64,000 bases of DNA from a virus. Below are positions 1 through 64,000 of this stretch, one piece after another (positions within the stretch are counted from its first letter, which is position 1; each line of letters begins with the position of its first letter). The translations under genes were made by a program, and so were the position numbers. The stretch spans positions 32,001 through 96,000 of IMG/VR virus record IMGVR_UViG_3300047510_001668. One strand, given 5' to 3'. The notes below the pieces were generated by a model. It was not told the DNA's origin, did not search any database, and saw nothing but the letters and a program-made list of their open reading frames with translations.

Positions 1-3000
1 TGGTGTGTAATGTCCTAGAGGATAATTCTGGTCACTAGACACTCTAACATTGGTGCGTCGTACTCCTCCATAAAAATCTACTGTATCTCCAAAATATGCG
101 CCGCCGGTGCCTAACACATAAAATGTTCTTGTTCCTGAAGCATTTAAACCTGTAAAATTAAAATATGCATTGTTAGTAACTCGAGCACCGAAGGCATTGT
201 ATCCTGATAGATAAGAACTCACCGCACCCGAATCAACACTTCCACCTACATTAAGTGTTCCTGCTGTTGTAAGTTCCATTCTTAATGTGGCAGATCCATT
301 AGTATAAAACTTAAGACTATTACTTGTTTCTGATGCAATTGCTAAATTGTTAGATGACCCAGATCCTGTCCAATTTTTTTCGTATCCAATAAATGCAGAC
401 CTAGTTCCGCCGGTTTCATCAACTACCAATCCAAGCATTCTAGCATAGCCAGTAATATGAAGTGCTTGTGATGGACTTGATGTACCTACACCTAAACTAC
501 CTCGAATGTATACATTACCACTGTCATAGATAATCATGTTGTTGTAAGCATCATTACTACTATTGAATCTATAACCAGTGGCACTATCAGCAGTGAAATA
601 TGCGGTGGAGTTTAAACGAACAACGCCAGTTAGTGTCCCTCCGCTTAGAGGTAACGCATATGAACCATAGTTGCCTGAATGAAGTGCAGTATATGCAGTG
701 CCGCCTCCATAGGTACCACTATAAATGTAAAAGACACCACTTTCATGATAATACTTCCAGCCGTAGGTGTGATTGTAAAATCCAGTAGTATTTCCAGTAG
801 TCATCCATCCTGCGTTACCTACACCGGTGGAAAACATGGCTCCCCAATATCCGTTTCTACTTCCATCCACCATGAATGACCCATAGGTTGTGGCACTAGG
901 GTACATATGAGTCATGGATCCTGAACTTGGGAAATATAATCCGTATGCTGTTCCACCATGGAAATGAGCCCAGGTGTAAAAATTCACATAGGAACTTGCT
1001 GTTGTGCTAAAACGACTACCATTAACTTCAGTGGAAGTTCCTCCGTTAGCCGGAGCAGAACCTGCAGTTCCTGTCACATTGATGCTCCAAGTACCTGAAG
1101 CACCTGTTCCTGTCAATGTTGGTGAATATGAGTTGTAATTGCCTGCATGAAGGATAATATTTCCACTTGGACCTGTGAGGCTACCTCCTTGGGGAGCAAT
1201 ATTAATGGTAGACCCATTGATATTAAGAATTCCATATGATGTCGTATCGCGGTTGTATGCGATAAGGTATCCTTGTCCACCGCTTATACCGGCTTCAGTC
1301 GCAAAACCAGTCGCAGCATTGCCGCTGTACCACCCAGTGAATCTTCCTTGCCCGGTGGTGCTGATGTCGCTAGTAAACGCACGCTGCGATGTTGTTGTGG
1401 CATTTCCACTTAATGCTGCCGTGATGGTGCCTGCCGTGAAGTTGCCAGAGCTATCCCGAGCTACAATTGTACTTGCTGTATTAGCACTTGTGGCATTGCT
1501 TGTGACCGTGAATGTGACAGCAGATGATCCGTTATAGGTTTGTGACCCAGATAATCCCGTGCCCGATACAGCCAATGTTAGTGTATCTAAATTTGTTCCT
1601 AGTGCTTTACCTGAAATGGTACTGTTGGCCAACTTGTTGTTGGCGATACTTCCTGCCAGCATGGCGTTAGTAACTGTTCCCGTATCTGTTGTATATACAC
1701 CATTAGTAACAGTTGACGCATTGCCACTCAATGTGGCTGTAATTGTTCCAGCACTGAAGTTGCCACTGGCGTCACGTGCCACAACTTTTGATGCTGTATT
1801 GGCACTGGTGGCATCCACCGCCAATGTTAAGGCAGCTCCTTCGGACCCACCGTTGCCGCCTGTGATGTAACTACCGTTCGTGATGCTGGCAACGTAATTT
1901 CCTGTGGTGTCAGTACCCAATGCCACACTATCAGCAGCAATCGTGGTGGTAATGCTGATGTTCCCTGACCCATCAAATGCAGCACTTGTGCCTGTGACAT
2001 CACCCGACAATGTTAATGTACGTGCCGTTTGCCATGCAGTAGCTGTTGAAGCATTTCCAGTGACGTTACCTGTCACACTACCTATAAACGATGATGCTTG
2101 AACTGGCGCTAAAGCAAACGAGGCATGAGTGATGTCAATGTACGCCGAGGCATCAGGCTCAGGTGTGTACTGATGAAAGAACTTCCAACGACCATCTGAT
2201 TCATCTCGAAATAATCCAGCATGTCGGTATGTACCATCATTGTAATTACCGGCAAATCCCAAGTCAGGATGTGTGACAGTTGACCCAGAGTTGAGATAAA
2301 TCATGTTATCTTCAACCGCTAAGTTTGTGGCATTGATGGTCACAGTGGTACCTGACACGGTCAAGTTGCCGTCAATCACCATGTTACCCGTCACGTTCAC
2401 ATCATCATCCATGACAGTAGTACCACCTGTGGAATCAATGGTGAGATTTCCCGCAGAGGTATCAATTTCACCGGCGGCAGTGACACCAATACGAACATTG
2501 TCTGCCGTAACACCTGCAAATGTCACATTGTCAGTAGTGGCAACAGCTTGTCCAATTGAAATTTGTCCGGATGTGATGCTGACACCTGTACCTGCCGAGA
2601 AGTGAGCGCGAACTTCAGCAGCACTGGGTCCTGTATAAGTGATGACACCCGTACCTGAATTGTAACTTAAACTTCCGTCGCCCCCTGAATCAGTAACACT
2701 AATGGCAGCACGACTTCTTGTGTCCGTGTACCAAAGATTGATGGGACTGCCATCTTCAGCAATGTCATCTGTGACCAATGTTCTGGTGCCACCTAACGAT
2801 GTGGCAGTGCCATTGATGGTGATGCTGCTGTTGGTTAATGAACTGTTACCAATGTTACTTAATGTATTATCAGCTCCGCTGATGGTCTTGTTAGTGAGAA
2901 CTTGTGTTCCCGTCAATGTGGCAACAGTACTATCAATGGCGAACTGTCCTGACGTATAAGTTAATCCTGTGCCAGCACTTAAATGTGCGCGAACTTCTGT

Positions 3001-3588
3001 GGCGGAAGGACCTGTATAGGTGATGATACCAGTGCCATTATCATATGACAAACTTCCGTCACCGCCTGAATCCGTAACGCTGATGGCAGTTCTGGCACGA
3101 CTGTTTGTGAACCAAAGATTGACAGGTGTACCATCTTCTGAAATATCATCCGTGTACAATGTACCAGAAGCACCCAACGCCACCGACACACCATTGAAGG
3201 ATACACTGCTATTGGTGAGTGAACTGTTCCCAATGTTCGAGAGAGTGTTATTGCTTCCCGAAATTGTTTTGTTGGTAAGTGTATCCGATGTGGCTCTTCC
3301 CACCAATGTGTCAGTTGATGTTGGGAGTGTCAAGGTCCCAGTGTTACTGATACTGCTAATGATGGGTGAGGTTAATGTCTTGTTGGTAAGAACTTGTGAC
3401 CCAGTAAGAGTCACTAATGTATCATTACCTGCGGGGAGTGTAAGTGTAGCTGTGCCAGAAATGGCAATGGTCAAATCACCCGTCCCGGAAAGCCCTAGAC
3501 TGTTACCAGAGGCTCCAAGATTCGTGATGGTTTGATTATTGTTATCTAGCCCATTTTTTGCTACAAACCTTTTGTTAGTTGTCGCCAT
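1..3588 (-). CDS. Long tail fibre protein (N-terminal ~1196 aa; runs off the window edge)
   Basis: Absent from the ORF track because no stop lies inside the window. My translation from ATG 3588 gives MATTNKRFVAKNGLDNNNQ..., with Gly/Ser/Thr-rich beta-fibre repeats (LTNKTISG x3, TDDI(S/A)EDG.P.NLW x2, ATSANTAS..VARD.SGNF.AGTITA x2) and ALHSGNYGSYALPLSGGTLTG. Confidence 0.85.
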   Translation of the reverse strand, partial: MATTNKRFVAKNGLDNNNQTITNLGASGNSLGLSGTGDLTIAISGTATLTLPAGNDTLVTLTGSQVLTNKTLTSPIISSISNTGTLTLPTSTDTLVGRATSDTLTNKTISGSNNTLSNIGNSSLTNSSVSFNGVSVALGASGTLYTDDISEDGTPVNLWFTNSRARTAISVTDSGGDGSLSYDNGTGIITYTGPSATEVRAHLSAGTGLTYTSGQFAIDSTVATLTGTQVLTNKTISGADNTLSNIGNSSLTNSSITINGTATSLGGTRTLVTDDIAEDGSPINLWYTDTRSRAAISVTDSGGDGSLSYNSGTGVITYTGPSAAEVRAHFSAGTGVSITSGQISIGQAVATTDNVTFAGVTADNVRIGVTAAGEIDTSAGNLTIDSTGGTTVMDDDVNVTGNMVIDGNLTVSGTTVTINATNLAVEDNMIYLNSGSTVTHPDLGFAGNYNDGTYRHAGLFRDESDGRWKFFHQYTPEPDASAYIDITHASFALAPVQASSFIGSVTGNVTGNASTATAWQTARTLTLSGDVTGTSAAFDGSGNISITTTIAADSVALGTDTTGNYVASITNGSYITGGNGGSEGAALTLAVDATSANTASKVVARDASGNFSAGTITATLSGNASTVTNGVYTTDTGTVTNAMLAGSIANNKLANSTISGKALGTNLDTLTLAVSGTGLSGSQTYNGSSAVTFTVTSNATSANTASTIVARDSSGNFTAGTITAALSGNATTTSQRAFTSDISTTGQGRFTGWYSGNAATGFATEAGISGGQGYLIAYNRDTTSYGILNINGSTINIAPQGGSLTGPSGNIILHAGNYNSYSPTLTGTGASGTWSINVTGTAGSAPANGGTSTEVNGSRFSTTASSYVNFYTWAHFHGGTAYGLYFPSSGSMTHMYPSATTYGSFMVDGSRNGYWGAMFSTGVGNAGWMTTGNTTGFYNHTYGWKYYHESGVFYIYSGTYGGGTAYTALHSGNYGSYALPLSGGTLTGVVRLNSTAYFTADSATGYRFNSSNDAYNNMIIYDSGNVYIRGSLGVGTSSPSQALHITGYARMLGLVVDETGGTRSAFIGYEKNWTGSGSSNNLAIASETSNSLKFYTNGSATLRMELTTAGTLNVGGSVDSGAVSSYLSGYNAFGARVTNNAYFNFTGLNASGTRTFYVLGTGGAYFGDTVDFYGGVRRTNVRVSSDQNYPLGHYTP

Positions 3589-3600
3589 GATTCTCTATCC

Positions 3601-4737
3601 TCATGCGTTGATTGCCGTGGCAATCACTTTATAGGTTGTAACTGCATTGGTGGGTGTTGTCAGTAAACGAAGATTGCCACCAGAAACATCAGCCGTGAAC
3701 GTGGCCAAACTTCCTGATGTAGTAACGGTGCCATATTCTGTTATGAATGTATCTGTACCATCATGTATCACCATGACTTCTGTGACATGATAACTGGTAC
3801 TTGAAGTAACTTGAATGTGATATTTCACACTACGAAATGTTGAGGCAGAAATGCTATCCAACACTTGATCCACAGTGGTTGTGGAAGTTGTCAATGTCAC
3901 ACTTCTCACACCACCATTGGCAAATGTCACGCCAGCAAATGTAGGTGTAGCACCTGTGTGTATGTTTTGTGGGAGACTCAGGGTGACATCGGCAGAAACG
4001 GCACCTGACCCAACAACAGTGATTTGATTAGCGGTGCCGGTTATTGTGGACACATAGCTATCATTGGTAAGATTTAAATTCTTGTATGATAGAAGTTCCA
4101 CAACATCATTCAATGCCGCACCTGTATCAAGCACAAGACTTGTACCGTTGGTAGCGGTGTAATCATCTTCTGTCAATTTCACACCGTTCAAGAACACAGT
4201 GATGTGTCCTGCCTCATAATCCAATGTTTGAGCATTATCATCAGCACCTGTGAACGTGGTTTGTGATGCCGTGGCTGTGTATTTGTAGGTCTTGAATTGT
4301 GCAGTAATTTCATTCCAAATGTTCACAGTCTTGAATGAAACAATTTCAACCAGTTCACCCACATCGGCAGCAGTATCTAGAACAACACTTGTGCCATTGG
4401 TTGCTGTGTAATCTGATTCAGAAATTTTAATACCGTTGATGAACACGGTGAGATATCCAGGGGCGTAATCCAGGGTGTTGGCGTTATCATCAGCACCTGA
4501 GAACGTGGTTCGTGCAGACCCAGCAACAGTATAGGCAAATATTTCAAACTCTGAATTGGTGATGATACCACCTGTACTTCCTGATTGAAAGTAATCAATA
4601 GAGTTTGTATTTGTTCTATAGTATAATCTACCGTCTGTGTAATTCAGCGCCAGTTCGCCATAATCCAAATCACCGGTGGTGGGCGTTTTCGCCGCCACGG
4701 ATGACCGTTTGAGAATAACTTTATTTCCCATGTACAA
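3601..4737 (-). CDS. Tail fibre/virion structural protein with Mtd_N-like N-terminus and two ~70-aa 'TTF.GADDN..TLDY..G...VF.NG.K' modules
   Basis: N-terminal VILKRSSVAAKTPTTGDLDYGELALNYTDG; internal duplication; likely start at Met3 (MGNKV). Confidence 0.75.
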   Translation of the reverse strand: MYMGNKVILKRSSVAAKTPTTGDLDYGELALNYTDGRLYYRTNTNSIDYFQSGSTGGIITNSEFEIFAYTVAGSARTTFSGADDNANTLDYAPGYLTVFINGIKISESDYTATNGTSVVLDTAADVGELVEIVSFKTVNIWNEITAQFKTYKYTATASQTTFTGADDNAQTLDYEAGHITVFLNGVKLTEDDYTATNGTSLVLDTGAALNDVVELLSYKNLNLTNDSYVSTITGTANQITVVGSGAVSADVTLSLPQNIHTGATPTFAGVTFANGGVRSVTLTTSTTTVDQVLDSISASTFRSVKYHIQVTSSTSYHVTEVMVIHDGTDTFITEYGTVTTSGSLATFTADVSGGNLRLLTTPTNAVTTYKVIATAINA

Positions 4738-4783
4738 AGCCCCTAAAAAGGATGAAACTAGATATAAAAATACCTAGTATGAG

Positions 4784-4816
4784 AAGAACTAGAGAGGTTG
4801 TTTCCCCTCTAGTTCT
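4784..4816. terminator. Hairpin AGAACTAGAG-N12-CTCTAGTTCT overlapping the end of the small ORF
   Basis: 10-bp perfect inverted repeat; the T-run after it lies on the + strand, so a role as a minus-strand terminator is uncertain. Confidence 0.35.
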
Positions 4817-4947
4817 TTTTTTAACTTCTCAATTTCTTCAGTTAGCAACTTCACTTGTGTTGACAACATGATGTTGTCCATCATAGCGGACTTGTATCGT
4901 TCGCTTATTATAGTCATGTACTCATTCAATAATTTCGCATTATCCAT
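4789..4947 (-). CDS. Small coiled-coil protein (52 aa), possible fibre assembly chaperone
   Basis: Manual translation MDNAKLLNEYMTIISERYKSAMMDNIMLSTQVKLLTEEIEKLKKELEGKQPL; fills the gap between two fibre genes; heptad pattern. Confidence 0.65.
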   Translation of the reverse strand: MDNAKLLNEYMTIISERYKSAMMDNIMLSTQVKLLTEEIEKLKKELEGKQPL

Positions 4948-4957
4948 TGTTCACCTA

Positions 4958-6361
4958 TTAATATGTACCGCCGTCAATCACGTTTGACCAAGTGGGAACA
5001 CCTGCGTTTGACTTCAAGATGTATGTGTCTGTGCCAGCTGCTGTGGCTTGAATGGCGCCTGTGCCGTTACCATACAATACACCGTTTGTGGTGAATGTTG
5101 TAGCACCTGTACCACCGTTAGGAACAGTCAAGGCCGAGGCAAGATTGGAAATGGTGCCGCCAGAAAGATTGGCGACGATGGTACCAATGGTGTATCCTGT
5201 GCCTGATGGATTCACTGTGGTTGAAGGTTCAGCTTCTAGACCTACGAAGAACTTGAAGATGTTGCTATCTGAAGCATCACGGAAGTACCCAGCATATTTC
5301 GTGGTGGCAGATTCTACATATTCACCGTACACACCTGAGTCCACAGAGTTGCCAGTGTTGTTATCAGCCAATTTCAACAATACGTCATCAATGGTGACGG
5401 TTGTAGAATTCACGATGGTGGATGAACCGTTCACTGTCAAGTTACCTGCAACAGTAACGTCAGCACCTGACAATGTGATGGCGGTTGAGCCTGATGATGA
5501 CTTGATATCATTACCTGTAACCTTCAAATCACCCACAACTTCCACATCACCTGAACCTGACATGGTAATGGCGGTTGTACCACCTGACATCTTGATGTCG
5601 TTGCCTGAAACAGTTAAATCACCTGCTACAGCAACATCACCTGAGCCAGAGAAAGTCAAAGCAGTTGTACCGCCTGACATCTTCACATCATTACCTGAAA
5701 CAGTCAAATCACCTGCCACGGCAACATCACCTGAACCTGACATGGTAATGGCGGTTGTACCACCTGACATCTTGATGTCGTTGCCACCTACTGTGATATC
5801 ACCTGTGATGGACACATCTGTGGCAAGAGCAAATGCTACTTGATTATTTGAAACTGTTGTAACAATCTGATTTGTAGTACCAGCAAATGTTAAAGTTTCA
5901 CCTGTGTTCAATGTGTCGGTGTTGGGTGTACCTTGATTGTCAGAAATGGTGATGCTGCTAACAACTTGACCCCAGGAAAGATTTCCTGAACCATCAGTTT
6001 GTAAGAAATACCCGTTGGTTGGTGTGATGGGTAAGGTGTATGTGATGTCTGCGGCCAATGTGTTTGGCGCCTTCATGATAATCTTGTTGCTACCGTTACC
6101 TGTACCTTCGAAGAATTCAACGGCACCACCCACACTTGATGTGGCAGGTGTCAAGAGTTCATCTACGGTATTGGTGTAATATTTACCACCAATCTTATCA
6201 ATAACTGCTGTGGTGCCGTCGGATGCAATGCTTTCGATATACAGAACAGCACCGGCACCATTCCCGGTTCTATCTTCTGAATATGCCAACTCGCCTTCGG
6301 CAAGGTCGCCCGTGGTGGGTGCTGCCACACCAGAAGAGCGTTTAATTTGAATAACTGTCAT
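4958..6361 (-). CDS. Tail fibre protein, Mtd_N-like N-terminus, four 30-aa repeats, C-terminal IDGGTY
   Basis: MTVIQIKRSSGVAAPTTGDLAEGELAYS; repeat unit GNDIKMSGGTTAITMSGSGDVAVAGDLTVS; SD GGAG upstream. Confidence 0.8.
   Translation of the reverse strand: MTVIQIKRSSGVAAPTTGDLAEGELAYSEDRTGNGAGAVLYIESIASDGTTAVIDKIGGKYYTNTVDELLTPATSSVGGAVEFFEGTGNGSNKIIMKAPNTLAADITYTLPITPTNGYFLQTDGSGNLSWGQVVSSITISDNQGTPNTDTLNTGETLTFAGTTNQIVTTVSNNQVAFALATDVSITGDITVGGNDIKMSGGTTAITMSGSGDVAVAGDLTVSGNDVKMSGGTTALTFSGSGDVAVAGDLTVSGNDIKMSGGTTAITMSGSGDVEVVGDLKVTGNDIKSSSGSTAITLSGADVTVAGNLTVNGSSTIVNSTTVTIDDVLLKLADNNTGNSVDSGVYGEYVESATTKYAGYFRDASDSNIFKFFVGLEAEPSTTVNPSGTGYTIGTIVANLSGGTISNLASALTVPNGGTGATTFTTNGVLYGNGTGAIQATAAGTDTYILKSNAGVPTWSNVIDGGTY
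5430..5800 (-). repeat. 90-nt coding tandem repeat x4 in the fibre gene
   Basis: The ~60-nt segments starting at 5544 and 5724 are identical (period 180 = 2 units). Confidence 0.85.
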
Positions 6362-6379
6362 GTCTTACTCCAAAAGTGT

Positions 6380-6634
6380 TTAGTAGGTTCCACCATCTAT
6401 GTTAGGTAAATTTAATGATAATTCTTCGGGTGATTGTGTCACCCATGTTTCTTCCACAGAATCATAAATTAAGGTGTAACCATTATCTAAATCGTTGGAA
6501 TTGACATTTTTCAATTCTTCGAGATTCACAAGTGGCAATGATACCTTACGAATTGTTGTATTGATATCAGGTGCCGCATTTCCAACAGTTGTGGTGATGG
6601 CTCTGTTGGATGATGTTCTTACTGTTAAAGCCAT
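6380..6634 (-). CDS. Small virion-associated protein ending in IDGGTY
   Basis: ORF track; shares its C-terminal motif with 4958-6361. Confidence 0.7.
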   Translation of the reverse strand: MALTVRTSSNRAITTTVGNAAPDINTTIRKVSLPLVNLEELKNVNSNDLDNGYTLIYDSVEETWVTQSPEELSLNLPNIDGGTY

Positions 6635-6975
6635 TAACGTGTGACCTCGGGTGTAACGGTAATGATGCCTTCAAGAACTCTTGTGACTTCACTGCCATCA
6701 CCTACAGGAGACACGATTTCCACATCATAGACATATCGTCCAGCCTTCAATGTTGATGTTTGAGCATCTGTCAATGAAATGGTTAATTCTCCTGAGGCGG
6801 GAGTTGCTGACACCACTGTGAACGCAGTGTATGACGTGGCACCATAACTCTTGCGCATTTGACTTCGTAGAGTGTATCCTGTCAGGTTCAATGCGTTTCC
6901 ATTGGCATCAGCTACTGTGATACTCAATGAGAATGTGGTGCCTTGGTCAATGACCAGATTCTTGATAGTTGCCAT
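6634..6975 (-). CDS. Conserved T4-like virion structural protein (BppU-N-like beta sandwich)
   Basis: MATIKNLVIDQGTTF...LKAGRYVYDVEI...TRVLEGIITVTPEVTR; start trimmed to ATG 6975. Confidence 0.75.
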   Translation of the reverse strand: MATIKNLVIDQGTTFSLSITVADANGNALNLTGYTLRSQMRKSYGATSYTAFTVVSATPASGELTISLTDAQTSTLKAGRYVYDVEIVSPVGDGSEVTRVLEGIITVTPEVTR

Positions 6976-6999
6976 AGGACTCCCGGAAAATACAACCAA

Positions 7000-7019
7000 T
7001 ATTTATATGTTTATTTATA
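7000..7019 (-). promoter_or_regulatory. Two tandem T4 late promoters (TATAAATA)
   Basis: Exact TATAAATA on the minus strand at 7000-7007 and 7012-7019, upstream of the fibre operon. Confidence 0.8.
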
Positions 7020-7030
7020 ACTGTCAGGCG

Positions 7031-7687
7031 TTAAACTATGGCATCCCACTTTCCCAAGGGGCAGGATGCTGCAGCTAACTGTGTTTTTGTTTTCATGAAA
7101 CACCCACATTCAGTGCACCGTTCAGTTTTGGAGTCGAATTTGTCACAGAATCTACACAGTTCCAATCTACGGTATCCTTCCTTGGCAGATGCCAGTACTG
7201 GTAGTCCTTTGGCGGCATTTTTGCCTGTTTTCCAGATGTCTTTGGCTAGATTTCTGGCTTGATGGAACACAGATGGATATTCTGACAAATCCTCATGAAT
7301 GTACTGCTCGGACTTCAGAACCTGCTCTTGCATCTTCTTACCAAATTTAGCCTCGTAGTACTCCAATCCTTCTTCCATCATCTTGTACGCCGTGTCAATA
7401 TCATGTTGCACATCATCTATGCAGTTGGTGGGACCACGCCAAAATGCCACGTTCAGGTTGTTGGGAAGAAAATAGTACAGTGAATTGGTCAACACTCTAG
7501 GGAAGGGCATGGAATCCTCTTGAAAACACATGGAGAACAACCCCACTGGTCGTGGATGTTTCTGCACTTCTTCCTTCAATTTTTCATGTAACACATTGTT
7601 GTCACAGTGTTCCATCACGAAAAACAGCACAGGATGATTGGAGGTGTTGATGATGTTGGTGATTTCTTTGTTGGTGTTTGGCAGCAT
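7031..7687 (-). CDS. Hypothetical protein with C-terminal Cys-rich DUF6171-like domain
   Basis: RLELCRFCDKF...CTECGCFMKTKT...SCPLGKW. Confidence 0.65.
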   Translation of the reverse strand: MLPNTNKEITNIINTSNHPVLFFVMEHCDNNVLHEKLKEEVQKHPRPVGLFSMCFQEDSMPFPRVLTNSLYYFLPNNLNVAFWRGPTNCIDDVQHDIDTAYKMMEEGLEYYEAKFGKKMQEQVLKSEQYIHEDLSEYPSVFHQARNLAKDIWKTGKNAAKGLPVLASAKEGYRRLELCRFCDKFDSKTERCTECGCFMKTKTQLAAASCPLGKWDAIV

Positions 7688-7688
7688 C

Positions 7689-9959
7689 TCAGTTTTCTCG
7701 ACGTTCTTCAGGTTTATAATGAGCTATTCTATTATGTAGTATGGGTGATGCCAGTAGCACAGCAGGACGAATGTTACCTTTTCTGGTTTCTTGAAAAATA
7801 TGGCTCATCCAGGTTTGTTCATAAGGATGTTCCCACGTGGTATCCAGAAACACTTTTTGATTGCCTTCTTTTCCCATAATCATGGGCCAATTGGCGTAGT
7901 ACACATCTCCTGAAGCATACAACATCCCATCAAAATAGTCAATCTTTTTGAATTCTGTTCTTGGACAATCTGGATCCAAACCTGTGATGGGTAAACTGTT
8001 GTAATCAGGCCATACACTTGTTCGAACTGCTTGAGGCACGTTGTACCAGGAACATTGAATGTAATTATCCATGAATACTTCTGTGAAAGACAGTTTCAAG
8101 TAATCAAACTTTTCCTTCTTCATGATTTTTTGCACTTTCTGCAACAATCCCGGTACATAGGTTTGTAACCCATTTCGGCAGACATTTATCACAGGGGGTT
8201 GCATTCCCATGTCATCTTCCAAAAAGATGTAGTAGTCACTATCCGACTCTTGAAAATGTTTGGCAGCTAGAAATCTTCCTCGATTGATGCCTAGATTTTC
8301 ATGTGTGATGATGTGTTCAAATCCATATTGTTCACATATCTTCTTGTTTTCCTGTCTTGCTTCTTCATTGGTGGAATTGTCAATCAGGATTTTCCTGGTG
8401 CTGTTCAACCATTCTGGATGTTTTTCATACGTGGATAGCGTATGACGAACCTGTTCAGGGAAATTGAAAGTCAACATGTACAAGGACAATTTCGTGTTGG
8501 ACAAGTCTAAATTCACAGGAGCGAATTTTTTTCGTTTCACTGGAACCGGTTCCAACACCACATTGTCATCAATGACATTTTGTACAAACTTCACAACCAA
8601 TCCATTACCATCTAATGCATATCGACGATACTTCTCAGGATGAAGATAGGACATAATGGTGAATACACTTTCTTCAGTTCCCAAATAGCCTTGATTGATG
8701 CTGCTGGACAATAGTGAGTAGTAGGTGCTATTGGCTTCTCGTATGATGTCTTTATGACCCCCAAATAATCCCCCTCGACATACGTAATTCACAGAGGCAT
8801 CTGACATCTTGTTCATTCCCTTGATGTCGAACCCATGAATTTCTGTATTGGTTTCATACGGATAGGATAGAAACAGGAAAGGATACAAATACATTTCCAA
8901 TTTTTCAAAGAAGTTGCTTTCTGTGAACAGTTTCCCATGTACTGTTTGTGTGATACCTGCGTCCAACCAGATGAAGTAGTCAGTGCTGAAAGGATTCCAA
9001 CACACGCTATCATGCAGAAGAAACATCTTGCTCATCACGATGGGGTTGTAATATTCCAGGGTGGCTTGAGGAGAATTTTTCAACCAACCATGCTCACCGG
9101 TTTGATTCACCCATTTTTCACTGGTTCTGATGGATTGCAATTTATCCCAGAATGGAGAAAACAAATTTTTCACATCATCTAGATTGAAAACTTTAATCAG
9201 TGTGTTGGCAGGATTTCTCCGTTCACGAACAAAATTTTCAAATTGTTCAGGAACAAACACAATCATGTTTTCATCACACTCCAGAAGATGGCTGAAATGT
9301 TCTAGATAATGTTCTGCGTTTCTTCCTGGGCGTTGAATGTCCCATAATCCTGTGACCACAGTGACGTTTTTTCTGTCGCTCTTGTATATCACCACATGAT
9401 TTCCTAGATTTTCCACTCTATGACCTAATGTAAACGCTTCAAATTCTTCCTTGTATTCAATGAACAATTCTTCAGTGCCTGGATATCCTCCAATGTCCTC
9501 AATCACATAGATGCCACCAGGATTCAATCTAGCCCATAAATTTTTCAAGGTTTTCATTTGGTACTTTGGGTCATGATTACCATCATCTATGATGATGTCA
9601 AAACGTAAATGGCTTAGATGATTTTGACATAGCATTTCATTGGATGAATCAAACAGAAGGGTTGTGATTCTGTTTTCTGAAAACATGCAATCATCGGCAA
9701 TGTCCACACCATACACGTGCGCATTAGAGAAATAATCTCTCCATACACGCAAAGACCCTCCTGGGGTGTAGTGACTGTAGTGTTGGGTGTTGCCTTGAAA
9801 ACTACTAGGATGTTCAGGATTCAATGTGCCTATCCCAATTTCCAAGATGGCTTTCACATTGGTTTTTATAGGTTCGAAAATTCTGGAATAGGTACGAGTG
9901 TAACCACTTAATGATTTATCCGTCCCGTATTTCTCCACCAATTCAATTAAGTTGCTCAT
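7689..9959 (-). CDS. Tri-domain fusion: class I SAM (sugar O-)methyltransferase + HtrL/YibB-like glycosyltransferase + GT-A/GT2 glycosyltransferase
   Basis: GTDK, LEIGIG, GVDI, IIIDDGNH, PGGIYVIED (MTase); VTVVTGLWDI, WLDAGI, GGLFGG, TEES (HtrL-like); LIDNS, GINRGR, FLEDD (GT-A). Confidence 0.75.
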   Translation of the reverse strand: MSNLIELVEKYGTDKSLSGYTRTYSRIFEPIKTNVKAILEIGIGTLNPEHPSSFQGNTQHYSHYTPGGSLRVWRDYFSNAHVYGVDIADDCMFSENRITTLLFDSSNEMLCQNHLSHLRFDIIIDDGNHDPKYQMKTLKNLWARLNPGGIYVIEDIGGYPGTEELFIEYKEEFEAFTLGHRVENLGNHVVIYKSDRKNVTVVTGLWDIQRPGRNAEHYLEHFSHLLECDENMIVFVPEQFENFVRERRNPANTLIKVFNLDDVKNLFSPFWDKLQSIRTSEKWVNQTGEHGWLKNSPQATLEYYNPIVMSKMFLLHDSVCWNPFSTDYFIWLDAGITQTVHGKLFTESNFFEKLEMYLYPFLFLSYPYETNTEIHGFDIKGMNKMSDASVNYVCRGGLFGGHKDIIREANSTYYSLLSSSINQGYLGTEESVFTIMSYLHPEKYRRYALDGNGLVVKFVQNVIDDNVVLEPVPVKRKKFAPVNLDLSNTKLSLYMLTFNFPEQVRHTLSTYEKHPEWLNSTRKILIDNSTNEEARQENKKICEQYGFEHIITHENLGINRGRFLAAKHFQESDSDYYIFLEDDMGMQPPVINVCRNGLQTYVPGLLQKVQKIMKKEKFDYLKLSFTEVFMDNYIQCSWYNVPQAVRTSVWPDYNSLPITGLDPDCPRTEFKKIDYFDGMLYASGDVYYANWPMIMGKEGNQKVFLDTTWEHPYEQTWMSHIFQETRKGNIRPAVLLASPILHNRIAHYKPEERREN

Positions 9960-11578
9960 GATTGTATTTTTCTGAAGTAGTAGTGTTCAATAATTAAACT
10001 ATCCAACTGTGTTTTCTCTAAAATCGTGAAGGCATCTTGCACTGTGGATAATATAGGTTTTCCATCCACGTTGAATGAGGTGTTCAACAATACTCCTATA
10101 CCTGTTTGTTTCTCAAACTCAGTTAACAAATCATATAACCAAGGATTCTGTTCCCTGGTCACAGTTTGCACACGAGCGGTGCCATCCACATGTGTGATGG
10201 CTGACAGCTTTTCCTTCCATTCCTCACGTACCTGAGGACAGAAGGACATCCATCTGGATTCTTTGTCCCACTGAAAATATTTGTTCACATCCTCCAGACG
10301 AACCACAGGTGCGAAAGGACGATACCATTCTCTGTGTTTCACTTTGGCATTCAGAATATCCTTCATCATGGGGATGGATGGGTTACATATGATGCTTCTG
10401 TTTCCTAATGCACGTGGTCCGTGTTCCGACCTCCCACGAGCTACACCTATAATTTTACCTTGAACCAACTCATTTACGATGTCCACATCATCCAGAAAGT
10501 GGGAAGTGAATCTGACATTGCTGTTTTGTATATAGTAAGAAAGATTGTCCAAGTCCAACAATTCAGTTCCTGAATAGGTGGTGTCCGCGGCGTGTACGGG
10601 TTTCATGTGATTCAACAAAATACCTAGCGCCACACCACAGTCATTAGGATCAGGACCCACGAACACATCTCGGTGGAATTCTTCTACTAACCGCGTGTTC
10701 AGCAATATGTTCAGACCACAACCGCCAGTCATGCCAATCGGTAATGTGGGATATTCTTCCATGAAGGGAACAGCCACCTCCAGGAAACTATCCTCAAATG
10801 CACGTTGGGACGTGGCTGCTATGTCCCAGGCTAACTGACCTTCCAAACGTTCAGTGGTGGTGAATTTCACTCCTATCTTCTCACCTAACTCATCCACGTG
10901 AGTTTGAAAGTTCAGCCCATCTAAATTGGACTTGTAGAATTCCATGAATGCAGGCATCCACACCTGATTAACCACACCATAGGAAGAAAGACCCATCAAT
11001 TTACCAGGATACACCAGATTACCATCACCCAAACATTCAAACTTGATGTCTTTCAGATAGTTGCCTAGTGCCATGTATGGGAACCCTAAATCATAATAGA
11101 CATGAGTGCTATCTATGTTGGGATTGTTGACTTGTTTCAGTAGTTTCGGTGACTCACCACGAACACAGTAATAGATGTTGAACTTGCCATCATTGCCTCC
11201 TCCATCAAAAGAAAACACCAACATTTCTTGATGAGGTGATTGATAGAAACAACCAGCAGCATGTCCTTGATGATGCAAACAATGAATGTAGTTTTTTGCA
11301 GGAATGAATTGTTCCAACTGATGTTTTTCATAGATGATGACATCAGAATTCAAATAATAGCAGTTTTCAAATTGTTCTATGCCAAGCTTGTTCATGATCC
11401 ATTTAGGAATGAACTCGGCGTAAAACAACAGGTCCTCAGTTTTAGGACACTTGTATTGTGCCAACCCGCTGTTTTTGTAATTCAGAAAACGTTCCAGTTC
11501 CAACACCATAAGGATTTCATTGTTTTCTTCCACCACGTATGCGGCGTTATGGGAACCGTAAAAAGAAATATTGGCCAT
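9956..11578 (-). CDS. O-carbamoyltransferase, NodU/CmcH/TobZ family
   Basis: GSHNAA, ELERF, HHQGHAA, DGGG, GKLMGLSSYG, GGCGLN, SEHGPRALGNRS, KHREWYRPFAP, HVDGTARVQTV, LLNTSFN; start trimmed to MANIS at 11578. Confidence 0.93.
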   Translation of the reverse strand: MANISFYGSHNAAYVVEENNEILMVLELERFLNYKNSGLAQYKCPKTEDLLFYAEFIPKWIMNKLGIEQFENCYYLNSDVIIYEKHQLEQFIPAKNYIHCLHHQGHAAGCFYQSPHQEMLVFSFDGGGNDGKFNIYYCVRGESPKLLKQVNNPNIDSTHVYYDLGFPYMALGNYLKDIKFECLGDGNLVYPGKLMGLSSYGVVNQVWMPAFMEFYKSNLDGLNFQTHVDELGEKIGVKFTTTERLEGQLAWDIAATSQRAFEDSFLEVAVPFMEEYPTLPIGMTGGCGLNILLNTRLVEEFHRDVFVGPDPNDCGVALGILLNHMKPVHAADTTYSGTELLDLDNLSYYIQNSNVRFTSHFLDDVDIVNELVQGKIIGVARGRSEHGPRALGNRSIICNPSIPMMKDILNAKVKHREWYRPFAPVVRLEDVNKYFQWDKESRWMSFCPQVREEWKEKLSAITHVDGTARVQTVTREQNPWLYDLLTEFEKQTGIGVLLNTSFNVDGKPILSTVQDAFTILEKTQLDSLIIEHYYFRKIQS

Positions 11579-11580
11579 GG

Positions 11581-12492
11581 TTACACTAGAGGCTTCAAAA
11601 AGAAGTGAGAGAAGGAAATTTGACCTGGTTGAAACGCGTTGGTCCAATCTTCATGATAGAACGTATCAAACACCCAATTTTTGAACCAGGTTCTGTGTGT
11701 AGCATTCACATAGGCCATGATGGACTGGTCACTACACACTTCATTAGCAGACAACACCTGTTCTATAACATTTTCACATGTGTTCAAGTATGGAAGCAGT
11801 TTCTCGGAAGACCCTCCAAAAAATCCTCCCACAGGGTGAGTGGACTGATAATCTACATTTATATTCAATATTTTATTGAAATTTGCAGGTGAATCATCTG
11901 ACGTAGCTCGACAGAGATTTATGATGCCATCACCTGCATACTGATTGATACCATCCAATACACTGGGAGTGAATGCCTGGTCATAATGATACACTTTGTA
12001 TTCGTTATCTTGGAAATTTTGCGGATAATGCGGGAACTCAAGCTCACTTCCATACCGACTAGAAAATGATGGAAACAATCCTGTGTGTGATAATCCAGAA
12101 TCAATCCAATACATCATGGTGTTAGGCTTATGTTCCATGCCTAGGAATAGAAATTTCATCCAGTACACCACTGTGGGCCTTGTATAGAATCCCACAGCTT
12201 CTGGACTGTTGTATTTTTCTTTCTTACTGGTACGTATGGCGTACACCCGGTCTTGGTATGGATTGTTTTCCAATTCATAGATTTTGATGGACAAATTCTG
12301 TAAGTTGAATGTTTCTTTCAATTCCACCAATTGATTGTATCCTCTATCACCTGGATCTGTGTAGCACACGATTTCTCCCATGTTACTGATGGTTGCCAGA
12401 GAATATTTGTACCATCGGTCGCGGTTCACCTGACCCCAAAAGGGCTCCCCTGCGTGGAACGGATAGTAAGAAGTTACCAGTTTTGTTTTCAT
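11581..12492 (-). CDS. HtrL/WlaTC-like glycosyltransferase (second, stand-alone copy)
   Basis: LVTSYY, WMKFLFL, YWIDSGL, VGGFFGG, SDQSIM parallel the middle domain of 7689-9959. Confidence 0.6.
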   Translation of the reverse strand: MKTKLVTSYYPFHAGEPFWGQVNRDRWYKYSLATISNMGEIVCYTDPGDRGYNQLVELKETFNLQNLSIKIYELENNPYQDRVYAIRTSKKEKYNSPEAVGFYTRPTVVYWMKFLFLGMEHKPNTMMYWIDSGLSHTGLFPSFSSRYGSELEFPHYPQNFQDNEYKVYHYDQAFTPSVLDGINQYAGDGIINLCRATSDDSPANFNKILNINVDYQSTHPVGGFFGGSSEKLLPYLNTCENVIEQVLSANEVCSDQSIMAYVNATHRTWFKNWVFDTFYHEDWTNAFQPGQISFSHFFLKPLV

Positions 12493-13727
12493 AGTTTGTG
12501 TTCTATCCGTTCAGCCCATCCTCGAGATTCACTATAGGCCCACGCCACCATTCGTTTTGGTTCTTTTTCAAAATACTGAAAATATTCTTCATAGTGAACA
12601 GGAATGTTCTGTGTTAAAAAAAGTTGTAGTTGATGTCCTTCAATGCTCTTAGTATGGACAGCTTTACCATCTTCATCATCAAATGCCACTAGGATGGATT
12701 TATAATCATCCGCTGGCAATTCATTTCTATTTATTGTGACTAGATGATAGAAAGATTTAGACCAGGGACTATCAGCAGGAGTGGGAGGATATCCATTATG
12801 TAATGTGTGCTTCTGTACCGATTTATTTTTAAAATTCACACCTGCATAGGCTTCATAATCTTCAATGGTTCTGGCCGTGCCTAAATCATATCCAGACAAA
12901 TCAAATCCATTGTCTTCCACTCGGAACAATTGGCGAATTTTTGCTCGAGCAATGTTCTGTTTTTCACCCCAATTCACACCCAATTTACTATCATCATCCC
13001 ACTTCAATTTTCCAGCACGTTCTTCTCTCATGGTGGAATGCCATATCACCAACTTATGAGGATGAAACATGTCATACCCATGTGTGTATGAACGCACCGT
13101 CAGATTGATTTCTTCACCACTGAAGTAGATGTCTGGGTCATGGAGAATTTCCTTGGCCCACTCACTTCGCGCAAAACAGAAATGTCCGGATAGAAATCTA
13201 CTCATGGGAGGTTCCGTCATGGTCTCCCAGCCGTGTAACAATGAGGGTCTGATGAAAATGGTACCATGGGGATAAAAACATGCAAATTGTTGTTGCCATG
13301 GCTCCATGGACCTGCCATCTGGATCATTGAATGGGTCATACAATGGGAGATAGGCTGCTAGAATAGGTTTGTGCCCTTTCTGTTCCAGTTGTTGATGCAT
13401 GTCAATCAACGTTTCATCCCAATGTTTAGCGAACCGATGATGAGAATCCAACTGTAGAATGTAATCCTGGTCAGTCAACAACTTCTCATTGATTTGAGCG
13501 CGCGCCCAAGGGAGCCCTTGTGCTTCTGTGTACAACACATCCATGATATGAAATCTGGCATCATTTCGATATTCATCTAGATTGTCGAATCCATCCTCAG
13601 GATGATATTGTCTGCAAATACCAAAATGCACTCTGTCCGGATGTTTAGCCTTGTTCAATGCATCTTGAATGGTGGGGACCAGCTCAGGATCCCGATAGGC
13701 AGGGAGGTGTAATAGTATAGTTTTCAT
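12489..13727 (-). CDS. GT60-type (PF11397 GlcNAc) polypeptide/hydroxyproline alpha-GlcNAc-transferase, paralog 2
   Basis: LHLPAYRDPEL, AQGLPWAR, LQLDSHHRF, FLSGHFCF, YFSGEEINLTVRSYTHGYDMFHP; start trimmed to MKTIL at 13727. Confidence 0.85.
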   Translation of the reverse strand: MKTILLHLPAYRDPELVPTIQDALNKAKHPDRVHFGICRQYHPEDGFDNLDEYRNDARFHIMDVLYTEAQGLPWARAQINEKLLTDQDYILQLDSHHRFAKHWDETLIDMHQQLEQKGHKPILAAYLPLYDPFNDPDGRSMEPWQQQFACFYPHGTIFIRPSLLHGWETMTEPPMSRFLSGHFCFARSEWAKEILHDPDIYFSGEEINLTVRSYTHGYDMFHPHKLVIWHSTMREERAGKLKWDDDSKLGVNWGEKQNIARAKIRQLFRVEDNGFDLSGYDLGTARTIEDYEAYAGVNFKNKSVQKHTLHNGYPPTPADSPWSKSFYHLVTINRNELPADDYKSILVAFDDEDGKAVHTKSIEGHQLQLFLTQNIPVHYEEYFQYFEKEPKRMVAWAYSESRGWAERIEHKL

Positions 13728-14950
13728 AATGTACCTTTGATGGGGTCCAACCAACCGTTGGAATGAGTCTGTGGCCATACCACCCAGGATTTGGCTTCCA
13801 CATTGGAGTAGAATTTTCTCCAGATTTGCACGAATTTATTTTCTGGATCCTGAGTCATGATTCGATGTATTTCTTCAGGTGAGGCATCTTCTCGGTGTAT
13901 TTCATTACCTTCTGCATCTTTAAATGCCACAGCCCAACAAATGTAATCTTTTTCAGATACACTAGGACGGTAGACATCTATGCAGTATTTCTTGTATCCA
14001 GATAACTGAGCTTCATAATTTTCCAAAGGCGTGGGAGGATTCTTCTCTTCCACTGTGTGTTTATGAACACGCCGAGTAAGAAATTCAATACCAGCATATC
14101 TTTCATACTCTTGTAATGTTCTACTAGTTCCTAATCCATAGGTTTCAATAGGCGTGGCAGGTTCATCCACACCCAACAATTTTCTGTTTCGTTCTTTAGC
14201 CTTTTTGTCCTTCTCTGACCAGTTGTTGTCAGCCCAATGTTTGGACTTGTCCTTTCTGGTGTATTCATGCCATATGTACACCTTGTGTGGGTGAAACAAA
14301 TCATACCCATGAGTATAGGCACGCACAGCCAAAGAGATTTCCTCCCCATGAAAATAGTATTCTGGGTCATAAGGAACGTTTGTACAAAATTCACCTAAAG
14401 TGAAAATGTAATGTGCTGAAAGAAACCTGGCTGGGATGGGGGCGTGTAGCTGTGTATGATTTGGTATCGTGCCAGGTGTGAAATGCACCACGCCATCAGG
14501 TGCAAATCTATCGAAATTCAATTTCCAAGGTTCTTGGCCTCGTTCTTCCTTGCCTGGTGTGTAGGCGGTGGCGTAGGCAGTCAACAACGGTTTCTCATGG
14601 CCGCTGGATTGCAAGCCTTGCAACATCTTCACCAACTTGATGTCCCAGTGTTTGTCAAATCTATGGTGAGAATCCAACTGGAGATAGTAGGTTTCACCTT
14701 GATACAATTTCTGCATCTCATGACGGGCCCAACACACACCCTGGGACAACTTGTAGTCCACATCCACAATTTTGAATTGTGGATGATTCCTGTATTCTTC
14801 TATGGTGTCCCAGGTGTCCTCTGCGGCATGTTGCCACATGATGCCAAAATGCAGCCGTTCTGGAAAAGCTGCTTGTTCCAAACAATTTTTTATGGTAGCC
14901 AACAATTCAGGGTCACGGTAGGCAGCAATGGCAATGAATATTGTGTTCAT
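13724..14950 (-). CDS. GT60-type (PF11397 GlcNAc) alpha-GlcNAc-transferase, paralog 1
   Basis: TIFIAIAAYRDPEL, SQGVCWAR, YYLQLDSHHRF, FLSAHYIF, YFHGEEISLAVRAYTHGYDLFHP. Confidence 0.87.
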   Translation of the reverse strand: MNTIFIAIAAYRDPELLATIKNCLEQAAFPERLHFGIMWQHAAEDTWDTIEEYRNHPQFKIVDVDYKLSQGVCWARHEMQKLYQGETYYLQLDSHHRFDKHWDIKLVKMLQGLQSSGHEKPLLTAYATAYTPGKEERGQEPWKLNFDRFAPDGVVHFTPGTIPNHTQLHAPIPARFLSAHYIFTLGEFCTNVPYDPEYYFHGEEISLAVRAYTHGYDLFHPHKVYIWHEYTRKDKSKHWADNNWSEKDKKAKERNRKLLGVDEPATPIETYGLGTSRTLQEYERYAGIEFLTRRVHKHTVEEKNPPTPLENYEAQLSGYKKYCIDVYRPSVSEKDYICWAVAFKDAEGNEIHREDASPEEIHRIMTQDPENKFVQIWRKFYSNVEAKSWVVWPQTHSNGWLDPIKGTL

Positions 14951-14975
14951 ACATCCTCATAGTATCATTTTCAAT

Positions 14976-14983
14976 TATTTATA
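14976..14983 (-). promoter_or_regulatory. T4 late promoter driving the glycosyltransferase cluster
   Basis: Exact TATAAATA immediately after the stop of the mucin-like gene, 26 nt upstream of the first GT60 start. Confidence 0.8.
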
Positions 14984-17900
14984 TTAACATCCTGGGTTGT
15001 TTATGTCAATCACCTGACCACCAACGTTGGTTTGTGCATTGTCACCATTGGCATATTGAATGTATTGGCTTGCGATGCTACCTGAGCAATTGCTGTTGGT
15101 GTACAGATAGCAATTGATTCCTAGAGTGAAACAATCAGAGTATGATTGGTATGGATAATTACCCACCTGACAATCATTTATACCAGTCACATATTCAAAG
15201 GATCCAAGGTTGTAACAGGTGACTGCTGAAGGTGTGGGTGATGGTGTCACGCTAGGTGTTGGTGTTACAGGAGGTGTGGGAGATGGCGTGGTGGAAGGTG
15301 TTCTGGTAGGTGTTATGGATGGTGTGATGCTGATGCTAGGTGTGGTGCTTGGTGTCACACTAGGTGTTGGTGTTGGACTTGGGCAGGTGGATGGACCACC
15401 TGTCACCATGTAGGTACCACCATTGTTGCCGTAAGTCCAATATTGTCCGTTGTTTGTGTTGTATCCTACATAACCGCTGGCACCTAGATTGTAATTGACG
15501 GTTAGTGCAGCACTAGTGTACCCAATACAACCTGTGGTGAGTGCGGCAGAGCAGGTTGCATTGAAGTAGATTGGGTCACCATTGCTAGTACAAACCTGAG
15601 TTAAGTCTGTGGATACATCCAACCGTTGACCTTGAGAAGTTGGTGTTGGTGTAGGGGTGGGTGTGCGAGTCACCGAAGGTGTGACACTAGGTGTGGTGGT
15701 GTTACTTGGTGTGACAGTTGGTGTGATGCTTGGTGTCACAGATGGTGTTACCGATGGTGTCACTGTGTTACTTGGTGTTCTGGTTGGTGTGATGCTTGGT
15801 GTTACAGATGGTGTGACTGAAGGTGTGGCAGTGTTACTTGGTGTTCTGGTTGGTGTGATGCTTGGTGTTACAGATGGTGTGACTGAAGGTGTGGCAGTGT
15901 TACTTGGCGTGATGCTAGGTGTGACTGAAGGTGTAGCTGTGGTACTTGGTGTTATGGTTGGTGTGATGCTGATGCTAGGTGTGGTGCTTGGTGTCACACT
16001 TGGTGTTCTGGTAGGTGTTGGTGATGGAGTTGGTGATGGGCAGGTTTCTTGAGTGCCATAAGCTGTGAAATTGCCAGGTGAACCATCATACAAGAAATAC
16101 ACACCTTGTGTTGTGGTGGCATAACCAGCCACTTCAAAGGCAGATGTCAATTGAATATCATTGTACAACTTACAACCAGCTCCAAAATTGGTGTAGCAAG
16201 AAGTGTTCACATACTTTTGCACATATGTGGCACCTGAGAACGCACATATTTGTGTATCAACTTCTGCAAAGTGTGCTAGTTGTCCTGCTGAAGATGTAGA
16301 TGGTGTTACAGAAGGTGTTACGCTAGGTGTCACACTAGGTGTAGCTGTGTTACTTGGCGTGACAGATGGCGTGATGCTTGGTGTCACAGATGCAGTCACA
16401 CTAGGTGTTGCTGTGATGCTAGGTGTGATGCTAGGTGTCACACTAGGAGTAGCTGAAATTGAAATGCTTGGTGTGGTAGATGGTGTGATGCTTGGTGTCA
16501 CTGAAGGTGTGGCAGTGTTACTTGGTGTCACACTTGGTGTCACACTTGGTGTCATGCTAGGTGTTGGTGATGGACAGGTTTGTTGAGAACCGGTTACTTC
16601 GTATGTGCCACCATTGTTCTCATAGCGCCAGTAAGTACCAACAGCGCCAGGCTTATATACCCAACCTGCAATATTAACAGGATTGGTTAGACCAGCGTTG
16701 GTGTATAACCGGCATCCAGCTGATATGGTGGCGGCACAGGTGGGATTGGCGTAGTATGGATCACCTCCATCAAGACAAGCATCCGCTTCAGTGGCAGCTA
16801 ACCGTAGGAAAGCACCTGGTGTTGTTGGTGAAGGTGTGACTGAAGGTGTTTTTGAAGGTGTGACTGATGGAGTTGCTGTTTCAGATGGTGTGATGCTAGG
16901 TGTCACTGAAGGTGTGATGCTAGGTGTCACTGAAGGTGTAGCAGTTTCAGATGGGGTTACACTTGGTGTTGCTGTTTCAGATGGTGTGATGCTAGGTGTC
17001 ACTGAAGGTGTAGCAGTTTCAGATGGGGTTACACTTGGTGTTGCTGAAGGTGTGGCACTTGGAGTTGGTGATGGGCAGAATTGCTTACTACCCACCACTT
17101 GACTGAATGTGTAATCCCAATATTCACCTTGGATGGTTGAAGCGAGACCGTCTACATTGTACACTGTCAACAATTGAATTTCATCATACAACACACATCC
17201 CGCACCAAATGATGCTCCTGCACAACTTGGGCTGGTGTATTTCAATACTGTGGTACCAGTAAGTGAACAAATGTCAGCTTCATAACTGGCAATGTAAACT
17301 CCGGAACCAGCAGGTGATGTGGATGGTGTCACGCTTGGTGTCACACTAGGTGTGGCTGAAATGGATTCAGATGGTGTGATGCTTGGCGTGATGCTAGGTG
17401 TGATGGAAGGACTGGCGCATGTATATGGTCCAAGAATTGCTTCGTAACTTCCACCATTGTTACCATAAGTCCAGTACTGACCCACAGTACTGGTGGTGTA
17501 TACATAACCATCACCTGTGAATGAATTAGTTAACCCTGCATTTGTGTACAACTTACATCCGGTTGTGAAGGATGAGGCACAACTGTTGTTGATGTAATAT
17601 GGGTCACCTTGGTCTGCACATACTTCACCGATTGTGGCTGCAAATCTAGCTTGCAACACACCCGGGCTGGTGGGTGAAGGTGTTGTGGAAGGTGTTCTGG
17701 TAGGTGTTGGTGTTGGATCAGGAGTTACAGAAATGGAAGGTGTTACTGAAGGTGTTATAGATGGTGTTCTGGTAGGTGTTGGTGTTGGGTCAGGTGTAGG
17801 ACATGGCTGTTGTGTACCATAGGCCTGATAGTTACCTGGGCTACCACCATACAGGAAGTACACACCTTGAGTTACCGTGGCATAACCATCCAATTCAAAT

Positions 17901-19219
17901 GGTGTAGTTAAAGCACCATCATCGTACAACTTACAACCAGCTGTGAAGCTAGTGTAACATGTGTTGTTAACATACTTCTGCACATAGGAGGCACCGCTGA
18001 ATGAACAGATGTCAGCTTCATAGATGGCAAAGTGTGCCAAAGAAGCTCCTGCTGATGTGGAAGGAGTTACAGATGGTGTGACAGACGGAGTAGCTGAAAT
18101 GGATTCAGATGGTGTGATGCTTGGCGTGATGCTTGGTGTTGCTGAAGGTGTGGCACATGTGAATGGGCCTCCTGTTACTTCCCAACTTCCACCATTGTTC
18201 TGATAGTTCCAATACGTGCCCACGGTGCTGGTGGTGTATACGTACCAAGGACCAGAGCCAGTTAACTCACCATTATCTACACTATTAGTTAATGAAGGAT
18301 TTGTGTATAGCTTACATCCTATAGTGAATGTCGTGGCACATGAAGCATTCACATAGTATGGGTCACCTTGGTCGGCGCAAGCATCATTGATGGTGTAAGC
18401 CAACCGTGCGACATTGGAGCCATTGGTAGATGGTGTTGGGGTGGGTGAAGGAATTGCGCAAGAAGTTGGTCCGGATAGTACGCCGGATGCCACTTGATAA
18501 TAATTACCTGAACCGTCACCATAATAACCATTAGATGCCATCACACTACAATCAGGTTGTGTGTATGTTTCGATGCCTCCTCCACTCACATAAAGAGTGA
18601 TGGCTACAGGTGCCGCACAAGCAGATGCAATAGAAGCTTGAACCGTGGACACAAGACCCACAGTGGACCCATAACACGGTGTAGGTGTTGGAGTTGGAGT
18701 TAAGCTAATCGTGGGTGATGGAGAAGGACAACTTTGTAATGTTCCATATGTTATGAAATTACCAGGAGTGCCATCATACAAGAAATATGAGCCCTGAGTC
18801 ACCGCGGCATATCCACCCACTTCAAATGGTGTGGTTAAAAGATTATCATCATACAACTTACATCCAGCTGTAAAGCTGTTGTAACATGTGTTGTTTACAT
18901 ATTTTTGTACATAGGTGGCACCTGAGAATGAACATATATCAGCTTCATAAACAGCAAAATGTGCCAATTGAGCGGCAGCACTTGTTGATGGAGTTATTGA
19001 AGGAGTGATGCTAGGTGTAGGAGTGATAGCAAATGTGTGGTCATACCCATAAAACTCACTCATTGCGTGAGGAGCTATTGCATCCGGCTTAGCTGGACTA
19101 TCATTGTTTATCCCGGAGGTAGATAGTGATGCTAAACTGGAATTGGCAGCAGTAGGTGATAATCCCTTTTCAGAGTTGATATCACTGATTTTAATTTCCC
19201 CGCTCGCAACTATGGCCAT
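14984..19219 (-). CDS. Mucin-like fibre-tip/adhesin protein: ten Cys-rich ~75-85-aa domains separated by (T-P-S-V/I)n linkers
   Basis: N-terminal MAIVASGEIKISDINSE...MSEFYGY resembles the fibre-attachment N-termini found after S74 fibres; many TPS/TPT repeats; domain cores C-x~15-C-x~7-C(K/R)LY. Confidence 0.75.
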   Translation of the reverse strand: MAIVASGEIKISDINSEKGLSPTAANSSLASLSTSGINNDSPAKPDAIAPHAMSEFYGYDHTFAITPTPSITPSITPSTSAAAQLAHFAVYEADICSFSGATYVQKYVNNTCYNSFTAGCKLYDDNLLTTPFEVGGYAAVTQGSYFLYDGTPGNFITYGTLQSCPSPSPTISLTPTPTPTPCYGSTVGLVSTVQASIASACAAPVAITLYVSGGGIETYTQPDCSVMASNGYYGDGSGNYYQVASGVLSGPTSCAIPSPTPTPSTNGSNVARLAYTINDACADQGDPYYVNASCATTFTIGCKLYTNPSLTNSVDNGELTGSGPWYVYTTSTVGTYWNYQNNGGSWEVTGGPFTCATPSATPSITPSITPSESISATPSVTPSVTPSTSAGASLAHFAIYEADICSFSGASYVQKYVNNTCYTSFTAGCKLYDDGALTTPFELDGYATVTQGVYFLYGGSPGNYQAYGTQQPCPTPDPTPTPTRTPSITPSVTPSISVTPDPTPTPTRTPSTTPSPTSPGVLQARFAATIGEVCADQGDPYYINNSCASSFTTGCKLYTNAGLTNSFTGDGYVYTTSTVGQYWTYGNNGGSYEAILGPYTCASPSITPSITPSITPSESISATPSVTPSVTPSTSPAGSGVYIASYEADICSLTGTTVLKYTSPSCAGASFGAGCVLYDEIQLLTVYNVDGLASTIQGEYWDYTFSQVVGSKQFCPSPTPSATPSATPSVTPSETATPSVTPSITPSETATPSVTPSETATPSVTPSITPSVTPSITPSETATPSVTPSKTPSVTPSPTTPGAFLRLAATEADACLDGGDPYYANPTCAATISAGCRLYTNAGLTNPVNIAGWVYKPGAVGTYWRYENNGGTYEVTGSQQTCPSPTPSMTPSVTPSVTPSNTATPSVTPSITPSTTPSISISATPSVTPSITPSITATPSVTASVTPSITPSVTPSNTATPSVTPSVTPSVTPSTSSAGQLAHFAEVDTQICAFSGATYVQKYVNTSCYTNFGAGCKLYNDIQLTSAFEVAGYATTTQGVYFLYDGSPGNFTAYGTQETCPSPTPSPTPTRTPSVTPSTTPSISITPTITPSTTATPSVTPSITPSNTATPSVTPSVTPSITPTRTPSNTATPSVTPSVTPSITPTRTPSNTVTPSVTPSVTPSITPTVTPSNTTTPSVTPSVTRTPTPTPTPTSQGQRLDVSTDLTQVCTSNGDPIYFNATCSAALTTGCIGYTSAALTVNYNLGASGYVGYNTNNGQYWTYGNNGGTYMVTGGPSTCPSPTPTPSVTPSTTPSISITPSITPTRTPSTTPSPTPPVTPTPSVTPSPTPSAVTCYNLGSFEYVTGINDCQVGNYPYQSYSDCFTLGINCYLYTNSNCSGSIASQYIQYANGDNAQTNVGGQVIDINNPGC
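15781..15907 (-). repeat. 66-nt exact coding tandem repeat (TPSNTATPSVTPSVTPSITPTR)
   Basis: Identical units start at 15781 and 15847. Confidence 0.9.
16911..17046 (-). repeat. 72-nt-period coding tandem repeat in a mucin linker
   Basis: Identical ~64-nt segments start at 16911 and 16983. Confidence 0.85.
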
Positions 19220-19231
19220 GAACGACTCCGA

Positions 19232-20656
19232 TTACTTATTGCAATTGCACGTATTATTTTCTACTTTTGTATTTAGTTCCTTGATAGCCTCAATTAATAG
19301 TGCAATCACTTTATCATATCGAACAGCCTTGTAACCATCCCAGCGGTCCCGAACTGCCAACGGAAGAACAACTTCCACTTCTTGTGCCACCAATCCCACG
19401 TCATTTCCTGTGAATCCGTGAACTGATTCTAACTCAGGCTTCCAGGTGTAGGTGACACCATTCATAGCCAACACTTTGGTTAATGCGTCTGTGATGTTGG
19501 TGATGTTGTCCTTCAATCGTGAGTCTGATGTGGAAAATGCCACCACATCACCTGCAGCATCAATTCTTCCATTAGTGCCACTTGGTGTGATGCCAGTACC
19601 AACAGCTAACCCTGTACCTGAAACGTGAACTGCACCATACACGGTTAAGCGACCATTCTGGTCAATCACCATTTTCCTGTGATTGTTGTACATGTCGTTG
19701 CCTGAGATGGTTTGATTGGTGCCACCTGTTGCAGGGATGGTGTAAAATTCAATACCATTACCTCCCACAGATGACAACATCATGGAACCACCATTATTTG
19801 TCCCATCACCTATGACAGTGAAATTTCCTGTGGAAGAATCAAACCCTACATTGTAAGCAAACCCACCTTTGTAATCCATGTTGCTACCACTAGGGTCTGT
19901 TCCAAGACTTCCAAATATAGAAGATGACCCCGCTGATACCGTGGACATGAAAGCAGGGCCTGATGTCAAGGCGGCTGAGGTTGAGAAATAGGAACCTTGC
20001 ACACCACCATACAACAATGCCTTGGGTGTGGTTCCATCAGTGGAAAATGCTAGTGCATTATTGGTGCTGGACTTGATAACTAGATTGCCAGCAGAGCTGG
20101 TGTTGTTGTTCAGCACTCCAAATGTTACACCTGCATCCTTCAAGAACACATCTCCATCTTCTGCATCCAGAATGATGTCTCCTGTGGCGTCCACAGTGAA
20201 GTCTGCTGAAGCGTTCACTTGTGCAATGGTGGGTGTTGTGAGAGTTGGGCTGTTGGCAAACACCACACTGCCTGTACCTGTTTCATCTGTGATGGCAGCT
20301 GCCAATTGTGCAGATGTGGCAACCAATGTGTTGCTACTCAAATTGATGGTCTTGTTGGTGAAGGTTTCACTTCCTGACAATGAAGCCAGTTGCAATGCCA
20401 CAGTGCCATTGTAGAACTTCAAGGTGTTGGAATTGTTCCAAACGTCACCTGCCACAGGGGAGGTGGGATTGGTGGCAGATGATGGAAAATTCACACTGGC
20501 ATTGGCCGCGACCGGTGTGTCCAATGTCAACTTGCCCGTCATCGGGATGGTTCCATCCCGTTCTATCTTTTCTGTGTTCAAGTTGGTGAAGTTGGCATCC
20601 ACCTGTGCATTTGTGAGTGGGCCGCCATTCGTTGCTCTGAGTGTAATTGATGCCAT
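19232..20656 (-). CDS. Tail fibre with C-terminal intramolecular chaperone (peptidase S74)
   Basis: MASITLRATNGGPLTNAQVDANFTNLN; C-terminal STSDSRLKDNI...GVTYTWK...GLVAQEVE...AVRYDKVIALLIEAIKEL. Confidence 0.92.
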   Translation of the reverse strand: MASITLRATNGGPLTNAQVDANFTNLNTEKIERDGTIPMTGKLTLDTPVAANASVNFPSSATNPTSPVAGDVWNNSNTLKFYNGTVALQLASLSGSETFTNKTINLSSNTLVATSAQLAAAITDETGTGSVVFANSPTLTTPTIAQVNASADFTVDATGDIILDAEDGDVFLKDAGVTFGVLNNNTSSAGNLVIKSSTNNALAFSTDGTTPKALLYGGVQGSYFSTSAALTSGPAFMSTVSAGSSSIFGSLGTDPSGSNMDYKGGFAYNVGFDSSTGNFTVIGDGTNNGGSMMLSSVGGNGIEFYTIPATGGTNQTISGNDMYNNHRKMVIDQNGRLTVYGAVHVSGTGLAVGTGITPSGTNGRIDAAGDVVAFSTSDSRLKDNITNITDALTKVLAMNGVTYTWKPELESVHGFTGNDVGLVAQEVEVVLPLAVRDRWDGYKAVRYDKVIALLIEAIKELNTKVENNTCNCNK

Positions 20657-20659
20657 TTC

Positions 20660-20857
20660 TTATACCTTAGTAAGAATTTGTTGTAACATATCTTTGATTT
20701 CCATCAGTTCATGCTTGATGTTGTTCACATCCTGTTCCATGTCCTGAATCTTTTGCATTTGTTGTTTTTTTGCCTTGTGGGCACGTATTGCATTGTCATC
20801 TGTGTTCAACAACGCAGATGTTTTTGGGTCACGAAGAAACGTTTCAGAGTATTTCAT
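20660..20857 (-). CDS. Small coiled-coil hypothetical protein
   Basis: ORF track; RDPKTSALLNTD followed by heptads. Confidence 0.7.
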   Translation of the reverse strand: MKYSETFLRDPKTSALLNTDDNAIRAHKAKKQQMQKIQDMEQDVNNIKHELMEIKDMLQQILTKV

Positions 20858-23256
20858 TATGATTGTAGAGCTATCACGCCCATGTTGAACACAGAAGGCA
20901 CAACAGCTGGGTTGGAAGTAATCATGGCAATTTTCACGGCAAATGTTTTGAATGTGCTGTATGTGGATGTACCATCCAATGACTTGTATTGGAAGATGGA
21001 AGGTGAAGAACTATTCAAGCCACCCACTGCCGTGTTTTCATCATTGGCATTCTTTCTCAACACATACTGCCAGTTGGCAAATCCCACGTTGGAGCTGGCA
21101 CGTTCCTTTCTCATCAATGTCCAAACACGTCCTGCCATGCCATTGGTGTCAGCAGCACTCAACAACTTCACATACACACGAACATCTGTTTCAGGGGGAA
21201 TGTCAGCATTCAAGTACACGATGATGTCATCAGCATCTTGATTGTTGGCAAGTTCCACGGTCTTGGTGATGTATTGTCCCACACGAATGGTGGCTTCAGA
21301 AGATGCCACGTTGTCAGCCTTGATGGTTTCACCCACGCTGATGGCCTTGGTGCATTCATCATATAGTTGGAGTGAGGTGTTGCTCAACACACCGTTCACC
21401 ACACCCAACACTTCATCATCATCATTTCGAATCACTGACCCCACCACGACATCTGCTATATAGGTGGATAAGGTGCCTGTGATGATGTTGGAAGATGTGC
21501 TAGTGGTGGCTGTACCAGCCAGTTCATCCGTCAAGGCATCCACGTAGTTTTCCAACAATGTCACATTGGTTTTCTCCACATCAATCATAGGAGAGATGTT
21601 ATCTGTGGTTGCCGTGACTGTGGCTTGTAACATCAAGGTGCCTTCAGTGCTTGGATTCAAGGCAGGAACCAAGGTGCTTTGTTCATCTGAATAGGAGTAC
21701 AGCTTTCTTTCACCACGTGTCACAGCAGAAATTTCTGGGAGTGCTTGATATGTGGTGTCCACACCCGTGGTGTCAAACAACTTGTAATCCCAAGCCACAT
21801 CAGTGGTTTTGAAGTTCAAATAGGATAATCCAGGTGCAATCACGTGAACTACGTTACTGTTCAATGTGATGGTGGTGGTGTTTTTCAGATACACACGGCC
21901 TGCCGCCACAGCCACAGCGGCGTTGGCAGTCAACACCAAACTGGTGTCGTTGGTGATGGTGGAGATGGTGCCAATTGTGGTGCCAGAAGAATTCACCAAC
22001 AGATTGCCTGCAGCCAGTTCTGAGGTGAAGCTGGTGCCGGAACCTGTGACTGTGGTGCTACCTGTGGTGCAAGTGATGGTGCCTGCCAGAGGTTCACTTA
22101 AAATCACCACGGTGTCACCTGCACTGGTCACACCTTCAAAATCACCCGAGGTGACCAACACTTCTGCCACAGAGGTGGTGTCATTGAAATACAATACTTC
22201 ACCTTGTGCTGTGGTGGCATCGACTGACGTTTTTCTCACCAGGATGTCACCTGGCATCAATGTTTCTGTGGAAGGCACTGTGATGTAATCCACTTTCTTG
22301 TTCTTCAGTTCTGCTGTACCTGTCACTGTGTAATCAAATTCTGCTGTGTATAGTGTGAACTTGATGTCACGGTCTGTGTACGACACCCAACTGGAGTTGT
22401 TGTTGGCGATGAACAATGTGCCAATGTTAGGCTGTCTGTCCACGATGGTGGTACCACCCACCACTTGACTTCCCAAACGACCCACCCAGACTTCATAGTT
22501 GTTGTTATCACCTGCAGGAATCAACACAAAAGCATATTCTGTGTTGTTCTTCAGATAGACAGGAGCAGGGAACAAGAACACGGTGGGTGTTGAAGCATCA
22601 TCAGAAGGATTCACATCCTTGGGATGTAGCGTGACTGAAGAATATGGTAGAATGCTGTCTCCAGGAAATCCATCCACAACTTCACGAATTTGTAGTGTGA
22701 TGGGAGCATTATCTGCTGCTGTAGATGACGAACTCAAAGATTCAGGACGAGTCTTGAAATACACATCCATCTTGGTGAGTGCCACACCATGAGGATTGTT
22801 TTGCACCAGGAAGGTTTGAGCGATGGGATCCTTGTAGGAGATGCCAAAGGTTTGTCTGGCTGTGATGGGGTCCTGAACCGTTTGAAAACGACCCACAGTA
22901 AGATTGGGTTGTTGTGTGCTGATGATGTTGCTGGAGTCATAGATGCCAGACTTGTTGGTGACAAATGATACCACTGCATTGGCATCAGCATTAGTGGTAT
23001 CTCCTGTGGAATCATTGGTCAACACAAAGAGATTGTTGCCTGTCAGGAATGTGCCAGAAGGAATTCTGAATTGACCCGTGAGTTCACCATTCACATTGGT
23101 TACTAACGGTTGATTGTACTCCACATCAGAATTCATTTTACAATATTCCGAGACATCCTGATTATCAAAGAAAGGATACACCCGTGTGAAGGGCTTCAAT
23201 CCTTTGGCAGTGAAATCAACAACGCTGCCTCGAATATAAGGTATAATAGTTGACAT
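20857..23256 (-). CDS. Baseplate-associated structural protein; corresponds to the C-terminal half of DUF4815/VrlC-like proteins
   Basis: IIPYIR...FTAKGLKPFTRVYPFFD, DPIAQTFLV, LTKMDVYF, YLKNNTEYAFVL, DIKFTLYTAEF, YITKTVEL, FKTFAVKI. Confidence 0.75.
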   Translation of the reverse strand: MSTIIPYIRGSVVDFTAKGLKPFTRVYPFFDNQDVSEYCKMNSDVEYNQPLVTNVNGELTGQFRIPSGTFLTGNNLFVLTNDSTGDTTNADANAVVSFVTNKSGIYDSSNIISTQQPNLTVGRFQTVQDPITARQTFGISYKDPIAQTFLVQNNPHGVALTKMDVYFKTRPESLSSSSTAADNAPITLQIREVVDGFPGDSILPYSSVTLHPKDVNPSDDASTPTVFLFPAPVYLKNNTEYAFVLIPAGDNNNYEVWVGRLGSQVVGGTTIVDRQPNIGTLFIANNNSSWVSYTDRDIKFTLYTAEFDYTVTGTAELKNKKVDYITVPSTETLMPGDILVRKTSVDATTAQGEVLYFNDTTSVAEVLVTSGDFEGVTSAGDTVVILSEPLAGTITCTTGSTTVTGSGTSFTSELAAGNLLVNSSGTTIGTISTITNDTSLVLTANAAVAVAAGRVYLKNTTTITLNSNVVHVIAPGLSYLNFKTTDVAWDYKLFDTTGVDTTYQALPEISAVTRGERKLYSYSDEQSTLVPALNPSTEGTLMLQATVTATTDNISPMIDVEKTNVTLLENYVDALTDELAGTATTSTSSNIITGTLSTYIADVVVGSVIRNDDDEVLGVVNGVLSNTSLQLYDECTKAISVGETIKADNVASSEATIRVGQYITKTVELANNQDADDIIVYLNADIPPETDVRVYVKLLSAADTNGMAGRVWTLMRKERASSNVGFANWQYVLRKNANDENTAVGGLNSSSPSIFQYKSLDGTSTYSTFKTFAVKIAMITSNPAVVPSVFNMGVIALQS

Positions 23257-23275
23257 TATTTGCTAGGCTCCTGGA

Positions 23276-26200
23276 TTATATCAATGTGTTGGTGTAGACT
23301 GGTTCATACGCACCGGTGCTTGGATTATAATTGTACTGAAGACCTGAGCTGCCACCACCATAAGTACCGCCGCTGCTCGTACCACCATCTCCAGTGCCAG
23401 TTGTGGTTCCTGTGGTACTAGTGGTTCCTGATGTGGCAGGAGCTGCAGCCCTTGGTGGAGCAACTACAGATGCAAACCATGATGTGGCGCCTGTGGTTGG
23501 TAGAGTGAAGCTATCTCCTTCAGGTGAGTTTTCTTCATCGAACCAAGGATCTGAAAGAGGTGATAGTTCCACAGTTCCTTCATATGTGAACAACAACTTG
23601 TTTGTAGTATTTATTGACTCGGACGCATAAGGATTTTCAGCATACACAGCTTGTGTGTATGGCAAGGTCACTAGATTGCCTGCTGAAGCTGACACCACGG
23701 CATCTGGACGAAGAATCAATGGCAGAGATGCTGCCAACATGTTGGTCACAGATGATATGTTGGATGGGATGGTGCCTGTGACAGGATCCCCTTCTGAGGT
23801 CAAACTGGTGATGGTGTTTCCTCCTGCAAATGTGCCCGTGACATCTTCCAGATACAACCGAACCCATGTGTAGTTGGTGGTGGTGTCTGTGGCCAACACC
23901 ACTACGTGTTTGATGGTACCTGTGGCAGTTGAGGATGAGGTGGCAGTTTGACCCACTTCATATTCATAGGCGCCGCCAGTTTGTTCCACCACGATGAACA
24001 CATCCTTGGATGTTCGTACCAAATTGGTCAACCCAGCCACATCAAACTTGGCGTTCACAGGCTTCAATGTGGGTTGTAGGATGCCATTGAAAATGGCGCA
24101 ACTGTAGTTGGGGTCATCCACGTCACCACGGCTATGGTCCAGGAAGTCATCCACCAGAATACCATTCTTGGGACGTTCAGCGCCTGCTGATGTGGTGATG
24201 GTGTCATTCAACAACCGTTGTTCCAGGAATGACAGTTCCGTGTACTTCCGTAAATCCTTGACATCTTCAGCAATGGTGTTGATGTCACGCATCGTGAATC
24301 GACGATTTTCCACAGGTGTTGCCACGGCAGCAAATTCTTTTCTGCTCAATGACCGTGCCACTTTAGGTGATGCGGCGGGGAAGGGAGGAATGAACACAGT
24401 ACCTAATGTCATGGCATTACCAGGCTGCGGACGTGCCACTGGTGTTGGGTCAGGAATACCTGTCATCACTTCAAATTCACCTTCCACGTTCAAGATGACT
24501 CTATCCACACGACCCAGATTGTATTGATAGTCTGTGGTGAATTCTTCTTGAGCATGTGGGATGTAGATGCCAGCCAAGAAGGATTTGTTGGCTTCTGTAT
24601 ACACCACAGGATTCATGATGGTGGTGCCAGTGGATGTTGTGATGCCAGAAATTTCATTCACAGTGCCCCGGAAATCCAGCACGTCACGAAGCTCATACTC
24701 CACACCATTAGGTGTTTTGTACTTGGGCATTTCTGTCCATTCAATTTGTGCAGATGAAGCTGCTGTTCCTTGTGCAGGTAGAGGATAACTGTCCACGGTG
24801 AAATACCCACCTAACGAAGCACTGTTGCTATGTTCAAAATAATCAAAGTCAACCACTAAACGCTTGTTGTTGGTGGCATGAGACAAATCAAATGTTTCAT
24901 CCGTCTTTTTGCTGATGGATGACAGTTCGTAGAATGAATTGGTTTGACCGGTGTTCAATTCAAACACACTAGTGGAGTCTGTTGCAATGCTTGTGAATGC
25001 TGTGGTGTTGGACCCAGACAAAACAGAGTTGATTTTGATGACATCATATTGACCCAATGACAAAGAACCATCTAGTGTTTTAGTAGTTGGATTGAAACTT
25101 GGGTGTGTGATACGAACTGTACCACCAGATGCCAAACTGGAAGCAGCAGTAGCAGAGCTGGCAAATGTCACAGTGCCAGTACCTGTGTTGATAGTCCCAA
25201 TGGTACCAATAAGTGTATATACACCATCCGCATCACTGTCATGATACACTTTATCACCAACAGACATGTCATCTGAAGCAATAGAAGCTATAGTGAATGT
25301 TGTAGAGGAGCCAGAAGTGATGGTGGAAGTCGTGGTGAAGTCTTTGGAAATCTGCAACTTCAACTTACGATTTTTACGTAACGTCTTGGTCTTGGGAGAA
25401 GTATCTGTCTTTCTTACTGAGACATACGCAGTTACACCTATGCCACTATCTAAGGTGGTTGCACCATCCGTGTAAATGTCAATCGTCATGGATGTAGAAG
25501 TTAGTGCTGTGATGGCACCTGAAGAAGCTGTTGCTGATGCAGCCAAAGGAATTATTTGCCCCTTTTCATAAATGAATGTGCCGCCGCTATGTGTAGCATC
25601 TGCATTGGCCACCAAAATAACTTCATTGTTTCTTGCTGTTGTGGTGTTAGATGTGAAAGCAAATGTTTCATTACCAGAAAGGGTGAAAGTAACCGCACCA
25701 GTATTTGAGGTTGTACCTGTCAGCATCTTACGATATACAAAATCATTGTTGTATCCTGCGCCTAAGTCCAGCGTAGAAACGTTTCTGCTAGGCAATGAAA
25801 CCAACAATGTATTGTATGATGTATCTTGTAATGTGGCTGGAGTGCTATCAATATCAGCAAAGAAGGCGGGTGCTGTGCTTGCATATATTGTAACAACATT
25901 GGAAAAATCTCCCGCTGTCATCTTGATGTCTGAAAGATACAAACGGTACTTACATGCTTCGTTACCTACAGTACCTGAGTGATATTCCAATGATAGAACT
26001 CGAGCAGTACCCAACTTAGTTCCAGCAGGTGCTGTTGTATCAGAGTTGGTGTTACCGGCAAGAGCTGCAGAATTTGCAGCTGCTGAAGCTGTTCCTGCGT
26101 ACAATTCCACTAATGTGCCAGCATTCAATGATGCCACGCCGCACACTTCCTTCACAATCACGTAGTTGCCATAAGCAGTGCTGACGTTGGCAGATTCCAC

Positions 26201-27307
26201 ATCTCGGGTTTCTGTTTCTTTGTCCACATCAAAATACTGTGTGGCATAGGTTTGATATTCATACCCCTTCACATAGGCTTTACCTGCGGACACACCCAAT
26301 GCCAACTTGGAGGCACTTCCACCATTACCTGAGGTGTACACACCACCGTTATTTCCACTCTTAAGATGTTCACGAATGGACAAGATGAATGGTGTGATGG
26401 TGTAATCACCTGATTCATCATAGGTTCTCCGTGCCAACACCTTGTTCAATTCACCGTAATCCGTCAAATCATATCGACGAGCCACACGACCTGCCACCAG
26501 TTCAAACAACACATTGAAATCATCTGCGGTCACGGCGTTGGGATCAAATGATTCCAACAACGTGGCAACCTTCAATCTATCAGCACCTGGTGCTGTGTAG
26601 TTGTAAGTGCCTGTAGCAGGATCCAACAATGTGCTGTCAGCATCTGCTCCCACGATGCTTTCCACGATGGTGACACCCACCTTCTTGGAAGGTGTGGTGC
26701 TGTAGGCTGACACCACCACAGTTTGTTCCTGATGAATCACAAATGTTCCCTTGCCGTAGATGATGCCATCTTTCAATGAGAACAATGATCCGTAACCTGT
26801 GGGCGTGACACCTGATGGTGCCACCACAAATGTGATGGTGTTGTCAGATTCCAGATACAACACAGCGTCCGCAGGGAAAGCTGTAGTGGTACCGTTGGTG
26901 CCTTGATTCAAATATTGCACATGCAATGTCTTGTAAATGGCAGACTGAGAACCACCTGTGGTCTTCTTGATGACGGCCTTCAATCCTGTGGCACTGTTCA
27001 CCAACACTTCACCTTCATAATCCGCTAGGTCAGCATTGTCAATGGCAACGCTGGCATTATCTGTGTCCAGAATCTTCACATAGGGAACCTTGGTGTTCAA
27101 GGCATAGTCACACCCTGTGATGACTGCGCCTTCTTTGAACACATGATTTCCAAAACGTTCAACCTGTTTCTGAAGGATGGTTTGAATTTGTGTTAATTCA
27201 CGAGCTTGTACAGCATATCCTGGCTTAAACAGGATACGTTGATACTGCTTGTCATCACTGAAATCATCATAATATGGATTAACATTGAGATTGAGATTGT
27301 TTGGCAT
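23276..27307 (-). CDS. DUF4815/VrlC-like baseplate/short-fibre structural protein (N-terminal part)
   Basis: LNVNPYYDDF...RILFKPGYAVQARELTQIQTILQKQVERFG, LARRTYDESGDY, GKAYVKGYE, NGILVDDF. Confidence 0.85.
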   Translation of the reverse strand: MPNNLNLNVNPYYDDFSDDKQYQRILFKPGYAVQARELTQIQTILQKQVERFGNHVFKEGAVITGCDYALNTKVPYVKILDTDNASVAIDNADLADYEGEVLVNSATGLKAVIKKTTGGSQSAIYKTLHVQYLNQGTNGTTTAFPADAVLYLESDNTITFVVAPSGVTPTGYGSLFSLKDGIIYGKGTFVIHQEQTVVVSAYSTTPSKKVGVTIVESIVGADADSTLLDPATGTYNYTAPGADRLKVATLLESFDPNAVTADDFNVLFELVAGRVARRYDLTDYGELNKVLARRTYDESGDYTITPFILSIREHLKSGNNGGVYTSGNGGSASKLALGVSAGKAYVKGYEYQTYATQYFDVDKETETRDVESANVSTAYGNYVIVKEVCGVASLNAGTLVELYAGTASAAANSAALAGNTNSDTTAPAGTKLGTARVLSLEYHSGTVGNEACKYRLYLSDIKMTAGDFSNVVTIYASTAPAFFADIDSTPATLQDTSYNTLLVSLPSRNVSTLDLGAGYNNDFVYRKMLTGTTSNTGAVTFTLSGNETFAFTSNTTTARNNEVILVANADATHSGGTFIYEKGQIIPLAASATASSGAITALTSTSMTIDIYTDGATTLDSGIGVTAYVSVRKTDTSPKTKTLRKNRKLKLQISKDFTTTSTITSGSSTTFTIASIASDDMSVGDKVYHDSDADGVYTLIGTIGTINTGTGTVTFASSATAASSLASGGTVRITHPSFNPTTKTLDGSLSLGQYDVIKINSVLSGSNTTAFTSIATDSTSVFELNTGQTNSFYELSSISKKTDETFDLSHATNNKRLVVDFDYFEHSNSASLGGYFTVDSYPLPAQGTAASSAQIEWTEMPKYKTPNGVEYELRDVLDFRGTVNEISGITTSTGTTIMNPVVYTEANKSFLAGIYIPHAQEEFTTDYQYNLGRVDRVILNVEGEFEVMTGIPDPTPVARPQPGNAMTLGTVFIPPFPAASPKVARSLSRKEFAAVATPVENRRFTMRDINTIAEDVKDLRKYTELSFLEQRLLNDTITTSAGAERPKNGILVDDFLDHSRGDVDDPNYSCAIFNGILQPTLKPVNAKFDVAGLTNLVRTSKDVFIVVEQTGGAYEYEVGQTATSSSTATGTIKHVVVLATDTTTNYTWVRLYLEDVTGTFAGGNTITSLTSEGDPVTGTIPSNISSVTNMLAASLPLILRPDAVVSASAGNLVTLPYTQAVYAENPYASESINTTNKLLFTYEGTVELSPLSDPWFDEENSPEGDSFTLPTTGATSWFASVVAPPRAAAPATSGTTSTTGTTTGTGDGGTSSGGTYGGGSSGLQYNYNPSTGAYEPVYTNTLI

Positions 27308-27315
27308 TGTTGTCC

Positions 27316-29139
27316 TTAGAAGCTAAAATAAAGTTTGATTTTTTCAACTTGTTCAGATTGACGAGTGACAGGATTGATGTTTTGTAGGTACACAATGTCA
27401 CCTGTGTGTGAGTCTATTTCTGGAGCTGTTACTGTGGTGAGTGTCAACGTGGTGCCTGATGGAGTGGTTTCATTGGACACCACAGACCCAGCAGCTAAAT
27501 TGATGTCATCATTGATGGGTAACAGATGTAGTGTGGTTCCACTCTTGTAGGTGACAATGAATCTTCCACCTGCTGCCGTGGTGAGAATGTCATCCATGGT
27601 GTAGGGTGTGCCACTTGGTACTGTCACCACGTAGGCAGCATTGCCTGTGTTGGATGTGAATAGTGTGCCACTTTCATATTGTTTCAGATTCTTCACCAAT
27701 CCAAATTGGCGGAAGTTGTTGTTCAAGAAGAAATCAGCTGCCACATCTTCAATGGACACCACGATGCCCACCACGTTGGCTAGGAGTTCCTTGGGAACAT
27801 CACTGCCATGCCCTCCTTGTGGAGAAATCACTGCCTGTAGTGAGGCATTGGAACCCACAGTGGGTGTCAGCGTGGCATAGGTGTAACCTGAACCTGGATT
27901 GGTGACTGTGACCGCTGTGATGACACCTGATGATATGGTAGCTGTGGCTGTGAATCCTGTGCCATCACCTGCCACGTTGATGATGGTGGCACCGCTGTAT
28001 CCTGTGCCTCCGGACACCACGTTCACGAAATCAATGGAGCCATTCTTCACGACAGCATTTGCTGCCACGTCGATGTTCAAAGGATTGGGAACATCTGAGG
28101 TTTCCAAGTTCACGATGGCAGAAGCACCTGAGCCGCCGCCTCCTGAGAAACTAATCAAGGCATATGAGTACCCTTCACCGCCGTTGGTGATAGTGATGCT
28201 GTTCACGCCGCCTGCTGCTATCGTGGCAGTGGCGGTGGCACCCACACCATCTCCCAGGATGGCAACTGAAGGTGCACTAGCATATCCTGAACCAGCACTT
28301 TGAATGGTGGCTGATGCCACCACGCCATTATGGTCGAATGCTGATGAGGTGGCTGTGAAACGAACAGGAATGTACTCGTTGGTCAAGAACTTGGCGCGGT
28401 CACCTACAGGTACTTCATACAAGAACTGCCACTTGTACCCATCAGCCAGTGTTTGAGGACCCACAGCTGTGCTGGTGGGTTGCACTGTGGATGTTGTGCC
28501 TGGTGAGTACACACACTTGTAGATGCGATAGGAGCTGTTCATCACATAGAAATCATTGGCAAGACTTTGCAACACCACATCACTGTCATAGGCGCTGTAG
28601 GTGGTACCTGTCACCCAGTTCACACGTTCAATCATCAATGCCGTGTCATTGGGTTGCACTCGTTTCACTGCCATGATGTCACGGCGTGTTTGTGCATCTG
28701 TTTCACGGGTGTCTGTGGGAGTGGGGGCTGATGCGTCATTGGTCCAGGCAGAAGTTCTACCTAGAAACACATAGTAGTAATCAGAAGGATTAGGATAGGT
28801 GTAGACATCGTATTTCACAATCACAACATTTTGGTTCAATGATGCTCCTGAGTCCAACACCACACTGGTGCCATTGGTGGCCGTGTAGGCATCTGTGGCA
28901 AGTTGTGTGCCATTCACATAAACGGCAATTCTTCCTGGCGTGTATGCCAGAGTTTGACCGTCAGAATCAGCACCTGAAAATGTGGTTTGACCCGCTGTGG
29001 CAATGTACACATACACTGTGTTGCCAGTGGGTGTCAAAGAATTCAAATCAGAAGAAACCACATTTCGTGTGTTGGTGATGTTTCTGTGAAATTCTCTGGC
29101 AAGCTCAGAGCGAAATCTGTAAGGAAGGAGTGCAGGCAT
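27316..29139 (-). CDS. gp8: Baseplate wedge subunit gp8 with inserted modules
   Basis: YYVFLGR, VNWVTGTTY, FYVMNSSYRIYKC, DGYKWQFLY, GGHGSD, NNFRQFGLVKN, GDIVYLQN, EQVEKIKL. Confidence 0.88.
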   Translation of the reverse strand: MPALLPYRFRSELAREFHRNITNTRNVVSSDLNSLTPTGNTVYVYIATAGQTTFSGADSDGQTLAYTPGRIAVYVNGTQLATDAYTATNGTSVVLDSGASLNQNVVIVKYDVYTYPNPSDYYYVFLGRTSAWTNDASAPTPTDTRETDAQTRRDIMAVKRVQPNDTALMIERVNWVTGTTYSAYDSDVVLQSLANDFYVMNSSYRIYKCVYSPGTTSTVQPTSTAVGPQTLADGYKWQFLYEVPVGDRAKFLTNEYIPVRFTATSSAFDHNGVVASATIQSAGSGYASAPSVAILGDGVGATATATIAAGGVNSITITNGGEGYSYALISFSGGGGSGASAIVNLETSDVPNPLNIDVAANAVVKNGSIDFVNVVSGGTGYSGATIINVAGDGTGFTATATISSGVITAVTVTNPGSGYTYATLTPTVGSNASLQAVISPQGGHGSDVPKELLANVVGIVVSIEDVAADFFLNNNFRQFGLVKNLKQYESGTLFTSNTGNAAYVVTVPSGTPYTMDDILTTAAGGRFIVTYKSGTTLHLLPINDDINLAAGSVVSNETTPSGTTLTLTTVTAPEIDSHTGDIVYLQNINPVTRQSEQVEKIKLYFSF

Positions 29140-29162
29140 GGTTTTTTAGGTTGATTTAACAA

Positions 29163-29170
29163 TATTTATA
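29163..29170 (-). promoter_or_regulatory. T4 late promoter
   Basis: Exact TATAAATA upstream of gp8. Confidence 0.75.
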
Positions 29171-29172
29171 CG

Positions 29173-30534
29173 TTACGGCGTAGTGTCTATGGCAGTCAAA
29201 CTGCCTGTGGATGACACAGTGACCGACCCAGTTCCAGTGAGTTCCAGTTCAGCAAACATCTTGAAACCACTGGGGTGAGTGCTATTCAGATACTTGCTAC
29301 CCCATTCATCCATGGGAGTGGTGGAGGTGATGAGATAGGAATAGGGCTGATAATAGTAGTTGTCAAACAATTTGTTGATGTCAGACAGGAATCCTGAGGC
29401 ATCTTTGAAGTAGCCAGGTGCTTTGTACACCAAGCCTGTATTGAATGTCACCGTGGCTGTCTCACCTGATGCATCATAGGGATCAAATCCAATGGTGACA
29501 GTTTCAGCATTGGCATTGAATTTCCAACCAGATTCAATGATGCGCAATCCTGCCAGAGTGTTGTCATCTCCTAGACTGACATAGCCCGCTTCCACGTAAT
29601 CTTCCAGGAAGTACAATTCTGTGTCGAAGTCTTGTATGGAGTTCACACGCACAATGGCTCCATTCACACCAGGTGTTTCTTCAGCCAGATAGCTGTCTGG
29701 CACTTCAAACATGGAGCCATAGGCATCAATGGATGCCACGCTGGTCAATTGTCTGGTCAATCTACCGTACACGGTTTCATCATACACCAGAAAGATTCTG
29801 GTATCTTCATTTCCCAACGCTGAGATGGTTTCATTGGCACCATCACCATCCACATCCACAGCAGTGATGTTCAACAAGTCAGCATGGTCTGGGAACACAT
29901 AGGTGTCAACCAAATCCACTTCCAACATGTAGATGTTGGGTTCGGATGTGCCTATCACATGATAGCAAGAGGCAGAGATGGTGCGAACTTCATCTGTGCC
30001 AGGAAGTGACAGATAGTAGGCCAATTGAATTGCCTGTCCCTCCAAATCAAAAATGTCTCTTGTGGAGATGTTCACAGCAGCCAAAGCACCTTCTGCAATG
30101 GTGCCTGTTGTGTCAACTTTGATGTAGTTCTTTCTGGTCCATTTTCCATCTGAGGCACGTAGAATGTTGTCACCTGGATAGGTAATAGTTGCAGTGCTGT
30201 TCAGGACAATACGGAAAAACAGTTCCGTGGCATTTTCTGACCCTTTGGCTTCATAGTACTGGCTGATGTATTTAATCAGACGGCGTGTGGACAATTCCGT
30301 GTCTGAAGGAAAATCATAGGCATATTGACTTTTGAACTCAGGAATGAACACATCCAATGTGTTGTCAATGTCTCGCCATTCATCACTGTTCAACAACACA
30401 TCATGAACGTTGTCAGTTTGTTCCAGGAAACGATAATAGGCTTCAATGAATTCCACAAACTGTGGATATTCAGCCCGAACAAAGGAAGGAAGATGCCCTG
30501 AAACTAAATGACTGAGTTTGTTTTTGATGGACAT
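29173..30534 (-). CDS. gp7: Baseplate wedge initiator gp7 (compact)
   Basis: HLPSFVRAEYPQFVEFIEAYYRFLE, YEAKGSE, ILRASDGKW, YYQPYSYLI, HPSGFKMFAE. Confidence 0.75.
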   Translation of the reverse strand: MSIKNKLSHLVSGHLPSFVRAEYPQFVEFIEAYYRFLEQTDNVHDVLLNSDEWRDIDNTLDVFIPEFKSQYAYDFPSDTELSTRRLIKYISQYYEAKGSENATELFFRIVLNSTATITYPGDNILRASDGKWTRKNYIKVDTTGTIAEGALAAVNISTRDIFDLEGQAIQLAYYLSLPGTDEVRTISASCYHVIGTSEPNIYMLEVDLVDTYVFPDHADLLNITAVDVDGDGANETISALGNEDTRIFLVYDETVYGRLTRQLTSVASIDAYGSMFEVPDSYLAEETPGVNGAIVRVNSIQDFDTELYFLEDYVEAGYVSLGDDNTLAGLRIIESGWKFNANAETVTIGFDPYDASGETATVTFNTGLVYKAPGYFKDASGFLSDINKLFDNYYYQPYSYLITSTTPMDEWGSKYLNSTHPSGFKMFAELELTGTGSVTVSSTGSLTAIDTTP

Positions 30535-32408
30535 TATTCAGAGAAAGGTAATGCGGTGATGGCCAAACCTGAGCTGATGCCTGCACTTGGATCCACTTCA
30601 CTGTCATCCAACACAATGATGGTGTTCTTGGCAGGTTGAGCCAGTACAGCAAATTCTGAGATATCAGATGTTCTGGTTAGTGAGCTGGAAATGTTTTGAT
30701 ACAATGCCTGAGGTGTGGCATGAAGATGCAACTTGGTGGCATTGCCTGCGTAACTTTGTACAAACAGATTGTTCAATGTGATGATGCCTGTGGCATAGTT
30801 CACAGTACCCACATTCACAACTGGAAGACCCGTGGATGCATTAATGAACTTCAAAGTACCTGTGCCTGTATCATTTTGCAAACTGTCATCACTGAAATCT
30901 CTGATATAGCCCAGATAGTTTCTGTTGCTTACTTTGGTTGTGAAGTTGGATGAGTAGATGGTTTCTGGGTCTATGGCAGTGAGCATGTTCACTGTGGCAG
31001 AATAACTGGAATTCAATGTGATGGACAAACGTTTTTGTAAACGCATCTTGAACACAGAGCTGATGATGGCATTATTCAAATCCTTCACTCGTTCAGTCAA
31101 ACGATACAAGAAGAAGGTTTTATCCAATGTACCAAAATCATTTGTGAAGTAGGTTTCAATTTCCGTTTCCACAGCGGCTGCCATTTGTGTGGATGTTGAG
31201 CTGGTCAATTTGTTGTTGTAATTCACGATACCTTCAAACCCTAGATACAAGTATTCAGGATCCACGAATTCATGTTGAATGCTCATCACACTCTTGGGAC
31301 GAATCACAGATTCCAGAAGATATTCCTTGTCTGCGTCTGTGAACACAGCACCTGTGGTGGGATGAACTGAAATGAACACTTTGCCGTATTGTGGTGGGTC
31401 ATTTTCCTCGCCGCCCCATACAGCCACTTCCCGTGCCTTGGCAAGATTGGCTTTGATGAGTGACCGATAATCTTCTGAGGTGACCGCCCGATTTCTTGTG
31501 GCATTGTATTTGGGAGCATTGAAACGAACACTATCAATGGATTCTTTTTCCTGACCGCCGGCGGCAGGAGTCACTGTGGTCACTGTGGCTGTGGTTTCTC
31601 CATTCACAGTGCCTGACAAACTGAATGTTTGTGCACCGTTGGCATCCGGACCCTTGGAGGCATAATAAGACACCGTGACGATGTTACCCACAGTCAAGGC
31701 TTTTCCAATGATGTCATCACCGAACACAATTTGATATTTGCCATCCAGATTTTCTTCTACCCAGAAAACCTTGCTGGTTCCTGTGATGTCCACGATGGTG
31801 GATGTCTTGTTCCATGTAGTAGTTGTGACATCACCCACAGAATTTTGTACCACCACTTCAATGGTGGTGGTGTCCAACGTGTCCACAGGAATCACTAATG
31901 GACCTTGTGTCAAGTCTGCTGTGATGGTGAAGGCATTGGATAATCCCACACCTTCAATCAATTCCACATCAGTGAATGAGAATATTCCACTTGACACTGT
32001 GGCTGTTTGTTCTTCATTCACATTGAAGGTGTATACTGTGCCATTGATGCTGGCAGTGAATTTCACAGTGGAATCAATGGAAAGTTGTGAGCCCACGGTG
32101 TTCACTTTGGGGACATCAATGTTTACATAGGCTTTGGCTGATGTTCTGGAACGTGGTGTGTACCCCAACATCTTGGCTAAAGAAATTACAGATGTTCTCT
32201 TGATGGCTGTGTCAATGAACATTTCATTGGCTTGCATGTTGGCTAACACAGCATTGTAGTGTGTGTTGTATGCCAACACATCTAATAGTGTGTTTAATGC
32301 AGAGCCCGTGAAATCATAATCAGTGAATTCTGTTTGTGCTGCCAGATATGTTCGTAAACTAGTTTTGATGTCTGCAAAATCCAGTTCGGTGACAATAAGT
32401 TCTGCCAT
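30534..32408 (-). CDS. gp6: Baseplate wedge subunit gp6
   Basis: LDFADIKTSL, FTDYDFTGS, LAYNTHYNA, ESIDSVRFNAP, RAVTSEDY, VWGGEENDPPQYGKVFIS. Confidence 0.95.
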   Translation of the reverse strand: MAELIVTELDFADIKTSLRTYLAAQTEFTDYDFTGSALNTLLDVLAYNTHYNAVLANMQANEMFIDTAIKRTSVISLAKMLGYTPRSRTSAKAYVNIDVPKVNTVGSQLSIDSTVKFTASINGTVYTFNVNEEQTATVSSGIFSFTDVELIEGVGLSNAFTITADLTQGPLVIPVDTLDTTTIEVVVQNSVGDVTTTTWNKTSTIVDITGTSKVFWVEENLDGKYQIVFGDDIIGKALTVGNIVTVSYYASKGPDANGAQTFSLSGTVNGETTATVTTVTPAAGGQEKESIDSVRFNAPKYNATRNRAVTSEDYRSLIKANLAKAREVAVWGGEENDPPQYGKVFISVHPTTGAVFTDADKEYLLESVIRPKSVMSIQHEFVDPEYLYLGFEGIVNYNNKLTSSTSTQMAAAVETEIETYFTNDFGTLDKTFFLYRLTERVKDLNNAIISSVFKMRLQKRLSITLNSSYSATVNMLTAIDPETIYSSNFTTKVSNRNYLGYIRDFSDDSLQNDTGTGTLKFINASTGLPVVNVGTVNYATGIITLNNLFVQSYAGNATKLHLHATPQALYQNISSSLTRTSDISEFAVLAQPAKNTIIVLDDSEVDPSAGISSGLAITALPFSE

Positions 32409-32809
32409 TATCGTAATCTCTCTAAGGTGATGGACATAGATGTGGGTTGATTGATTCCAACTACTGAAAAGTATATGGACACTTCATATGAATTTGCATC
32501 TTCATCTGGCTCCACAGTAACACTGTCCAATGCAATTCTGGGTTCAAAATTTCCTAAAGTGTATTCAATGGACTTCTGAATGGTTCTGGATGTGATGTAA
32601 TCAATGGGTTCAAACAACAATGCTCTTAACGAGGACCCTAGGTCTGGATTGAATGGACGTTCACCAAAAGCTGTGTTGATGAGAGCTGTAACGCTTTGCT
32701 TGACCGCATTATTATCAATCTTCTTCAGCACATCTCCTGTTTCAGGATGAGCCTCAAAAGAAAAATCCACATCTTTGTAAAGTTTATTGGGAGTAGATAG
32801 AATGGGCAT
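32408..32809 (-). CDS. gp25: Baseplate wedge subunit gp25
   Basis: YKDVDFSF, AVKQSV, GERPFNPDLGS, NFEPRI, LERLR. Confidence 0.93.
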   Translation of the reverse strand: MPILSTPNKLYKDVDFSFEAHPETGDVLKKIDNNAVKQSVTALINTAFGERPFNPDLGSSLRALLFEPIDYITSRTIQKSIEYTLGNFEPRIALDSVTVEPDEDANSYEVSIYFSVVGINQPTSMSITLERLR

Positions 32810-32818
32810 TTTTGATAA

Positions 32819-32826
32819 TATTTATA
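32819..32826 (-). promoter_or_regulatory. T4 late promoter
   Basis: Exact TATAAATA upstream of gp25. Confidence 0.75.
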
Positions 32827-32830
32827 TGGG

Positions 32831-34630
32831 TTATTGGATGAAATTAACTATGATATCCTTACATCTACGTCCATTTGATACTGCATATTCATGATTCCAG
32901 AAGGTTCCGAAGGTTTTTCTACATCCCGTAGGATTGAATGACACATGGATCCAGGCAGCCACATAACCTCTACGTTGTTCATATTCCAATAGAAGCTGGT
33001 CAAACGTGAGATTATTTTTGATCCAGCTGGCAATGGCAGCGTAATCCTTAGGATTGGTAGAGGTGAATTGTAAATCTGCTGCTTGTCCAACCATGTGCTG
33101 AGAATTGGTGGCTCCGCCACGAGGTTTGAAATTTCTAAACCCAGATGAAACAATCATATCTCCATACTTGTCTTTGATGGGGTCCAACACATTTTCTGCC
33201 AATGCTTTTAGATTGCATGCAATTTCTTGCTTACTCAACACACGCTTGTCTACCGGACGTCCGAATGCCATGATACCTGTAACTTTACCTGGATGTGCTC
33301 GAGCCTTAGATGTCAAGTCCGCCACAGTGAAATGTTTAGATAGTTTATCAGATAATTGATAGTTGGCTTGTTGACCAAACACACCACATGTGGCGGTAAC
33401 TTGCACGGGACGAACAGGAACTTGTGTATCAAATTGTTCAGGAGACACGTCAGGTGGGAGAGCGTTGGCTTCTTCTTCAGTGATACGTCCTTCAGAAACC
33501 GCCTTGTTAATGGCATCTCGAACTGTTGCGCCATCACCATCATTGTCACTCAATGAGTCAAATTCTGTGGTTAAAGCATCTCTGCGACTCACACCAAAGA
33601 TGTATGGTAAATTCACTCTGGATATATCAATAGGATCAATGGTTGTTAAAGGAGCAAGAGGTGCACTAATAACAGGTCCTGACGTGATGATGGAAGTACC
33701 TGAAATGTTGGTGAATACATCAGAATGTAAAACCAAATCCAATTTAGAGGCCAGTTTCAATTCCTTACCTGCCTTGAGCTCTAAATCACCATGTGAATGT
33801 ATTTTCAAGTTGCCATCCACCTCAAAATTGCAATCATTCTTTATATACACATTGCAGGAACCTTCCACGGTGATGTTCGTGGATCCACGAATCAACACAT
33901 TGTTGTTTCGTAGGAGTATTTCATAGTTGTCACCCACAACTTTCTGTATCATGGTGCCATTATTGTCCACATCAACATAGGTACCTGCGGTGTGGTACAT
34001 GGTGATGCGTTCAGCGTTTGGTGTATCATCCACCTCAAACACATGACCTGATTCTGATTCATAGACATGGTTGTAAGGATATCTGGCAGCATATGAGGTT
34101 TCAGGTTGATTCCAACTTTCACCTCCCATGGCCACTTCCACGCCTGACACTAAATCCGCATCTTTCAATTGCACAACAGTATCATCAATGTTTTCATTTC
34201 TTGCCAATCTATTGGTGTCAGGCTCATTTTTTTCTAGATAACTAGCCCGAGGATATTCACCATTGGGATCCTTGAATCCATGTTTCGTGTCTTTTTGAAT
34301 TTTTTCTTGATATTCTTTTGAAGGAGCTCCACCCAATGTTCCCATGATGAAAGGTTCTTGACCTTCAGACCCATCTCGAAAGAATCCTATCACCCAGGTG
34401 CCAGGGACTGGTCCTGTAGGTGTGCTACCTACACCTGACATGGCAGCAGAGGTGATGGGTTGCATGGGATGAGCCCAAGGCAAATCTTCTACAGGAAGTT
34501 CTGACACATTGGGTGTATGATAGCCTACAATACGAACGCGACATCGACCCATCATCAATGGGTCATCACGGTCTTCCACCACACCTACCCACCAATAGAA
34601 TCCATTATCTCCATACACATTCTGTTGCAT
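32831..34630 (-). CDS. gp5: Baseplate hub spike gp5 (OB-fold + beta-helix) fused to a C-terminal M15-family Zn peptidase
   Basis: WWVGVVEDRDDPLMMGRCRVRIVGYH, YPYNHVYESESGH, ERITMYHTAGT; C-terminal LSKHFT, SSGFR, SQHMVGQAAD, WIHVSF. Confidence 0.9.
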   Translation of the reverse strand: MQQNVYGDNGFYWWVGVVEDRDDPLMMGRCRVRIVGYHTPNVSELPVEDLPWAHPMQPITSAAMSGVGSTPTGPVPGTWVIGFFRDGSEGQEPFIMGTLGGAPSKEYQEKIQKDTKHGFKDPNGEYPRASYLEKNEPDTNRLARNENIDDTVVQLKDADLVSGVEVAMGGESWNQPETSYAARYPYNHVYESESGHVFEVDDTPNAERITMYHTAGTYVDVDNNGTMIQKVVGDNYEILLRNNNVLIRGSTNITVEGSCNVYIKNDCNFEVDGNLKIHSHGDLELKAGKELKLASKLDLVLHSDVFTNISGTSIITSGPVISAPLAPLTTIDPIDISRVNLPYIFGVSRRDALTTEFDSLSDNDGDGATVRDAINKAVSEGRITEEEANALPPDVSPEQFDTQVPVRPVQVTATCGVFGQQANYQLSDKLSKHFTVADLTSKARAHPGKVTGIMAFGRPVDKRVLSKQEIACNLKALAENVLDPIKDKYGDMIVSSGFRNFKPRGGATNSQHMVGQAADLQFTSTNPKDYAAIASWIKNNLTFDQLLLEYEQRRGYVAAWIHVSFNPTGCRKTFGTFWNHEYAVSNGRRCKDIIVNFIQ

Positions 34631-35880
34631 TATTCTGGGCTCCTTCTATATGAATCTTTCATGATTTCCAATAGCATGATGTGTTGACCTAGAACAAATT
34701 CATGTCGAATATGTGTGATGAGATATTTTCCAGATAGTTGAGGATCCAATATATTAGACATGGATGTTCTATCATTTTTAGATATGGACTTAGGAATGTC
34801 ACACTTAATCACCTTGCCCACTTCAATGTCCGTTCTTCCATGCACTTCAATCACATACCGAGATGTTTGAGCTTCATACAACAAGCTGTTTCTCAATGGT
34901 GCCCACGTTTGATAATGTGGGTCTGTGTAATCATTCCACAGTTTCGTGTCCAAACTTTTCACTCTACGATAGTTGTTTGGGTCTTTAGGTGTGGCATCAC
35001 GAAACAATTGTGGTGTGTTTATACCTTCTAAATTGTTTTGCCCTTTGCGTGCTGTGGCATAATCAAAAGGCCATTCAATGTATTGTTTAGTGACCATGTC
35101 ATGTGTTATCAACTTGTTGGCGTAGTACCCAAAATCTTGTCCCTTCAACACATCAAAAAATCCTATTTTTGTAATATTCTTGATGAAGAAGTATTGTTCC
35201 AAGTCAGAGGAACTCAACGTAGTGGCTTTAGGTGACAACGTATAGGTTCCGTATAGCCTGTCTCGTTGATTTTTAATCAAGGCATCTATGCTCATGCAAT
35301 AGAAATTTTTATTGCTTTCAAAAAACAACGTGTTGGGAACTTCTCGATATCCCCCATTCGTCAGCCAGTTGATGGTTTTCAATGCTGTCCAGTGATTGGG
35401 AAGCACTGTGGCTTTAGTGGTGTGTTGTTCTATGTATAAATCTTTTTTCACATTCAGATGTTCATTGTAAATTTTTTCAATCAAATCACTTGTGGATCCT
35501 GAAAGGCGCGAAGTTAGATAGGTGGTGGAATCCAAGAATCCTTCCACGGCAATCAGATTGAACACATACTGTTCTTCATTATCACCTAGCTGTCGTTCTG
35601 AAATGGATGAGATGTAGAAATCTTTCTTGATGGAAGATGCCACAGGCATAGTGGGCGTTCGAAATGCCACAGTGATGAGCTCAGTTCCTATCACAGGTAG
35701 TGTGGTGATTAAACTGGCAGCATCAGTAATAACCATGTGCCCGGTCATGACATTGCTGAAAATGTCCTCATATATCACAGTTTGCAGCACAAATGCAGAA
35801 ATATCTAGTTGTTTACCTTTGGATGTCAGGATGATGGCATCTGTGACATATTCACCAACTTTATTCAGTGTTTCAGCCAT
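34630..35880 (-). CDS. Putative baseplate hub protein (gp27-like position and fold)
   Basis: Lies between gp53 and gp5; IYEDIFSNVMTG, FFESN, LSGKYLITHIRHEF as in contractile-tail hub proteins. Confidence 0.6.
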   Translation of the reverse strand: MAETLNKVGEYVTDAIILTSKGKQLDISAFVLQTVIYEDIFSNVMTGHMVITDAASLITTLPVIGTELITVAFRTPTMPVASSIKKDFYISSISERQLGDNEEQYVFNLIAVEGFLDSTTYLTSRLSGSTSDLIEKIYNEHLNVKKDLYIEQHTTKATVLPNHWTALKTINWLTNGGYREVPNTLFFESNKNFYCMSIDALIKNQRDRLYGTYTLSPKATTLSSSDLEQYFFIKNITKIGFFDVLKGQDFGYYANKLITHDMVTKQYIEWPFDYATARKGQNNLEGINTPQLFRDATPKDPNNYRRVKSLDTKLWNDYTDPHYQTWAPLRNSLLYEAQTSRYVIEVHGRTDIEVGKVIKCDIPKSISKNDRTSMSNILDPQLSGKYLITHIRHEFVLGQHIMLLEIMKDSYRRSPE

Positions 35881-36581
35881 TATAAACCTATCAGTCTATT
35901 GAATTCTCTTTCCACCGCGGTCACATAGACAGGAGGTAGAACTTTAATGTTTCTCTTGGCATCATTCTGTTCAATTTCATGTTCCAAGTTGGTTACAGAA
36001 ATGATGTTAGGGTTGCCCGCATCATAATCCACGATGTATTCCAGGTTTGTATCATAGTAATGATGCACTCTGTTGGTGGGTAACGTCACAGAGGAAATAG
36101 TCAATCCTGTGACTTCTGTGGTCAAGTTGTTCATGGTGGCAGATGTGGTCAATGGTTGAAATCCATTTTGTGACCTGATGTAGATGGTGTTGCCGCTCTT
36201 GGATGAAACTACAAATTTCCCACCTGTGCTGGATTGCAATTCATCATCTACTGTATAAGCAGCTCCACTGGGTACCGTGATGACCGTGTCATAGTTCATG
36301 TACACACGGTCCACCACCTTGTTGTCACGAACAGGCCATTCTTCTCTAGGGTCAATGATGTTGTTCACCATGAGAATCATCCAATGATTGAATGGTGTTC
36401 CATAGAACTTTTCTGACACCAGTTCTGGAGTTTCACCATCCAACACAATGTATTTTTCCAGGTACACAGAATTTTCATTGAATTTGTCGGACAAGGTGAC
36501 GCGACTGAATATGTCCCGCACCAACAGGAACTTTTCATTTTGAGTTAAAGATAGATATGGAAACTTTTGAAAATATGACAT
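35880..36581 (-). CDS. gp53: Baseplate wedge subunit gp53
   Basis: MSYFQKFP, DGETPELVSEKFYG, HWMILMVNNI.DP..EWP, E.E.N..KRNIKVL. Confidence 0.9.
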   Translation of the reverse strand: MSYFQKFPYLSLTQNEKFLLVRDIFSRVTLSDKFNENSVYLEKYIVLDGETPELVSEKFYGTPFNHWMILMVNNIIDPREEWPVRDNKVVDRVYMNYDTVITVPSGAAYTVDDELQSSTGGKFVVSSKSGNTIYIRSQNGFQPLTTSATMNNLTTEVTGLTISSVTLPTNRVHHYYDTNLEYIVDYDAGNPNIISVTNLEHEIEQNDAKRNIKVLPPVYVTAVEREFNRLIGL

Positions 36582-37750
36582 TAGTAACCTTGTTCAATAC
36601 GGTCAGCTGTAAGAATTTCCAATTCAGTGAATGAAAGTTGCAACGTCATTTCAGAAGGAGCTCCTGGGACTTCTCGGAATGTAGTGAAATCAGAACCACC
36701 ATACTCCACCTTCAAATCTGTTAGTGCGCAGTTGGAAATTTTAAACAGATGATTGTTTTCTTGGTTTCTGTAGAAGTATTGAATTTCAAATTCAGCAGGA
36801 TATCCTAGGAACACACCCCCAGTAGCTTGATTTCTAGTAGGGTGCATGTATTTCTTGAAAGTTTTAATGATTTTTTGTACTTCATTGTATTCAGCTTCAT
36901 CTTTAGGAAGAAACACATAACTGAATGTGAAGGTACGAAATCCCATGTTTTTAAACAATTGCACAGTGAATGGATTGATAGCCACGCCCAATGAAGAAGA
37001 AGCTAGTGCTTCCACATCACCTAATGCACCCAAAGGACCTTTGTTCACATTCTTCAAGAAATATCCTGCAGCTGCAGGACCTGCACCTTTAATGGCGTTC
37101 ATGGCAGAATCCATTAATCCTTCACCATTGTTGGACAGTGCAGAACGCAATCCACTAACTGCCTTTAATAAAGCATCGGATGCCAAAGCACCAATGTCAG
37201 CATCCTTCCAGAACGCTTTGTAGGATGCTGAAGGCTTATCATTCAAGTACAATGCCACAACATCTTTTAGATACACACGTTCACGATTCTCAGTGAGTGT
37301 TTCTATTCGGTCAGTTTGTGACAAGGCCAGGCCGGCGCCGCCACCTGCGACTGTTCCACCTGCTGTGACAAGTGTGGGTGCAGTTCCTCCAAAAGTCTTG
37401 GCAATTTTCTTCACAAAAGAAGAACCAGCCTGTGCACCACCAAAAACCAATCCAGTCTCAAAAGCAATTTTACCAGCTTCGACATTTCTATCAGGCCGAT
37501 GACTGTTAGACAGATTCACTTTAAAATTTCTAACAGTTTCATTTGCAGGAACATCACCTTGTCTTTTGGTGATGAAAAACATGGTGTAGTGAGGAAAGTC
37601 TAAATCTGTCTGACCAATTTCACTGGGGTAACGCATCACATTGAATGTTCTGTTTTCTTTTTGGAATGACACCCCTTGCGCTGTACGTAAATCTTGCACA
37701 GCAGCACGATTCTTAGGAACATCACTGGCGGAATTGGGAGGGTTAGGCAT
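36581..37750 (-). CDS. gp48: Baseplate tail-tube cap gp48
   Basis: RYPSEI, NPFTVQLFKNMGFRTFTFSY.F.P, YPAEFEIQY, CALTDLKVEY, LQLSFTELE. Confidence 0.88.
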   Translation of the reverse strand: MPNPPNSASDVPKNRAAVQDLRTAQGVSFQKENRTFNVMRYPSEIGQTDLDFPHYTMFFITKRQGDVPANETVRNFKVNLSNSHRPDRNVEAGKIAFETGLVFGGAQAGSSFVKKIAKTFGGTAPTLVTAGGTVAGGGAGLALSQTDRIETLTENRERVYLKDVVALYLNDKPSASYKAFWKDADIGALASDALLKAVSGLRSALSNNGEGLMDSAMNAIKGAGPAAAGYFLKNVNKGPLGALGDVEALASSSLGVAINPFTVQLFKNMGFRTFTFSYVFLPKDEAEYNEVQKIIKTFKKYMHPTRNQATGGVFLGYPAEFEIQYFYRNQENNHLFKISNCALTDLKVEYGGSDFTTFREVPGAPSEMTLQLSFTELEILTADRIEQGY

Positions 37751-37777
37751 AAATATTCCTGGAAAATTTTACCTGAT

Positions 37778-37785
37778 TATTTATA
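37778..37785 (-). promoter_or_regulatory. T4 late promoter for the gp48 operon
   Basis: Exact TATAAATA on the minus strand; a divergent CATAAATA lies on the + strand at 37748-37755. Confidence 0.7.
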
Positions 37786-38243
37786 TGGCCTACGTGAAAG
37801 ACACCTACAAAGGAAGATTCCTCCCCACGAAACCTCAGAAATACATCGGGGACACCTCCAACATCATCTACCGAAGCAGTTATGAATTGAAATTCATGAA
37901 ATGGTGTGACATGAATGGCTCTGTTAGACGTTGGGCCAGTGAGGAAATTGTCATCCCCTATCTCAGTCCTGCCGACGGTGAAATGCACCGATATTTCGTG
38001 GACTTTTTCATAGAAGTGGTCACCAAAGATGGTGGCATAAAGAAATATCTGGTGGAGGTGAAGCCCTATAGATACACTCAACCACCTGTGATACCTAAAA
38101 GAAAAACCCAACGCTTCATCTCGGAAGTGAAGCAATGGGGTGTGAACAATGCCAAGTGGGAGGCTGCAAAACGCTTTGCCAAGCAGAACAACATGGAGTT
38201 CATGTTGATTACCGAGAAGGATTTACAAACTTCGTATAAATAG
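37785..38243 (+). CDS. gp4: Head completion nuclease gp4
   Basis: YKGRF.P..PQKY.GD..NIIYRSSYE, WASEE..IPY, HRYFVDF, EVKP, N.AKWEAA, LITEKDL; start trimmed to MAYVK at 37785. Confidence 0.93.
   Translation: MAYVKDTYKGRFLPTKPQKYIGDTSNIIYRSSYELKFMKWCDMNGSVRRWASEEIVIPYLSPADGEMHRYFVDFFIEVVTKDGGIKKYLVEVKPYRYTQPPVIPKRKTQRFISEVKQWGVNNAKWEAAKRFAKQNNMEFMLITEKDLQTSYK
38235..38242 (+). promoter_or_regulatory. T4 late promoter
   Basis: Exact TATAAATA overlapping the gp4 stop, upstream of gp2. Confidence 0.75.
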
Positions 38244-38279
38244 TAGAGATATTTAAATCATTCCGGACATAGTGAATTT

Positions 38280-38894
38280 ATGTCCCTGTCAAGTAGTAGT
38301 CAAGCCCCTATTTCACCACTTATGCCTGCCAATCCTATCACCACATTACGAGAACGGGAAACTCCCACCAGTTCATTCCGATGGTATCAGGACATGATTC
38401 GGAAGCTGGGAGCATCCAACATCACCCCTCAGAAGGTGATGAAAAGTGATATTGGTGAACTGGTGACATCTGTGGTTTCTGGCAACATGTATCTGTTCAT
38501 GTACGACCCGAAAACAGCAGACAAATTGCCATTCTACGACACCCTGCCTGTGGTGGTGATGTTCAGAAAAGTACAAGATGGATTCTATGGGTTGAATCTT
38601 CATTATCTTCCACCCATGATGCGAATGAGATTGTTGGATAGAATGATGGAAGTGGTGAATGATGAGGCCATGGGAGAAAACACCAAAATGATGGTGACCT
38701 GGAAGTTGTTGAGTAACGTCAGTAGATATCCAGGTGCCAACGTGGCAGTGAAACGATATCTGTACAATCAAATCAGTTCCAGAATCATGAGAATCTATCC
38801 CAAAGACTGGCGGAAAACCATCATGTTGCCTATTGACAACTTTGAAAAAGCATCACGCAATCAAGTATTCAACGACTCACGGAGTAAGATGTAA
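38280..38894 (+). CDS. gp2: DNA end protector gp2
   Basis: GNMYLFMYDPKT..KLPFYDTLP, GFYGLNLHYLPP, KRYLYNQI, LPIDNF; true start may be 38322. Confidence 0.92.
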   Translation: MSLSSSSQAPISPLMPANPITTLRERETPTSSFRWYQDMIRKLGASNITPQKVMKSDIGELVTSVVSGNMYLFMYDPKTADKLPFYDTLPVVVMFRKVQDGFYGLNLHYLPPMMRMRLLDRMMEVVNDEAMGENTKMMVTWKLLSNVSRYPGANVAVKRYLYNQISSRIMRIYPKDWRKTIMLPIDNFEKASRNQVFNDSRSKM

Positions 38895-39784
38895 TGACCG
38901 TACAAATTCTTGGAAGAGCAGGAGTCCCATCACTGAATGATTTTCTAAGTTTTGTTAGATTGAACAATCTAGCCAGACAAGAAAGATTCTTTGCAGGCAT
39001 TGCCATGCCTGGCATCAGTGAAGGACCATATTTAAATAGTGACTTGCAAGTTTTGAACTTGTTGTGTGAACAGGCGTCATTACCTGGAAAAAACATCAAT
39101 GTCAGAACTTTGCGAGTGAATGGTATTAATGAATATCGCGCCGGTACCATTGATTACGGCGGAGAAAGCATCACACTGCAATTTCTAGTGGATGGAAATT
39201 ATCGTGTTCGAGACATTATGGAAAAATGGATGAATCGTTGTGTGAGCACAGACACCCCTTCCAGAAATGAAGTGGAGTTCTATAACAATTACATTGGCAC
39301 CATCACTCTGCATGCCTTGATGCCCGCAGGTATTCCAGGTGAAGCGTTGTTCAACTGGAGCCCCACACAAGCAGATGTTGGATTGAATTCGGCATTAAAC
39401 AACCTCAGAAGTAAAAATCGTGCATTAGGAGTTCTAGCCACTAAAGCCACACAACTAGGCATGAACAAGGTGAATGAAGCCGTCGCTCGTGCCAAGTCTG
39501 GATTAGCCAGAAATATTCCTCCTGAGGCATTGGAAGCATTTCGTGACACAGAAACCACTGTGTTTGGAGTGCAACTGCATGATTGTTGGCCTCGATCCAT
39601 GAATGTGATGCCATTAGGATATGATGCTGTGGGTGTGGCGCGACTCACCATGACATTCACTTATCGTCACTGGACTTCAGAAGTGAAAGGTGCAGACACA
39701 TTTGATGTTAATGCCACCAACGCCTTGAACAAAGGATTATCAAAGTTTATAAACAAAACCATAAAAAGAACACCCAACGAATAA
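38894..39784 (+). CDS. gp54: Baseplate tail-tube initiator gp54 (gp19-like fold) with an insertion
   Basis: LARQERF, LCEQASLPG, ITLQF, MEKWM, CWPRSM..MPLGYD, LTMTFTYRHW. Confidence 0.75.
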   Translation: MTVQILGRAGVPSLNDFLSFVRLNNLARQERFFAGIAMPGISEGPYLNSDLQVLNLLCEQASLPGKNINVRTLRVNGINEYRAGTIDYGGESITLQFLVDGNYRVRDIMEKWMNRCVSTDTPSRNEVEFYNNYIGTITLHALMPAGIPGEALFNWSPTQADVGLNSALNNLRSKNRALGVLATKATQLGMNKVNEAVARAKSGLARNIPPEALEAFRDTETTVFGVQLHDCWPRSMNVMPLGYDAVGVARLTMTFTYRHWTSEVKGADTFDVNATNALNKGLSKFINKTIKRTPNE

Positions 39785-39795
39785 GAGGTTGATAT

Positions 39796-40485
39796 ATGAT
39801 ACCACAAGTGAAAGTGCCAACTTTTTCCATTACATTGCCAGTATCCAAAGAAAAAGTTGATTTTAGACCATTTTTAGTTAAAGAAGAAAAAATTCTGTTA
39901 TTGGTGAAGGATTCCAAGGATCCCAAAGATGTGGCCAGAGCTATAGGTGATGTTGTGTCTAGCTGTACTTTTGACAAAATGAACATCCACAAATATTGTT
40001 TGGCTGATGTGCAATATGCCTTCATTCAGATTCGTGGCAAGTCCATCGGTGAGGATTTGGAGTTGAATTTGAAGTGTGGAGGATGTGATGGCGGCAACAG
40101 CTTCATTCTGTCCGTGAATGATTTTGATGTGTTGAACAAAGATGTGAACAATGACATCAACATGGGTGACATCACTGTTCGTATGAAATCTCCCACCATT
40201 GAGCATTACACCACGTTGCTGTTGAATGATGACATGGAAACTATTTTTTCTGTGATTTGTGGGTGTATTGAGAAAATCTACTCAGGTGAAGAAGTGTTCA
40301 TCAATGAACCTGGGTTTGAAAACCAAATTCAAGAATTCTTAGACAATCTTCCTTCAGAAGAATTTGATAAAATCAAACAGTATTTTAGCACCATGCCTAT
40401 GCTACACAAGAAAATAGAATTCACCTGTAAACATTGCAAAACAGGCAATGAATTTTTGATTGACGGGCTATCAAATTTTTTTTAG
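39796..40485 (+). CDS. gp26: Baseplate hub assembly protein gp26
   Basis: PTFSITLPVSK..VDFRPFLVKEEKILL, IRGKSIGE, CxxC x2, MP.L.K.IEF.C, GLSNFF. Confidence 0.92.
   Translation: MIPQVKVPTFSITLPVSKEKVDFRPFLVKEEKILLLVKDSKDPKDVARAIGDVVSSCTFDKMNIHKYCLADVQYAFIQIRGKSIGEDLELNLKCGGCDGGNSFILSVNDFDVLNKDVNNDINMGDITVRMKSPTIEHYTTLLLNDDMETIFSVICGCIEKIYSGEEVFINEPGFENQIQEFLDNLPSEEFDKIKQYFSTMPMLHKKIEFTCKHCKTGNEFLIDGLSNFF
40476..40485 (+). other. Candidate -1 ribosomal frameshift site T-TTT-TTT-TAG joining gp26 to gp51
   Basis: A T8 run ends at the gp26 stop; the -1 frame is open (LVTLSHDT) into the gp51 ATG. Confidence 0.6.
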
Positions 40486-40505
40486 TAACTCTTTCTCATG
40501 ATACC

Positions 40506-40646
40506 ATGGAGAATTTCTACAAAGTGAACTTCATTTTGATGCAGAACCATAAATATTCATTAACTGAGTTGGAAAACATGATGCCGTGGGAAAGAGAGAT
40601 ATACATTTCAATGTTGTTGAAGTATTTGGAAAAACAAAATAGCTAA
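40506..40646 (+). CDS. gp51: Baseplate hub assembly catalyst gp51 (46 aa; missed by the ORF track)
   Basis: Manual translation MENFYKVNFILMQNHKYSLTELENMMPWEREIYISMLLKYLEKQNS; MMPWERE.Y is the gp51 signature. Confidence 0.88.
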   Translation: MENFYKVNFILMQNHKYSLTELENMMPWEREIYISMLLKYLEKQNS

Positions 40647-40657
40647 CAGGAACTATC

Positions 40658-41845
40658 ATGCCTTCAGGTACCGCCAAATCACGTAAACGTCCCAACGTCA
40701 GTGAAGATACTTTGCGAGAAATCAAGCGTCTCCTCACAGGAGATGCAACTGACTCCTTCAAGCCTGCCACATTTGGTGAATCCTTGAAGTATAATTTTCT
40801 TGGTGTGACACCCCAAAAGGAAGAAAAGGCTGGGGGATTTGGTAAAGCCTTGATGGCAGAGGCACAGAGTCAGTTTCGTGGATTGTTTGGCATCAAAACC
40901 ACAAAAAAAGAACGAGAAGAAGAAGCTGCCATGATGGCAGCAGAAGCTGAAAGAAAAGAAGCTGAAGCCAAAAAGAAAGAGGCCCAAGAAGCCAAAGAAA
41001 GAAAGATGCGTGAAGATGAGGTGAAAGCTGCTAAAGGTTCAGCAAAAAATATTTTTGTTGTGGCCACCACCTTACGTGCTGTTTTGAGTGAAGTGAACAC
41101 CATTCGACGTGTGGTGGAAGGCAGCATGAAACGTGAGAAAGGCGGGAGATACCGTGACGCAGATACTGGTCGTTACACCACTGCCACTTCAGGCATAGAT
41201 GTTCCCACAGCAGCAGAAATAGATTCAGGTGATGAGCTTGTGGCTGCAAAACTAGAAGAATTGTCGGAAAACCAACAGGCAGGGACAGACATTGATGTGA
41301 ATCTTGGCGGGGGCCCTGGCAGCATTTTTCCTAGACTGTTTCCACAGAAACCTATCACAACTGGACCCACGGTGAAACCAGGGGCAACAACTGCACGTAA
41401 TGCTGGTGCTAAAATTTTGGGGCGTGAAGTGGCAGAACAAGGCAGCAAAACAGCATTAAAAAGTGTATTGAAGAAAGTACCTGTTGTGGGATTACTGGCA
41501 GGAGGTGCCTTTGCAGCCGGCCGCGCCATGCGCGGTGATTTAACTGGAGCTGGTATGGAATTGGCTTCAGGTACTGCCAGCATGATGCCTGGGGCTGGGA
41601 CTGCCGCTAGCCTAGGGATTGATGCCGCTTTGATGGCTCGGGACATGTCCAGAACAGCAAGCCTGGAATCCGGCAGTCAAGCTGCAACACAACCGGTCAC
41701 TGTGAACAATGTGGATGCATCTACAAATCCTGTGATTGCACCTCAATCCGGCACACCAGCAGGAACACAGTCCACGATATCTCTCCGTGATACACACGGA
41801 AGTCATTTAAGATTCCAAGAAAATAGATTAACTCGACCCATGTAA
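40658..41845 (+). CDS. Putative tape-measure/hub protein (gp29 position)
   Basis: Follows gp26/gp51; charged coiled coil plus Gly/Ala amphipathic segment (LKKVPVVGLLAGG). Confidence 0.5.
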   Translation: MPSGTAKSRKRPNVSEDTLREIKRLLTGDATDSFKPATFGESLKYNFLGVTPQKEEKAGGFGKALMAEAQSQFRGLFGIKTTKKEREEEAAMMAAEAERKEAEAKKKEAQEAKERKMREDEVKAAKGSAKNIFVVATTLRAVLSEVNTIRRVVEGSMKREKGGRYRDADTGRYTTATSGIDVPTAAEIDSGDELVAAKLEELSENQQAGTDIDVNLGGGPGSIFPRLFPQKPITTGPTVKPGATTARNAGAKILGREVAEQGSKTALKSVLKKVPVVGLLAGGAFAAGRAMRGDLTGAGMELASGTASMMPGAGTAASLGIDAALMARDMSRTASLESGSQAATQPVTVNNVDASTNPVIAPQSGTPAGTQSTISLRDTHGSHLRFQENRLTRPM

Positions 41846-41878
41846 AATAAAAAAGGGGCCTTTTGGGCCCCTTTCCTA
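41845..41878 (-). terminator. Rho-independent terminator between convergent genes
   Basis: AAAGGGGCC-TTTTG-GGCCCCTTT hairpin; U-tract on the minus strand after gp32. Confidence 0.85.
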
Positions 41879-41883
41879 TTCGA

Positions 41884-42798
41884 TTAATCTTCAGCCAATT
41901 TACTGAAGTAACTCAAAGTGTCATCATCATCCTCATCAGGACCAGATGACTTGGGAGCTGCTGGCTTGGCAGCTCGTGGCATAGGAGCCTCTGCCACAGG
42001 TTCAGCTTCCATGCGACTCTCGGAAATCTTGTCGGCTGACACAGAGCTAGGACCACCCTTCAACACCATGTCCAGCTTCCGCTTCAACTCCTCGTAGCTC
42101 TTGAAGTTCTTGGCATCTGTGAAGTCAGTCAAAGAATGTTGCTGGTTCCAGATGGCTTCAATGGCGCTATCATCCTCGGCAATGGCTGACACAGGTTCAA
42201 ACTCTGACTTGTCATAGTTTCTGTATCCTTCCACATTGCGAATCTTCAACTTGAAGTTGGCACCCTTCCAGAAATCAAATGGATTGGTGGGATCCTCATC
42301 CTCAAACTGAGGTTGCATCACATCCTTAATCTTGTCGAAAATCTTCTTGCCATACTTGTACAAGAACACCTTGCCCTCGTTCTGAGGATTGGCTGAGTCC
42401 TTGATGACCAGAATGTTGCTGATGTACTGAAGCTTACGCTTCTGCTTGCGAGCAATTTCCTTGTTGCTCTCCACACCAGAGTTCCACAACTCGTTGTTCA
42501 ATTCTGACACAGGATCTGGAAGATTCAATGTGGTCAAGCTGTTCTCAATGTACCAACGACCTGAAGGACCTTGGAATCCATGATTCCAGATGCGTACCCA
42601 AGGAAGCTCTTCTCCCTTGGTGGGAGGCAGAAAGCGAATCACGGCATAGCCGTTGCCTGCCTTGTCAACTGCCGGACTCCAGAAACGGTCATCATCACGG
42701 CGTTCAGTTGTGGGCTTTGCAATCTTTTCCACCTCTTTCATGAGGTTATCGAAGTTGCCACGATTCTTGCGTAAATCTGATAGACTACTGAATGACAT
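41884..42798 (-). CDS. gp32: Single-stranded DNA-binding protein gp32
   Basis: DDRFWSPAVDKAGNGYAVIRFLP, HGFQGP.GRWYIENSLTT, KRKLQYISNILV, GANFKLKI, acidic tail; start MSFSS at 42798 with SD AAGGAG. Confidence 0.97.
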   Translation of the reverse strand: MSFSSLSDLRKNRGNFDNLMKEVEKIAKPTTERRDDDRFWSPAVDKAGNGYAVIRFLPPTKGEELPWVRIWNHGFQGPSGRWYIENSLTTLNLPDPVSELNNELWNSGVESNKEIARKQKRKLQYISNILVIKDSANPQNEGKVFLYKYGKKIFDKIKDVMQPQFEDEDPTNPFDFWKGANFKLKIRNVEGYRNYDKSEFEPVSAIAEDDSAIEAIWNQQHSLTDFTDAKNFKSYEELKRKLDMVLKGGPSSVSADKISESRMEAEPVAEAPMPRAAKPAAPKSSGPDEDDDDTLSYFSKLAED

Positions 42799-42863
42799 TG
42801 TGTTTCTCCTTGTATAACGGTGTATGTAACGGTGTATGGAACGTGTGACCTGCCATGACAAAA

Positions 42864-43046
42864 CTACTCCTCATCAAAATCATTATCAACTACACGATTC
42901 TCTGAATAATAATCATCCTCATCTTCATCATCAAGCATGTCATAGATGGCATTACGATGCTTACCAAATTTGTCCTTGTCTATTTTCTTGGGACGTTTGA
43001 AATCACGATAATCATCCTCATTGTCCCAATCTCGCATTTTACTCAT
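42864..43046 (-). CDS. Small acidic hypothetical protein
   Basis: ORF track; overlaps the gp59 stop. Confidence 0.6.
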   Translation of the reverse strand: MSKMRDWDNEDDYRDFKRPKKIDKDKFGKHRNAIYDMLDDEDEDDYYSENRVVDNDFDEE

Positions 43047-43620
43047 AGAAAGCCTTGTGTGTAATCATTGAAAATTTATCCTTCTCCACTTTGATGAATG
43101 GTGAGTACTTGTGTATGGTTCGTGAAATGGAATTCCAAACTGGATCCAACACCAGCTGTTCATCCACCTCTGTAGTAAATTTATATAGTTTATTTAGAAT
43201 CACAAGTGTTTCCAGCCGACATCTTTTACCACAATATTCCCTGACAATCACAGGATGTCCTCGGGAACAATCCCAGGCATCTTCCAGAATGGCAACATTC
43301 ATGGCTAGATTCTTCACATCTTGTGTGTAGGTGTAGGTCAGACTTTCCTGAATTCTTTTCCATTCCATGTAGATTTCTGGACCTGTGTTCTCAAAGATGC
43401 CCCATTCATTACCATTCAGGAAATTGGCCACCAGATAGTTGATGAACTCATCCTGATTGTAATTGTACTGCTTCATCAACACTTCCAACTTCTTCTTGAA
43501 GCTGACCTTCACCCCTGCCTTGGGAGGCCGAGGTGTGATGCCACTTCGGATGTCATAGTTGTCAGTTGTGAAGTGGAGCCGCAAAGAGGTGTAAATCTTG
43601 TAGGCGTCAGAAACATTCAT
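43039..43620 (-). CDS. gp59: Helicase loader gp59
   Basis: AYKIY.SLRLHFT..NYD, YLVANF, ETLVIL, I.KYSPF; gp33-gp59-gp32 synteny. Confidence 0.85.
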   Translation of the reverse strand: MNVSDAYKIYTSLRLHFTTDNYDIRSGITPRPPKAGVKVSFKKKLEVLMKQYNYNQDEFINYLVANFLNGNEWGIFENTGPEIYMEWKRIQESLTYTYTQDVKNLAMNVAILEDAWDCSRGHPVIVREYCGKRCRLETLVILNKLYKFTTEVDEQLVLDPVWNSISRTIHKYSPFIKVEKDKFSMITHKAFYE

Positions 43621-43889
43621 ACAGGAAGTTTGGCAGTCTTTTTCAACAGGTTCATTTCTTCAGCTTCAGCCTGTATCTTGGCCTTCAAGGAACTGGTAAT
43701 CATGGTGGCCACAGCCACAGGTTCTATTCCTTTCTGTTCACAATACTCCAGCAACGCCTCGAAACATCCTATCTTACGTTTGATGGCTTCTTTTTCAATG
43801 TGTATAGAAAACTCTGTGGAACTGGTGAATTCTCGGGTGATGAGATATTCCACTGTGAGTATTTTGGAATCTTCTGGTTCAGCGGTCAT
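43617..43889 (-). CDS. gp33: Late-transcription coactivator gp33
   Basis: FSIHIE, ALLEYCE..GIE, LKAKIQAEAEEMNLL. Confidence 0.88.
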   Translation of the reverse strand: MTAEPEDSKILTVEYLITREFTSSTEFSIHIEKEAIKRKIGCFEALLEYCEQKGIEPVAVATMITSSLKAKIQAEAEEMNLLKKTAKLPV

Positions 43890-44374
43890 AATGGCTCATA
43901 AAAAATGTGATTGCCTATTTGTGTGATGGGCTTGGCGAATGTCCAACCAGGCTTCACAGATGTATTATGAAAATACATCGCATTCTTTAGTATAACAACA
44001 TGTGTGTTGTTTGTCAAGACCTCTTTGGCAATTTCATAGGACACTTGATACACGGTGCTGTCGAACGGAGCTTTTGGACCACAGGTCCAGGAGAATTGAC
44101 ATCCTCGGCTGTTCCGTTGATACACCACACCACAAATGGTTTTCGGGAACTGTTTATGTCGGACACGATTCATGGTCACTGTGGCAACTGCCAACTTGCC
44201 ACGGTAGGATTCCATGGGTGCCTCATAGAAAATGTTCTTGGCTAAGCATGTCAATTGCTTCTCATCCAGAACAACTTTTGAAATGGGTTTACGTTCCATC
44301 ACAGGAACTGGATGATAATCTCCCACCAACAACGCCAGCAACATCAACACAATCAAAAATGCATTTCTGAACAT
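43886..44374 (-). CDS. SleB/CwlJ-like cell wall hydrolase (Hydrolase_2) with N-terminal signal anchor
   Basis: CLAKNIFYEA, AVATVTMNRV, FPKTICGVVYQ, QFSW, YFH, IGNHIFY; start 44374 with SD GGAGG. Confidence 0.9.
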   Translation of the reverse strand: MFRNAFLIVLMLLALLVGDYHPVPVMERKPISKVVLDEKQLTCLAKNIFYEAPMESYRGKLAVATVTMNRVRHKQFPKTICGVVYQRNSRGCQFSWTCGPKAPFDSTVYQVSYEIAKEVLTNNTHVVILKNAMYFHNTSVKPGWTFAKPITQIGNHIFYEPL

Positions 44375-44404
44375 AGAACCTCCCATGTGAAATGTACATA
44401 ACAA

Positions 44405-44663
44405 GGTGGGGGTTTTCTGTTCCCAGGGAACCCCCGAACCCGGCATGCTACTTAATTAAGCAGCTAATGCAAGAGGCGTATTATATGTGCCTGTTAATGT
44501 TTTTGCTCTGCTTACGGCAGTCGCCTATCGGGTAGCTCTCTCATCTAGTCCTTAACCTGTCGAAACCAGTCATCCCCGAAATGTTTGCTACTGAATGGAG
44601 ATGGAGGGAATCGAACCCTCGTCCAAGCTATGTTTCAATTTGAGCTGTTCTACTACCATCCTA
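44405..44663 (-). ncRNA. ssrA: Circularly permuted (two-piece) tmRNA gene; tag (A)AKTLTGTYNTPLALAA*
   Basis: Minus strand reads ...AGCTTGGAC-GAGGG-TTCGATT-CCCTC-CATCTCC-A(44596), an 18-nt spacer, then GGGGATG(44577)ACTGGTTTCGACAGGTT.... The acceptor stem is 7 bp with G3.U70 and A73. The tag ORF 44506-44456 ends in LALAA-TAA, with the stop in a hairpin loop. Confidence 0.92.
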
Positions 44664-44668
44664 CAGAA

Positions 44669-45397
44669 CTATTTATGAAACTCTTTGACAGTGATTTTGT
44701 TATCAGCATCAATTAATATAGCTGTCAGATTTTCCACCCAATCACCAGAATTTAAATAGTGAACACCTGCAATTTGTCTATCTTCTGGTTTGTGGATGTG
44801 ACCACAGATAACACCAGAGCAATTGTTTTGTCGTGCGAGATTTGCGGCACCTACTTCAAAGTCTGTGATGTAGTTGACTGCTGCTTTCACCCCATTCTTA
44901 ATATCTTTAGAAATGGAATAGTAAGGAAGTCCTCTCCATGCTCTCCACTTATTATACCAGGTATTCAATCGAAGTGCCAATTCATATCCACTTGCTCCAA
45001 TTTGTGCAATCCACTTCCATTTAGCAACAAATACGTCCAAGATGTCTCCGTGGAAGATGAAATACTTTTTGCCTTCACCGAGGTCAAGGATGTAATTTTC
45101 TTCCACTTGTAACTTGCCGAGATGCATATGCATGAATTCGTGTAAGAACTCATCGTGATTCCCACGTATCCACACCACAGGTATCTTTCTGGAAATGTCT
45201 AATACTTTAGATATCACCTTGGTATGCTTTGCTCTCCAACGAACGCCACGGGACAATGCCCATCCATCCACGAAGTCACCGTTGATAATCAAGATGTCGG
45301 TGTGATGTTCTTCCAGAAACTTCAAGAACTCCACTGCTTTGCAATCTTCTGTTCCTAAATGGACATCTGATACGATAATGGCTTTGTAGTGCTTCAT
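44669..45397 (-). CDS. LpxH-like metallophosphoesterase (UDP-2,3-diacylglucosamine hydrolase family)
   Basis: SDVHLG, NGDFVDGW, GNHD, FHGD, CGHIH, NSGDWVE. Confidence 0.88.
   Translation of the reverse strand: MKHYKAIIVSDVHLGTEDCKAVEFLKFLEEHHTDILIINGDFVDGWALSRGVRWRAKHTKVISKVLDISRKIPVVWIRGNHDEFLHEFMHMHLGKLQVEENYILDLGEGKKYFIFHGDILDVFVAKWKWIAQIGASGYELALRLNTWYNKWRAWRGLPYYSISKDIKNGVKAAVNYITDFEVGAANLARQNNCSGVICGHIHKPEDRQIAGVHYLNSGDWVENLTAILIDADNKITVKEFHK
44670..44677 (-). promoter_or_regulatory. Late-promoter-like CATAAATA upstream of the tmRNA gene
   Basis: One mismatch to TATAAATA; the predicted start falls just 5' of the acceptor piece. Confidence 0.5.
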
Positions 45398-45398
45398 A

Positions 45399-46106
45399 TT
45401 AATTCCAGTAATTCACTTTCGCCTTCTCAAAGTGCTTAAGGTTGTTTCTATTCAAGAAGTTGACTATCATGTACCAAATCATTCCAAGATAACCTAGTTT
45501 CTTGAACCTGCGTTCATCTTGTCCAAAGTAATGGTCCACAATCATAAACTTCTTGGCATCATACTGTTTACTCAATATGTAATCTTCGGATGTATCATAT
45601 TTGTTTGGAAATCCACCAAGCTCATCAAACTTGTCTTTTCTGGTCAAAAAGAATGCTCCGATGGCAAATGGAGTTTTCTTGGTCATGATTTTGTTGATGA
45701 GATTGAAACACCAGAAGAAGAACGAGGCACGAAGATGTTCACCGTAATTCTTAATGTTGGCTGTTATCAAGTCCAAATTATATACCACCATCTTGTTTAC
45801 CGCATCATAGATGGTGAAGGGATGAAACAACCTCACATCAGCATCCAAAAACAGAATGTATGGAGTAGTTACCAACTTGGCACCGTTGTTTCTTCCTACA
45901 GATACCGGTCCTCCTGTAATCACTTCAATATTCAACACATCATCATACAATTTCACCACCGAGATAGTATTATCGGTACTATAGGCATCTGCGACAATGA
46001 TACGAGTGTTTCCGATACCCACTTGTTGTGACAAAGAATCAAGTAGATGTCCAATATATTTTTCTTCATTCTTGCAGGGGATGATGATGGTGACTAAATC
46101 TTTCAT
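45399..46106 (-). CDS. GT2 family glycosyltransferase
   Basis: TIIIPCKNEE, VADAYSTD, GRNNGA, LFLDAD, GGFP, SED. Confidence 0.9.
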   Translation of the reverse strand: MKDLVTIIIPCKNEEKYIGHLLDSLSQQVGIGNTRIIVADAYSTDNTISVVKLYDDVLNIEVITGGPVSVGRNNGAKLVTTPYILFLDADVRLFHPFTIYDAVNKMVVYNLDLITANIKNYGEHLRASFFFWCFNLINKIMTKKTPFAIGAFFLTRKDKFDELGGFPNKYDTSEDYILSKQYDAKKFMIVDHYFGQDERRFKKLGYLGMIWYMIVNFLNRNNLKHFEKAKVNYWN

Positions 46107-46765
46107 TTCATGACCTCGTACACATCTCGGTAGTAAAGTAGTTGTTCCACGTGATGGTCTCTTTTACTTTGAAACACTTGCATGAATCCATCGGATACTG
46201 CAATTAAAATGGTAAGTCGGTTCACAGGTATACCAGTGCGTTCTTCAAACATGATGGCGTAGGCTGTTGCTTGCATGAAGTAGTGTTGAATATGTTCCGC
46301 ATCTTTTTCACGCCGGGCTGTCTTGAAGTCTATGATATTTAGTTTCCCATCAAATTCTGCCACACAATCCACACGGCCGGCCAATCTTAAATGATGAGAC
46401 CACAGCGCCACTTCTTGTGCTCGAATGTTGTCAATTCTATCCAACACAGGATTGGCCACTTTGAACATTTCATAATCCCAAAGTGACAAATCACCCCCTG
46501 TCAGATTGTTTTGAAGATACTTTTCCGTGATGGTGTGAAATCTAGTACCCCAATTGGCAGCTTGCCGAGACACCTTGTTTGCTTCTTCTTCACCCACACG
46601 GGCTCGCCATTCTTGAATGCCTTTCTTGGTGTGTTCAGCCAACACCGTGGTGACAGATGGATAGAGCCTACCTTCAGGTGTCTGATAGGCTCTGGTTCCA
46701 TCTTCCTGGTTCACAGCAGAAATGGTTTCTATTGTTACTGGGTCATGTAGGAATGTTTTCATCAC
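46103..46765 (-). CDS. PD-(D/E)XK exonuclease (Cas4/RecB-like phage exonuclease)
   Basis: YPSVTTVL, AANWGT.FH, LAGRVDCVAE, IIDFKT, YFMQATAYA. Confidence 0.88.
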   Translation of the reverse strand: MMKTFLHDPVTIETISAVNQEDGTRAYQTPEGRLYPSVTTVLAEHTKKGIQEWRARVGEEEANKVSRQAANWGTRFHTITEKYLQNNLTGGDLSLWDYEMFKVANPVLDRIDNIRAQEVALWSHHLRLAGRVDCVAEFDGKLNIIDFKTARREKDAEHIQHYFMQATAYAIMFEERTGIPVNRLTILIAVSDGFMQVFQSKRDHHVEQLLYYRDVYEVMK

Positions 46766-46768
46766 AAT

Positions 46769-46797
46769 AATATATCACACTGCTATAATTTTGTCAA
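46769..46797 (-). promoter_or_regulatory. Sigma70 promoter TTGACA-N17-TATATT
   Basis: Exact 17-nt spacer, upstream of the exonuclease. Confidence 0.8.
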
Positions 46798-47549
46798 GCC
46801 ACAGCCATGTCCTCACACGCCATTCTGGCCAGGATGTATTCTTTCACCAAGGGTCCACGAACAATGTCCTCCACCCCAAATTCCACATGACGGAAGGAAG
46901 GCATGTGGTTGGCGATGGCCATGAACTTCTTCAATCCTGACATATCAGAACGTTTCTGTAAATCTGTTTGACGGAAATCACCACAGAAAATGATTTTGGT
47001 GTTTTGTCCCACACGGGTCATGATGCTGTTCAGTTCCATGTCATTCATGTTCTGAGCCTCGTCCACAATCACAATACAGTTGTCCAAGGTCAACCCACGA
47101 ACATAGGAAGTGACCATGAAATGAATCAAACTTTGTTCTTTCAGTTTGTTGTAGGCGCGTTCTCCAAATCTAGGGAACAAATCTGCGCAAATTTCTTGAT
47201 AGGGTTGTGAATACACTTCCACTTTTTCTTTTTCATTGCCAGGAAGAAATCCAATATCCCGAGATGGCACTGCTGAACGAACCACCACTACTCTTTTGTA
47301 ACCTGAATTTTCCAAAATCTCTTTGAAAGCGCTGTGCATGGCGATGTAGGTTTTTCCTGTCCCTGCCACTCCATGACATAGAATGGCTTTGTGTCCTTTA
47401 CGATAGTAGTTGAAAAAATTCTCCTGGTTTTCTGTGAGAGCCCAGATTTCTTTTAAATCTGAACCACGGACTTTGTGTTTGGATTCCTGATCCTCTTGAA
47501 GAATATAAGTTTGGGACGTGACCAACTTAAGGCGCTTTTTTCTGGACAT
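46794..47549 (-). CDS. phoH: PhoH-like ATPase
   Basis: GVAGTGKT, RDIGFLPG..KEK, RGLTLDN, VDEAQN, GDFRQTDL, EDIVR; start trimmed to 47549. Confidence 0.95.
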   Translation of the reverse strand: MSRKKRLKLVTSQTYILQEDQESKHKVRGSDLKEIWALTENQENFFNYYRKGHKAILCHGVAGTGKTYIAMHSAFKEILENSGYKRVVVVRSAVPSRDIGFLPGNEKEKVEVYSQPYQEICADLFPRFGERAYNKLKEQSLIHFMVTSYVRGLTLDNCIVIVDEAQNMNDMELNSIMTRVGQNTKIIFCGDFRQTDLQKRSDMSGLKKFMAIANHMPSFRHVEFGVEDIVRGPLVKEYILARMACEDMAVA

Positions 47550-47569
47550 AGAATGCTCGTTGGGTTGGG

Positions 47570-47610
47570 GGTAAAAAAATCCCGCCAAGGCCGAAGCCCG
47601 GACGGGATTT
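47570..47610 (-). terminator. Rho-independent terminator with UUCG loop
   Basis: Minus strand AAATCCCG..GGGC-TTCG-GCCT..CGGGATTT followed by a T-run. Confidence 0.8.
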
Positions 47611-47628
47611 GAATAGGACGGAGAGTCC

Positions 47629-47895
47629 TTAGATGTAACTACTGTTGTTTTTAAGTGTGGAGCCTGGAGTTTTATCATGAATCTTTTGTAAGACCTCTCT
47701 GAATCCATTATCGGGTCGTCTAATTCCTAGACGAACAGGGTCACCGAGGGTTGGCGCAGTCAACATCACCTTCTTGACTGCCATTTCACCACAGTTAGAA
47801 CATGGGTCACCCTCCGGTTCGTGCATGGAAGAGATACTTACATTTCTTGTGAAATAGTGCTCACACTTCTCACATTGGTATTCATATGTTGGCAT
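47629..47895 (-). CDS. FmdB-family zinc-ribbon protein
   Basis: MPTYEYQCEKC...CSNCG. Confidence 0.9.
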   Translation of the reverse strand: MPTYEYQCEKCEHYFTRNVSISSMHEPEGDPCSNCGEMAVKKVMLTAPTLGDPVRLGIRRPDNGFREVLQKIHDKTPGSTLKNNSSYI

Positions 47896-47903
47896 ATTTT
47901 TAT

Positions 47904-48083
47904 TTATCTTTCGTAGTTTTCTGTGGCACGGTGAATGGCATCACGAACCCATTGTAGAAGCAAGGTGGCAGATTCATTTCCATGAACAATACGTTCAATA
48001 TTGTCCAATTCTTCATGAATGTCCACAATCAGGTATCGTATTCGGTTGTCTACTTCTTCATAATATTCTTCATGCTTTTCCAT
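47904..48083 (-). CDS. Hypothetical protein (59 aa)
   Basis: Manual translation MEKHEEYYEEVDNRIRYLIVDIHEEL...; SD GGAGG. Confidence 0.6.
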   Translation of the reverse strand: MEKHEEYYEEVDNRIRYLIVDIHEELDNIERIVHGNESATLLLQWVRDAIHRATENYER

Positions 48084-48091
48084 AACTCCTC

Positions 48092-49399
48092 CTACTTGAT
48101 ATCAATGGAAACATCTGCATCAGTTTTATCTTCACGAAGTTCAAGGAACACTGGCAGAAACAAGCTGGTTTGTCCAGTTTTTTTGTCCTGAATCTTGGCA
48201 TTGTACTTCACTGCCACCACCTTGCCCACCGTGTTCTCCTTGGTATATTTATCTCGTTGCTCGTCCGTGAAGCCAGAGCCCACGTTCACTTTCACCTCAC
48301 CATCAGCAGATGTCAGCACCAAGGCACCCAACTTGCCTACATTCTTGCCAGTTCCTTCCTGCCAACCCATACATAGCAAATCACATTCCAATTCTCCCTT
48401 GAATTTCACTTGATGCTTCACTCGCTTGTCTTCCCAAGGAGCATTGATGTCCTTCAGAATGATGCCTTCTTCACCCTTACTGAAATATTCCTGAAACAAC
48501 ACCTGGGCTTCATCTTCATTTTCCACCTTGATGTTGGCAATCAATGAGACACGATTAGGCATCTCCAGTGCCAATTCTTCAAGAACACCAAAACGTTTTT
48601 CGTAAGTTGTGGCGGAGAATCCCTTTTGAAAATCCGAAAAGGGAACAACATCCCAAATTGTGGCATGAACCATGTTGGCTTCTCGGTCCGAGATGGTGCC
48701 TTTCACTGCCTTGTTCAAGATGCCATTACCCTTCTGCCTATTCATGATTCCCATACCATCCATCACCACCAATTCACCATCAAACACCGCAGGATATGAA
48801 AGATGGTTAGCTAACGCCAAGAATTCCTGCTCCAGATGTCCAAGTAAATCAATCTGTTTACCGTTACGTGAACGAAACTCCACGCCACCATTTTTCACAA
48901 TGGCATTGAATCGCATCCCATCCAGCTTCAACTGCACATAGGCAGGATAGGACATCTTGGCCATCACCTTTTCATCAAAGCCGGATGCCAACATCACAGG
49001 ATAGGTGGGAATCAACCCAGGCCAAATCTTGTTCACCGTGGCATCAGACACTCCACAGCGTAAATCCTTTTCAATGATGCGTTCCACCACCTTGGCATCA
49101 TCGGCAGTGACACTTTCCAAAATGATTTTCAAATGACTGATGGCAGCATTACCTGTGACCACACGCTTGCTAATTTTATCTAAATTGTCTAAAGCACCCT
49201 CCAGCGCCATGGTACCTTTGGTGTGTTCTAGAGTTCTGTTGATGTAGGCAGGAATCTTTCGAATGTAAAATTGCGTGTAAGGATCCAAAGCCAGAAACAA
49301 CACACGCTGAAGCGTCAGGTTGTGTTCATTCTGCTTCAAGATGTGTTCCTTCTCCAAACGGCTTGAGGTGTTTGCTAAAGCACGAAAAATAGATTCCAT
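48092..49399 (-). CDS. gp30: ATP-dependent DNA ligase
   Basis: QLKLDGMR (KxDG), FDGEL, EGIILK, KFK, GKLGAL, VGSGF, LFLPVF. Confidence 0.95.
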   Translation of the reverse strand: MESIFRALANTSSRLEKEHILKQNEHNLTLQRVLFLALDPYTQFYIRKIPAYINRTLEHTKGTMALEGALDNLDKISKRVVTGNAAISHLKIILESVTADDAKVVERIIEKDLRCGVSDATVNKIWPGLIPTYPVMLASGFDEKVMAKMSYPAYVQLKLDGMRFNAIVKNGGVEFRSRNGKQIDLLGHLEQEFLALANHLSYPAVFDGELVVMDGMGIMNRQKGNGILNKAVKGTISDREANMVHATIWDVVPFSDFQKGFSATTYEKRFGVLEELALEMPNRVSLIANIKVENEDEAQVLFQEYFSKGEEGIILKDINAPWEDKRVKHQVKFKGELECDLLCMGWQEGTGKNVGKLGALVLTSADGEVKVNVGSGFTDEQRDKYTKENTVGKVVAVKYNAKIQDKKTGQTSLFLPVFLELREDKTDADVSIDIK

Positions 49400-49421
49400 G
49401 ACTTCCTCCTGGTTATGCTAT

Positions 49422-49457
49422 AATATAGCAAAATCCCTCACTTTTGTCAAGTGAGGG
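49422..49457 (-). promoter_or_regulatory. Sigma70 promoter TTGACA-N17-TATATT overlapped by hairpin ATCCCTCACT-N7-AGTGAGGGAT
   Basis: The -35 hexamer lies in the loop of a probable guaC terminator. Confidence 0.8.
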
Positions 49458-49469
49458 ATGAAAATCACA

Positions 49470-50489
49470 TCAACGAATGGTGTAATTTTCCAAACTGGTG
49501 TTCAATTGTCTGTTCACTTGTATGAATTGTGCCTTGTGAGTCATTTCAGACACGTTGTTGGCACCAATATAGGCACAAGTGGAACGAATTCCTCCCAAAA
49601 TGTCAGAAATGGTGTGTTCCACCAGGCCCTTGTACGGGATTTGCACCACTCTACCTTCAGAAGCACGATATTTCTTCACTTGATTGTGTCGCTGTTGGGC
49701 TGCATGACTGCTCATCCCGTAAAAAGTGACTTTTCCATCACGAATTTCCTGTTCCGACTCATCATGACCGGCAAAAATACTGCCGGCCATCACCATTTTG
49801 GCTCCCACAGCTAAAGCTTTTGAGAAATCTCCGGGAAAAACACATCCTCCATCACTTTGCACCCCACCTCCCACCTCTTCAGCGGCAGGAACACACTCCA
49901 TGAGGGCGGAAAATTGAGGATATCCCACACCTGCCACACGCCGAGTGGTGCAAACAGCGCCAGTCCCGATGCCAACCCGAGCCAAATCAGCTCCAGATGT
50001 GATGCAACGTTGAACTGCTTCAGGTGTCACCACGGTTCCTGCCATGATGAAGGCATCTGGAACACATTCTCTGACCTTTTCAATGAAATCATAGAAAGAA
50101 TTCATGTATCCATTAGCCACATCAATGACAATTTTCGGTGTGAAGTTGGAAATTCTGTCCTTCCAGGTACTAATAATGGCATCTGCTTGGTTCAATTCAC
50201 CATCATTCATGCCAATGGTGATGAACGCATGGCTGACATCCTGTTGATGTACCCAATCTGCCAAGGTGTGATGCTTGGTGATGGCAGTAAATGCACCGAA
50301 TTTCTTCAAGGCATGATGCATGCTGAACGTCCCCACACCATCCATGTTGGCAGCAATCACAGGAACGCCAGTGATGGATGCTCCCCAACGACCTGAAATT
50401 GTTGTGGACACATCCACCTGGCTTCTGGAAGTGATATCCGAGAAATGTGGAACTATCAACACATCATTGAAATCCAACTTCACCGACAT
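49470..50489 (-). CDS. guaC: GMP reductase
   Basis: LDFNDVLIVP, IAANMDGVG, IDVANGY, VGIGTGAVCTTR, GYPQFSA, SDGGC, GHDESE, ASEGR. Confidence 0.93.
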   Translation of the reverse strand: MSVKLDFNDVLIVPHFSDITSRSQVDVSTTISGRWGASITGVPVIAANMDGVGTFSMHHALKKFGAFTAITKHHTLADWVHQQDVSHAFITIGMNDGELNQADAIISTWKDRISNFTPKIVIDVANGYMNSFYDFIEKVRECVPDAFIMAGTVVTPEAVQRCITSGADLARVGIGTGAVCTTRRVAGVGYPQFSALMECVPAAEEVGGGVQSDGGCVFPGDFSKALAVGAKMVMAGSIFAGHDESEQEIRDGKVTFYGMSSHAAQQRHNQVKKYRASEGRVVQIPYKGLVEHTISDILGGIRSTCAYIGANNVSEMTHKAQFIQVNRQLNTSLENYTIR

Positions 50490-50492
50490 GGA

Positions 50493-50753
50493 TTATGCCT
50501 TCTTGGCTACAGTTTCATACAAAGATTCAAAATCCTTGTGAAGCTCCACTTCCTCGCTGTAGTTACCCTTGTGATAGGTCTTAGCCAACTTGTTCAGCAC
50601 TTTGCGATTCAGTTGCAAGTCATCACATAGATCCTTCTTCACGTTCTTAATCAAGTCACGCTCTGCCTCCATGCGTGTCATGCTGGCAGAAATTTCTTTC
50701 AACCCGTCAAGCAGTTTCAGCTTATCTGCTGGGGTGGTGGGAAAGGGTGTCAT
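50493..50753 (-). CDS. dsbA: T4 DsbA-like dsDNA-binding transcription regulator
   Basis: LKEIS.SM...EAERDLIK, LNKLAKTYHK, FESLYE; start trimmed to MTPF at 50753. Confidence 0.75.
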   Translation of the reverse strand: MTPFPTTPADKLKLLDGLKEISASMTRMEAERDLIKNVKKDLCDDLQLNRKVLNKLAKTYHKGNYSEEVELHKDFESLYETVAKKA

Positions 50754-51237
50754 ACAATCTCCATGAATAAAAATGTTCACCTGGGTCTTTCTTTCGACTT
50801 TTCGGATAGGCCACATCTGAATGACCCAGGATGGGTTTATCTCGGCTATCCGGATACCTCATATTAATATAATTCTTCAGTAATGTCAAGGCCTGATACT
50901 GTTCTTCCGTATACGGTAAAAAATTTGTCCCTTGTAAGCAAACACCGATACTGAAAGTATTCCAATCGTTTATTCCATTCCACAAGGAACGTCCTGCGTG
51001 AAGTGCCACGTACTTCAAATCTTTCCATTGGTGTATTTCTCCATTTCGTGTAATGAAAAAATGATAGGCCAATCTTCTTCTTTGTAACACATAACGTGTG
51101 GCTTTGGCACTTAACCCAGCACCATCGTTATGTATCACAATGTAATTACGTGTGGTGTCACGTAATGTTTTACCCGGCAAGAAATTCTTTGTTACCAGTG
51201 GTGCTTGTAGTTGTAGTGCTAGTAGTAGTGTTAGCAT
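50722..51237 (-). CDS. N-acetylmuramoyl-L-alanine amidase (Amidase_2) with hydrophobic N-terminus
   Basis: IVIH, AYHF.I..NG.I, ALHAG, SIGV, GHSDV, RKKDPG. Confidence 0.88.
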   Translation of the reverse strand: MLTLLLALQLQAPLVTKNFLPGKTLRDTTRNYIVIHNDGAGLSAKATRYVLQRRRLAYHFFITRNGEIHQWKDLKYVALHAGRSLWNGINDWNTFSIGVCLQGTNFLPYTEEQYQALTLLKNYINMRYPDSRDKPILGHSDVAYPKSRKKDPGEHFYSWRLYDTLSHHPSR

Positions 51238-51427
51238 GGAGTTTCTCCTGGTCTGGTATGATGAACCATGCTATAAAATATCCCACCACAGCAGGAAACG
51301 GTGTCCAGATGGCAAGTACCCATAAGAACCGAATCAGTGTGACATCTGCATCCAACATTTCACTTAACCCAGCACAAACACCACCTAACTTACCTTCCTT
51401 GCTGATTCGATACCACCGTTTCTTCAT
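51170..51427 (-). CDS. pspC: PspC domain membrane protein
   Basis: KLGGVCAGLSE.LD.DVT.IRFLW...YFIAW.IIP. Confidence 0.88.
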   Translation of the reverse strand: MKKRWYRISKEGKLGGVCAGLSEMLDADVTLIRFLWVLAIWTPFPAVVGYFIAWFIIPDQEKLHANTTTSTTTTSTTGNKEFLAG

Positions 51428-52320
51428 ACTACCTCCAGATATTTGAAGTATGCCAGTTCCTTGGCTTTAGTTTCCAAATCCACATCTATATTTAGACCGA
51501 AATCATCAATTTTCACAAAGGCATAATCAGAATGAGCACGGGGATTGCCATTTACATTTTCATTCAAGTTTTTGCTTTCACTGTAATGAAACAATGGCGT
51601 GGTGTCCCAAGTGGATGCTGCCAAAGCAGCAGCTTCATCAGATGCCAATCCATCAGGGTGAAAGGTGTGATGGAAATAATCAAATGTGATGGGTGTCTTG
51701 ATTCGTGAATAGATGTGTTGATACAACTGATTCACAGAGAAGGAATTGGCCTTGTCATCATTCTCCACCACCAGACGTTGTTGTGTAGCACTGTTCAGGT
51801 TCTGAAATTGTTCACAGAACTTGTCAACCACATCCTGAGAATAGTTCATACCCACATGAATGTTCAAGGGATAGTAATGGCTCACGGGAATCCCCATCAT
51901 GGAAAACAACAGATTGTGATGATGTAGATTTTTGAGGCTACGTTTCACCACCTCAGGCTTGCTGGATGCCAGTTTCACAAAGTGGTCAGGATGAAAGCTC
52001 ACACGCATGCCACTTGCCATGATGACTTCACCTGCCTCACGCAATGCCAACAGGATGTGTTGGTAATCTGGTAAATCTGTTTCCTTGTATTCCTCGAACC
52101 AGGGAAAGATGTTGCTGCCAATTCGAAACACCCGAACATCATTCTGAACATTCCATTTCAGAATCTTCACCAGGTCCTGTGCATTCTGTAAAGTAAGCAA
52201 GGACGTCCGTTCCAGTTTCGTGTCCTGACGGAACGAAGCCTGACGTAACGTCCTGCCTGTGGTGATTTTCTGTTTGCCTAGTGTCAGATTGATACAGCAG
52301 TACCCAACTTGATGTGGCAT
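51424..52320 (-). CDS. uvsE: UV-damage endonuclease
   Basis: GYCCIN, FRIGSNIFP, SFHPDHF.KL.S, NIHVG, LVVENDD, FDYFHH, HYSE, AHSDY, ETKAKE. Confidence 0.93.
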   Translation of the reverse strand: MPHQVGYCCINLTLGKQKITTGRTLRQASFRQDTKLERTSLLTLQNAQDLVKILKWNVQNDVRVFRIGSNIFPWFEEYKETDLPDYQHILLALREAGEVIMASGMRVSFHPDHFVKLASSKPEVVKRSLKNLHHHNLLFSMMGIPVSHYYPLNIHVGMNYSQDVVDKFCEQFQNLNSATQQRLVVENDDKANSFSVNQLYQHIYSRIKTPITFDYFHHTFHPDGLASDEAAALAASTWDTTPLFHYSESKNLNENVNGNPRAHSDYAFVKIDDFGLNIDVDLETKAKELAYFKYLEVV

Positions 52321-52345
52321 AACACCTCACTTGAAGTCATACTGT

Positions 52346-52374
52346 AATATGACACTTGTTACCAGAAAAGTCAA
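52346..52374 (-). promoter_or_regulatory. Sigma70 promoter TTGACT-N17-CATATT
   Basis: Upstream of uvsE. Confidence 0.6.
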
Positions 52375-52377
52375 GTC

Positions 52378-52470
52378 CTACCGCTTTCTCCTGTTGGAAC
52401 GCACCTTGCGTTTCTTGCTACCAATTTTTCTACGACCACGGCGCGGACGATTCTTATGCGGGTGTGGCAT
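52378..52470 (-). CDS. 30-aa Arg/Lys-rich peptide
   Basis: Manual translation MPHPHKNRPRRGRRKIGSKKRKVRSNRRKR; SD AAGGAG. Confidence 0.65.
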   Translation of the reverse strand: MPHPHKNRPRRGRRKIGSKKRKVRSNRRKR

Positions 52471-52508
52471 AATTTACTCCTTGACGGGTGGCTTGTTCTT
52501 TAAGTGCC

Positions 52509-52778
52509 TCAACATGCTGTCCACTCAATTGGGTTGCCATCTTCATCCACTCTGGGAAATTCTGTTGAGTTATCTTCACTTCGTTTGGGTGTATCATATA
52601 ATCCTATCTCCTGTGATAATGCAGTTAATTCATTTGCTGATTTATATGTATCTGTGTTTGGTAATCCACTATATTCACACATTTTTTCTTGTTTTCCAAA
52701 AATTTTATCCCAATTATCATCAAACTGCTGTTTCTTCACATTCATGGGTCGGGGTGCATCTCCTTTGCCGTTCATCAT
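52509..52778 (-). CDS. Hypothetical protein
   Basis: ORF track; start overlaps the upstream stop. Confidence 0.65.
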   Translation of the reverse strand: MMNGKGDAPRPMNVKKQQFDDNWDKIFGKQEKMCEYSGLPNTDTYKSANELTALSQEIGLYDTPKRSEDNSTEFPRVDEDGNPIEWTAC

Positions 52779-53017
52779 GCCCTCTTAATCATGTTGTTCC
52801 AACTGACATCAAAAATGAAATACAACAATGTCTTGCCGAAAAATTCAAATGCCGACACTCCTATACTTATACCAAGATTCTGTGTCACCACCAGGGTGAG
52901 AAGAAATGTGATGCTCACGGAATAGAAGCGATAGATTATCGCCTTGGCCAACAACACACGATTGCTCAAATAGCGTTGGCTCAGAAACAAACGAATGGTT
53001 GCCTTCAGCCTTCTCAT
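52775..53017 (-). CDS. DUF2061-like small membrane protein
   Basis: KAIIYR...FEF..KT.LYFIFD..W; ATGA overlap with the purA stop. Confidence 0.7.
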   Translation of the reverse strand: MRRLKATIRLFLSQRYLSNRVLLAKAIIYRFYSVSITFLLTLVVTQNLGISIGVSAFEFFGKTLLYFIFDVSWNNMIKRA

Positions 53018-54042
53018 ACCTGCTCCGGACTGGTGGACCAGGTGATGGAATGCAATTCTGGACGATAATGCCATCGAATGGTGTCTTCCACAAATCTCTT
53101 GAATTGTGTTAGGGTGTCGAACAGATGGCGTGTGCCTCGAAACACCACACCAAACTTTCCCACCTGTTCCATGACATCCACTTTGTTGATGATGAGGTCT
53201 GTGACATCATTGATGTACATGGCTTGAATCACACCATCCAGATGCATCCAACGCACCTGACGCTTTCTGCCTGTAGTGGCACCAAACTCCTGGCCTGCTT
53301 CCTGAATCTTGTCCAGCACCTCCTGGTCACCTTTGTCATTGAATGTCTTGAATCCAGAATAGGTTTCATAGGCCTTCATCACACCATACACCTTTCTCCA
53401 GGTTCTGGGAGGGATGCCATTCAACGCCACGGCACCTGAGGTGCAATGTGAGCTGGTGACATAGGGATAATCACCCCAATCAATGTCAATCTGAAATCCC
53501 TGAGCTCCTTCACACAACACCGTCATCTCACGGTTGTCACCATGAAAATAGCTGTAGGTGTCAATCATGTCATAGGGAATGTCCCAGCTGTTGTATTTCA
53601 ACACCTCTTTGATTCTGGTGCCAGTTCTGCCATACTTGTCACGATAGGTGGGCCCAATCCCTTGTCGAGTGGTGCCAATCTTGGTGTCTGTGCCATCTTC
53701 CTGAAGGTGTTTGTCCTGAGTGACATGGCATCTGGCATCCACCATCATGGGAGCTGAGAATCCCAGCTTCTCCAGCATCTCCAGTTCCTCACGAAGCTTG
53801 GGAAGATGCACCACACAGCCAATGCCAATCACGCTGGGGATGTTGTAGAACACACCCACAGGCACCTGATGAGTCACCACCTTCTGCCCTTGGTGATAGA
53901 TGGTGTGGCCAGCGTTGGCGCCGCCATTGTATCGGAGCACCGCATCATAGTTGTTGTTCTTGGCCAACCAATGAGCCACTTTACCTTTGCCAGTGTCTCC
54001 TGCCTGGAGATCCACCACAATGTCTGCATGACGAATCATCAT
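53014..54042 (-). CDS. purA: Adenylosuccinate synthetase (short PurA)
   Basis: GDTGKGK, GGANAGHT, IGTTRQGIGP.Y.DK, EGAQG, YPYVTSS, EFGATTGRKR, NKVD. Confidence 0.9.
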   Translation of the reverse strand: MMIRHADIVVDLQAGDTGKGKVAHWLAKNNNYDAVLRYNGGANAGHTIYHQGQKVVTHQVPVGVFYNIPSVIGIGCVVHLPKLREELEMLEKLGFSAPMMVDARCHVTQDKHLQEDGTDTKIGTTRQGIGPTYRDKYGRTGTRIKEVLKYNSWDIPYDMIDTYSYFHGDNREMTVLCEGAQGFQIDIDWGDYPYVTSSHCTSGAVALNGIPPRTWRKVYGVMKAYETYSGFKTFNDKGDQEVLDKIQEAGQEFGATTGRKRQVRWMHLDGVIQAMYINDVTDLIINKVDVMEQVGKFGVVFRGTRHLFDTLTQFKRFVEDTIRWHYRPELHSITWSTSPEQV

Positions 54043-54251
54043 CTACCTCGGTTCACGAAACGTGACAATGTATGAACAGCTTCTTTATTTTCTGGACGAA
54101 CAAACACCACTCTACCTGCCGTCTTGTGGTCATACACCATGGCACCCACATACTTCTGCACACCTGAACATGTCACACAGGTTTGTGTGTCAGGGAGCAC
54201 ATCCAAGCGAGATTGTGGGATACCAGACTTGCACCGAGCACATGTTCGCAT
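54039..54251 (-). CDS. DksA/TraR-type C4 zinc-finger protein
   Basis: CARCKSGIPQSRLDVLPDTQTCVTC fits CxxC..IP..RL..LP....CxxC. Confidence 0.75.
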   Translation of the reverse strand: MRTCARCKSGIPQSRLDVLPDTQTCVTCSGVQKYVGAMVYDHKTAGRVVFVRPENKEAVHTLSRFVNRGR

Positions 54252-54277
54252 ACATCCTCCTGAAAGGGTACAGGAGT

Positions 54278-54306
54278 AATATACTATCTGGGAGGGGCGT
54301 TGTCAA
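54278..54306 (-). promoter_or_regulatory. Sigma70 promoter TTGACA-N17-TATATT
   Basis: Upstream of the Zn-finger/purA operon. Confidence 0.8.
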
Positions 54307-55372
54307 GTTGTTCCAGATTTTTAGCGTTACCACCTAGCAGTTTGATGGGCATGATACCCACACGAACATCTGGATAGGATTTTTCATCCACTTCAAACTT
54401 TCTACCAGAACCAAAACGAGCACCCAGAATGGCCTTGTAGCTGCCAGTTTTGAAATGTGAAATGTCTGTGGAGAAGGATGAGGCGGCCGCCGAGAAGGAC
54501 AAAGCATGCACCTTGCCACGTGGTTGAAGAATGGGATTGCCTTGGGCAATCATGTTCACGTTGTCGGTGTTTCTGTTTCTGGCACTGAATTCTGGACCAT
54601 ACACCGCCTTGCCAATCAATTCATCATCCTGAATGCTCATGAAGAAGCGTTCTCGGGCATCCAGAATTCTTCCATGCACCTGTGCCAGCATACGCAGAAA
54701 CTTCAGCACCTCGGGATGTTCACTGATGGCACCTGGCATCTTGCCATCTGCCTCACGGCTGATACCAGAATACTGTTGGAAGCCACTGGCATCTGTTCCC
54801 AGCTTGTGAGACAGGAAATACACATTCTGAAATTTCTTTTTCTGTGGGTGGAAGGTGACCAGCGCCACGTCCGCTTTGGGTGTGCCTGCCACTTTGTTGG
54901 CACCATAGATGTTCTTCAGAATCTTTCCTCCGATGCTCACATCAATGGGAGATTCCATGTGGGCAATGTATTGATTGATGTCCTGCAACACCATGAGTTC
55001 TCCCCGTTCTGTGGCAGTGGGGGCATTCAACTTGTAGCTGACATCCAGATGATGCATGCGATGCAACAAGCCATGCACCTGTTCTCCAGCTGGTGCACTG
55101 CTGATGACACCCTTCATCTTGCCACCAAACTCAGGTGTTTTCTGAAGCTGGTTGAGCTTGATGCCTTGTGCCTGGTCCGTGACCAGTATCACCTGGTTCA
55201 AGGCTTTCACATCTCGCTTCATCACCAGGTGCACCACATGTTGTTGAGGCATCAGCACCACTTGTTGATGATCCATGGTGGTGAAGGGCTGATGATTCTG
55301 ATATTTCTTCAGAAACACATCCACTCGCCAATCATACTTGAACAGCTCCGTGGGGCGTAAGTCAGATGCCAT
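54284..55372 (-). CDS. Hypothetical protein with possible PD-(D/E)XK-like nuclease core
   Basis: TPKADVALV...YFLSHK...FQQYSG. Confidence 0.45.
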   Translation of the reverse strand: MASDLRPTELFKYDWRVDVFLKKYQNHQPFTTMDHQQVVLMPQQHVVHLVMKRDVKALNQVILVTDQAQGIKLNQLQKTPEFGGKMKGVISSAPAGEQVHGLLHRMHHLDVSYKLNAPTATERGELMVLQDINQYIAHMESPIDVSIGGKILKNIYGANKVAGTPKADVALVTFHPQKKKFQNVYFLSHKLGTDASGFQQYSGISREADGKMPGAISEHPEVLKFLRMLAQVHGRILDARERFFMSIQDDELIGKAVYGPEFSARNRNTDNVNMIAQGNPILQPRGKVHALSFSAAASSFSTDISHFKTGSYKAILGARFGSGRKFEVDEKSYPDVRVGIMPIKLLGGNAKNLEQLDNAPPR

Positions 55373-56004
55373 CAGCCATCACCCTGGATGATGTCATAGT
55401 AGAAACGATTGCTATCTTCCATGGTGTATTTGGGATGATTCTCCACACGATACACCTGATGATTAATCAAACGTTGCACCACCAGATCCTGTTTCACCGT
55501 GAAGCTGGGGTCAAAGAAACGCATTCTGTTGTTGGGTTGTATGGCGAAATGGCCGGAATCCAACTTCACGACATGACCACATTTATGATTGTCAGGGGTC
55601 TCGCTGTAGCCAAAACGCAGCTCGTTGTAATCTCCCTGAGCCCAATCCAGGGTGAACAGGTATTCTCCTGAATGTTTCTGATTGTCTCGGTCATAGTACA
55701 TGCAGGTCAAGCCGCTCAAGGCGGCAAACGTGGTGACAGCAATGTTGTAGCTGAAGTTGTTCCAGAGTTGCAACTGTGACAATTCTCGGTGTTCACATGG
55801 CTTCCAGCATAACGCACTCACAGGCACACCCCACCAGATGCCTCCATCTTCCATCAGGATGGTGAACAGGGTGGCTTCCCCGGGCCGGGAAATCACTCCA
55901 AAGGCAATGCAGGGGTGGAATTCCCCATGGCCATGTTCATGATTCTGAAGATATTCTGCCCGAACCAGGCAGCTTATCACGGGTATGTTGCAGTTCAGGT
56001 ACAT
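55372..56004 (-). CDS. Conserved hypothetical phage protein
   Basis: MYLNCNIP...CLVRAEYL...MEDGGIWW..P.SALC; start could extend to 56103. Confidence 0.6.
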   Translation of the reverse strand: MYLNCNIPVISCLVRAEYLQNHEHGHGEFHPCIAFGVISRPGEATLFTILMEDGGIWWGVPVSALCWKPCEHRELSQLQLWNNFSYNIAVTTFAALSGLTCMYYDRDNQKHSGEYLFTLDWAQGDYNELRFGYSETPDNHKCGHVVKLDSGHFAIQPNNRMRFFDPSFTVKQDLVVQRLINHQVYRVENHPKYTMEDSNRFYYDIIQGDG

Positions 56005-56117
56005 GCAGCACCACCTCATCTCGGTGTATTCTGCCAGCAGTCCCCATGACCATCCTGGCATCATGCAATCCAAAACGTCGAGCCTCAGCCACCGTCTTGG
56101 CATACACTATCGTGGAA

Positions 56118-56125
56118 TATTTATA
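56118..56125 (-). promoter_or_regulatory. T4 late promoter
   Basis: Exact TATAAATA. Confidence 0.6.
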
Positions 56126-56174
56126 GTGGGCAGTGAAGCAGGTGTAAACATAGCAGTTTCGTTGATTACGCATA

Positions 56175-56336
56175 TCAGACCCCCAGGAAATAACGAACAG
56201 GAACAATGATAATCATGATGATGCTGACCCAGAGCATGGTGCAGATGCAGAACCAGATGATGGCGAGCATTCTGGGTGAAAGCTGAGGGACCTGAATGAA
56301 CATCATCAGAGTGAGAAACAGAACAATGATGGGCAT
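56175..56336 (-). CDS. Small hydrophobic membrane protein
   Basis: MPIIVLFLTLMMFI...WVSIIMIIIVPVRY. Confidence 0.4.
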   Translation of the reverse strand: MPIIVLFLTLMMFIQVPQLSPRMLAIIWFCICTMLWVSIIMIIIVPVRYFLGV

Positions 56337-56469
56337 GTGGAAAGGGGTTTTCATGGAAAAATTGCGCAGAAAAAAATTTCTATTGGAGAATTTCAGAAAT
56401 GGAGCAGAATTCCATGGTTGGGATCCCAAGGGAACCAGCCTGGGAGGGGTTTATGTCGTCCTCATGATG

Positions 56470-56501
56470 AAACCCGACTAGAGATTTCCATAGTCGGGTT
56501 T
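56470..56501. terminator. 11-bp inverted repeat/terminator at the end of the early operon
   Basis: AAACCCGACTA-N10-TAGTCGGGTTT. Confidence 0.7.
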
Positions 56502-56511
56502 TCAGGTGTTG

Positions 56512-56652
56512 CTATGTGACAGGGTGCTGACTGGCCAACACCTGGGCCAGTTCCAGCTCCAGCATCAGCTTCTGCTTCAGTAGGTGCTGCCTCTCCACTT
56601 CCAAACGCTGATATTTCTCTAGTTCCTTCTGTAGCATCTGTAGGGGTTGCAT
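56512..56652 (-). CDS. Small coiled-coil hypothetical protein
   Basis: MQPLQMLQKELEKYQRLE... Confidence 0.5.
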   Translation of the reverse strand: MQPLQMLQKELEKYQRLEVERQHLLKQKLMLELELAQVLASQHPVT

Positions 56653-56653
56653 G

Positions 56654-57496
56654 TCACACACCTCGGAGCAGAAGCACACGACCCATACGCTCCCAGTCAC
56701 CAGGGTGTGACTTGGCAAGAGAGCAGAGCTTCATCACGGTACGCAAGCTGTACTCACGAAGGTCATCACGGTGTTGCTTCAGGAAGTGCATGATAGCCAC
56801 ACCCACTGGAGCAGTCACACCCTCACGCTGGAACATCTTGCCAGCTGTGGCCACATGCTCCACCCAGAGATGAATGGCCTGACGGTCATGCAAGCGAAGA
56901 TCCAGGTACAGACTGCGAGACATCAGAGCCTCGAAATGCTTCACGTACTTGTTGGCACCCTGATCCACGTACTTCTGGAAATCCAGATTGCTGATGAAGA
57001 TGAAACTCCCATGGAAATCATACCACTGGGGCACGTCATCCTGACGTAGTGTGGCGGAATCCTTCAACCAGGACACACGCCGGACAGGGGAGCTGTCGCA
57101 GAGAGCCTTCAGGATGTTCAGGGCATCCTCGTCGGTGAAGATGCTGTCGGCGTCATCCAACACAATCACCGACCCGGGCTTCCGCATCCGGTAGCCCAGC
57201 TTGTACAGCTCCACCGCGCTGATGGCACCGCTCACCGACTCACGGCGTTCCTCAGGGATGCGCGACAGGGTCTGGTGCACGGTGAATGTCTTGCCCACAC
57301 CCGGGGCACCCGTCACCACCATGCTACGGATGTTGCTCTGGGTGGCACCCTGGGTCAACTTGCCCAACATCTCGAACCGATCCTTCAGGTCAGTCAACAC
57401 CTCGAGGTCGGTTCTGGCCTTCTTGGTCACCAACTTGGCGCGCTCGGCAAGCATGGCCTTGGACGGACGACCGCGACGCTTAATCTGGAGAGACAT
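56654..57496 (-). CDS. AAA+ family ATPase with N-terminal AT-hook-like motif
   Basis: KRRGRPSK; GAPGVGKT; VLDDAD; FISN; ALMSR. Confidence 0.8.
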   Translation of the reverse strand: MSLQIKRRGRPSKAMLAERAKLVTKKARTDLEVLTDLKDRFEMLGKLTQGATQSNIRSMVVTGAPGVGKTFTVHQTLSRIPEERRESVSGAISAVELYKLGYRMRKPGSVIVLDDADSIFTDEDALNILKALCDSSPVRRVSWLKDSATLRQDDVPQWYDFHGSFIFISNLDFQKYVDQGANKYVKHFEALMSRSLYLDLRLHDRQAIHLWVEHVATAGKMFQREGVTAPVGVAIMHFLKQHRDDLREYSLRTVMKLCSLAKSHPGDWERMGRVLLLRGV

Positions 57497-57522
57497 ATTC
57501 ACCTTGTTTTGGAGTGTTTTGC

Positions 57523-57551
57523 AATTTAACGAAAAGTGGTCATGAAGTCAA
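57523..57551 (-). promoter_or_regulatory. Early sigma70 promoter TTGACT-N17-TAAATT
   Basis: Exact 17-nt spacing. Confidence 0.7.
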
Positions 57552-57579
57552 TAGCGACACCATCACGACACCGGTGTCA

Positions 57580-58281
57580 CTATGCCGCCCGAGTCAGCAC
57601 CGTGAACCCGGTCTGGTCTTTCTTGGCTTTTCCATTTGCCTTCAACCCCACCACCACCGCGCGGTCATCCAGGAATCGGAGATCCGTTTCTGTACCATCC
57701 ACCACCGTGACGCCGGCCCACTTCGCGGGCAGGGTGTCGAACACCACGGCCACGTTCATCACACCAGCCGACAGCACCTGCAACGCCTCCATCTCATTCA
57801 CCTCAGACCTGGAGAACGTGAGATGGTAGTTGGCTGGGATGCCTCGACGATTGGGAATCTTGGTGTAATCATAAAACTGCACCGTCGGGAACGCTTCCAT
57901 GATGTTGCTACGCCATGCACCATCGGCATACACGGCGATGGTCTCCCAGCGGATGTCGCTGGTGCCATTCAGTCGGAACACTGGCACCAACCCAGCCTTC
58001 TGGCTGGACCGAATGGCAGAGCGAATCTCCTTAAGGAGCTGATACATGAAGGCACCACGATCCTCGAAGAACCACTTGGTCTTGGCGATGCGCGCTGCCT
58101 GAACATTGCTGAACACCCCCATGCCCGACAGGTTCAGGCACGCTGAAGCGCACCCAGGTGACGCCATGGGGCAGACCTGATAGCCCGACAGAGTGGAAGG
58201 GGCCAGGTGCATGATGTAGGTCCGGTACCCCAGCTTCTCACCCTTCATGGTCTTGGTGTTGGCGATTCCCAGCAGTTTCAT
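57580..58281 (-). CDS. GP88-family (radical-SAM-like) protein
   Basis: CPMASPGCASACL, RLNGTSDI.WE, QFYDYTK, YHLTFS, GD/DLRFLD. Confidence 0.8.
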   Translation of the reverse strand: MKLLGIANTKTMKGEKLGYRTYIMHLAPSTLSGYQVCPMASPGCASACLNLSGMGVFSNVQAARIAKTKWFFEDRGAFMYQLLKEIRSAIRSSQKAGLVPVFRLNGTSDIRWETIAVYADGAWRSNIMEAFPTVQFYDYTKIPNRRGIPANYHLTFSRSEVNEMEALQVLSAGVMNVAVVFDTLPAKWAGVTVVDGTETDLRFLDDRAVVVGLKANGKAKKDQTGFTVLTRAA

Positions 58282-58307
58282 ACGTCTCCTTGAGTGTTAT
58301 GCTATGC

Positions 58308-58336
58308 AATTTAATGGTTTTTCACCACTTTGTCAA
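58308..58336 (-). promoter_or_regulatory. Early sigma70 promoter TTGACA-N17-TAAATT
   Basis: Exact 17-nt spacing; SD AAGGAG downstream. Confidence 0.8.
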
Positions 58337-58361
58337 GCACCGCTAAGTTGTTACGCTGCAA

Positions 58362-58526
58362 TCACTTAGCTGACAGCATTTCCATCATATGCAGCTTGGC
58401 CAGGCGCTGCGCCCGGTATTTCTCCTTGGTCCACTTGTGATCCTTCCGCTTCTGCTTCACCCAGCGGTCATACTCTTCCTTGGCTTCCTTCATGGCGATG
58501 CGATATTCCACGGTGTCCGGTTGCAT
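58362..58526 (-). CDS. Hypothetical protein (54 aa)
   Basis: Manual translation MQPDTVEYRIAMKEAKEEYDRW...; TAATG coupling to the upstream gene. Confidence 0.55.
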   Translation of the reverse strand: MQPDTVEYRIAMKEAKEEYDRWVKQKRKDHKWTKEKYRAQRLAKLHMMEMLSAK

Positions 58527-58702
58527 TAGCTCTCCTGAATGTTGAGGTCCTTCGCGGTTTCCAGCAACTGCTCATCCGTCAGAGTCTCGGTCCATTCCTT
58601 CTGCATATCATAGTAGGTGTTCTCCAGATCCTCCTGGCTGACCAGATCCAGCAACCGCTGCGCCACCAGCTCTTCCAGTTCCACTCGCTGGTTCTCGTCC
58701 AT
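58526..58702 (-). CDS. Hypothetical acidic protein (58 aa)
   Basis: Manual translation MDENQRVELEELVAQRLLD... Confidence 0.55.
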   Translation of the reverse strand: MDENQRVELEELVAQRLLDLVSQEDLENTYYDMQKEWTETLTDEQLLETAKDLNIQES

Positions 58703-58703
58703 G

Positions 58704-58907
58704 TTAGAAATCCTCCTGAAGGTCTTCTGGATCCACGATACCTGCCTGAATCATTTCATCCCGAAGGTCATCCACAGCACACTCCAGGTCCCACAACTTC
58801 ACATAGTAGCCATCCGGCGTGTGAGTGCCCTTGCTGGCATAGAGCGCGCGCTCAAACTTCACCCAGGCCTCCGCCACCAGATCCATTTGCGTTTTCACTT
58901 TTGCCAT
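58704..58907 (-). CDS. Hypothetical protein
   Basis: ORF track; tight packing. Confidence 0.6.
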   Translation of the reverse strand: MAKVKTQMDLVAEAWVKFERALYASKGTHTPDGYYVKLWDLECAVDDLRDEMIQAGIVDPEDLQEDF

Positions 58908-58909
58908 TT

Positions 58910-59224
58910 TCAGAACTCCAGGTTGATGTAATCATCCTTGCCCACAATCTGCCAGTAGCACGTTCGCAGGTCATCCTCGTTCCACACCTTCGCCGGGAGA
59001 TTGCGAGAAGGCTCCCCTAGGTTGTCATCCAGGCTATCATAGTAGTGGAACACACCCTCCACGATACACTCCAAGGCAAAGTTGTTGCCCACCAGGGTGA
59101 AATCAGCATCGCCGAAGCTCACCTTCTGGAACCCATTCAGGTCCACGTACTGGGCCAGGTCATCGCTGAAGCCCAGCTGGGCATACACCTCGGAAACATC
59201 CAGGAACGTCACGGTCTTTTGCAT
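58910..59224 (-). CDS. Hypothetical protein
   Basis: ORF track; start trimmed to MQKTV. Confidence 0.6.
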   Translation of the reverse strand: MQKTVTFLDVSEVYAQLGFSDDLAQYVDLNGFQKVSFGDADFTLVGNNFALECIVEGVFHYYDSLDDNLGEPSRNLPAKVWNEDDLRTCYWQIVGKDDYINLEF

Positions 59225-59225
59225 T

Positions 59226-59399
59226 TCACTTCTCCAGGTTGGAAGGATCATCATTCACCCACTGCATCCACGCCACCACCGTTTGCTTCGCGGTTCGCTT
59301 GTCCAGCAGAAAGTAATCCTGAAGCCAAGGAGCCGAGCCGAACATATTCACCTCGCCGGTCCGGCGGAGTGCATTCAGGAACAGGAAGTGCTCTTGCAT
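59226..59399 (-). CDS. Conserved small phage protein (57 aa)
   Basis: Manual translation MQEHFLFLNALRRTGEVNMFGSAPWLQDYF...; L..LR.TG..NMFG motif. Confidence 0.65.
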   Translation of the reverse strand: MQEHFLFLNALRRTGEVNMFGSAPWLQDYFLLDKRTAKQTVVAWMQWVNDDPSNLEK

Positions 59400-59830
59400 T
59401 ATGCCAACCCCGCTTCAGCTGCACGCTGGGCCAGTTCCACGATGCTCTCCACGTGATCCAGACTCTGTGGGTTGCGTCGAAGGTCATAGTGCTCCCACTC
59501 ACGGGCAGAAGCATCCCAGACATAGGCATGCTCGCATCCTGAGCCATCGGCGTGACTGAGCATATCACTCAGGAAATCAAACTGCACAGCCGGCTCCTGG
59601 AACAGCTTCCACTCGCCATCGTTGCCACCCATATCACGCCCACCCGGCGTGAGTAGCGAGCTGATGTTGCCACGACCCAACAGCACCTGCACCTCGCCAT
59701 CGTGGGAGTAGTGATCCCGAAGCATCACACCCACATATTGCGGGTAGCCATCCCAGTGGCAATAGATGCCAGTATATCGCGTGGAGTCGGGGTTGTTGCT
59801 CTTACGGATGATGAAGGAACGTGTAGCCAT
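59399..59830 (-). CDS. Conserved hypothetical early protein
   Basis: MATRSFI...IYCHWDGYP..VG..L..HY. Confidence 0.75.
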   Translation of the reverse strand: MATRSFIIRKSNNPDSTRYTGIYCHWDGYPQYVGVMLRDHYSHDGEVQVLLGRGNISSLLTPGGRDMGGNDGEWKLFQEPAVQFDFLSDMLSHADGSGCEHAYVWDASAREWEHYDLRRNPQSLDHVESIVELAQRAAEAGLA

Positions 59831-59860
59831 TTGTTTTTCTCTCTTGTTGAGTGTTCCAGC

Positions 59861-59915
59861 AATCTAACGTGGGACGCAGAAATGGTCAAGCAGGGATTTG
59901 TAACGGAATTGTAAC
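59861..59915 (-). promoter_or_regulatory. Early promoter TTGACC-N17-TAGATT with upstream TGTAAC-N5-TGTAAC box
   Basis: Repeats at 59899 and 59910. Confidence 0.75.
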
Positions 59916-59948
59916 GGATTCATTAAGGTTGAGAATCGTTCTCATCCG

Positions 59949-60173
59949 TTACCATTCATCCCTGAGCCTTGCCTGTTCATCCTCCCATTCCCATCGCGCG
60001 TCCCAATACTCCCGAGCTGTCAAGCCCGCCTGATTGCTGGGGCCGTGATAGAAGCCGCCTGAGAGTGATTGATCCTGCTTCACGAACTCTTGAACGTGAT
60101 CCTCCTGCCACCCCTCACTGCGATAGAACTCCTCTGCCGTTACCTTCGTGTCGAAATCGTCGAACCCATTCAT
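59949..60173 (-). CDS. Hypothetical protein
   Basis: MNGFDDFDTKVTAEEFY...; start trimmed. Confidence 0.55.
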   Translation of the reverse strand: MNGFDDFDTKVTAEEFYRSEGWQEDHVQEFVKQDQSLSGGFYHGPSNQAGLTAREYWDARWEWEDEQARLRDEW

Positions 60174-60174
60174 C

Positions 60175-60438
60175 TCACACCCCTCCCGTGACATACACAC
60201 GAAGATAATGTCTCCCTGAACTGAAAAACCCTGAACCCACCCACAACCCCTTGCCATTCACCCATGACTCTGTGACCTCTATGTTCGTCATCCCACCATC
60301 ATCTATCAATATCTGTTTCGCCTCATCCACGTGAATTCCACAGTTGATGTATGTGAACCGTTTCCGTCCATCCTTCATTGTTTCTGAATAACTCATTCCC
60401 ACTCCAAGTTCCTGACTGATTCTGTTCCTGAGTGTCAT
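60175..60438 (-). CDS. Hypothetical protein
   Basis: ORF track; TAATG coupling. Confidence 0.6.
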   Translation of the reverse strand: MTLRNRISQELGVGMSYSETMKDGRKRFTYINCGIHVDEAKQILIDDGGMTNIEVTESWVNGKGLWVGSGFFSSGRHYLRVYVTGGV

Positions 60439-60632
60439 TATTCCATCTCCTTCCAGTTGTTGTTCAAAAAGTCTTGCCGTGTCGTGAATCCCAGAGAATC
60501 ATCCAACCACTCATTATCATCACAGTCTGTTTGATGATAGAAAGTTCCCAAGTTCGTCTCCATCACGAACCCATTGTCTGTTTCATATTCATGTTTGATG
60601 ATGTAACTCTGTCCAAAATCGTTGTCTTTCAT
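60438..60632 (-). CDS. Hypothetical acidic protein
   Basis: ORF track; directly downstream of a promoter. Confidence 0.6.
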   Translation of the reverse strand: MKDNDFGQSYIIKHEYETDNGFVMETNLGTFYHQTDCDDNEWLDDSLGFTTRQDFLNNNWKEME

Positions 60633-60661
60633 TGTTTTTCTCTGTTGTTGAATGTATCATG

Positions 60662-60716
60662 AATCTAACATAGAAACAGAGAAAACACAAGAATGGAAAT
60701 GTAACGGATGTGTAAC
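60662..60716 (-). promoter_or_regulatory. Early promoter TTGTGT-N17-TAGATT with TGTAAC-N5-TGTAAC box
   Basis: Repeats at 60700 and 60711. Confidence 0.7.
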
Positions 60717-61029
60717 GAAAAAGTTTGTGATGTGCATCACAATGTGACCTGGGTCACAGCCGAGCGCGCATCTCAGCGATACGGGCCCGGGTCACACGGC
60801 TGGGAGTCAACTGCTCCAGCAGATGTATTTGCTTCAGATAATAGGGACGCCAGGCTAAACGATCCGCCTCGGTCACCTTGTTGCCCGGCGCGTCAGGGCC
60901 ATGATCCCGTAGCCACTCACGCTGCTTACGCTGCTTCGTCGCTGCTGATGTTTTCACAGGGTCTCCTTGTAGTGTGTCCTGGAATATACTACCATTTCAG
61001 AGAAAACACAAGAATGGAAATGTAACGGA
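60677..61029. repeat. 32-nt exact direct repeat (60677-60708 and 60998-61029)
   Basis: CAGAGAAAACACAAGAATGGAAATGTAACGGA occurs twice and covers the -35 region and proximal box of two promoters. Confidence 0.9.
60754..60957 (-). CDS. Hypothetical basic protein
   Basis: GTG start with SD AAGGAG, downstream of a promoter. Confidence 0.55.
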   Translation of the reverse strand: MKTSAATKQRKQREWLRDHGPDAPGNKVTEADRLAWRPYYLKQIHLLEQLTPSRVTRARIAEMRARL

Positions 61030-61037
61030 ATTGTAAC
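60983..61037 (-). promoter_or_regulatory. Early promoter TTGTGT-N17-TATATT with TGTAAC-N5-TGTAAC box
   Basis: Repeats at 61021 and 61032. Confidence 0.7.
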
Positions 61038-61332
61038 AGAAAGTTATCAACATTTTTGTTGATAACTCAGAAATTTGATATGGAAATCGTTGGAATTCCG
61101 TGACGCGCGGGAGTCCCCAGGCCCCAGGACAGCGCACCCAATAGCAAAAAAGCGCTGAGCGCTATTAGCGCTAGCCATCACCACCTCTGAACTCACCCCA
61201 TCTCACGCAATGCGCATGCACGTCACATGGCGCATGCACACACATGACCCGCGATTTTTCTGCTGCTGGCCCGCGAAATTTCCCGCAACCCACCCGTGAA
61301 ACATCCCGCGTTTCCTCCCGCGTTCCTGCCCG

Positions 61333-61518
61333 CTAGAAATCCCGCCGTTTCATCTCCTGGAACAACTCCAGGGCAGCTTCCATGTCATCATCATTGCGCA
61401 GAGTGGTGGGATCCTGATAGCGTGCACCCATGGGCTTTTTCGGCAGCTTCTTCATCTTTTTCAGTAAAGATTGCAATTCCCGCTCTTGTTTTGATAGCTT
61501 TTTCTTTTCTTTTGTCAT
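61333..61518 (-). CDS. Small basic hypothetical protein
   Basis: MTKEKKKLSKQERELQSLL...; start trimmed. Confidence 0.45.
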   Translation of the reverse strand: MTKEKKKLSKQERELQSLLKKMKKLPKKPMGARYQDPTTLRNDDDMEAALELFQEMKRRDF

Positions 61519-61534
61519 AGTTGTTTCCTGATTG

Positions 61535-61620
61535 TATAAATATGGTTGTTTCCTTCTCGTTCTACCACAACTGTTGCTCCTCATCCTCTTGTTGACTTTC
61601 TCTATGCGACATGTTATCTT
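61535..61620 (+). promoter_or_regulatory. Rightward late (TATAAATA 61535-42) and sigma70 (TTGACT-N17-TATCTT 61592-61620) promoters
   Basis: Motif matches upstream of the + strand operon. Confidence 0.55.
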
Positions 61621-61728
61621 TTCTCTTATATATCTCCCTGTACTAGTTCTAGGCATACTGACCATATCTCTGGTGGCAGCTTGCCACACCATCGTCACCT
61701 ACATCTCCTCCATCTGGACACCTAAACC

Positions 61729-62007
61729 ATGAAATTTCTACATTTAAAGCCCATCTCCCTGACCAACACAGCTGAACACCGTATCCATCAAAGAAAATGG
61801 TTGGCCGTGGTGATTCTGGTTGTGGGCGGTCTGTTGCTAGCTTCCAAAGCCCCTGTGCCCATGGCGTTCAGCTATTTTCTGTTGTTTTTTGGACACGCGG
61901 GCATGCTGCATCAGATGTACCTGAAGCGTGATGTGCCATTGTTTCTCATCAACATCATCTGGTGTGGCATTGATGTGCTGGGCATGGTGCGTTGGTGGGG
62001 TCATTGA
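61729..62007 (+). CDS. Small multi-pass membrane protein
   Basis: Three hydrophobic segments; TGATG coupling to the next gene. Confidence 0.65.
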   Translation: MKFLHLKPISLTNTAEHRIHQRKWLAVVILVVGGLLLASKAPVPMAFSYFLLFFGHAGMLHQMYLKRDVPLFLINIIWCGIDVLGMVRWWGH

Positions 62008-62417
62008 TGCATCAGCTGGACATGAAACTGTGTGTGGATGTCTGCAGAATGCTGGCCAGAAGAAGTCGTGCCACGCGGGCCCAAGTGGGCTCGGTGTTGT
62101 GGCACCCTGGCAAGCGAACCATTGTGAGTCTGGGATACAATGGCACACCTGAAGGGGAGGACAACCTCATGGAAGCTGATGGCAGAACCCTGGACACCGT
62201 GGTGCATGCTGAAGAAAATGTTCTACGCAAAGTCCATTGGTGGACCGCCAGAAAATGCTATTTGTTTGTCACGCATGCGCCATGTCGCCGCTGTGCTCGG
62301 CGTATCATCAGCAAAGGTGTGAAAAAGGTGTACTATCTGGACAATTACGGGGAACCTTCGGGCGTGGCCTTGTTGAGAACCTCGGGTGTCCAGGTGATAC
62401 GATTGTTCAGCCAATGA
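62007..62417 (+). CDS. cd: dCMP deaminase
   Basis: GYNGTP, HAEEN, THAPCRRCA. Confidence 0.92.
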   Translation: MHQLDMKLCVDVCRMLARRSRATRAQVGSVLWHPGKRTIVSLGYNGTPEGEDNLMEADGRTLDTVVHAEENVLRKVHWWTARKCYLFVTHAPCRRCARRIISKGVKKVYYLDNYGEPSGVALLRTSGVQVIRLFSQ

Positions 62418-62914
62418 TATTTGTCTACTGGACACCTGCTGGGGTGATGCTGTCCGACAAAACCTTCCGGGAACTACAACGATTACACCCCAAGTTGGAG
62501 CTGTTGCGTCAGTTCCGAACCATTCAGGATGCCCGTGTGTACTGTCAGAAGATGCGTTTTCAAGTGGTTCTGGATGAACAGCCAGAATGGACAGGCATCA
62601 CACCTGAAGGAAGAGAAAGAATGCGTGAGAAGAAAAGGGGGGAGAACAATCCCAACGCAGGGGGATTGTCACCTGAACACCGAAGAAAAATCAGTGAAAA
62701 CAAACGAAGAATGTATCAGCGAGATGGCAACCCCATGTGGAACCAAAGACATCGCCCCCGAGCCAGATTGCTGATTGGCATGGCCAACATTCGTCGCCGT
62801 GGCAGACGCTGGGCTGTGGATGACCAGGGGCGTGAACATTTCCTGGTGCCAGGTAGCACGCTGCCCCCGGGGTGGGCCTGGGGGCGCGCTCGGAACGTGA
62901 ATCATCATTTCTGA
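62414..62914 (+). CDS. NUMOD3-motif DNA-binding protein (homing-endonuclease-associated motifs; no clear nuclease domain)
   Basis: GENNPNAGGLSPEHRRKISE, GNPMW; ATGA coupling. Confidence 0.6.
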   Translation: MIFVYWTPAGVMLSDKTFRELQRLHPKLELLRQFRTIQDARVYCQKMRFQVVLDEQPEWTGITPEGRERMREKKRGENNPNAGGLSPEHRRKISENKRRMYQRDGNPMWNQRHRPRARLLIGMANIRRRGRRWAVDDQGREHFLVPGSTLPPGWAWGRARNVNHHF

Positions 62915-63363
62915 TATTTTCTGTTCACGCTGTCCTGTTCCATCACGGTTTTCACTCCATGACAGAATTTACATAATGTTTGCAGATTGTCAGGATGATT
63001 GTTTTCATGATTGCCATCCTTGTGATCCACATCCATCAAGGTGCGATAGATTTCATTCTTTCTGATGGCAGGCACCTGATGCCAATCCTCATCAGGATGT
63101 AGCATCTGGTGATGCCGTTCAGCCAGTTCTCGAACATCCTGTCCACAACATTCACAGATGTAGGCGCGATGGAAGCTGTAGGGTTTATCCAACACAGCCA
63201 ACCCACCATACTCCTTCAACATGGCACGATGGTCATCACACAACTCCTTGCCTGGACCATCCCAGAGCGTCCTGATGGCGCCACAGAAGGGTACTACACA
63301 GGTGTGTGCCTGGTCCGCCTGAATCATCACCACGGTTTTCATGGTTTCATGTAATTCACGCAT
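62905..63363 (-). CDS. HNH endonuclease
   Basis: CECCG...DVDHKDGNHENNHPDNLQTLCKFCH. Confidence 0.82.
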   Translation of the reverse strand: MRELHETMKTVVMIQADQAHTCVVPFCGAIRTLWDGPGKELCDDHRAMLKEYGGLAVLDKPYSFHRAYICECCGQDVRELAERHHQMLHPDEDWHQVPAIRKNEIYRTLMDVDHKDGNHENNHPDNLQTLCKFCHGVKTVMEQDSVNRKYQK

Positions 63364-63364
63364 G

Positions 63365-63943
63365 TTACACCAGATGATGAGTGTTGGGCCAGAACCCACT
63401 GGCCTTGGTTCTGGCAAAGCTCTTCATGGTGGCAAGGCTGGGTAATGACACCTTCAGATTGGCAGCACGAAGTGACTCCGTGAACAGCACCACGCTCATC
63501 AGGTAGTAATCAGTGCTCCAGGTGGTTCTCATGTGCTCGGACACATCTTCATCCGTGTCCACCCAATCATGGACAGCATCCTTGCACTTCACATACAAAC
63601 TGTCTGGGAAACTGCTCCACTTGGTGCCATGCTTCACGAAATCATGGTTGAACACCTCGCTGGCCCAATGATACACCTTGCGAACCTCCTGTTCTGTCCA
63701 ATGTGCGGTGTTGTCAATGGCATGCAGGCGGAAGAATTCCATCAGGATGTCCTGTTCATGCACCGTGATGGCACGCTTCTTCGCCACGCCTGAATGTTTC
63801 ATGTATTCAGCAAAACGAATCAACACATCCTCGGACTCGGTTTTCCATTCCGAGAAACGAGTCAAGGCACCTGGGAGATGTCTATCCATTTTGAATTCCT
63901 GTGTGAAGAACATATCATGTGCCTCCACCACATTCTGTATCAA
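63365..63943 (-). CDS. Hypothetical protein
   Basis: ORF track; start uncertain. Confidence 0.55.
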   Translation of the reverse strand: MIQNVVEAHDMFFTQEFKMDRHLPGALTRFSEWKTESEDVLIRFAEYMKHSGVAKKRAITVHEQDILMEFFRLHAIDNTAHWTEQEVRKVYHWASEVFNHDFVKHGTKWSSFPDSLYVKCKDAVHDWVDTDEDVSEHMRTTWSTDYYLMSVVLFTESLRAANLKVSLPSLATMKSFARTKASGFWPNTHHLV

Positions 63944-64000
63944 GGCATGCTTCTTGGCATCCGAGCTGGTGTCATGATTGATACGATGATTGATGACATA

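Follow-up and report, generated by a model that had tools for sequence, protein, structure and literature searches.

The glycosyltransferase family GT60 is named in PMC8724618, where its characterized members are polypeptide alpha-GlcNAc-transferases acting on mucin-type domains, with Thr/Ser/Pro-rich mucin-type stretches or hydroxyproline as acceptors. In mycobacteriophages, phage glycosyltransferases encoded beside structural genes are reported to decorate the C-terminal tails of virion proteins (Freeman et al. 2023, Cell Host Microbe). Chloroviruses and mimiviruses encode machineries that glycosylate structural proteins in the cytoplasm independently of the host glycosylation apparatus, an analogy also drawn by the authors who described the Xanthomonas jumbo phage XacN1 (PMC5852040). 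Virions of XacN1 show glycoprotein bands stained by periodic acid-Schiff (PAS), which the same authors tentatively credit to ORF328/ORF334 (PMC5852040). Our literature search found no published description of a linker-glycosylation cassette of the kind analyzed here.

We analyzed a 64,000-nt stretch of DNA (the window) from an uncultured T4-like phage. All described features lie on the minus strand. An earlier sequence-only reading had placed the genes, their coupled start/stop junctions and the TATAAATA motif correctly, except for two start codons, which were corrected (Table 1). We consider it fairly probable that the locus is a self-contained, late-expressed, cytoplasmic cassette for protein O-glycosylation, in which GT60 enzymes prime glycans on the phage's own linkers and other enzymes extend and cap them.

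Table 1. Features of the locus
Feature	Position	Strand	Evidence or remark
474-aa tail-fibre protein with C-terminal intramolecular chaperone domain	19232..20656	-	Peptidase_S74 1.3e-13
1411-aa beads-on-a-string protein, candidate glycan acceptor	14984..19219	-	translation and segmentation
T4-type late-promoter motif TATAAATA	14976..14983	-	abuts stop codon of linker protein; 25 nt before GT60a ATG
GT60a, 408 aa, candidate initiating polypeptide HexNAc-transferase	13724..14950	-	PF11397 3e-73
GT60b, 412 aa from ATG at 13727 (most likely start, corrected)	12489..13727	-	PF11397 4.5e-50
p303, 303-aa HtrL/WlaTC-like putative glycosyltransferase	11581..12492	-	weak assignment
NodU/CmcH-family carbamoyltransferase, 540 aa from ATG at 11578 (most likely start, corrected)	9956..11578	-	Carbam_trans_C 8.3e-66, Carbam_trans_N 1.6e-22
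756-aa three-domain fusion	7689..9959	-	methyltransferase-like (1-157), HtrL_YibB (199-444), GT-A/GT2-like (~445-756)
218-aa protein with C-terminal Cys-rich zinc-ribbon-like motif	7031..7687	-	last gene of the transcription unit
Two tandem TATAAATA motifs	7000..7019	-	start of the next late unit

The cassette is a late transcription unit of its own, with TATAAATA motifs as its bounds. The exact late promoter that had been reported directly after the 1411-aa gene is present right behind the stop codon, and GAGGA serves as the ribosome-binding site of GT60a. The motif occurs nine times in the window, against 0.8 copies expected from shuffles (none of 100 shuffles reached nine), and a comparison of positions with the ORF lists placed at least seven copies 10-40 nt ahead of the start of a gene on the same strand. 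Because the tandem motifs signal where the next late unit starts, the cassette is bounded there. The overlapping or abutting start and stop codons described earlier consist of ATGA overlaps at GT60a/GT60b, GT60b/p303 and carbamoyltransferase/fusion, with 1-2 nt separating the genes at the other junctions, and the cassette genes are predicted to be translationally coupled. No hydrophobic segment was found in any cassette enzyme, and all six proteins appear to be soluble. The cassette is embedded among tail-fibre genes, as had been proposed, and among baseplate genes. The 474-aa gene alone matches 24 PHROG families, mostly tail-fibre or baseplate (up to 3e-37), and lies directly upstream of the linker-protein gene, 12 nt apart and with no promoter motif between them. 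At the other end, the 218-aa protein (phrog_13558 9e-15; DUF6171 7e-4, below cut-off) probably stands outside the glycosylation chemistry; its C-terminal motif also occurs in two cassette-free control loci (L172 and L200).

The two lead genes match the GT60 profile PF11397, in agreement with their first annotation. GT60a (phrog_24687, 1.6e-139) consists of a GT-A catalytic domain (approximately residues 1-300) and, behind it, a C-terminal beta-rich domain some 100 aa long, and its residues D93-S94-H95, H228 and G202-E203-E204 are invariant in an alignment of 44 sequences. GT60b is its paralogue, with 39% identity over the full length, and shares the C-terminal domain, for which no family assignment was found. 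When the AF2 model of GT60a (pLDDT 92.6) was compared with the PDB, ppGalNAc-Ts filled all of the top 44 Foldseek ranks, so that, judged from the model, the lead enzymes appear closest in fold to polypeptide transferases rather than to polysaccharide GT-A enzymes.

The protist GT60 enzymes (the Dictyostelium mucin-type initiator, Skp1 Gnt1 and Trypanosoma cruzi TcOGNT) share with the phage enzymes PF11397, far above cut-off, as well as the GT-A fold, the DxH motif and the lack of a ricin-type lectin domain. Gnt1 is soluble and cytoplasmic, as is also predicted for the phage GT60s. The phage enzymes differ in being phage-encoded and predicted to act in the bacterial cytoplasm, in their extra conserved C-terminal beta domain, and in that two paralogues lead a tailoring operon. 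Identity to the animal and Toxoplasma polypeptide GalNAc-transferases (CAZy GT27) is only 10-15%, and the phage enzymes, cytoplasmic rather than Golgi proteins, have neither a membrane stem nor the ricin lectin domain.

The 1411-aa protein does carry the very long Thr-Pro-Ser linkers attributed to it: segmentation assigned 575 of its 1411 residues (41%) to linkers composed of 28% T, 25% P and 21% S. These (T-P-S-V/I)n linkers, 17-143 aa long, join 11 globular segments, namely a 64-aa N-terminal segment and 10 small domains of 64-86 aa, most of which contain four Cys. Eight of the 10 small domains belong to two alternating related types (domain alignments A2 and A4), and the DNA repeats in the gene have a 12-nt basic period. 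The bead domain is uncommon: 1.84 billion representatives yielded 11 matches at E<=1e-3, and no known fold was found for it. A 278-aa tail-fibre-like protein encoded elsewhere in the genome has the same (TPSV)n sequence at its C-terminal end.

With a quarter of the linker residues being Pro, the GT60 enzymes might instead modify hydroxyproline, or other virion proteins such as capsid, sheath or a collagen-like fibre, and not the Ser/Thr of the linkers. One characterized GT60 branch, Gnt1 acting on Skp1, uses hydroxyproline as its acceptor. A prolyl-hydroxylase-like 2OG-Fe(II) oxygenase (PF13640, 2.4e-12) is also present in the genome, as is a DUF6445 protein adjoining a collagen-repeat fibre. 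However, the oxygenase lies some 30 kb off, next to a collagen-like fibre that has GT2 genes of its own; the GT60 loci that were examined yielded no such oxygenase, and its homologues occurred in three of 118 collagen loci and one of 120 TP loci. We therefore regard modification of hydroxyproline or of other virion proteins as quite unlikely.

The association between GT60 and Thr-Pro (TP) linkers recurs from both search directions, in phages and in bacteria. Upstream sequence was available for 13 distinct viral loci; in eight of them (L006-L009, L011, L012, L014 and L020), a TP-linker ORF stops about 60 nt or less before the start of GT60. In L005 and L018 the TP-linker protein is found only downstream, in or adjoining the cassette, and a separate look-up of L030 showed three PT-rich proteins directly upstream. 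Conversely, among 120 viral loci chosen only for TP[ST]x repeats, eight contained GT60 and 12 some cassette gene, whereas both counts were zero in 118 control loci with collagen repeats (Fisher p = 0.007 and 0.0004). In five of the eight GT60 loci, the repeat was on the same strand and no more than about 2 kb distant. The proposal thus withstood a survey for GT60 clusters independent of mucin-like genes. Bacterial homologues, found at 354 genome loci, show the same pairing in a weaker form: in the best 80 of the 354, 18 had a same-strand TP-rich segment within 2 kb, the density of such segments fell with distance from 0.89 to 0.36 per 10 kb, and some TP-rich neighbours carried Tat-like signals. 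Adjacency is no proof of an enzyme-substrate relation, and synteny by descent is common to related phages; the globular parts of the TP-linker neighbours vary between lineages, which argues that the link is functional rather than inherited. In at least 90% of the TP-linker loci sampled, the few kb that were fetched contained no GT60, so such linkers need no GT60 nearby.

One 149-kb contig carries its GT60 pair among queuosine-type (7-deazaguanine) and DNA-polymerase genes, which could suggest that the cassette hypermodifies phage DNA with glycosyl, carbamoyl or methyl groups on a modified base and so evades restriction. DNA is the classical target of phage glycosyltransferases (PMC12619734), and among 12 homologues of the C-terminal GT-A domain, four gave weak matches to the TET-associated glycosyltransferase family TAGT, which acts on DNA (best 3.4e-4). 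Nevertheless, no match to the thymidylate-synthase/dCMP-hydroxymethylase family, TET/JBP or TAGT was found in the 99%-complete genome, and the lack of a hydroxymethylase or TET argues against DNA glycosylation. Base modification must accompany replication, whereas this unit has a late promoter and sits among fibre genes, and both the predicted fold and the tie of GT60 to TP-repeat proteins point elsewhere; a role in DNA modification is thus highly improbable.

The tailoring enzymes behind the GT60 pair appear from their sequences to be of sugar-directed kinds (a MycE/TylE-like O-methyltransferase and a NodU/CmcH-family enzyme). In line with the identity proposed earlier, p303 is HtrL-like, though weakly so: TIGR02192 matched at 2e-4, BLASTP gave 3e-7 to residues 244-396 of the fusion, in its HtrL domain, and an Atlas feature score of 0.97 linked the protein to an HtrL cluster, 51% of whose members have PF09612, but a Pfam search gave no match. 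Homologues of p303 occupy the same cassette slot in L011, L012, L014, L020 and L045. The carbamoyltransferase contains both Carbam_trans domains, consistent with its initial identification, and matches phrog_1601 (1.4e-119) and a NodU model (6e-43, far under that model's equivalog cut-off). The fusion had been described as MTase-HtrL-GT2: residues 1-157 resemble sugar O-methyltransferases (PDB 3ssm, MycE, 6.7e-15; 8ia9, TylE, 1.7e-13) and HtrL_YibB matches at 5.8e-14, but the GT2 match of the GT-A-like C-terminal part (0.0044) is below cut-off, although its Atlas model resembles GT2 clusters (TM 0.58-0.59 by query). Atlas structure rows for the fusion include many viral HtrL + methyltransferase fusion clusters, and residues 198-756 are 37-63% identical to related cassettes.

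Relatives of HtrL and NodU are known chiefly for lipo-oligosaccharide and Nod-factor chemistry rather than for acting on proteins, and the family names HtrL/WlaTC and NodU point to these pathways. The cassette might accordingly remodel a host envelope glycan (LPS/LOS, capsule or exopolysaccharide), for example for superinfection block or progeny release, with the TPS protein an unmodified flexible-linker fibre that shares a hypervariable fibre region by chance. This is the usual interpretation of glycosyltransferase clusters in marine and jumbo phages (PMC12801897; PMC7824862). In some relatives, moreover, no TP-linker gene adjoins the cassette: Ser/Thr/Gly-rich fibres take its place in L010 and L027, and L013, L022/23 and L026 have none. 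On the other hand, all six proteins appear soluble, and the locus has no priming phosphoglycosyl-transferase, flippase, polymerase or lipid-carrier enzyme. The polypeptide-transferase-like fold of the lead enzymes, the late promoter inside structural genes and the enrichment of GT60 beside TP repeats likewise make remodeling of a host glycan unlikely.

The same cassette is present as ORF334-ORF330 of XacN1, and also in Xoo-sp13 and the Stenotrophomonas phages CM1 and RAS14. XacN1 shares the order GT60, carbamoyltransferase, 286-aa ORF, one further ORF and HtrL-GT-A protein, with identities of 37-42% and 37-39% to this phage; the 286-aa ORF occupies the slot of p303, a likeness by position. The XacN1 cassette lies near baseplate genes, much as the present one lies among fibre and baseplate genes. 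XacN1 differs in its single GT60, in an HtrL protein without a methyltransferase domain, and in having no long TPS protein adjacent, with one PT linker of about 50 aa in the 3313-aa ORF325 roughly 9 kb away. The PAS-positive virion proteins of XacN1 provide an experimental precedent.

The mycobacteriophage system, as reported, resembles the present locus in its glycosyltransferases beside structural genes, and the C-terminal (TPSV)n tail of the 278-aa protein follows the same tail logic. The methyltransferase domain of the fusion shows 29-31% identity to methyltransferases that Mycobacterium prophages carry, by annotation, next to glycosyltransferases. The mycobacteriophage system reportedly involves other glycosyltransferase families and hosts, its substrates are the capsid and tail tube rather than appendage linkers, and its glycans are proven, whereas those here are predicted from genes. 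The chlorovirus and mimivirus machineries belong to eukaryotic viruses and differ in enzyme families, linkages and target proteins.

A late row of soluble enzymes, led by relatives of mucin-type initiators and placed behind a linker protein, argues that the phage most likely glycosylates its own tail appendages, giving them a sugar coat. As noted earlier, the locus has no nucleotide-sugar synthesis genes, and neither PF01370 nor PF00483 had a match across the whole 178-kb genome. The two GT60 transferases would take host UDP-HexNAc, most likely UDP-GlcNAc, and transfer the first sugar to Ser/Thr of the (T-P-S-V/I)n linkers during virion assembly. The acceptor would be the 1411-aa protein encoded just upstream of GT60a and, probably, the 278-aa protein as well. 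Extension might be carried out by p303 together with the HtrL and GT-A domains of the fusion, followed by capping with O-carbamoyl groups by the carbamoyltransferase and O-methyl groups by the methyltransferase domain. The enzyme identities, the late unit, the solubility and the recurrent GT60/TP-linker pairing support part of the interpretation originally offered for this locus, in which "fibre-tip" is a conjectured location and adhesion, protease shielding and mimicry are conjectured functions. We infer the acceptor, the sugar, the order of steps, the incorporation of the 1411-aa protein into the virion and the benefit; if this is true, the glycosylated linkers would provide stiff, protease-resistant, hydrated spacers or an adhesive coat.

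The source contig (177,878 bp, estimated to be 99% complete), whose bases 32001-96000 form the window, carries T4-like baseplate genes, and its gp6-like protein is 39% identical to the counterpart in Pelagibacter phage HTVC008M, its closest cultured, though distant, relative. When the whole locus was compared by megablast with 50,697 phage records, no nucleotide-level match emerged; the phage therefore has no close cultured relative. Beyond the window lies a gene row whose products open with Sec or lipoprotein signal peptides, including one 447-aa lipoprotein-like product with a long Ala/Ser-rich tract and others with lipase- and nuclease-like motifs; these signal peptides look Bacteroidota-like and may hint at the host. 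A lone 235-aa GT2 gene (1.1e-20) lies within a DNA-metabolism block, flanked by genes for a metallophosphoesterase and a PD-(D/E)XK nuclease, with PhoH, DNA ligase and gp32 close by.

The genes, the TATAAATA element and the gene junctions described by the sequence-only reading were confirmed. All genes of the cassette and the gene for the 1411-aa protein lie on the minus strand, the latter beginning 12 nt after the end of the gene for a 474-aa tail fiber that carries a Peptidase_S74 chaperone domain. Also in this region is a 65-aa ORF, coiled-coil-like in appearance and absent from the 80-aa ORF list; its start overlaps (TAATG) the stop of a 799-aa fiber-like gene and its stop falls 3 nt before the 474-aa tail-fiber gene.

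Features of the cassette and of related regions of the phage genome (window positions unless marked G000:C1, the whole source contig; L-numbers are fetched loci)
Feature	Coordinates	Strand
Late unit	7031-14983	-
1411-aa linker protein	14984-19219	-
GT60a	13724-14950	-
GT60b	12489-13727	-
303-aa protein	11581-12492	-
Carbamoyltransferase	9956-11578	-
756-aa fusion	7689-9959	-
218-aa Cys-motif protein	7031-7687	-
Two TATAAATA copies after the last cassette gene	7019-7000	
Listed TTG start next to the second TATAAATA (6997-7019)	6999	-
65-aa ORF	20660-20857	-
235-aa GT2	45399-46106	-
Collagen-fiber module	G000:C1:13818-20933 (= L271:4818-11933)	-
Signal-peptide gene row	G000:C1:98260-102576 (= L270:1260-5576)	-
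278-aa tail-fiber-like protein	G000:C1:124216-125052 (= L269:4216-5052)	-

An exact TATAAATA abuts the stop codon of the 1411-aa protein, 25 nt before the next ATG, at the place where a late promoter had been proposed: nine copies were observed in the window against 0.8 expected, and at least seven lie shortly upstream of correctly oriented gene starts when their positions are compared with the ORF lists. The element is thus correctly oriented, near the first gene and over-represented, in a phage that is T4-like by its baseplate genes. The next two copies, separated by 4 nt, follow the last cassette gene. Because TATAAATA bounds both ends, its positions predict that the six cassette genes form one late transcription unit. 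Sigma-70-like promoters showed no enrichment in the region (34 against 35 expected), and terminator-like sites (23 against 12.9 expected) included none at the cassette boundaries. The next ORF is listed with a TTG start that abuts the second of the paired TATAAATA copies; this therefore cannot be its real start, which must lie farther downstream.

Within the unit, ATGA overlaps occur at the starts of GT60b, the 303-aa protein and the 756-aa fusion; reading of the junctions makes 13727 the most likely start of GT60b, and that of the carbamoyltransferase is most likely 11578. None of the six encoded proteins contains a hydrophobic segment. As had been noted from the sequence, nucleotide-sugar genes are absent from the locus; the epimerase and NTP-transferase families were unmatched in the whole genome, so that sugar donors must be supplied by the host.

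HMM searches placed both GT60 genes far above the PF11397 cut-off of 21 (GT60a, 3e-73, 247.8 bits; GT60b, 4.5e-50, 171.5 bits), in agreement with their original assignment, and a scan of the phage's own genome recovered both. Full-length alignment of the two proteins gives 39% identity and takes in a C-terminal domain (~100 aa) without family assignment. Across an alignment of 44 sequences, D93-S94-H95, which forms the DxH metal-binding motif, H228 and G202-E203-E204 are invariant. The AF2 model of GT60a has a GT-A fold (pLDDT 92.6); its nearest structural kin are the polypeptide GalNAc-transferases, a sister family, and the ricin lectin domain is absent. Characterized GT60 enzymes are polypeptide alpha-GlcNAc-transferases acting on protist mucin-type domains (PMC8724618).

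The carbamoyltransferase was correctly assigned to the NodU/CmcH family: its N-terminal Kae1-like and C-terminal YrdC-like domains are both present (PF02543 and PF16861; 80.8 and 221.2 bits, with cut-offs of 24 and 27, respectively). Identity with NodU itself was ruled out, at 147.5 bits against an equivalog cut-off of 1000. For the 303-aa protein, which had been called an HtrL-like glycosyltransferase, the likeness appeared in BLASTP (3e-7 against the fusion's HtrL domain) and in the Atlas, a resource of protein clusters and models (score 0.97 to an HtrL cluster), but there were no Pfam hits and the TIGR02192 match (E 2e-4) was far under the cut-off; by these comparisons it is weakly HtrL-like. 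Atlas clusters akin to it carry labels that are partly Nucleocytoviricota. Likewise, one GT60 locus (L007) and several repeat-fetched loci belong to contigs binned as giant-virus MAGs, with “GVMAG” in the name. Such labels could be binning noise, or the cassette could have a broader host range.

The fusion protein, read as a methyltransferase-HtrL-GT2 chain, retained its first two assignments but not the third. Residues 4-157 resemble solved sugar O-methyltransferases (3ssm, MycE, 6.7e-15; 8ia9, TylE, 1.7e-13), the N-terminal core falls slightly under the Pfam Methyltransf_24 cut-off (22.7 against 26.3), and the homolog in L027 matches TylF. Residues 199-444 match HtrL_YibB (PF09612) with 52.8 bits against a gathering score of 24.1; this domain is far under the TIGR02192 equivalog cut-off and is thus a member of the HtrL_YibB family but not YibB itself. 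The C-terminal domain misses the GT2 (PF00535) gathering score (17.4 against 23.3 bits); only two of 12 homologs match GT2 (E up to 1), and four match TAGT, the TET-associated glycosyltransferases, weakly. Its Atlas model resembles GT2 clusters (TM by query 0.58-0.59, by target 0.67-0.80), and on these profile and model comparisons “GT-A-like” is a better label for the domain than “proven GT2 member”. Large viral Atlas clusters repeat the architecture of HtrL, methyltransferase and GT2.

The weak TAGT matches speak for a different role of the cassette, glycosylation of phage DNA, as does the 149-kb contig of P0107, where a GT60 pair and an HtrL protein sit among queuosine-type (deazaguanine) and polymerase genes. 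Neighbors on that contig are QueC, PTPS, GTP cyclohydrolase I, dCTP deaminase and a family-B DNA polymerase, a context that fits DNA modification better than other GT60 contexts do. However, the present unit is late and lies among structural genes, and a genome-wide search for the thymidylate-synthase/dCMP-hydroxymethylase family, TET/JBP and TAGT gave zero matches.

The last gene of the unit encodes a 218-aa protein (phrog_13558, DUF6171-like) whose C-terminal Cys-rich motif also occurs twice each in the unrelated viral loci L172 and L200. Because the motif is found in loci free of the cassette, we rejected this protein as part of the glycosylation chemistry; the motif has the look of a small zinc-ribbon module that is mobile.

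The candidate acceptor is the 1411-aa protein, in which (T-P-S-V/I)n linkers of 17-143 aa make up 41% of residues and part a 64-aa N-terminal segment and ten small domains, most with four Cys. Eight of these ten beads represent two alternating related types. The linkers are encoded by diverged repeats whose basic unit spans 12 nt. Few proteins share the bead domain: a profile run against 1.84 billion representatives hit 11 at E<=1e-3, and the model of the domain, of only moderate reliability, matches no solved fold. In five multi-bead proteins that we inspected, the beads are mostly strung on linkers rich in PT or T, the exception being P0126, with tandem beads and no linkers. For the TP-linker proteins, the sole match in PHROG and Pfam was the low-complexity linker family phrog_15511, which does not independently mark them as virion proteins. 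A second candidate acceptor, because it bears the same TPSV repeat, is a 278-aa tail-fiber-like protein encoded outside the window, ~75 kb from the cassette (phrog_4527, 1.5e-15), with an N-terminal motif common to fiber families and a C-terminal tail of ~40 aa of TPSV repeats. This tail recalls the glycosylated C-terminal tails of mycobacteriophage virion proteins.

The pairing of GT60 with TPS-rich genes, on which the sequence-only reading had staked itself, recurred in two surveys. Starting from GT60, we fetched 19 related viral loci, 13 of them distinct and with upstream sequence. In 8 of the 13, GT60 is immediately preceded by the end of an ORF that carries a long TP(T/Q/N/S) linker, and two more have a TP-linker ORF only downstream, within or beside the cassette. 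Three PT-rich proteins lie immediately upstream of GT60 on a 123-kb contig looked up separately. The non-linker parts of these GT60-adjacent proteins are unrelated between lineages, which speaks against mere inherited synteny. Among the cassette relatives, L010 and L027 have no TP-linker neighbor, with Ser/Thr/Gly-rich fibers in place, and L013, L022/23 and L026 have neither. The second survey took 120 viral loci chosen only by TP[ST]x repeats and, as controls, 118 loci with collagen-type repeats, likewise typical of fiber genes. GT60 was present in 8 of the 120 and some cassette gene in 12, against 0/118 controls for each (Fisher p = 0.007 and 0.0004, respectively); in five of the eight GT60-bearing loci, the repeat is on the same strand within about 2 kb.

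Remodeling of the host envelope is the usual interpretation of phage glycosyltransferase clusters (PMC12801897, PMC7824862). Applied here, it leaves unexplained the polypeptide-transferase fold, an enzyme set that is soluble throughout and lacks any step of priming or flipping, and the link of GT60 to TP repeats.

Within a protein-directed reading, it is possible that GT60 places its sugar on hydroxyproline, since the genome encodes a prolyl-hydroxylase-like oxygenase. That gene, however, adjoins a collagen-like fiber equipped with its own GT2 genes, and homologs of the 2OG oxygenase and of DUF6445, sought in GT60 loci, were not found there. The collagen-repeat tail fiber (Collagen, 1.8e-33, plus Peptidase_S74) lies outside the window, ~30 kb away and on the opposite side from the 278-aa gene; downstream of it, on the same strand, come genes for DUF6445, a 605-aa GT2, a 218-aa GT2 and the 2OG-Fe(II) oxygenase (PF13640). 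Homologs of this oxygenase occurred in 3/118 collagen-repeat loci and 1/120 TP-repeat loci. This may be a second module of a fiber plus modifying enzymes, serving to hydroxylate and glycosylate collagen-like repeats.

GT60-family homologs were also found at 354 loci in genomes of bacterial species. In 18 of the best 80, a TP-rich segment lies on the same strand no more than 2 kb away, and the density of TP-rich segments drops 2.5-fold with distance from GT60. Many Acidobacteriaceae GT60 loci that we examined have no TP-rich neighbor, and at one Saprospiraceae locus the neighbor is a bead-on-PT-string protein. At four bacterial loci (L304, L318, L297 and L310), ORFs beside the GT60 homolog begin with a twin-arginine-like signal peptide followed by a long PT-rich tract; these genomes are GC-rich, so that frame artefacts may account for part of the TP-rich ORFs at other places in the same loci. 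Such neighbors would fit cytoplasmic glycosylation before Tat export.

To our knowledge, phage-particle glycosylation has been proven only in mycobacteriophages, by enzymes unrelated to GT60, and mucin-type O-glycosylation initiated by GT27/GT60 is regarded as a eukaryotic trait. Literature searches on GT60/PF11397 in phages, O-glycosylated tail fibers, and carbamoyltransferases with hypermodification found no account of such a system. The cultured Xanthomonas jumbo phage XacN1 has the same cassette, adjoining baseplate genes: GT60, carbamoyltransferase, a 286-aa ORF, one further ORF and an HtrL-GT-A protein, the 286-aa ORF occupying the slot that belongs to the 303-aa protein in the present phage. 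XacN1 virions show periodic acid-Schiff-stained glycoprotein bands, tentatively ascribed by the authors to ORF328/ORF334 (PMC5852040), and these bands are the sole, indirect sign of virion glycosylation for this cassette; elsewhere, mycobacteriophages provide the established case of glycosylated virions.

The sequence-only interpretation, a protein O-glycosylation system, is thus partly supported: the kinds of enzyme, their late timing and the recurrent pairing with TP linkers stand as results; we infer the acceptor, the sugar, the sites, incorporation into the virion and the benefit. We consider it an evenly balanced proposition that bacteria and their phages own a cytoplasmic mucin-type O-glycosylation, with an initiator homologous to eukaryotic GT60/GT27 that targets Pro-Thr/Ser linkers, and that phages use it on appendages and bacteria in export. 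Phages would furnish their tail appendages with bottle-brush spacers of carbamoylated, methylated glycans, and bacteria would apply GT60-type glycosylation to proteins later exported already folded, some via Tat.

If true, this would provide a compact soluble enzyme set for producing mucin-like glycoproteins in E. coli. It would also represent a prokaryotic or viral counterpart, perhaps the root, of eukaryotic mucin-type glycosylation, and would bear on the origin of the eukaryotic enzymes and the purpose of the ubiquitous “PT linkers”. For phages, it would bear on host recognition, particle stability, and encounters with antibodies and proteases. Given a family of more than 7,000 metagenomic proteins and the 354 bacterial loci, it would mean a widespread, undescribed sugar-coating of Pro-Thr/Ser linkers in bacterial cells.

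Follow-up and report, generated by a model that had tools for sequence, protein, structure and literature searches.

Two-piece tmRNAs, in which the acceptor piece is encoded ahead of the coding piece, are known both from bacteria (Keiler et al. 2000 and Sharkady and Williams 2004, cited in PMC9004378; also PMC11915505) and from phages. A two-piece ssrA gene is carried by the OM43 phage Melnitz, and the study that reported it tallied, in a set of 402 phage genomes with a tmRNA, 53 tmRNAs that ARAGORN called as two-piece, 50 of which came from marine or aquatic samples; of 47 Melnitz-like contigs, 17 had a permuted tmRNA (Buchholz et al. 2022, PMC9004378). A 2025 tmRNA database holds 79 phage tmRNAs (PMC11915505).

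The gene described here belongs to an uncultured T4-like phage and lies in the IMG/VR virus record IMGVR_UViG_3300047510_001668, from which one 64-kb stretch (bases 32001-96000 of the 177,878-bp record), referred to below as the window, was analyzed. The record is 99% complete according to CheckV. Around the gene lie T4-type replication genes, namely, gp32, a gp59-type helicase loader, PhoH, a PDDEXK exonuclease, and an ATP-dependent ligase. Among cultured phages, those closest in gp32 are Melnitz (57% identity), several cyanomyophages, and Pelagibacter phage HTVC008M (55%). A preliminary description, made from the letters of the window, had proposed a circularly permuted, two-piece tmRNA on the minus strand. 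ARAGORN, the Rfam covariance models, and covariation across 21 relatives bear this out and, at the level of sequence, support its identification as a real and well-conserved phage two-piece tmRNA gene. The novelty that the preliminary description had implied does not hold, since phage two-piece tmRNAs had already been published, including positional orthologs in Melnitz and, apparently, in HTVC008M.

The order of genes at the locus is PhoH, PDDEXK exonuclease (followed by GT2 and a metallophosphoesterase), tmRNA, hydrolase, gp33, gp59, and gp32, and this order is kept in relatives whose gp32 proteins are 66-99% identical. Melnitz likewise is a T4-like (Kyanoviridae-type) myophage with a permuted two-piece tmRNA (ssrA reference MZ577097.1, 45984-46436), arranged there as PhoH, PDDEXK nuclease, two small ORFs, ssrA, riboswitch, gp33, gp59, thyX, and gp32. 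The two phages, with gp32 proteins only 57% identical, share the succession of PDDEXK exonuclease, tmRNA, gp33, and gp59, and because of this common gene order, the window tmRNA represents a positional ortholog of the published feature. In HTVC008M, a permuted tmRNA (KC465899.1, 145161-145370; RF04321, 90.6 bits) lies ~1.9 kb from the end of the linear record, whose first gene is gp59. It would thus apparently occupy the same locus, provided that the genome behind the record is circularly permuted, as assumed for a T4-like phage. No permuted tmRNA was found in cyanophage S-CAM8.

Architecture of the two pieces

ARAGORN calls a permuted tmRNA at 44365-44685 on the minus strand, the sole such call in the window, with the tag GTYNTPLALAA. 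In searches with Rfam 15, the RNA aligns over the full length of the tmRNA_permuted model (RF04321; 112.7 bits, cut-off 47, E = 3.5e-21) and also exceeds the cut-offs of beta_tmRNA (RF01850; 97.7 bits, cut-off 84, E = 2e-28) and alpha_tmRNA (RF01849; 63.2 bits, cut-off 50). The ARAGORN call and the first two of these scores go well past anything that chance would produce. The cyano tmRNA model yields 50.6 bits, under its cut-off of 70, and aligns to the tRNA-like part only.

The domains come in permuted order, the 3′ tRNA domain spanning gene positions 55-90 and the 5′ domain positions 109-134. All elements of the tRNA-like part that had been recognized in the preliminary description, namely, the T-arm and 3′ acceptor strand ahead of the 5′ acceptor strand at a distance of 18 nt, the G3.U70 pair, and the discriminator A, were located on the minus strand (Table 1). 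The acceptor stem resembles that of tRNA-Ala, with GGGGAUG paired to CAUCUCC, the G3.U70 pair, and then the discriminator A. The lack of an encoded CCA had been noted as well and is confirmed: CUCCA at the acceptor end is followed by UUC here and by CUU in relatives.

The acceptor piece contains the 5′ strands of both inter-piece helices, the T-arm, and the 3′ acceptor strand, and is separated from the coding piece by a spacer that is the sole hypervariable, indel-rich stretch within the gene among the aligned relatives. The 5′ acceptor strand and an invariant UGGUUUCGAC element belong to the coding piece, which also supplies the 3′ strand of each inter-piece helix and carries the tag frame, a stop-codon hairpin, a PK1-type region that is likewise invariant, and a predicted 3′ pseudoknot. 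Folding of the single sequence reproduces the T-arm and acceptor stem, the stop hairpin, and one of the inter-piece helices, with an energy that is unexceptional (z = -1.26).

Table 1. Features of the tmRNA locus, in window coordinates.
Feature	Position	Strand	Basis or remark
T4-type late-promoter box CATAAATA	44670..44677	-	ATAAATA core invariant in 21 relatives
Acceptor piece, predicted transcript start to discriminator A	44596..44664	-	5′ end placed by promoter spacing (predicted)
Inter-piece helix GGUAGU/GCUACC	44657-44652 with 44536-44531	-	
Inter-piece helix UAGCUUG/CAGGUUA	44630-44624 with 44559-44553	-	
T-arm GAGGG-UUCGAUU-CCCUC	44620-44604	-	
3′ acceptor strand CAUCUCC	44603-44597	-	
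Discriminator A	44596	-	
18-nt spacer between the pieces	44578..44595	-	Presumed excised at maturation
Coding piece	44408..44577	-	Covariance models, ARAGORN, alignment, pair count
5′ acceptor strand GGGGAUG	44577-44571	-	
Tag frame, GGC resume codon to UAA stop, GTYNTPLALAA	44456..44491	-	ARAGORN and alignment of relatives
Hairpin GCUGCU/AGUAGC, tag stop codon in loop	44447..44464	-	
Predicted 3′ H-type pseudoknot, CCGGG with CCUGG and GGGG(G) with CCCC(C)	44408..44443	-	
SleB-type cell-wall hydrolase gene, downstream	43886..44374	-	PF07486, endolysin PHROGs
gp33-type late-transcription coactivator gene	43617..43889	-	phrog_254, E 3.8e-16

Covariation across relatives

A strict permuted-order pattern with a spacer of ≤35 nt matched 106 IMG/VR contigs, and ARAGORN called a permuted tmRNA in 91 of the fetched pattern-matched loci. 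Twenty-seven loci, representing 24 distinct sequences at 71-97% identity (~25 viral contigs), belong to the same family as the window RNA. In an alignment of 21 distinct family sequences, seven helices, including the 3′ pseudoknot, were named and 40 pairs counted. Standard pairs occupy 97.6% of 807 cells, compared to 42-62% when the 3′ partners are slid, and at nine pairs both sides have changed in a compensatory way. The covariation score, 0.155, compares with 0.068 in shuffles, and none of 500 shuffles reaches it.

The two helices that the preliminary description had proposed to pair the pieces with each other (helices 1 and 2) are 98-99% paired, and four of their pairs have changed on both sides, with UAGCUUG/CAGGUUA in the window RNA compensated as AUUCUUG/CAGGGAU among relatives. 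Compensatory changes are also carried by the P2 helix and by the T-stem, the latter alternating between GAGGG/CCCUC and AGGGG/CCCCU, and acceptor position 5:68 covaries between A:U and G:C. The G3.U70 (U.G) pair is invariant in 21 of 21 sequences. In the stop-codon hairpin (helix 5), two pairs have changed on both sides, the stem reading GCUGCC/GGUAGC in relative L096. The 3′ pseudoknot is paired in 96-98% of cells and has a single compensating variant, AUGA/UCAU in place of GGGG/CCCC in L085; with its stems otherwise nearly invariant, comparative support for this predicted element is moderate. The PK1-type region and one pseudoknot stem show zero variation in the 21 sequences, so that for this region and most of the pseudoknot the support comes from conservation and not from covariation.

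Two relatives, L028 and L108, carry a truncated copy of the tmRNA, suggesting that the gene is dispensable at least sometimes.

The tag reading frame

The preliminary description was right about the tag frame in its C-terminal part, which ends in GCU GCU UAA and gives an LAA end, but its start at GCA, or at the AAA codon that follows, does not stand. The resume codon is GGC at 44491-44489, and the stop codon UAA lies at 44458-44456 (minus strand), within a context that reads UAA-CA-GGC ... GCU GCU UAA. The spacing to the resume codon is the same as in E. coli tmRNA, UAG-UC-GCA. A UAA-NN-G[G/A/C]C context, in frame with the stop, is kept in every intact relative, including L085, which carries GCC (Ala) at the resume position. 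This conserved context and the in-frame stop of the intact copies point to (A)GTYNTPLALAA as the full tag, in agreement with ARAGORN, and the peptide predicted to be added to tagged proteins is AGTYNTPLALAA.

A longer tag starting at GCA (AKTLTG...) was considered and rejected, since a 1-nt insertion shifts this codon out of frame in L035, L017, and L052, and in L016 the very next codon is an in-frame TAA.

Among the relatives, only L028 and L108 lack an intact frame. Most of the codon differences in the tag are synonymous (AAT/AAC, CCT/CCA, CTT/CTC, and TTA/CTC), and the C-terminus is kept as PLALAA or, in a distant branch, as YALAA, both of which argue that the tag frame is translated. The stem and the tag recognized in the preliminary description are thus conserved in related phages, the one through compensatory pair changes and the other through synonymous codons. 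Among known tags, the peptide is unmatched: ARAGORN returns "Tag not identified", and there is no match in a part of the supplement text of PMC9004378 and PMC11915505. Its N-terminal part is unlike every bacterial tag in the comparison set.

Promoter, neighboring genes, and host factors

The suggestion of a late-promoter-like element ahead of the gene is upheld by the relatives. The late-promoter box NATAAATA is invariant and lies at a constant distance upstream of the tmRNA: its ATAAATA core (44676-44670) is preceded by C in the window and by C, G, or T across the family, and in all 21 sequences it stands 5 variable nucleotides ahead of the conserved GUAGGAUGG, with unrelated sequences farther upstream. 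The window box CATAAATA matches the T4 late promoter consensus, TATAAATA (quoted in PMC5587285), at seven of eight positions. Within the window, TATAAATA occurs 9 times versus 0.8 expected (~11-fold enriched) and ATAAATA 16 times versus 5.4 expected, an enrichment from which we infer that the phage uses T4-type late promoters.

No sigma-70-type promoter was found directly upstream of the tmRNA and no intrinsic terminator after it on the minus strand. The RNA is therefore probably a late transcript that also covers the downstream hydrolase gene, from which no terminator separates the tmRNA, and the gp33 gene, which lies two genes downstream and marks the conserved locus. The listed hydrolase ORF (43886-44446) overlaps the tmRNA because its start at 44446 is over-extended. 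This overlap was rejected as a first-ATG artifact, given that the homologs in relatives align only from approximately residue 20-30; the likely start is the ATG at 44374, which has a GGGAGG ribosome-binding site ahead of it.

The preliminary description had noted the absence of smpB from the window, and this extends to the whole genome: no SmpB, SspB, or CCA-adding enzyme was found in its ~178 kb (177,878 bp), which means that the RNA must use host factors. One ClpP-family ORF is present far off in the genome. Elsewhere, 29 tRNA genes are clustered, most of them apparently without an encoded CCA.

Differences from other phage tmRNAs

Beyond the shared locus, the window tmRNA departs from that of Melnitz in several respects. 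Melnitz has an exact TATAAATA upstream together with a TTGACA -35 box, whereas the window gene has no -35 box. The Melnitz tag, ANDNYVPVDYALAA, starts with Ala and ends in ALAA, whereas the window tag starts with Gly (GGC). The best-scoring model is alpha for Melnitz (RF01849, 106.7 bits) and, weakly, beta for the window RNA (97.7 bits). The spacer called by ARAGORN is 18 nt long in the window, compared to 142 nt in Melnitz, 49 nt in HTVC008M, and 57 nt in Marzo. Directly downstream of the Melnitz gene lies a glutamine riboswitch (RF01739, 52.8 bits), and RF01739 was not found anywhere in the 64-kb window at the gathering threshold. CCA, absent from the window gene, is encoded in the tmRNAs of Melnitz, HTVC008M, and Marzo, in several other large phage contigs, and in all fetched Burkholderiales tmRNAs. 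HTVC008M, with the tag ANFNEYALAA, pairs with Melnitz on long branches in the tree described below, apart from the window family.

The top BLAST match in the phage collection is the tmRNA of the Menderavirus Stenotrophomonas phages (Marzo, Mendera, and Moby), entered as "Permuted" in Table S1 of PMC9004378. It has the same permuted order, is 80% identical over the tRNA-like core, and also scores weakly as beta-type (94.6 bits), and ARAGORN calls its tag as VAANDDSYTVRIAA. However, it resides within a tRNA cluster, not at the gp33-gp59 locus, and belongs to an unrelated phage lineage.

Bacterial tmRNAs, subtype, and origin

Bacterial two-piece tmRNAs (RF01850, RF01849, and RF04321) have the same acceptor-before-coding order, G3.U70 pair, T-arm, and UGGUUUCGAC element as the window RNA, and share with it the inter-piece helices, a tag whose stop codon sits in the loop of a hairpin, and, as predicted for the window RNA, a reduced number of pseudoknots. 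They differ in their encoded CCA and in the promoter, which is of phage-late type here and of sigma-70 type as built into the beta model.

In a tree of the core (156 columns), the window family forms one clade (SH-aLRT 84), placed apart from the cyano-type and outside the Burkholderiales clade, with deeper branching unresolved. Any assignment to the alpha or beta subtype would be tentative: beta fits best at 97.7 bits, yet a bacterial-like copy, L019, reaches 299 bits with the beta model, family member L020 scores best as alpha, and the family branches outside the Burkholderiales. Covariance-model subtyping of diverged phage tmRNA copies is not robust.

A 23-nt signature in the PK1 region is common to the window tmRNA, Variovorax, Roseateles, and Caldimonas. 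In a scan of 185,579 species genomes, it turned up in just 10, all of them betaproteobacterial and mostly Comamonadaceae-type Burkholderiales. A recent capture from a host was considered and rejected, since the tmRNAs of signature-bearing genomes match at 75-77% over ≤84 nt only, and 401 sampled Burkholderiales yield only T-arm matches by BLAST. On the strength of these sequence comparisons, the window family is regarded as a diverged phage lineage.

Discussion

We consider it very probable that the window encodes a functional two-piece tmRNA of a ~178 kb T4-like phage, kin to Melnitz and the pelagimyophages, which would act through a proposed five-step mechanism. From the late T4-type promoter CATAAATA, a single precursor would be transcribed, probably through the hydrolase and gp33 genes. 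The 18-nt spacer, whose hypervariability offers indirect support for such maturation, would be excised by host RNase P together with 3′ trimming, and CCA, which the gene itself does not encode, would be supplied at the 3′ end by the CCA-adding enzyme of the host. The resulting ~70-nt acceptor piece and ~170-nt coding piece would be held together by the 7-bp acceptor stem and the two covarying helices. Host AlaRS would then charge the RNA via the invariant G3.U70 pair, and host SmpB would bring it to stalled ribosomes. Resumption at GGC would append (A)GTYNTPLALAA, in the frame for which selection is seen among relatives, and the LAA end should target the product to host proteases of the ClpXP type. 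Overall, the capacity for ribosome rescue late in infection would be increased.

A role in counter-defense or host takeover would refine this function while leaving the identity of the RNA unchanged. The tmRNA, expressed late, might, as the preliminary description had suggested, rescue ribosomes stalled by tRNA- or mRNA-cutting abortive-infection (Abi) nucleases of the host or might selectively tag host proteins for recycling, the latter having been put forward for Melnitz by Buchholz et al. (PMC9004378). The invariant late-type promoter, the difference of the N-terminal part of the tag from the bacterial tags compared ("Tag not identified" by ARAGORN), and the 29 phage tRNAs, which suggest pressure on translation supply, could each be read in this way. 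We nevertheless consider such a role unlikely, as there is no sequence link between the tmRNA gene and any defense system, truncated copies occur among relatives, and a tmRNA tags whatever stalls, with no known basis for selectivity. It is similarly doubtful that the RNA is a phage-tuned rescue device, as distinct from a borrowed host gene, that acts late against Abi RNA cleavage and whose in-place cassette swap could track host switches. That proposal draws on the late-only promoter, the Gly-initiated tag, and a locus that holds divergent tmRNAs in relatives (alpha-type in Melnitz and, apparently, that of HTVC008M).

The RNA might instead inhibit trans-translation in the host, titrating SmpB or AlaRS as a decoy in place of tagging, for which a tag-less tmRNA-like RNA of mycobacteriophage DS6A offers a precedent (cited in PMC11915505). 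Having no SmpB of its own, the phage must indeed let its RNA compete for the host protein, but a pure decoy would be expected to lose the tag frame that is intact in all but two relatives, the kept resume context, the synonymous codon changes, and the LAA end, which renders this explanation very improbable. Least credible of all is a neutral passenger or relic without a role in the phage, be it captured host DNA, an attP-type fragment, or an assembly chimera, because, even though tmRNA genes are common prophage integration sites, fragments of them occur in phages, and L028 and L108 carry truncated copies, the full-length gene keeps the same locus while gp32 diverges to 66% (57% in Melnitz), shows compensatory and synonymous substitutions, has a phage-type promoter, was independently recovered on ~25 viral contigs, and has no close bacterial counterpart in the 401 sampled Burkholderiales or in the pattern scan of 185,579 species genomes.

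The functional two-piece tmRNA favored here amounts to a good annotation and not to a discovery, since related phages were already known to carry a tmRNA gene at the same genome position. It opens no new kind of biology, and the locus offers no special handle on the role of phage tmRNAs in infection. As an annotation, it is sound and of a sort that ORF-based pipelines overlook, and it also corrects the over-extended hydrolase ORF. It adds a defined subfamily of ~25 IMG/VR contigs, characterized by a minimal, empty spacer, the lack of an encoded CCA, a Gly resume codon, an invariant late-type promoter, and the absence of a riboswitch. The locus between the PDDEXK exonuclease and gp33-gp59 is common to the window clade and Melnitz and apparently also to HTVC008M. 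This matters for the published reading of ssrA subtype as a sign of a host switch, with one locus holding a tmRNA that scores as alpha in Melnitz and weakly as beta in the phage described here.

The tmRNA locus and the gene downstream

On both sides, the tmRNA gene is flanked by insertion hot spots (see the table of features). In most relatives, a weakly matching QueC-like PP-loop gene (PF06508, 28.5 bits, SGGxDS motif) and an S8 subtilase are located between the tmRNA and the hydrolase. Both are absent from the tmRNA locus of the window phage, and its whole genome holds no homologue of the QueC-like protein. On the other side, the metallophosphoesterase and family-2 glycosyltransferase pair is found there only in the window phage and in L096 and L064, the two relatives nearest to it; in the remaining relatives, the exonuclease gene extends nearly to the tmRNA promoter.

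The listed start of the hydrolase (ATG 44446) falls within the tmRNA gene. A start at ATG 44374, preceded by GGGAGG, is more plausible and gives a product of 162 residues; its hydrophobic N-terminal segment, MFRNAFLIVLMLLALLV..., suggests an endolysin of the signal-anchor type.

Coordinates of the features discussed
Feature	Location	Strand	Remark
Truncated tmRNA copies	L028:10717-11160; L108:3133-3576		Two related contigs
tmRNA of family member L085	L085:1589-2034		ARAGORN tag call versus alignment
QueC-like PP-loop gene and S8 subtilase	L096:1413-3488; columns 470-550 of A1 (alignment of 21 relatives)	-	Most relatives
Metallophosphoesterase and family-2 glycosyltransferase	window 44669-46106	-	Between exonuclease and tmRNA
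SleB-type cell-wall hydrolase (PF07486), listed ORF	window 43886-44446	-	ORF list
ClpP-family ORF, 197 aa	G000:C1:148654-149028 (whole phage genome)	-	PF00574, 32 bits
tRNA cluster, 29 genes	G000:C1:107279-111770	-	Outside window
Melnitz ssrA promoter	L140:4470-4510 (MZ577097.1 about 45970-46010)		TTGACA, 17 nt, TATAAATA

Outside the window, the ClpP-family ORF may encode either an auxiliary ClpP or a protease of the prohead. The tRNA cluster represents most amino acids, and CCA is apparently not encoded in most of its genes.

Comparison with other tmRNAs

The bacterial two-piece tmRNAs of L116-L124 (Variovorax, Roseateles, Caldimonas, and related genomes) differ in that their tags end in KQA, KRA, or KWA (for example, ANDSFYLKQA) rather than LAA. 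Three of these genomes (Roseateles sp. YR242 and two MAGs) were scanned with the Rfam beta_tmRNA model (RF01850) and gave 84.7, 79.4, and 68.8 bits, at or under the cut-off of 84. The ssrA promoter of the OM43 phage Melnitz has been described as early; however, because its final element is an exact TATAAATA, this gene may be transcribed late as well.

Among the relatives, ARAGORN calls the L085 tag as VDNTTKTVYI, whereas in the alignment the conserved resume site is occupied by a normal frame (GCC AAC UUU ... GCC GCG UAA), which reads ANFNQAYALAA. The L028 and L108 copies stop within the tag frame, after CCUCU; the end of the tag, the hairpin at its stop codon, and the 3' pseudoknot are all missing. 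Judging from these truncated sequences, the tmRNA gene can decay in this phage group.
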